A stretch of DNA of 21,185 nt. Origin: Promethearchaeota archaeon (GTDB lineage: Archaea; Asgardarchaeota; Lokiarchaeia; Sigyniarchaeales; SOKP01). The notes beneath the pieces are model-generated. The model had not been told where the DNA came from. It did no database searches and worked only from the letters and a program-made list of their open reading frames with translations. Numbering within the stretch: the first letter of the stretch is position 1; each line of letters begins with the position of its first letter. The position numbers and the translations under genes were made by a program. Below, in pieces: positions 1 through 21,185 of the stretch. The stretch spans positions 1 through 21,185 of the forward strand of contig JBHLME010000080.1 of assembly GCA_048938445.1 (NCBI GenBank), in the 5' to 3' direction.

Positions 1-1
1 C

Positions 2-610
2 ACCATCTCTTTACCGGGATGGCACATGATTTATTTCAATTCAACAGATAATATGGGATTTATAGAAGCATCAAATGAACTAAATGTTAAACCGGAGATA
101 TTGGTAATTCAACCCATTAACGGGAATTCGGTACCAATTATAGATGCTTTAGATGAACATTCACGAGGTAATGATCCAATCTCAATCATCGAACATGGTA
201 ATTATGAAACCTCCACAATTGAAACAACATTAGGAAGCACGAGACCTATATATGCTGTTAAAAAATATATAAAATGGCGAGAAGATGGTGGTCGAATAAG
301 TGGAACTCGAGTTATTAATAATGAATTGCTCAAATATAGAAATAAAGTTCTAAAGTTTCTAATTGAAGCAGGAATTTATCCCAATGAGGAACTGGGTTTA
401 CATTATTATGAATTAGAAAAAAGTGGATTTATAGCTTTTACTGGAACATTCAATTCTATCGATATAATTGAATCTGAAAATATTGTAATAAACTTTACAG
501 GTAGATACATAGATCCTACATCAACATTCCCTAAAACTGCAACTCCTCACATTTTATTTGATCCATTAAAAGGAATTGATGAATTATTAAAAGTATTAGA
601 ATTGGATTAA
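2..610 (+). CDS. Hypothetical protein, probably 5'-truncated by the window edge
   Basis: The frame is open from position 2 (TISLPGWH-MIYF...) through the listed ATG at 26 to TAA at 608-610. Composition is globular-protein-like, but no family is recognised. Confidence 0.7.
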   Translation, partial: TISLPGWHMIYFNSTDNMGFIEASNELNVKPEILVIQPINGNSVPIIDALDEHSRGNDPISIIEHGNYETSTIETTLGSTRPIYAVKKYIKWREDGGRISGTRVINNELLKYRNKVLKFLIEAGIYPNEELGLHYYELEKSGFIAFTGTFNSIDIIESENIVINFTGRYIDPTSTFPKTATPHILFDPLKGIDELLKVLELD

Positions 611-710
611 AATTACCTCATAACAAGAATTTTTATTAAAAAACCTCAATTTATTTAATTTAAGAATAGAATATTTTTTTATTATAATTAAATAGTTCTT
701 GGTTAATTAA

Positions 711-2765
711 TTGGTAAAAGTCTCTGAAATATTTGAAAATTCTCCTGGAAAAAAAGTATTAATGTCTGGAAATGAAGCATTTGCTCGAGGTATTTATGAG
801 TCGGGTGTGAGATTTGCTGCTAACTATCCTGGAACACCTTTAAGTGAAGTTGGAGATTATTTAAAATATCTATCAGAAACTTCGGAAGAATTTACGTTTG
901 ATTATGCCTTGAACGAGAAAGTAGCTCTTGAATCTTGTATTGGTGCTAGTTGGGCAGGAGTTAGAACCGTTGTAATGTTCAAGCATGTGGGATTGAATGT
1001 TGCTGCTGATCCATTACATACATTTCCTTACTCTGGAACAAATGGAGGAATGATCATCCTATGTGGAGGAGACCCAGGTATTCTATCATCAACTAATGCC
1101 CAAGATAATAGGTTGTATTCTCTTCATACAAAGATTCCAATTATCGAACCATCTACCGTTCAAGAATGCAAGGATTTTATTAAAGAGGGATTAATGATAT
1201 CTGAAGAATATAATGTTCCTCTATATATTCACGTGACTACTCGGTTATGTCATAGTGAGGGTATTGTTACCTATGGTAAAATAGAAAAACCACAAAAAGT
1301 AGGATATTTCAAAAAAAATCCGAATCGTTTTGTCAATACTTTATGGAAAGCTCAAGCAAACCAAGAAGATTACTTTCAGAGAATAAAAAAAATTAACCAA
1401 AATAAAACTCTCTTTGCATCATTAATAAAGGAAAAAAAAGAAGGAACAGATAGTAACATTGGAATATTAACAAGTGGTATTTGTTATAGTCATGTCGTGC
1501 AAGCATGCAATAAATTAAAAATACAACCTCCAATCCTCAAGTTAGGATTAATATATCCAATTAATAAGGATTATATTCATGATTTTGTGGATAATAATAA
1601 GCTTAAAAAGCTATTAGTCGTTGAGGAATTAGAGCCCTTTATTGAAAACTATATAATCCATATTATTAATAAATATCATAAAAACCTTAGAGAACTTGAA
1701 ATCTTAGGTAAAGACTTTTTACCTCGTACCGGTGAATTAAATACTGAAATCATTATCAAGTTTTTTTCAAATAATTTTGATATTAAAAATAAAAGCTTAT
1801 TGGACAATATATATAAAAAAGAAAGGATCTTAAAAGAAATTTTACCTGAACTACCAATAAGAGAACCTACATTTTGCCCAGGTTGTCCTTATCGTCCAGT
1901 TTTTTATAAGTTAAGAAAAGTAACTGACAAAATTACTAAAGAATTAGGAACTGAATTCATTTATGGAGGAGATATTGGATGTTATACTCTTGCAGAAGTA
2001 TATCCTTACGAAATGATGGATTGGGTAATATGTATGGGTGCAGGAATAGGTATTGCAAATGGAATGTCTCATGTAATAGATTCAAAAAAGCAGAAACTCA
2101 TAACTTTTATTGGAGATAGTACCTTCTTCCATACTGGTATTCAACCTCTCTTAAATGCCATAAAGAATGAAATCGATATAACCATTATCATCTTTAATAA
2201 TGATTGGACAGCAATGACGGGACATCAAGAACATTTAGCAACTCCAAGGAACTTTATAAAGCATTTTGGATCAAAATCACATATAGATAAAAAAGGACTG
2301 AATCTTGTCGCTTTCCTTGAAAGTTTGTCATTGGATAATTTAATAATTACTGAAGCGTATAATCTTGAGAAGCTTGAGAGGATTTTTTCAAATATTTTAA
2401 CTAAAAATGGAACAAATATAATAGTCATTAGAGAAGAATGTGCCTTGGAGAAAAAAAGAAGGTCAAGAAGGCAAATCCAAGATATTAGAAATAAGAAAAG
2501 TGAAACATACTATACCATTTCAGAATCATGCGTTAAATGTAATGAATGTATTGAGATATTGGGGTGTCCAGCAATAAATGCTGAATATGTGAATATAGCG
2601 AAAGATAAAAATAATGAAATTGTGAAAGAATTAAGGTATTATATTGATGAATCACGATGTATTCCTGATATATGTCCAGGAGTATGCAAATTTACTTGCC
2701 CCAACAATTTGATTCGAAAAACAATCATAAATCCTCAATTAGATGAAAAAAAAAGAAAAAAATAA
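711..2765 (+). CDS. iorA: Indolepyruvate:ferredoxin oxidoreductase alpha subunit
   Basis: Motifs GNEAFARG, YPGTP, NEKVALE, KHVGLNVAADP, DPG..SS.NAQDNR, R.PTFCPGCP, GDIGCYTL, TPP-binding GDSTFFHTG...NN..TAMTGHQ, and a C-terminal ferredoxin CVKCNEC...GCPAI. TTG start. Confidence 0.95.
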   Translation: MVKVSEIFENSPGKKVLMSGNEAFARGIYESGVRFAANYPGTPLSEVGDYLKYLSETSEEFTFDYALNEKVALESCIGASWAGVRTVVMFKHVGLNVAADPLHTFPYSGTNGGMIILCGGDPGILSSTNAQDNRLYSLHTKIPIIEPSTVQECKDFIKEGLMISEEYNVPLYIHVTTRLCHSEGIVTYGKIEKPQKVGYFKKNPNRFVNTLWKAQANQEDYFQRIKKINQNKTLFASLIKEKKEGTDSNIGILTSGICYSHVVQACNKLKIQPPILKLGLIYPINKDYIHDFVDNNKLKKLLVVEELEPFIENYIIHIINKYHKNLRELEILGKDFLPRTGELNTEIIIKFFSNNFDIKNKSLLDNIYKKERILKEILPELPIREPTFCPGCPYRPVFYKLRKVTDKITKELGTEFIYGGDIGCYTLAEVYPYEMMDWVICMGAGIGIANGMSHVIDSKKQKLITFIGDSTFFHTGIQPLLNAIKNEIDITIIIFNNDWTAMTGHQEHLATPRNFIKHFGSKSHIDKKGLNLVAFLESLSLDNLIITEAYNLEKLERIFSNILTKNGTNIIVIREECALEKKRRSRRQIQDIRNKKSETYYTISESCVKCNECIEILGCPAINAEYVNIAKDKNNEIVKELRYYIDESRCIPDICPGVCKFTCPNNLIRKTIINPQLDEKKRKK

Positions 2766-2775
2766 AAAAAAATAG

Positions 2776-3822
2776 CTATAATTTTTCAGCTCTAAATACT
2801 GTCACAGGAGTCGTGTATTTAATCTTTGAGAATCCTGCATCTGTTAACCATTGTGTCATATCTTCTTTTTTAAAAGAACCATAAGCACCTTCAAAAACTC
2901 TAATAAGAACGCTTAAATATGGATTTACGCGCGGAATAAACACATTCGTTCCAAAAAAGATCCCTCCAGGACGCAAGACTCGATACACTTCCTTGATAGC
3001 TTTCTTAGGATCCGTCCAATGTAAAACCTGCGATATGTATACATAATCGAAGAATTCATCTTCATATGGTATTTCACTAATGCTTCCAAACTGAAATTTA
3101 GGAAATAATGTTTTATATTCCATTATTTCTTCTCTCGATAAAATCTTATGATGAGCAGCAATGCGATCAAATTCTTCTGTACCTATTCTAATGAAATCGG
3201 TATTGTAATCTATCGCATGTATTTGTAACTTACTATTTGGGTGTACATGCCCCTCTTTATAGTAGTATAACCAAATTGCTGATGTTCCAATGCCCATTCC
3301 ACATCCTCCATCAAGGAATGTTCCAGGTTTTTCGAGTACTTCTGGAGTATATATAAATGCTGCTCGTCGAATTGCTTCATAAGCTTGATTTGCTAACCAA
3401 TCATCCCAATTAAATAAATTAAAAGCCCCTGAAAATTCAAGATACTTGCCTCTCAAGCGATCTGGGAGTCCATCTGCATAATCTAAGAAGATTTCAACAA
3501 TAGATTCATCAAAACCCTTTGGGATTTCAACACCATTAGAATTTAGTGGTTTAAGAAGTTGATATCTGCCATCATTCATTTGCACCATCGTTTTATCACT
3601 TTCCAATGCATTTAAAAGGGTTAGCATATAGTCCTTGTCAGTATAAGAAAAATGTTCCATAATCTCTTCTACTGTTCTTGGAACTACTAAAAAATCATTC
3701 CAAGCTTCATTTACAAGAACCCTAACTACGGTATCCCTATAAAAGACGTTAATTCCCTTAAGTTGCTTTTTAGCTTTCCCAACCTTAAAAATTTCCCTCC
3801 AGGCGTTTATTGCTTTTGAAAT
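2776..3822 (-). CDS. Class I SAM-dependent methyltransferase with N-terminal helical (wHTH-like) extension; probable ATT start
   Basis: Motif I LDGGCGMG, IPYEDEFFDYV, VLHW, EVYRVLRPGG. The frame stays open upstream of the listed ATG at 3660 until TGA at 3829-3831. SD GAGGTGA (3835-3829) lies 6 nt before ATT at 3822. The start position is inferred. Confidence 0.85.
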   Translation of the reverse strand: MSKAINAWREIFKVGKAKKQLKGINVFYRDTVVRVLVNEAWNDFLVVPRTVEEIMEHFSYTDKDYMLTLLNALESDKTMVQMNDGRYQLLKPLNSNGVEIPKGFDESIVEIFLDYADGLPDRLRGKYLEFSGAFNLFNWDDWLANQAYEAIRRAAFIYTPEVLEKPGTFLDGGCGMGIGTSAIWLYYYKEGHVHPNSKLQIHAIDYNTDFIRIGTEEFDRIAAHHKILSREEIMEYKTLFPKFQFGSISEIPYEDEFFDYVYISQVLHWTDPKKAIKEVYRVLRPGGIFFGTNVFIPRVNPYLSVLIRVFEGAYGSFKKEDMTQWLTDAGFSKIKYTTPVTVFRAEKL

Positions 3823-3865
3823 AATTACTCACCTCAAATTTTATTTTACATTTTTTTAAACTTAA

Positions 3866-5044
3866 TCATTCTAATAGTTTTCTTCTATTAACAAAATCAA
3901 TTAATTCTATAAATTCTCCTAGATCTTCATAGTCTTCGATTTTCCTCAGAAATTCAATTAAGCTATTGTCTTGATAGAAAAATGAAAGAATAATTGATTT
4001 TTCAATTGAAAATTCTGAACCCAATCTATTAATAATCCTGTCTATTCTTTCTTTAAATCTTATTTGTATTTTGGAATATAATAGATCATCAGAAATCAAT
4101 CGTGTTATAAGGGGTATTTTAGATTTTGAAATAGGATCTTCGTTAAAAAAATCATTTAACATCAAGAGACGAGGGCTATTGGAAATTAAATTCCCTTCAA
4201 ATAATGCTTTGCCTATAAATTCTTCTAAAACAGGGTTTAACCACTGTAAATTGAGTTCATTTTTTAAATTTATACAAATCACATTAGAGTGTGAAACCCA
4301 TAAATGAAAAGTCTTATCTGCTATTGAAATTGTCAAATAGGGTGGAATTTCTGAATAGATACTATTTGCTTCCATAATTTTTTTAAATAACAGATTCACT
4401 AATTCAATAGAATTTAATAATGGTGTTCGTACCAATTCATAGATCCAATGATCAAATATGTTAAAAATGATGAAGACGTTAAACGTTTGGTGGGATTCAA
4501 TTGCAATTCGCTCTTGCTCTGAATAATTAAAGAATTTTTGAGTTCCATCTTGTTTATTACCATAATTTTCTAATTTTACGATATATGAATTTAGAAAATC
4601 ATAGAGATCTCCATGATCATCTACAAGAACATTATTGACATGTAATTCATTTCTATAGTAATGTGCTACCTTATAAGAACTTAGATCTTTCCCTAAAAAT
4701 TTTTTATGAGGATCTTTTTTAAGATATGAACTTTCATCATTAATGTTTAACTCTATTTTAGAGTTGCATAATTGGCAATTAAAATGCGTTACTTTAATTA
4801 TTTGATCCATTAGTTCGAAATCTACTTTTTGATATCCACGAACCTTAAAGTCTTTATCTAAGAAAATTTGAAAATGATGATCACAGATAGTATCCTTAGG
4901 AATGGATATCGTAGTAAGACCTGATTTTTTTAGAATATTTGATGGAACGTGTATATCTTTTTTAAAGTTGCATGTTGGACATGTTACTGGCACAGTTTGG
5001 CTAATTAGTTCATTTCCATCAATTAAAAAGAGATTTTCTACCAT
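3866..5044 (-). CDS. Lokiarchaeia-type hypothetical protein with N-terminal Cys/His (Zn-binding-like) domain
   Basis: 392-aa ORF with CPTC...GLTTISIP...CDHHFQIFLDKDFKVRGYQKVDF, a pattern I recognise from Lokiarchaeia proteins, followed by a degenerate second copy (CQLC...VAH...LHVNNVLVD). Confidence 0.8.
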   Translation of the reverse strand: MVENLFLIDGNELISQTVPVTCPTCNFKKDIHVPSNILKKSGLTTISIPKDTICDHHFQIFLDKDFKVRGYQKVDFELMDQIIKVTHFNCQLCNSKIELNINDESSYLKKDPHKKFLGKDLSSYKVAHYYRNELHVNNVLVDDHGDLYDFLNSYIVKLENYGNKQDGTQKFFNYSEQERIAIESHQTFNVFIIFNIFDHWIYELVRTPLLNSIELVNLLFKKIMEANSIYSEIPPYLTISIADKTFHLWVSHSNVICINLKNELNLQWLNPVLEEFIGKALFEGNLISNSPRLLMLNDFFNEDPISKSKIPLITRLISDDLLYSKIQIRFKERIDRIINRLGSEFSIEKSIILSFFYQDNSLIEFLRKIEDYEDLGEFIELIDFVNRRKLLE

Positions 5045-5487
5045 TTTTTATCACATCTTTATGTTTTTAATATTGTTAGCTTTTTCTTAATGAGATTAGT
5101 TATGATCTCTTAGCTACTTAATTAATCCCCTAAATAATAATCTTATAACTATAGATATAATGTAACTAATTCATATTTAAACTTTTCCCTTTTTTCACGG
5201 GACAAAATAGAAAAGTTACATTAATGTTATAAAATCATGTTTAAGCATTAAATTTCATTATTAAATGATTTTTATGCTTATCATTTAGAAAAAAAAATAG
5301 ATATTTAAATCAATTTAATCATTAATGTAATTTGAAAAAAAAGAAAATAAAAATTATATGAATAATATTAGGAAATTTAAAAAAATTTCTGCCAAATTTT
5401 TAAAAATTTTAAATTACTTAATAGTTTTATAATAGATAATCCAATAAATAAAAAATTCAGTAGAAAATTGAGATTTAATAAGACTTG

Positions 5488-5501
5488 GAAAGTATACTTT
5501 C
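5488..5501. promoter_or_regulatory. Perfect 14-bp palindrome GAAAGTATACTTTC, candidate transcription-factor operator upstream of iorB
   Basis: The palindrome is read directly. It lies about 15 nt upstream of a TATA-like TTATAAAT (5517-5524) and about 47 nt before the iorB start. Confidence 0.35.
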
Positions 5502-5547
5502 ATAAGTTATGGATAATTATAAATATATAATATTAAAATGGTGATGA

Positions 5548-6238
5548 TTGATAGGAGATATATATAATATACTCATAACCGGAGTTGGAGGGCAAGGGGT
5601 AGTATTACTCGGTAAAATCTTGAGAGAATATGGCATGAAATCTCCATTGATAAAAAATGTCGTTGGTACCGAAACTAGGGGTGTTTCGCAGAGAGAATTT
5701 AGATGAATATATTATAAATTCCTGCATAGAAGGCTCCGTTTCAGCAACGGCACGATATTTGATAGATGGAAGGTTATATTCGTTGGAACAAGATTACGAA
5801 ATTGAAGATTTAATATCTCCAACAATTCCAATTAATGATTCTCACTTGGTCTTAGGTCTTGAACCTTTAGAAACCATCAGAAACATTAAATATATTTCTG
5901 AACAGACAGTTGTAATATTAAACACACATCGAAATTTTCCTAGAAATGTAATAATAGGTTCAGAGAAGGAAAAAAAATATCCCTCAAATGCAGAAATTCT
6001 GGAGAAACTAGATGAATTAGCAAGAAGAGTCATATCAATGAATTTTAATGAATTATCTAATACAAAATTCAACAATCCTATTTATGCTAACAGCATTATT
6101 TTAGGAGCAGGTGTTAAAGAATTCAAAGAAATTTTTGATAAAAAAATGATAATTAACTTGTTAAAAGAATTTTTCAAGGATTCAAAAGAAAATATTGAAG
6201 CATTTGAATTAGGATATAAATTAATTGATTCATCATAA
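5548..6238 (+). CDS. iorB: Indolepyruvate:ferredoxin oxidoreductase beta subunit, intron-split: join(5548..5693,5728..6238), 218 aa
   Basis: Exon 1 (frame 1, TTG at 5548 after GGTGA) reads MIGDIYNILITGVGGQGVVLLGKIL...VVGTETRGVSQR. Exon 2 (frame 2) reads EGSVSATARY...SPTIP...VLGLEPLETIR...NSIILGA...ENIEAFELG. All are IorB/Por-gamma family motifs. The listed ORF at 5657 has a spurious N-terminus. Confidence 0.9.
5694..5727 (+). other. Putative 34-nt bulge-helix-bulge (BHB) intron in iorB mRNA
   Basis: Central helix GCAG(5688-5691)/CTGC(5722-5725); 3-nt bulges AGA(5692-5694) and ATA(5726-5728); inner helix GAATTTA(5695-5701)/TAAATTC(5715-5721); outer helix TTTC(5684-5687)/GAAG(5729-5732). Excision restores the frame. 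An in-frame TGA lies inside the insert at 5704-5706. Confidence 0.85.
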
Positions 6239-6355
6239 CATCTCTTTAGATTAAATTTTTGTTAACAGAAACATCAAGATAAAAATATAATGATTTTTGA
6301 ACTAATATTATTTATATTTCTTGCTTGAATTTTACATATATAGGGAGCGTGTAAA

Positions 6356-7249
6356 ATGAAGGACCAACAACTTAAGGTATTTAAGATCTTATATTCGGGA
6401 GAAATTGAGGAAGTAATAAATACTAAACTAATAGATTTATTTTCTTTATTAAATGTGCTGGCTTTTTATTCACAAGAGAAAAAGAAGTTATATATATGGG
6501 TTGGTTCACATGCTTCAAGAACAATTAAAAATTATATCGTTAAATTGCGTCAAATTTTCACGAATGATTATCCTGAATATCGAGTGTTGAGATACATTAC
6601 CATAGAATCTAAAGCTGAGCCTTTCGAATTTTTTGAAAATACAGGTATTTCAAAACGATCACTTCAAAAAAAGATTTATAGTGAAGAATCAAAATATGAA
6701 GAACATGAAAATGTAATTAACCAAATTAAAGATTTAAAAGATAAAGCAGATACGTATTTTGAGATGGAAAATTATGAACAAGCGATAATTATATCCAAAG
6801 AAATAATCAATAAAGCAAAAGAAATAAATGAAAAATTATTGATCCGTGACCAAATAGAATTTATTTCAGAAGCAGAAGCACGGGCTAAAGCAAAGGTTGC
6901 ATTAAATGATATTAGAATGGAGAAAAAAATATTAAAAAATAAATTTGAGAATATACGACAGAGTTCAGATATAATTAATATTTATAATGAGGCATGCATT
7001 TTTGAGCAGAAATATTTGGAATATTTAGATTTAACAGCACTTTCTGATGCAAAAGCCTTAATAAATAATATTAAATATTCTTATAAAACTTTTAATGATG
7101 AATATGAAAAGTTAGAAAATTTTAACGCATTCCTAGAAGATATAAATGTTTTAAGATTTAAAGCCAAAGAGGCTCTAAAGCAACGTGAATTCCAAGAATC
7201 AATAAAAAAATTTAAAGAAATTTTAATAATCTTGAATAATCGTAATTAA
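6356..7249 (+). CDS. Single gelsolin-like domain protein with C-terminal helical/coiled-coil (TPR-like) region
   Basis: The N-terminal ~100 aa contain LYIWVGSHAS and ITIESKAEPFEFF, matching the gelsolin-repeat consensus (YxWxG..S ... E..E..EF). The rest is E/K-rich helices (KADTYFEMENYEQAI). Confidence 0.7.
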   Translation: MKDQQLKVFKILYSGEIEEVINTKLIDLFSLLNVLAFYSQEKKKLYIWVGSHASRTIKNYIVKLRQIFTNDYPEYRVLRYITIESKAEPFEFFENTGISKRSLQKKIYSEESKYEEHENVINQIKDLKDKADTYFEMENYEQAIIISKEIINKAKEINEKLLIRDQIEFISEAEARAKAKVALNDIRMEKKILKNKFENIRQSSDIINIYNEACIFEQKYLEYLDLTALSDAKALINNIKYSYKTFNDEYEKLENFNAFLEDINVLRFKAKEALKQREFQESIKKFKEILIILNNRN

Positions 7250-7264
7250 TAGAGATGCAAAATA

Positions 7265-9388
7265 ATGAGTGAACAAATAGAACGAATAATGAAGAAGTTT
7301 AAGGAGATTTTTATTATAAGGAATGAAGATGTTAAAAATTATTTAATCAAATATTATTATGAATTATTTAATAATCAAAAAGTTAAAAAAGTTGAGAGAA
7401 TTGATGCCACTCGCATGATAAAGACATTAGGATTTAGAAAAAACTTGTCTTCATGGAAAAATTCTTATGATAATTTAGTAGTAAGTACATGTGTTAAAAT
7501 CAAAGGAGAAAAAAAGCGATATAACTATAAATTTTACTTTATTGAAGAGAAATTAAGCTCAGAGTTAGTAGAACAAATAGAAGACATTATGATGGATGTA
7601 AATAACTTAAAAGAGCGGTTTGAGTTCTCTGAAGCATTTAAAAAAATAAAAAGTGCTGAAGATCTAATTAAAAAAAAAAAGGATGCTCATTTTGATAAAG
7701 TACTAAAAAATCTAAAATCTGAAGTAATGAAAGCCGAAAAAGACTATAAGAGCGCTTTAAAGGAAATTAGTATATTCGAAAATGAATTTCAAAAACATGA
7801 ATTAGAAAACGATTTTAAAGCAGCCTTGAAAAAAGCTGAAAAAATTATTCATCGTGCCAGAAGTATAAAAAATAGGGAAAAGGAGAAACAATATACTAAA
7901 AAAAATATTGAATTGAAACAAAAATATGAATTAGATCTATTAGAAAGAATTAAGAATTTAGAAGAGCAAGCAGAAATTTTCAAAAATGAATCACGTTATA
8001 GAGAAACTCTAGTATGTTATGAGGATCTAATCGATTTTCTACGTAAAAATGAAAAGAATGATTTAATTGATAAATATTTAAAAAAAATTAAAGAAATTCA
8101 GCTTGAAAAGGAAGAAACTGAGAAGATTGAAGAATTAAATAGTATCAAAGATCAAATTGCTGAATTAGAAATTAATATCATGTTAAACTACGATGCAGGT
8201 AATCATGGGGTGGTTATCACTCAATGTAATGAAATAATCGATTTATTCCAAAAAATTGAAGAAATAGATTTAAAGGACAAATACACCGAGCTTTTGAAAG
8301 AAGTGCAGCAAAAAGTTGCTGAAATGACCGCACGAGAAGAAGAGATTAACCTTCGAAAGAGGAGAACAGAGGAAGCACTCCAAAAGTATGAGGAAATGTT
8401 ATCTAATAGGGAAAAAGAACAAAAGAATCTCATTAAGAAAGCAAAAGAAGTTGAACACATGATAGAAATACAAGAAGATGTAATACCCCTAATTGAAGAG
8501 TTTACTATAAATGATATCTTAGGAGATTTATCAGATGATATTCAACAACAATTCGAGCAACTTGGGAGTTTATTAAATGAACATCGTGTTAATGTAAAAA
8601 CTAATATTTCTAATAAAGGAATTATAATAAGGTCTTCAGGGGAAGTAATTGAACTTGAAAAGGATATTAATGCAAATAAAATACAAAATGATGAAAGAGA
8701 AGTAATGTATGATGTTCAAATCAAGTTAGAAAATTATTTTGATGATGTTATTGAAGAAGCAATCTTAACAGACTTAATTCCTTATAATTTTGAAATAGTA
8801 GATATAAAAGCAAATAAAGGAGAAAACGAAGAATTACCTAAAAAGATGCTTACCAATGAGGGATTAGAAGTAATATGGAATTTTAAGAAAATTCAACCAA
8901 AAGAAAAAATAGAGATAATTTATGATTTACGTCATAGAATTTCACGTACAATAATTTTCCTGCTTAAAAATCAGTTAAAAATAATAAAAACCCACTTAAA
9001 TATTGAAGACTCAATTCCTAGAATGGAAGGTTTTCATGAAGTGAACATACCTTTTAATAATCCTGGACCTAAACAAATAAAAGGATTAATTGTTGAGGAT
9101 ATCATTCCTCTTTATTATATTCATAATATCAAAGAACCTAAATCTTATATCCCTTATATAAATCAATCACATCAAGGAGATTTAATCAAATGGAATGTTG
9201 GTGAAATGAATGTTAATAGCATCAACTACCACTATAAACTTTTAGAGATTTTCAAATTTGAAGAATTGAAAATATTAATTGATAACTTGGATGAAACTGC
9301 TTTTAACAATTTAAAAAATAATGATAGAGTTGGGTCAATTGAGAAATATAATGAAATATTAGGCTTATTAAATCAATATTTTAACTAA
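7265..9388 (+). CDS. Large coiled-coil/TPR-like protein with two C-terminal beta-sandwich (Ig-like) repeats
   Basis: A long E/K-rich helical region is followed by two repeats of pattern I..EN......I..D.IP..F/Y.I ... I.WN (TDLIPYNFEI...VIWNF; EDIIPLYYI...IKWNV). It starts 15 nt after the gelsolin-like gene, so the two are probably co-transcribed. Confidence 0.75.
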   Translation: MSEQIERIMKKFKEIFIIRNEDVKNYLIKYYYELFNNQKVKKVERIDATRMIKTLGFRKNLSSWKNSYDNLVVSTCVKIKGEKKRYNYKFYFIEEKLSSELVEQIEDIMMDVNNLKERFEFSEAFKKIKSAEDLIKKKKDAHFDKVLKNLKSEVMKAEKDYKSALKEISIFENEFQKHELENDFKAALKKAEKIIHRARSIKNREKEKQYTKKNIELKQKYELDLLERIKNLEEQAEIFKNESRYRETLVCYEDLIDFLRKNEKNDLIDKYLKKIKEIQLEKEETEKIEELNSIKDQIAELEINIMLNYDAGNHGVVITQCNEIIDLFQKIEEIDLKDKYTELLKEVQQKVAEMTAREEEINLRKRRTEEALQKYEEMLSNREKEQKNLIKKAKEVEHMIEIQEDVIPLIEEFTINDILGDLSDDIQQQFEQLGSLLNEHRVNVKTNISNKGIIIRSSGEVIELEKDINANKIQNDEREVMYDVQIKLENYFDDVIEEAILTDLIPYNFEIVDIKANKGENEELPKKMLTNEGLEVIWNFKKIQPKEKIEIIYDLRHRISRTIIFLLKNQLKIIKTHLNIEDSIPRMEGFHEVNIPFNNPGPKQIKGLIVEDIIPLYYIHNIKEPKSYIPYINQSHQGDLIKWNVGEMNVNSINYHYKLLEIFKFEELKILIDNLDETAFNNLKNNDRVGSIEKYNEILGLLNQYFN

Positions 9389-9400
9389 TATTCTCACTAA

Positions 9401-11455
9401 CTATATTTTACGATCTAAATAATTAACTTTAAACGATTCTAAATTACCATCCTTCACATAGATCTCTCTATAAGCTCCTGCAGTTTTAAGATCCTTTAGA
9501 CTTCCTAAACCTAATGCAGGTGTCTGAACGACAAATGGACCATTGTTTTTTATCTCATCAGAATTAGTATATAATTCAGAATAAATATCATGAAATATGG
9601 CTGCAGGATTTTCAATTTTTTTTAATATGAAAGGAGGAGCATCAAATACTTTAGTTGTCTTTCCTTCAGGATCTTTTAATTTAAACTCCTTGAGTTTATG
9701 CGTGTGTCCTGATAATACAAGAACGCAATAATCTTTACAAAATTTAATTAATTTTTCCCAGTTAGTAGAAATTGTTCCATACTTCACGTTAAATTTTCCA
9801 TCAATTCGTGCTTTCAAGGGATTTTTTTCCAGTTTTTTGATAAAAGACTCTTTAAAATCACTAATCTTTACAAATATATCTTTTTTTCCAAGCATTTTTC
9901 CAAGTCTTTTTACTATGCTCCGTTTTTGACCTGTATTTATTGGGGGGCCATGTACAAAAAGAAAAATATTATGTTCAGGATCATATTGATTGTTAATGAT
10001 GTTTTCTAAGTAATTAATTTGACGACTTGATAGCCCTGTAACTGAGGGATGTCCTGCTAACAAATCTCTTATATTTTTGAAAGAATCTGCACCACTATTT
10101 AAGAATATAAAAATATTTCTTCCTAATTTAATCGAAAAGTCCAAGGAGGGATTAATTTCAGACCAATATCCTTTCAATGCATTATAGCTCTTTGTAATTG
10201 CATCAATAGGAGATGCAGATAATATTTCATTAAGTGACAATGCTTCAAAAGCATTCAAACCCATTTTCTTATACATCCCCCCCCAATTTAAATCATACCC
10301 TGCGATTCGAAAATCATGATTTCCTAAAGTTGTAAATATAGGACATAAAAGCTCTTCATTTTTAGAGATAGCACGAAATTTTGGATTATTTTTTAATGGA
10401 TAATTCGTGATGATATCTTTAAATACTTGCCAATTAGTATTTTCATATTGAAAATTAGCTGTTTTTATATTTGTTTTATTAGATTTACTTATTAAGGTAA
10501 AATCGATTAAATCACCGGTTAATACAATGAAATCTAATTCATTTTGATATATTTTTTTGTTCATGATTTTTATGAATTTTCGGAATTGATTGTTAGGATT
10601 AATAAGACGTTTAATTAGAGGTTTTTTTAATGCGGGTCGTTCCTTTTTTAAAAAATTTTTATTTTTCCTGAATTTTTTGATTTTCTTCTCTAATTCTTGT
10701 TTTTTAATTTTTCGGGACCAATTTTTTATTATTTCATAGAGCCTATCATTTCTTGCAGCTAAATGCAGATCGGTAGCATGGATGACGTTAAAATTATCCC
10801 AATTATTTTTTGAGATAACGATGGCGTGATAATTTATCCTTTTTTTTCCCTGGTGAATATCAAACATTACAAAATTCCTTATTTTAAGAAATTCAATGAC
10901 TTCTTTAGTTAATTCAAAATCAAGCGTAGCTTTATAAAAAAATGACAATCCCTCGAATGCATCATGTTTTATTAAATAATTTTGCGGGGAAATATATTCA
11001 TTCTCAAGATACATAGGTTCATTGATTGGTATTATAGATGTAGATTCTACATCATAAACAACGGGTATTATTGGATCTCCTCGAATTGGTCGGGGTTTGA
11101 GTTTACTAATCCCTTTATGTTTATTAACATCTCTTTCAATTTTCTTCTCTCTTCTTATGAATTTTAAGATTCTTTGTTTTATCCCATGCCACTTTTTCTT
11201 TTTTTCTTTTTCTTTTTTCTTTAGAATGGACTTGAGCTTCCATTTATATTCAATAATAGGGAGTAAATGAATATTATTTTTAATTGAAGTTCGGAAATTT
11301 TTTAGATCTTCTATATTACTAGCAAACAATACTCTTGCTTGAAAAGATCTTTGCTTTAATTTTGGTTTAATGTTTAAGATTAAAGGATGCCCTAAATTTG
11401 GATTGATTAATATTGATCGTTTAGATCTTATTTGTTGATTATCTAGACTGTTCAA
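9401..11455 (-). CDS. Calcineurin-like metallophosphoesterase with Lys-rich insertions
   Basis: All five motifs are present: HATDLH, TGDLID, GNHD, FVHGPP, SGHTH. Confidence 0.9.
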   Translation of the reverse strand: MNSLDNQQIRSKRSILINPNLGHPLILNIKPKLKQRSFQARVLFASNIEDLKNFRTSIKNNIHLLPIIEYKWKLKSILKKKEKEKKKKWHGIKQRILKFIRREKKIERDVNKHKGISKLKPRPIRGDPIIPVVYDVESTSIIPINEPMYLENEYISPQNYLIKHDAFEGLSFFYKATLDFELTKEVIEFLKIRNFVMFDIHQGKKRINYHAIVISKNNWDNFNVIHATDLHLAARNDRLYEIIKNWSRKIKKQELEKKIKKFRKNKNFLKKERPALKKPLIKRLINPNNQFRKFIKIMNKKIYQNELDFIVLTGDLIDFTLISKSNKTNIKTANFQYENTNWQVFKDIITNYPLKNNPKFRAISKNEELLCPIFTTLGNHDFRIAGYDLNWGGMYKKMGLNAFEALSLNEILSASPIDAITKSYNALKGYWSEINPSLDFSIKLGRNIFIFLNSGADSFKNIRDLLAGHPSVTGLSSRQINYLENIINNQYDPEHNIFLFVHGPPINTGQKRSIVKRLGKMLGKKDIFVKISDFKESFIKKLEKNPLKARIDGKFNVKYGTISTNWEKLIKFCKDYCVLVLSGHTHKLKEFKLKDPEGKTTKVFDAPPFILKKIENPAAIFHDIYSELYTNSDEIKNNGPFVVQTPALGLGSLKDLKTAGAYREIYVKDGNLESFKVNYLDRKI

Positions 11456-11608
11456 TTATCATTTAGCTCTTTTTATATTTAATTTTACCAATTTTATTAT
11501 TATTTTAATTTATCACGATAACAAAAGAACTAGGATTTAAAAATATAATCCAATCCAGACTTATTTATGACAATTAATTTTATTATAGTTGATTAAAAGA
11601 AAAATTAA

Positions 11609-11881
11609 TTAATCACTAGACAAGTTCACAAAAATAACATTATCTCCCCTAATTATTACGGTCCCTAATTGTTCATGTTCTTCTCTAATATTCCCCTCTT
11701 CATCTTGATATTCAAAAATTTGGGAGGTATCCTCTAAAAACAAGTTCAAATGTTCATCAAAACCAGATAATTTCCCTCGAAATAATCGGTTCCTCTTAAT
11801 TTTTATTAAAATCGTCTTATTAACTGAATTTTTCAGGTAATCGATTGGTCTATTCGGTCTATTTTGTTGACGTCGTTCCAT
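11609..11881 (-). CDS. Sm-like (Lsm/SmAP) RNA-binding protein
   Basis: RPIDYL, Sm1 motif GKLSGFDEHLNLFL, Sm2 motif GTVIIRGDNV. Confidence 0.95.
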   Translation of the reverse strand: MERRQQNRPNRPIDYLKNSVNKTILIKIKRNRLFRGKLSGFDEHLNLFLEDTSQIFEYQDEEGNIREEHEQLGTVIIRGDNVIFVNLSSD

Positions 11882-12018
11882 TTTTAAAAAAACACATGTA
11901 CTTAGTAATTTAAAAAATAATATTTATAATTAAATACTTAATAGAGTCTAATTAAAATCTTTTGATTTATTACTTTTAATATAAATATAGATTATCTTAA
12001 TAAAATCATATAACAAAA

Positions 12019-12168
12019 ATGTCTAAAGACACGATAACAAAAACAGTTACCTGCTGTGTTAAGAACTGTCAAAAGGAGGTTCCAATTGATCAGGCCATTG
12101 TCATTGATAATCAATATTTTTGTGGAATCTGTGGTGTTGCTTATTATAGAAGTGCTTTAAATCTATGA
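12019..12168 (+). CDS. Small zinc-finger protein (49 aa), not in the ORF track
   Basis: ATG 12019 to TGA 12166-12168 translates as MSKDTITKTVTCCVKNCQKEVPIDQAIVIDNQYFCGICGVAYYRSALNL. The C(C)xxxC-x17-CxxC spacing is treble-clef-like, and the region is more GC-rich than its flanks. Confidence 0.75.
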   Translation: MSKDTITKTVTCCVKNCQKEVPIDQAIVIDNQYFCGICGVAYYRSALNL

Positions 12169-12405
12169 GTTTTTATCTTATAAGTCAATCAAATAAAGCA
12201 TTACTAAACTAATTTTAAGGAAAAATAATTTTGATGTCTTTAGATTATTATGAATTATTTTGAATTCAGGAGTCAAAAAAATCAACGTAATGATTTATGG
12301 TATTCATTTATCCTTAAAATAATAAAATTTATAGACATACATGTATAAATTTCAAATTATGATTTCAATTAATTTAACATAATAACAAAAAAGAATTGAT
12401 GAGAA

Positions 12406-14463
12406 ATGGTAGAACGAGAGAGAGATATGAATGACATTTTTGAATTAATAACAAAAATACTGAGAGCTAGTCTGAAATCTCAAAATAATTTAGAAAAGTT
12501 TTTTCAAAAGATAGTTAAAATTGGTAGTCAATATACCAATGCAAATACATGTGTTTGCTTTTTACTTCAAGAACCAAATGAAATAGAAGGGGAGCTTCTT
12601 AAAATATATGCGGCATCAGGCGAAGATGGAGATGCTCTCAAAAACATTGGAGCAAATTATTATATCCCTAAAAAAAATAGAGTACCCTTTATTAATCCAG
12701 GAGAAGGTGAGAATAAGGTTCTAAAATATGTCAAAGACTTTCTCATAATTAAGGAAGGTTATACTAAGGAAAAAATAAAAAAGATAGAAGCTGATGGGTA
12801 TGATGTGTTGGATGAATTAAGAAGGATTGGTCTCTATTTGGGCAATGCAATTGAGAGGATGGGGCATAATTTATCTGAATTAATAGAGGAGAGAAAGCTC
12901 CCAATGGGAATCACGGGTTATGTTGCAAGAACAGGTAAGCCGATTAAAGTAAATGGTAAGGAGGTAAGAAAAGTTCCAGAATGGAGGGGCTCTTATGAAG
13001 GAGTTCATAAAATCTGTACATCTTTAATTGAGCGACCATTAAAATTAAAAAGAAAAACAATAGGTCTTATTAAAATTGAAAATAAAAAAGGAAGTGAACC
13101 AATTGATAATTTTAATAAAATCAGGAAAGAAAAAAAACCTTGTAAATTATATAATTGTTTTGATGAAAATGATGATTTTATTTTAAAGGTCTTGACAGAA
13201 TGTGCTATAATTGCATTTGATAACATGCGTTTTATAGAAGAAACGTATAAAAAGCTATTTGGAACGAAATTATTAAGAAAGATATACGATTTAAAACCTA
13301 GAATACAAGAAATAGCAGATAAAAATGGTTCAGATTTATGTATAAAGATTCATAATACGATTAATACTTTTTATGATCCAATCAAAATTAGGATAGATGA
13401 TTATTTTTCTCTTGATGAAATTTCTAAAAAGGTACTAGCTACTGAAAATGAATTAGCTTCAAGGTTGAAATTAATATTTGTAAAGGATATCATTAATAAC
13501 ATTACTTCTCGGTACGAGGATTTATTAGGAACACTCGTGAAATATAGGGAACATTTTATTCATCAATTTCAAGTCTTTTTACTCGGTTATTGTATCATTA
13601 ATAAGAGTAAAATTGTACAAGAGATCATTTTGCATCATTTAAAGAACAAAGATGAGAATTTTTGCATAGATCATGCATTAAAAGTGTGGTTTTTAACATC
13701 ATGCTTTCATGATTACAGCTATTCTTTTGTAAAAATGGATAAATGGTTAAATAATTATTTAGAGCAAATAGGTATTGATTATGAACAAAATATTGATTGG
13801 GAAACCGTTTTGAAAAAGACTAATCCTGAATTTACAGAATTAGTTAATGTTTTATGTAAAAAAGCTTCAGAACCAGATGAAAAAACATTTAGAGATAAAT
13901 TAGAAAAGAGCATAAAAGATGATCAAGATCATGGGATCATGAGTGCTTTATTATTGATGGTTAAATTAAAAAGAGAAGAAGACTTGAATCCTAAACTATA
14001 TGAAATTGTTTGTGAAGCTCTTGCATTTCACACGATTACGATTCCTTCGAAAGGTCAAAATACAAAATTTAAATTTAAAGATTTAAATATATTAGACTCA
14101 CCTTTTGCATTCTTGTTAGTCTTATGTGATAACATACAAGAATGGGGTCGGATTGAGATGATGAATAAAAAAATTGAATATGATATTAAACTAAAAGAAA
14201 TAGATATCATAAATGGAACTGATAATACTGAAATCTCAGAGAAAATAAATATTAAATTATATTATAAAAATTTTAACATGGACAATATACCATTAATTTG
14301 CGAAAAAATGAATCATCATGCAAAATTCTGGTTTACAATACCAAACTTGAATTTCAACATTAGATTATATCATAAAGGTGGAAGGTTTGATGAAATTACT
14401 TATAAAGCTGACAAGACTAAAAATATTGATTTTATAATAAAAAATATTAAAGAAAGCACATAA
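12406..14463 (+). CDS. GAF domain plus HD-superfamily metal-dependent phosphohydrolase
   Basis: N-terminal GAF signatures (LKIYAASG, GITGYVARTGKP, PL....TIGLIKIENK, FDENDDFILKVL) and C-terminal REHFIHQ...CFHDYSY...DHG...LAFH...LCDNIQEWGR. Confidence 0.75.
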   Translation: MVERERDMNDIFELITKILRASLKSQNNLEKFFQKIVKIGSQYTNANTCVCFLLQEPNEIEGELLKIYAASGEDGDALKNIGANYYIPKKNRVPFINPGEGENKVLKYVKDFLIIKEGYTKEKIKKIEADGYDVLDELRRIGLYLGNAIERMGHNLSELIEERKLPMGITGYVARTGKPIKVNGKEVRKVPEWRGSYEGVHKICTSLIERPLKLKRKTIGLIKIENKKGSEPIDNFNKIRKEKKPCKLYNCFDENDDFILKVLTECAIIAFDNMRFIEETYKKLFGTKLLRKIYDLKPRIQEIADKNGSDLCIKIHNTINTFYDPIKIRIDDYFSLDEISKKVLATENELASRLKLIFVKDIINNITSRYEDLLGTLVKYREHFIHQFQVFLLGYCIINKSKIVQEIILHHLKNKDENFCIDHALKVWFLTSCFHDYSYSFVKMDKWLNNYLEQIGIDYEQNIDWETVLKKTNPEFTELVNVLCKKASEPDEKTFRDKLEKSIKDDQDHGIMSALLLMVKLKREEDLNPKLYEIVCEALAFHTITIPSKGQNTKFKFKDLNILDSPFAFLLVLCDNIQEWGRIEMMNKKIEYDIKLKEIDIINGTDNTEISEKINIKLYYKNFNMDNIPLICEKMNHHAKFWFTIPNLNFNIRLYHKGGRFDEITYKADKTKNIDFIIKNIKEST

Positions 14464-14948
14464 CTTAATTGAAATCTCTTTAATTTTTCGCAAAATCTCT
14501 ATTTTTTTTAAAATACTCAAGAATTTTAAACATTTTTAAATATCATTACAATAAAAATCCCTATTAAGGAGAAATGATCATTTTGATTGCAGGATGTTGG
14601 TAAGCACTTGCCTTGAATCCCATTTATTTCAACAAATCATTATCCTGATCTACAATTATTTCAAACCATCTTTTTTATAATTAAATTTTACATAAAGAGA
14701 ACCTAAAGATTTATTAAGAAAAATTGAATGACTTCATTAGTTATAAATTTTTTAAAAGAAGATAGATATCTTAAATTCCTAACTAAAGAAGAATTAGATT
14801 TATTAAATAAGAATTAGTTTTTTTTACTTGTTTTTAAAAATTTCATTAAGTACTAAAGGACTAATTATGTTTAGTAATACCTAAATTTTATTAAATGTTT
14901 AATTATGTAAATAACAATATAAAATCTCATAACTAATAGCAAAATATT

Positions 14949-15023
14949 AGCCTCGTGGCCTAGTTTGGATAGGGCAGCGGCCTCCTAAGCCGAAGATCGA
15001 GGGTTCAATTCCCTCCGAGGCTG
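14949..15023 (+). tRNA. tRNA-Arg(CCU), intronless, CCA not encoded
   Basis: Acceptor stem AGCCTCG/CGAGGCT, D arm GCCT-AGTTTGGATA-GGGC, anticodon loop CT-CCT-AA (anticodon 14984-14986), T arm GAGGG-TTCAATT-CCCTC, discriminator G. Confidence 0.95.
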
Positions 15024-15139
15024 TTTAATCTCTTTTTAAAGGATTTTTAAAGCCATAAATTTTAAGCATCCAATTGTTCTATAGATAAATCAATCTTAAT
15101 AATTATTTTTACTAAAATCATAGAACAAAATCTATAATC

Positions 15140-15676
15140 TTACCATTTTATATGATATTTACAAACTTCAGCTCCTTCCATTCTGCAATCTCCAGGTTCA
15201 TGAACAACACTTGGTAACCCTCCAGGCGCTCTGAATTTTTCAACAAAACCCTGTAATAATCCATGTTCAAATGCACATGGATAGGGATTAGTACATGTAA
15301 CTATTACTTCTTTATCTCGAATTTTTTTAATAATATAATTTCCAACATCTCCACCTCTATGATTCATATGATATGCTTGATCCATCATTGGTAAAAAGTC
15401 GTCATTCGTTTTAATATTAGGAGGTAATTTTGCTTTTTCAGGTATTTTTTTTCCAATTACCTTTAATACTGAATCGCCTAACTTTTCATAAATTATTTTA
15501 AATGCGTTTAACCATTGTTGCATATTATACCACTGATCTGGTTTAGGATTTTCTATTCCACAATCATTAAGAATATCATAAGCTCTTTTTTTAAAAGCAC
15601 CCATCGCTTCTATCATACCAATTATATTTGCACCAAATGCTTCTGCATTGGGATTCATAGCTTTAAAAACTGTCAT
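15140..15676 (-). CDS. V4R/HNOB-like small-ligand-binding domain protein
   Basis: DQWY...AY..NHRGG..G.Y...NPYPCAFEHGLLQG...H....CR..G...C.Y.I.W pattern. SD GAGGTGA lies 4 nt upstream of the ATG. Confidence 0.7.
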   Translation of the reverse strand: MTVFKAMNPNAEAFGANIIGMIEAMGAFKKRAYDILNDCGIENPKPDQWYNMQQWLNAFKIIYEKLGDSVLKVIGKKIPEKAKLPPNIKTNDDFLPMMDQAYHMNHRGGDVGNYIIKKIRDKEVIVTCTNPYPCAFEHGLLQGFVEKFRAPGGLPSVVHEPGDCRMEGAEVCKYHIKW

Positions 15677-15898
15677 AATATCACCTCATACTTAAATAAA
15701 AAGATATTAGACTAGAAAAGTATGTAAATTTAAATTTTTGTGAAAAGATAAAGGACTCTTATAATTATAAAAGTGCGTCAAATAACCAAGAGAAGGATGA
15801 ATTTTTTATAATTTTTTACAGTATAGAAATATTCATTAATACATGAATCATAAATAAACTAAAAACTAATTTTAAAATATAATAGGTGTTTATTTAAA

Positions 15899-16639
15899 AT
15901 GGTTTATGAAGTTAAAGACGACCAAATTCCATTCTATAAGCAATATGTCTCCCTTGCAATAATCGCTATCTGTTGTATTGTAATGGCCTTACAATATTTA
16001 GATTATTTTTTTTGGACAGGAACCATGTTAATTAATTTTGCGTTTGTACCAAGCACTTTAATTAGAGGTGAACCAATTTCCATTCTAACCATGTTTACAT
16101 CAATGTTTATGCATGGTGATATAGTTCATCTCATCATGAACATGTGGTTTTTTTATGTTGTTGCTGATAATTGTGAAAAAGCATTAGGTCATATAGGATT
16201 TCTATTGACGTATTTAGCGTCGGGATTATTTGCAACTTTCCTTCATACAATCACTTCTATCATTGCTGGGATGGTTATTTTTAATGCTGGAGGTTCAGCA
16301 TTATATAACGCATTACCAATTCTAGATATCCCGACCCTTGGTGCTTCCGGAGCAATTTTTGGAATAATTGGAGTTTATGGAATTGTATTTCCAAAAACTA
16401 AATTAGCAGTCTTAGCAAGTCCTCTCACGGGATCATCTAAAGTATCAAAAACTATAGATGCATCAGTTTTTGTTATCTTGTATATTATAGCGGAAATATC
16501 ATATGGAATCTACGGCATTCTCGCTCCTTTTGGGGCAGGTAACACGGCACATTTTGCACATGTAGGAGGATTTATTATTGGCGCAGTAGTCGCATATATT
16601 TACGTATGGCGTAAGGAAACTAAAGGAAAGAAAAAATAG
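15899..16639 (+). CDS. Rhomboid family intramembrane serine protease
   Basis: TSMFMHGDIVHLIMNMWF, catalytic GASG, AHFAHVGG, multiple TM helices. Confidence 0.95.
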   Translation: MVYEVKDDQIPFYKQYVSLAIIAICCIVMALQYLDYFFWTGTMLINFAFVPSTLIRGEPISILTMFTSMFMHGDIVHLIMNMWFFYVVADNCEKALGHIGFLLTYLASGLFATFLHTITSIIAGMVIFNAGGSALYNALPILDIPTLGASGAIFGIIGVYGIVFPKTKLAVLASPLTGSSKVSKTIDASVFVILYIIAEISYGIYGILAPFGAGNTAHFAHVGGFIIGAVVAYIYVWRKETKGKKK

Positions 16640-16652
16640 CATGTCCCTTCCA

Positions 16653-16662
16653 TTTTTTTTTT
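16653..16662 (+). terminator. Oligo-T tract, probable archaeal terminator of the rhomboid gene
   Basis: T10 run 13 nt after the stop codon. Confidence 0.45.
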
Positions 16663-16943
16663 CATTTTATTGCATTCTTAATATTAATCAAGAATGATTT
16701 TAGACATTCGTATTTTAAAGCAATAGATCTTTAGAAAAAAATTTGTATTTGTGTTTTTCTTGAATATTAAAACGTTAAATATTATTAGATCAAACCCTAA
16801 AATATGATAGATTTCATTCAAATAAAAAATTAGCGTTATATTTTCAATATTATATTTTTGGATTTAGTTTTACCTAAAATTTAAATATAAAAATACCTTT
16901 TTAATCCTTAGTAATTCTTATTAATTTAATTAGGTGATTAAAA

Positions 16944-17876
16944 ATTAAAATCTTAATATATGGCGCTGGAGTTATTGGTAGTATTTTTGCTTATATGTTA
17001 AAAAATGGCAATAATGATGTTTCAATTCTAGCAAGAGGAAAACGTTTAGAAGATTTAAAAAATCATGGACTCGTGATTCGTGATGATATATTTCATAAAA
17101 TATATAATTCCGATATAAAAGTCGTAGAAAGATTAGATAAAGGTGATTTCTATGATGTTGTTTTAGTAATTATGCAAAGACAACAAGTCAGCAAAATATT
17201 ACCAATTTTAAAGGAGAATGTAAGTCCATCCATTATTTTTATTGGAAATAATCCTTCTGGAGCAGAGGAATATATAAATAGTATTGAAAAAAATAGAGTT
17301 CTTCTTGGATTTGGGGGTCCAGGAGGATATAGAGAAGACTATAAGATAATTGCTGCGTATGTTGATAATGCTATATTATATGTGGGAGAACTTAATGGCA
17401 AAAAAAGTAAAAGATTATTAATATTTGAGGAGGTATTTAAAAAATCAGGAATCAAAGTTGACTTGAGCGAGAATATCGATGCTTGGTTAAAAACTCATGC
17501 AGCACTTATTAGTCCCTTAGCCATGGGGGGTTATGCTGCAAAAAATCGTAATAAAACGCTTGGTACTGATAAAAAATTATTGAATTTAGCATTATTAGGA
17601 TTTCGAGAAAATATTAAAGCACTAGAAGAATTAAATATTCCAATTCTACCAAAGAAATTTAAAATAATTACCTGGACTCCATTGGTAATATTTAAGCGAA
17701 AACTCAAAAAACTTCTTAATTCCGAATTTGGAAGAATCGCATTATCAGGACATGCCGATGCTGCTCAAAACGAAATGAAAAGACTTTCAGATGATTTTCT
17801 TGAAGTCATAAAAGGGGTAAAAACAAATTTGAGCTCTAATAGAAAACTCTATGAATTAAGTTATTCTTTATTATAA
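16944..17876 (+). CDS. panE: Ketopantoate reductase (PanE/ApbA) family protein; probable ATT start
   Basis: Extending the listed ORF upstream gives (M)KILIYGAGVIGSIFAYML, which contains the Rossmann GxGxxG motif. Also ARGKR, YDVVLV, WLKTHAA. SD AGGTGA at 16932-16937 contains an in-frame TGA. Confidence 0.85.
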   Translation: MKILIYGAGVIGSIFAYMLKNGNNDVSILARGKRLEDLKNHGLVIRDDIFHKIYNSDIKVVERLDKGDFYDVVLVIMQRQQVSKILPILKENVSPSIIFIGNNPSGAEEYINSIEKNRVLLGFGGPGGYREDYKIIAAYVDNAILYVGELNGKKSKRLLIFEEVFKKSGIKVDLSENIDAWLKTHAALISPLAMGGYAAKNRNKTLGTDKKLLNLALLGFRENIKALEELNIPILPKKFKIITWTPLVIFKRKLKKLLNSEFGRIALSGHADAAQNEMKRLSDDFLEVIKGVKTNLSSNRKLYELSYSLL

Positions 17877-17918
17877 TTATTCATAAAAAATTTTTATGAT
17901 TATATTGCTAATTATCAT

Positions 17919-18866
17919 TTATTCAACTTTTTCGAGTTTTGCTTGAAATCTGCTAAGAATTATTGTTGCTATAAAAATCATTATCAATGCTAAAATAAAA
18001 AAGAGTAAATTATTTACTGATTGATTAAAAATAATGAAACCACCTATAACTGGAACAATTAGATTTATACTGCTTTGAATGGGCCATAACACGATTGCCT
18101 TTCCTTTTTGTAATCCATTATTTTGATAAACAATACCAATAAAATTAAAAATTAACATTCCGTATAAACTAATAAATAACCATAAGTGAAAGTATTCAAA
18201 CCAGAATATTCCGAAAAAAAGTTCTGCCCAACCTAAAGGAGATAATATGTTAATTGATGCATTATAATATGCTTGTGCGATAATATTAGAAAATATTCCT
18301 CCTAAACTAAAGAATAATCCTGCTACTATAATTTTATATAATCCCGACCAAGGTTTCTCTTTTTGTTTTTTAGAAATTAAGATACATGTTAAAATGATTA
18401 AAAACAATATTGATAAAAAGATGAAAAATGGTAATCTAAATAAAATTAGATCTATCTGAGAATTTGAGATCCCAGAAAAGGCAATAAAAAATGGGGCAGC
18501 TATTAACATTCCTATAGCAATAATTTCAATAATAGATATTTTTTCATCCAACATTTTAAATGCCATTACTACCATCACTATTAATCCAACACCCTGGAGG
18601 GGTTGAACAACAATGATACCTACCATTCCTTGAGCAATAACATAAGGTATCCATCCAATAATCCCCATAAAGAATCCAATTGCCCATGTTTTATTTTTAA
18701 AGTATTTTAAAAAGGATTTACTAAAATTACCTACACCTCCCTCGAGATTTAATTCTGGTAATCCCTCCTTCAATCCTTTTTTCTGTAAAGCAACACCTAT
18801 ATTTGCACAGAAAGTTGCCATTAGCGCTAAAATAATCCCTAATGTTACAGTAGGTATATCAATCAT
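17919..18866 (-). CDS. DMT-superfamily (NIPA/Mg2+ transporter-like) membrane protein
   Basis: About 9 TM helices; ANIGVALQKKG, W..GF, VVQPL, L.EKI motifs typical of NIPA-like DMTs. The start is uncertain (ATG 18866 or TTG 18929). Confidence 0.75.
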   Translation of the reverse strand: MIDIPTVTLGIILALMATFCANIGVALQKKGLKEGLPELNLEGGVGNFSKSFLKYFKNKTWAIGFFMGIIGWIPYVIAQGMVGIIVVQPLQGVGLIVMVVMAFKMLDEKISIIEIIAIGMLIAAPFFIAFSGISNSQIDLILFRLPFFIFLSILFLIILTCILISKKQKEKPWSGLYKIIVAGLFFSLGGIFSNIIAQAYYNASINILSPLGWAELFFGIFWFEYFHLWLFISLYGMLIFNFIGIVYQNNGLQKGKAIVLWPIQSSINLIVPVIGGFIIFNQSVNNLLFFILALIMIFIATIILSRFQAKLEKVE

Positions 18867-19135
18867 GTTAGGGAATGTGAATGAAATATTCTTATTATTT
18901 GTTGCGAAAAAATCTTTCCATTTAGGCAAAAATTCTTATCAGGAAACCTAATAATTTATCGCTTATATTCAAATTTTTAATTTATTGAAAAAAAGAGTTG
19001 AAAATTTACTACATCATAAAAAGAAAATTATGTATCTTTAAATTTGATAATTTTTAGCATATTTTAAATTATTAATTTACTTATAGAAAAATATTATTTA
19101 TTGACAAGAATTTTAAAAATTATAAATTAAAGATA

Positions 19136-19543
19136 ATGTATTGTACTGAATGTGGTGCAGAAATACCTGAAGATGTCAGTTTTTGTGGTCAATGTGGAAA
19201 AGCAGTAATTTCTAAACAAGAAAGCACAACTCCGCAAGAAAATGGACCTCCACCAATTTATCGTCCACCTAAACCAAAAAAAAAATTTTCTGAACGTTCA
19301 ACTGGAGGTAAAATAGGAGTAATATTTGGGATTTTATTGGCTATTTTCTTAGTTATTAGTCCATTTCTTCTTTTATATTTTGGATTCCAATTATTATCGA
19401 CTTCACCAAGAATTGGTATAACTATGATGATTATTGGAGGTATTATTATTGGTATTTATATAATAGGTGGTGTTGCTCTAGAGATTCGTGAGGAGGGTTG
19501 TAGAGGATCCTCTTGTTGGGATTGCTGTACAGATTGCCCTTAA
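19136..19543 (+). CDS. Zinc-ribbon domain membrane protein with Cys-rich C-terminal tail (paralog 1)
   Basis: MYCTECG..IP....FCGQCG, Pro-rich linker, two TM helices, tail CRGSSCWDCCTDCP. Confidence 0.85.
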   Translation: MYCTECGAEIPEDVSFCGQCGKAVISKQESTTPQENGPPPIYRPPKPKKKFSERSTGGKIGVIFGILLAIFLVISPFLLLYFGFQLLSTSPRIGITMMIIGGIIIGIYIIGGVALEIREEGCRGSSCWDCCTDCP

Positions 19544-19639
19544 TTCTGAATTTAGATTATTATGAATAAAGTTCTTATATTTTTATTATTATATTAAAAA
19601 AAGGTTAGATATTACTACAAATTAAGAGTTTAAAGTATC

Positions 19640-20113
19640 ATGAGTAATCAACTTGATAATAAATACATAGAAAAAAGAAAAGTAATAAAAAGTTTAGCCC
19701 ATCATAATCCAAAGCATGATGATTTTAACAATCATGTAATATATATCTTTAACTATGCGATATGTTTAGGATGTTTTTCTTTTTATTCAAGCGTTATTAT
19801 TGCGTTAATATTATGTAATATATTTTATGATTTTATCGTAAAATTTATCAGTTTGCCGATTGTCCTCATTATATTCATCTTATTTTGGATGCCATCTATC
19901 TTTCAATATTCAATTCAATATATTAGAATGAAACCAATGAACAATAGGAAAATTAAATTCGCTACTCGCTTTCTTTATCCAATTGGTAGCATTTTATTTA
20001 TATTTAAATCTCCAATATGGGGTTTTCTTATTTCAATTCCCGCGGGTCTCATGATTATATTTATTAGAAAGCGGTTTTATAAAAAAAAAAATAAAAATGA
20101 GAAAATTCCCTAA
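19640..20113 (+). CDS. Membrane protein, DUF2085-like
   Basis: LAHH...F.YAICLGC..FY motif followed by about 4 TM helices. The family assignment is tentative. Confidence 0.6.
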   Translation: MSNQLDNKYIEKRKVIKSLAHHNPKHDDFNNHVIYIFNYAICLGCFSFYSSVIIALILCNIFYDFIVKFISLPIVLIIFILFWMPSIFQYSIQYIRMKPMNNRKIKFATRFLYPIGSILFIFKSPIWGFLISIPAGLMIIFIRKRFYKKKNKNEKIP

Positions 20114-20380
20114 TTTTTCCAAAAAAAATGGGATTGTCCCTAAAGAAATCTTAAATCAACTTATAATGAAAAGATAAGCTTTTTTCTGAATTAAAAAATT
20201 TTATTCAAGAAACCTAAAATGTTATAATTACGTGTTTTTTTGATAAAGGGAAACCAGATATCTAAATAAGCAAATAATTTTAATAAAATCACGATCTTTT
20301 CTGGTATATTTTAAATAATATAGATTCTTCATATAGAATATATTTTTAGACATGAATGTCAGAATTAAAAGTTAATGATA

Positions 20381-20758
20381 ATGTATTGTACTGAATGTGG
20401 AGCGGAAATACCTGATGATACAAATTTTTGTCGTCATTGTGGAAAAGCTGTAATTTCTAAGCAAGTTGATACAAGTCCACCAATTTATCAACCATCCAAA
20501 CAACCTTCAACTTTATATAAAATAGGAATGACATTAGCAGTAATCGTGCTTTTTATAATATTTATTGGTGCAAATTTACTAATAATTTTTGGGAGTCTAT
20601 TTATATTGCAAAATTTACCAAGAATAGGTATTACTATGATAATTATAGGAGTTATTATTCTCGTCATATATGTTATTAATGGTATTATTGCAGCGAAGCG
20701 TCAGAAAGGTTTAAATACGTGTGAGTTTTTTGAATGTTTTGAAGCCTGTCCTTATTAA
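20381..20758 (+). CDS. Zinc-ribbon domain membrane protein (paralog 2)
   Basis: MYCTECGAEIPDDTNFCRHCGKAVISKQ is nearly identical to the N-terminus of 19136. It shares PRIGITMIIIG and has tail CEFFECFEACPY. The start was chosen by paralogy (listed ATG 20375 is also possible). Confidence 0.85.
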   Translation: MYCTECGAEIPDDTNFCRHCGKAVISKQVDTSPPIYQPSKQPSTLYKIGMTLAVIVLFIIFIGANLLIIFGSLFILQNLPRIGITMIIIGVIILVIYVINGIIAAKRQKGLNTCEFFECFEACPY

Positions 20759-20934
20759 TCCTGAATGTAAATTACTAATAATATATTTTATTAGTTTTTT
20801 TATTCAATAACAAAAAAAATATAAAATCAAAGATCATAATTTGATTTTTCCTAAATTTGAATAAATGTTTCTTAAAAAAGAGATAAAAAGAACTATTCTG
20901 ATAAATAAAATAGAATGAATATAAGGTTAGGAAT

Positions 20935-20947
20935 AAAAAAAAAAAAA
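20935..20947 (-). terminator. Oligo-T terminator of the histone gene
   Basis: A13 on the + strand equals T13 on the - strand, 10 nt after the histone stop codon. Confidence 0.5.
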
Positions 20948-20957
20948 TAGATTAAGT

Positions 20958-21170
20958 TTAAATCAATTTCATTGCCAAATCCATATCAGCAATAGTAAGT
21001 TTCTTTCTATTTGCATGTCGAGTCATTTCTAATGCTTTGCTGGTTACTCCTTTTGCTAATTTCTCTAAATAGTCAATTAAAGCATCAACAGCATTTCGAG
21101 CAACCATTTCTGCGCCATTATCCTTCATTAATTTACGAACTGGACTCCATGCGAATACTTTTTTTGCCAT
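20958..21170 (-). CDS. Archaeal histone (HMf-like fold, Lokiarchaeia type)
   Basis: FAWSPVRKLMK..GAEMVAR.AV..L..YLE...A...T.HA.RKKLT..D..LA histone fold. SD GGAGG upstream. Confidence 0.95.
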   Translation of the reverse strand: MAKKVFAWSPVRKLMKDNGAEMVARNAVDALIDYLEKLAKGVTSKALEMTRHANRKKLTIADMDLAMKLI

Positions 21171-21185
21171 TTTTTTTCCTCCACT

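What the first reader, a model, noticed from the sequence alone, without database searches (positions are those of the whole stretch)
5678..5737. Canonical bulge-helix-bulge intron interrupting a metabolic protein-coding gene (iorB) in a probable Asgard archaeon
Seen in sequence: the IorB N-terminus (TGVGGQG...ETRGVSQR) is in frame 1 and hits TGA at 5704, while the rest (EGSVSATARY...) is in frame 2. The break falls inside the conserved family motif G-x-S/A-Q-R-x-G-S-V. The junction folds into a full BHB: outer helix GGGGU(G)UUUC 5678-5687 with GAAGGCUCC 5729-5737 (G-U pairs, one bulged G), 4-bp central helix GCAG/CUGC, two 3-nt bulges (AGA, AUA) and a 7-bp intron helix GAAUUUA/UAAAUUC. Established: archaeal splicing endonuclease (EndA) cuts after the second base of each bulge and an RtcB-type ligase joins the exons. 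Applying that rule removes exactly 5694-5727 (34 nt) and gives TCG CAG AG|A GAA GGC TCC GTT = S-Q-R-E-G-S-V, a full 218-aa IorB. Archaeal mRNA introns are rare, the classic case being crenarchaeal cbf5. I know of none in an oxidoreductase gene or in Asgard mRNAs, but cannot search. Inference: this lineage splices mRNAs with the tRNA-splicing machinery, and other apparent frameshifted pseudogenes in the genome may be spliced genes.
Basis: partly seen in the sequence, partly recalled or inferred. Interest (0 to 1): 0.95.

Follow-up and report, generated by a model that had tools for sequence, protein, structure and literature searches.

The report
Splicing-type intron inside Asgard iorB gene
A 34-base insert that breaks a metabolic gene (iorB) of an Asgard archaeon has the shape that the tRNA-splicing enzyme cuts. 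Comparison with relatives indicates it is removed from the messenger RNA, which in archaea has so far been shown for only one other gene.

Summary
Window 5548-5693 and 5728-6238 are the two halves of an IorB-type gene, separated by a 34-nt insert (5694-5727) that sits in a bulge-helix-bulge (BHB) fold.

- **Same site in relatives:** the insert occurs in 6 further loci from relatives (29-34 nt, never a multiple of 3), while 64 orthologous loci are uninterrupted.
- **Frame restored:** cutting after the second base of each bulge restores GVSQREGSV in all 6 complete cases.
- **Covariation:** the intron helix and one central-helix pair show compensatory changes.
- **Selection:** the exons of insert-bearing genes are under strong purifying selection (dN/dS about 0.06, synonymous sites saturated).
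- **No separate start:** 3 of 6 have no start codon for exon 2.
- **Opposite shifts:** the two length classes would need opposite ribosomal frameshifts.
- **Enzymes:** the genome encodes two EndA paralogues and RtcB.
- **Lineage:** named relatives are Promethearchaeota and Hermodarchaeota, so the organism is an Asgard archaeon.

No RNA data could be obtained, so splicing itself is inferred.

Verdict: a new member of a known kind (cbf5-type archaeal pre-mRNA intron) in a new gene and a new lineage. Confidence is about 0.8.

The parts
5548..5693 (+). iorB exon 1 (48 codons plus 2 bases; GVGGQG ... GVSQ + AG of the Arg codon)
   Evidence: ORF list. tblastn of this piece hits the N-termini of orthologues. 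The uninterrupted orthologue L004 is a 219-aa ORF.
5694..5727 (+). 34-nt BHB intron (phase 2, inside an Arg codon). The boundary is ambiguous by 1 nt because 5694 and 5728 are both A.
   Evidence: Absent at exactly this point from 64 orthologous loci. Its removal restores SQREGSV.
5728..6238 (+). iorB exon 2 (last base of the Arg codon, EGSVSATARY... to the stop at 6236-6238)
   Evidence: Pfam PF01558 POR, E 1.5e-11. NCBIfam IorB models are the best hits, below their cut-offs.
5678..5687 (+). Outer helix (h), 5' strand, exon 1, with bulged G5683
   Evidence: Pairs listed. Pair conservation (helix 2, 74% of cells paired).
5688..5691 (+). Central 4-bp helix (H), 5' strand, GCAG, exon 1
   Evidence: In one search, helix 3 has 96% of cells paired; one pair is seen as G-C, A-U and G-U.
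5692..5694 (+). 5' bulge AGA; predicted cut after 5693
   Evidence: Unpaired in the minimum-energy fold. AGA is invariant in all 6 sequences.
5695..5701 (+). Intron helix (h'), 5' strand
   Evidence: In one search, 5 of 7 pairs have changes on both sides.
5702..5714 (+). Intron loop; contains the TGA (5704-5706) that ends the exon-1 frame
5715..5721 (+). Intron helix (h'), 3' strand
5722..5725 (+). Central helix, 3' strand, CUGC, intron
5726..5728 (+). 3' bulge AUA; predicted cut after 5727
   Evidence: The third base is A or G in all 6, so the joined codon stays Arg.
5729..5737 (+). Outer helix, 3' strand, exon 2
711..2765 (+). iorA (alpha subunit partner), 684 aa. Here it is 2.8 kb upstream, separated from iorB by two minus-strand genes.
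   Evidence: TIGR03336 IOR_alpha, 546 bits. 69% identical to the iorA that directly precedes iorB in L004.

Best explanation
The iorB gene (beta subunit of an indolepyruvate-type 2-oxoacid:ferredoxin oxidoreductase) is interrupted by a 34-nt archaeal BHB intron.

**How it works.**
1. In the transcript, the last bases of exon 1 pair with the first bases of exon 2 (outer helix).
2. They also pair with the 3' end of the intron (4-bp central helix).
3. The intron folds on itself (7-bp helix). This leaves two 3-nt bulges on opposite strands.
4. The splicing endonuclease EndA cuts after the second base of each bulge, after 5693 and after 5727. [quoted passage not shown]
5. An RtcB ligase joins the exons, and the intron is probably released as a small circle.
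6. The joined mRNA reads ...GVSQREGSV... and encodes a 218-aa protein that works with IorA.

**Shown here.**
- The fold.
- Its conservation and covariation.
- Exact restoration of the frame.
- Selection on both exons.
- The presence of the enzymes.

**Inferred.**
- The cleavage and ligation themselves.
- The circle.
- Any regulatory role.
For: 1. **Fold and coordinates** are as described, and more stable than shuffles.
2. **Same-site inserts.** They occur in L002, L003 (only the 3' end is visible), L007, L017, L025 and L033. Sixty-four orthologous loci are uninterrupted at exactly this point. Within the GTDB family, 35 of 135 genomes have the orthologue: 6 carry the insert, 26 were checked as uninterrupted, and 3 were not checked at the junction.
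3. **Frame restoration.** Insert lengths are 34, 34, 32, 29, 32 and 32 nt. The BHB rule gives Q-R-E-G in all 6 of 6 complete cases.
4. **Covariation on 6 sequences.**
   - 84% of cells are paired, against 35-53% when partners are slid.
   - 8 pairs have changes on both sides, against a shuffled mean of 3.2 (0 of 500 shuffles reach 8).
   - In the intron helix, 5 of 7 pairs are compensated.
   - Central pair 27-64 is G-C three times, and A-U, G-U and an A.C mismatch once each.
5. **Selection.** dN/dS is 0.059 (own against L002) and 0.067 (L025 against L033), with dS of 1.5-2.0. An uninterrupted pair gives 0.053. Five of 6 insert-bearing genes have both exons open over 215 codons.
6. **Enzymes.** Two EndA homologues (107 and 70 bits, ORFs of 202 and 204 aa) and one RtcB (564 bits) are in the genome. 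A paper reports that Asgard archaea have (alpha-beta)2 EndA with the L1 loop linked to broad specificity (PMC5829648, passages read).
7. **Close relatives.** All database proteins at least 83% identical to exon 2 whose sequences I read (P0002, P0003, P0004, P0005, P0074; 5 of 5) are N-truncated gene calls. The three of 191-193 aa (P0002, P0003, P0004) read through the insert. The best full-length protein is only 78% identical.
8. **Not a repeat, not a known RNA.** There is no similar copy of the insert elsewhere in the genome, only AT-rich matches of at most 22 nt, and no Rfam family at the site.
Against: - **No RNA evidence.** No RNA run was listed.
- **Strict form is not the minimum-energy fold.** The strict 3-nt 3' bulge is 2.5 kcal/mol above the minimum-energy register in this window.
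- **Weaker motif in orthologues.**
  - L002 has an A.C mismatch in the central helix, uncompensated after a synonymous change.
  - L017, L025 and L033 have a mismatch in the outer helix.
  - The minimum-energy fold shows the central helix, 5' bulge and intron helix together in only 3 of 6 sequences (own, L025, L033). Only 2 of 6 have z below -2.5.
- **Possible decay in one copy.** The L017 copy has a 1-nt frameshift late in the gene and a long branch, so in that lineage the gene may be decaying.
- **Small, related sample.** Only 6 related sequences carry the covariation, and shuffle controls overstate significance for related rows.
- **No sign of a general habit.** The genome-wide scan found no excess of in-frame BHBs, so mRNA splicing is not evidently general in this genome.
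Confidence: 0.8

Rival explanations
1. Decaying pseudogene: a small insertion broke iorB, and the BHB-like fold is incidental.
For: The L017 copy has an extra frameshift and a long branch. In this genome iorB is detached from iorA. L002 has an uncompensated central-helix mismatch.
Against: - Synonymous sites are saturated between insert-bearing copies, yet dN/dS is about 0.06, the same as for uninterrupted copies.
- Five of 6 copies keep both exons open.
- The helices covary.
- A paralogous iorAB pair exists (C172). Loss would therefore be tolerated, and yet the exons are conserved.
Confidence: 0.05
2. Split gene: exon 1 and exon 2 are translated as two separate polypeptides (52 aa and about 170-193 aa) that assemble.
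For: In this window and in L002, an ATG lies 72 nt upstream of the EGSV codon in the exon-2 frame. It gives the 193-aa ORF that gene callers report.
Against: - L007, L025 and L033 (3 of 6) have no ATG, GTG or TTG in the exon-2 frame before the conserved EGSV. In L017 the first start lies after it.
- The break falls inside the most conserved motif of the family.
- Residues encoded by the insert in that frame are not conserved.
Confidence: 0.05
3. Recoding on the ribosome: a programmed frameshift, or a translational bypass (hop) over the insert. The hairpin would act as the stimulatory structure.
For: - GAA stands both just after the 5' boundary and as the first full codon of exon 2 in 4 of 6 sequences (own, L002, L025, L033; read). 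This would allow a GAA-to-GAA hop.
- The exon-2 frame is open through the whole insert in 5 of 6.
Against: - L007 and L017 (2 of 6) have no matching take-off codon.
- Inserts of 34 nt and of 32 or 29 nt would need frameshifts in opposite directions.
- A frameshift would place 10-11 non-conserved residues inside the GVSQREGSV motif.
- The covarying pairing between exon 1 and the 3' end of the intron is what EndA needs. A bypass does not need it.
Confidence: 0.04
4. Assembly or sequencing artefact.
For: The genome is a 256-contig MAG with 8% contamination. One related contig (L003) ends inside the insert.
Against: The insert is present at the same site in 7 loci. Five come from other GTDB genomes (G002, G004, G005, G008, G051) and one from a metagenome contig, and their sequences are diverged.
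Confidence: 0.01

Closest known systems
BHB intron in the cbf5 (pseudouridine synthase) pre-mRNA of Crenarchaeota (Desulfurococcales, Sulfolobales)
   Same: - A short BHB intron inside a protein-coding gene that must be removed for the frame to continue.
- Hosts with a hetero-oligomeric EndA.
- Patchy presence or absence among related lineages, read as gain followed by secondary losses (PMC2738675, passages read; reference titles seen).
   Different: - A different gene (a metabolic oxidoreductase subunit, not an RNA-modification enzyme) and a different lineage (Asgard, not TACK).
- cbf5 of this genome is uninterrupted.
- cbf5 splicing was shown experimentally, whereas here it is inferred. PMC2738675 states that, as of 2009, no archaeal pre-mRNA splicing had been confirmed for any gene other than cbf5, although introns in other genes had been predicted.
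Archaeal tRNA and rRNA BHB introns, including the many tRNA introns of Asgard archaea
   Same: - Same motif geometry and same predicted enzymes.
- A canonical 37/38 tRNA intron of this genome has the identical arrangement: outer helix, 4-bp helix, then two 3-nt bulges.
- A 2026 preprint reports that Asgard tRNA genes are heavily interrupted and that 44 of its 60 genomes have two EndA paralogues (10.64898/2026.10.13.758758, passages read).
   Different: - The host RNA is an mRNA.
[quoted passage not shown]
- The terms 'mRNA' and introns in protein-coding genes gave no hit in that preprint.
Eukaryotic non-spliceosomal HAC1/XBP1 mRNA splicing (Ire1 cut; RtcB-type ligation in animals)
   Same: Protein-only, endonuclease-plus-ligase removal of a short intron that changes the reading frame of an mRNA, with an RtcB-family ligase. 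This comes from established knowledge; PMC8718801's abstract mentions RtcB and XBP-1 (listing only).
   Different: The endonuclease is different (Ire1, not EndA/TSEN) and so is the RNA motif (two stem-loops). Nothing here suggests stress-regulated splicing. This is an analogy, not membership.

Membership tests
Archaeal BHB (EndA-dependent) intron | [quoted passage not shown] | tested here: met
   All pairs are standard in this window. The minimum-energy fold has the central helix, 5' bulge and intron helix. The strict 3' bulge is 2.5 kcal/mol above the minimum-energy register. In orthologues the outer helix is weaker, giving relaxed forms.
Archaeal BHB (EndA-dependent) intron | Cutting after the second base of each bulge gives the functional mature sequence | tested here: met
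   In 6 of 6 complete insert-bearing loci the rule restores GVSQREGSV. This is identical to the contiguous sequence of uninterrupted orthologues.
Archaeal BHB (EndA-dependent) intron | Pairing maintained in evolution (compensatory changes) | tested here: met
   8 pairs have changes on both sides (0 of 500 shuffles reach this), 5 of 7 intron-helix pairs are compensated, and one central pair is seen as G-C, A-U and G-U. Only 6 related sequences were available, and there is one uncompensated mismatch (L002).
Archaeal BHB (EndA-dependent) intron | Host encodes the splicing endonuclease and an RtcB ligase | tested here: met
   PF01974 gives two hits above the cut-off and PF01139 gives one hit of 564 bits. 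The 202-aa paralogue keeps a Tyr/His/Lys pattern. The 204-aa paralogue lacks the His, as expected of a beta subunit. The catalytic triad is recalled, not tested.
Archaeal BHB (EndA-dependent) intron | Spliced RNA and excised (circular) intron observed; cleavage by EndA in vitro | not testable with these tools
   No RNA run was listed for the locus, and read laying could not be used.
IorB / PF01558 (POR gamma-type domain of 2-oxoacid:ferredoxin oxidoreductases) | Match to the family profile over its length | tested here: met
   - Exon 2 matches PF01558 positions 49-172 of 173, E 1.5e-11.
- The uninterrupted orthologue L004 matches IorB models over positions 6-196 of 197 (110.7 bits, below the equivalog cut-off of 238), so it is IorB-like rather than a certified equivalog.
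- Exon 1 alone is too short to score.
IorB / PF01558 (POR gamma-type domain of 2-oxoacid:ferredoxin oxidoreductases) | Partner alpha subunit (IorA) encoded alongside | tested here: met
   iorA lies at window 711-2765. It is directly upstream of iorB in L004, and an iorA match lies in the flank in 34 of the 60 loci searched. In this window it is separated from iorB by two opposite-strand genes.
Programmed translational bypass (phage T4 gene 60 type) | Matching take-off and landing codons flanking the skipped stretch, conserved among homologues | tested here: not met
   A GAA/GAA pair is present in 4 of 6 sequences and absent in L007 and L017 (read).

The most novel reading that the evidence does not exclude
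Asgard archaea, the closest prokaryotic relatives of eukaryotes, really do splice a protein-coding mRNA with the tRNA-splicing endonuclease and RtcB.
- The iorB intron is old: the synonymous sites of its host genes are saturated.
- It is kept in several lineages and has been removed precisely in others.
- Precise removal would imply recombination with a spliced copy, that is, an RNA-mediated route of intron loss in archaea.
- It would be the first such intron outside cbf5 and the Crenarchaeota, and the first in a metabolic gene. It would be a direct prokaryotic counterpart of protein-only, RtcB-ligated mRNA splicing in eukaryotes.
Probability: 0.75. Interest if true: 0.8.

Novelty: new member of a known kind. 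Interest (0 to 1): 0.72.

Why it matters
**State of the literature.** The papers I could search name cbf5 of Crenarchaeota as the only archaeal pre-mRNA intron confirmed by experiment. Searches that combined Asgard or Lokiarchaeota with BHB, mRNA, protein-coding, intron and splicing endonuclease found no report of one in Asgard archaea. A search combining indolepyruvate with intron, archaea and frameshift found nothing either.

**What a second case adds.** A well-supported second case, in the lineage nearest to eukaryotes, would show three things.
- The tRNA-splicing machinery can take protein-coding transcripts as substrates there.
- It offers a concrete, short substrate for biochemistry with Asgard EndA.
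- It warns annotators: gene callers currently report truncated 145-193-aa proteins for these genes, so such genes are miscalled or taken for pseudogenes.

**Evolution.** The pattern of presence and absence gives a small system in which to study gain and precise loss of introns in archaea.

Tried and rejected
**1. RNA evidence.** The look-up of sequencing runs (kind rna) listed no RNA holder. This is no evidence either way.

**2. Genome-wide search for more mRNA introns.**
- A strict-BHB scan of both strands for lengths 12-160 nt found 153,398 motifs.
- A first ORF-fusion filter passed 2753 of them. It also passed 2679-2959 when the length was shifted, so it did not discriminate.
- A frame-compatibility test gave 2538 of 7288 compatible (0.348), and 0.25-0.40 at most higher stringencies. 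The subsets of 8 or fewer rows ranged from 0 to 0.67. This is about the 1/3 expected by chance.
- I read 49 strong compatible candidates. They looked like gene boundaries or non-coding frames.
- The candidate at C135 33976-34012 has an intron helix like that of iorB. It proved to be the spacer between two PLP-enzyme genes.
- A paralogue test found 122 of 2538 junction peptides with some alignment across the junction. I inspected alignments for 12 of the 122. Only iorB aligned cleanly through a conserved motif.
- The scan is insensitive. It recovered 0 of 14 ARAGORN tRNA-intron calls. It also missed a canonical tRNA BHB whose intron helix next to the bulge is only 1 bp. Relaxed-BHB introns, and genes without paralogues, would therefore be missed.

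**3. Spliced form in the protein collection.** No full-length protein above 78% identity was found. I fetched 30 of the 120 listed proteins.

**4. Repeat or mobile-element origin.** There is no other copy of the insert in the genome.

**5. Known RNA family.** None at the site.

**6. Single origin of the insert.**
- The gene tree needs at least 4 changes, of which 2 are forced by well-supported branches.
- The AU test of one clade gives p = 0.047. This is borderline, and the group was named after the tree had been seen.
- Gain against loss is therefore left open.
- L007 (insert) and L008 (no insert) are sisters with 99% support.

**8. Supplements.** Supplementary files of papers were not opened. 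Those of PMC2738675 and of the 2026 preprint might list predicted introns in other protein genes.
Full report
**What is in the window.**
- A frame-1 ORF starts at TTG 5548, encodes LIGDIYNILITGVGGQG...ETRGVSQR, and stops at TGA 5704-5706.
- The rest of the protein, EGSVSATARY..., runs in frame 2 from 5729 to the stop at 6236-6238.
- The second piece matches Pfam PF01558 (POR) from profile position 49 of 173 onward, E 1.5e-11. The 52-aa first piece is too short to score.
- NCBIfam's best matches are the IorB models, all below their equivalog cut-offs.
- ORF 711-2765 is an IorA (TIGR03336, 546 bits).
- So the gene is an IorB-like beta subunit whose partner gene lies 2.8 kb upstream. Two minus-strand genes lie between them: a methyltransferase at 2776-3660, and an ORF without a Pfam match at 3866-5044.

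**The fold.**
- The minimum-energy fold of 5670-5745 is -20.7 kcal/mol (z -3.1; 0 of 200 dinucleotide shuffles as stable).
- It contains the 4-bp helix GCAG/CUGC, the unpaired AGA, the 7-bp intron helix and the unpaired AUA.
- ViennaRNA prefers an outer-helix register in which C5687 is unpaired opposite AUA. The strict form is 2.5 kcal/mol less stable (-14.5 against -17.0).
- The arrangement on the 5' strand is outer helix, central helix, then bulge. A canonical position-37/38 tRNA intron of this same genome has the same arrangement (C18: outer 7 bp, central 4 bp, bulges of 3 and 3 nt, 32 nt). The cutting rule was therefore applied in the right register.
- In this genome a given position and length forms a minimal strict BHB with frequency 1.1e-4. 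One with outer at least 4 and inner at least 7 pairs occurs with frequency 1.2e-6. Only 9 such motifs in the whole genome also have 3 G-C pairs in the central helix.

**Relatives.**
- A search of 40 related genomes with exon 2, followed by tblastn with both pieces and printing of the junctions, found two kinds of orthologue.
  - In 14 loci (12 close, 2 distant) the two pieces are contiguous in one frame and read ...SQREGS...
  - In L002 (G004), L007 (G005) and L017 (G008) an insert sits at exactly the same point, inside the Arg codon.
  - L003 (G002) is a contig that begins inside such an insert.
- Public species genomes added L025, titled Candidatus Hermodarchaeota. Its neighbours are titled Promethearchaeota or Promethearchaeia, so the organism is an Asgard archaeon.
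- Metagenome contigs added L033.
- One search examined 43 loci.
  - 3 carry the insert; one of them (L023) covers the same contig stretch as L002.
  - 1 is the same partial contig as L003.
  - 2 have no exon-1 match (L055, L058).
  - 37 are uninterrupted, one of them a duplicate of L004.
- A family-wide search found the orthologue in 35 of 135 genomes.
  - 6 carry the insert: G000, G002, G004, G005, G008, G051.
  - 26 were checked as uninterrupted.
  - 3 were not checked at the junction but have open frames of 214-217 aa.
- In all, 7 loci carry the insert (6 complete) and 64 are uninterrupted. A few of the 64 are the same organism seen twice.

**Does the BHB rule work in every case?**
- The inserts are 34, 34, 32, 29, 32 and 32 nt. 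None is a multiple of three, and their sequences differ widely in L007 and L017.
- Cutting after the second base of each bulge restores GVSQREGSV in 6 of 6. The third base of the 3' bulge is A or G, so the rebuilt codon is always Arg.

**Covariation on the 6-sequence alignment A2.**
- The named structure has 84% of cells paired, against 35-53% when the 3' partners are slid by 1-3 columns.
- 8 pairs have changes on both sides, against a shuffled mean of 3.2 (0 of 500 shuffles reach 8).
- The intron helix has 5 of 7 pairs compensated.
- The central-helix pair next to the outer helix is G-C three times, A-U once (L017), G-U once (L033) and an A.C mismatch once (L002).
- The outer helix is made of codons and is only partly kept (74% of cells). 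L017, L025 and L033 have an A.A mismatch at its third pair.
- Folded alone, the orthologues are less convincing than the window. The minimum-energy fold shows the central helix, 5' bulge and intron helix together in own, L025 and L033, and other pairings in L002, L007 and L017. The z-scores are -2.66 (own), -0.20 (L002), -0.98 (L007), -3.56 (L017), -0.76 (L025) and -1.85 (L033).
- Several are therefore relaxed BHB forms. A paper reports that only (alpha-beta)2 and epsilon2 endonucleases cut such forms, and that Asgard archaea have the (alpha-beta)2 type with the L1 insert (PMC5829648, abstract and passages).

**Is the gene alive?**
- Between insert-bearing copies, synonymous sites are at or beyond saturation while amino-acid change is low.
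  - Own against L002: dN 0.091, dS 1.55, ratio 0.059.
  - L025 against L033: ratio 0.067.
  - An uninterrupted pair (L005 against L006): ratio 0.053.
- Five of 6 insert-bearing genes keep both exons open over 215 codons.
- The exception is L017, with a 1-nt frameshift near codon 180 and the longest ingroup branch in the tree.
- Long-term purifying selection on both halves means the two halves are expressed as protein.

**Could the halves be joined or used without RNA splicing?**
- *Separate translation.* L007, L025 and L033 have no ATG, GTG or TTG in the exon-2 frame ahead of EGSV.
- *Ribosomal frameshift.* It would insert 10-11 unconserved residues into the family's most conserved motif. It would also have to go in opposite directions for the 34-nt inserts and the 32- or 29-nt inserts.
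- *A GAA-to-GAA hop.* This is possible in 4 of 6 sequences but not in L007 or L017.
- None of these needs the covarying pairing between the end of exon 1 and the 3' end of the insert. EndA does need it.
- *Assembly error.* This is excluded by the six other loci that carry the insert.

**Machinery.**
- The genome has two PF01974 endonuclease homologues (107 and 70 bits; ORFs of 202 and 204 aa) and one RtcB (564 bits).
- The 204-aa paralogue lacks the His that the 202-aa one has at the expected place. This fits an alpha-beta pair. The catalytic triad is recalled from memory and was not tested.

**History.**
- On a quick maximum-likelihood tree of 57 rows, the 7 insert rows fall in one poorly resolved part of the tree.
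- They need at least 4 changes, of which 2 are forced by well-supported branches.
- L007 (insert) is sister to L008 (no insert) with 99% support.
- Holding the 7 together costs 29.9 log-likelihood units (AU p = 0.047; the group was named after the tree had been seen).
- The inserts of own, L002, L025 and L033 are plainly related in sequence. One old gain with several precise losses is therefore the simplest reading, but repeated gain is not excluded.
- In the protein collection, all five proteins at least 83% identical to exon 2 that I read (P0002, P0003, P0004, P0005, P0074) are N-truncated gene calls. P0002-P0004 (191-193 aa) read through the insert. The best full-length protein is 78% identical (30 of 120 listed proteins were read). 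The insert therefore seems fixed in this sub-lineage.

**Is this a general habit of the genome?** I could not show that.
- 153,398 strict BHBs were found.
- Those that link an upstream open frame ending in the 'intron' to a downstream open frame are in frame in 2538 of 7288 cases (0.35). The fraction stays near 1/3 at most higher stringencies, apart from the smallest subsets.
- The strong candidates I read are gene boundaries.
- Of 122 junction peptides with a paralogue alignment across the junction, I inspected 12. Only iorB is clean.
- cbf5 of this genome is uninterrupted.
- The scan is insensitive: it recovered 0 of 14 ARAGORN tRNA-intron calls and missed the canonical BHB on C18. The result is therefore 'no evidence for', not 'evidence against'.

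**Literature.**
- Full-text searches and passages read in four papers give cbf5 of Crenarchaeota as the only archaeal pre-mRNA intron confirmed.
- PMC2738675 says introns in other protein genes had been predicted but not confirmed.
- The 2026 preprint on Asgard tRNA introns has no occurrence of 'mRNA', and its one use of 'protein-coding' refers to neighbouring genes.
- I found no report of a BHB intron in an Asgard protein gene or in iorB.
- Subscription journals and supplements were not searchable.

**Verdict.**
- The best explanation, at about 0.8, is a genuine EndA/RtcB-spliced intron in the iorB mRNA. It is a new member of the cbf5 kind, in a new gene and a new lineage.
- What is missing is any RNA or biochemical evidence.

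Noticed in passing
window 711-5547: iorA (711-2765) and iorB are separated by two opposite-strand genes: a methyltransferase at 2776-3660 and an ORF with no Pfam match at 3866-5044. In L004 iorA ends 7 nt before iorB, and an iorA match lies in the flank in 34 of the 60 loci searched. Most insert-bearing loci (L002, L007, L017, L025) show no iorA in about 0.8-1.3 kb upstream; L033 does.
   Followed up: partly
L055 1-1001: A metagenome contig has an intact exon-2 homologue (EGSV...) but no exon-1 match in the 1 kb upstream. It could be a truncated gene, a much longer intron or a split gene.
   Followed up: partly
L017 (G008), about 380-560 nt into exon 2: The insert-bearing copy of genus g4 has a 1-nt frameshift near codon 180 and a long branch. 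This is either decay or an assembly error.
   Followed up: partly
G000 contig C18 14387-14526: ARAGORN calls a tRNA-Trp with a 50-nt intron here. However, the region contains a clean canonical BHB (32 nt) that would leave an anticodon loop CUUGAGA. tRNA intron calls in this genome look unreliable.
   Followed up: partly
G000 contigs C214 about 61811-61873, C204 about 3193-3273, C117 about 2546-2686 (+ strand): At these places paralogue alignments span a stretch whose length is a multiple of 3 and which holds an in-frame stop, with the paralogue coding through it. Possible causes are pseudogenes, errors or recoded stops.
   Followed up: no
window 14949-15023: An uninterrupted tRNA gene (Rfam RF00005, 62.7 bits).
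   Followed up: no
window 6356-9388 and 12406-14463: Three large ORFs (297, 707 and 685 aa) have no significant Pfam family. The first two are Lys/Glu-rich and look like coiled coils.
   Followed up: no
protein collection, P0092-P0105: A group of near-identical 145-aa gene calls resembles L033 and starts at MEDLISP. This suggests that gene callers systematically truncate insert-bearing iorB genes.
   Followed up: partly
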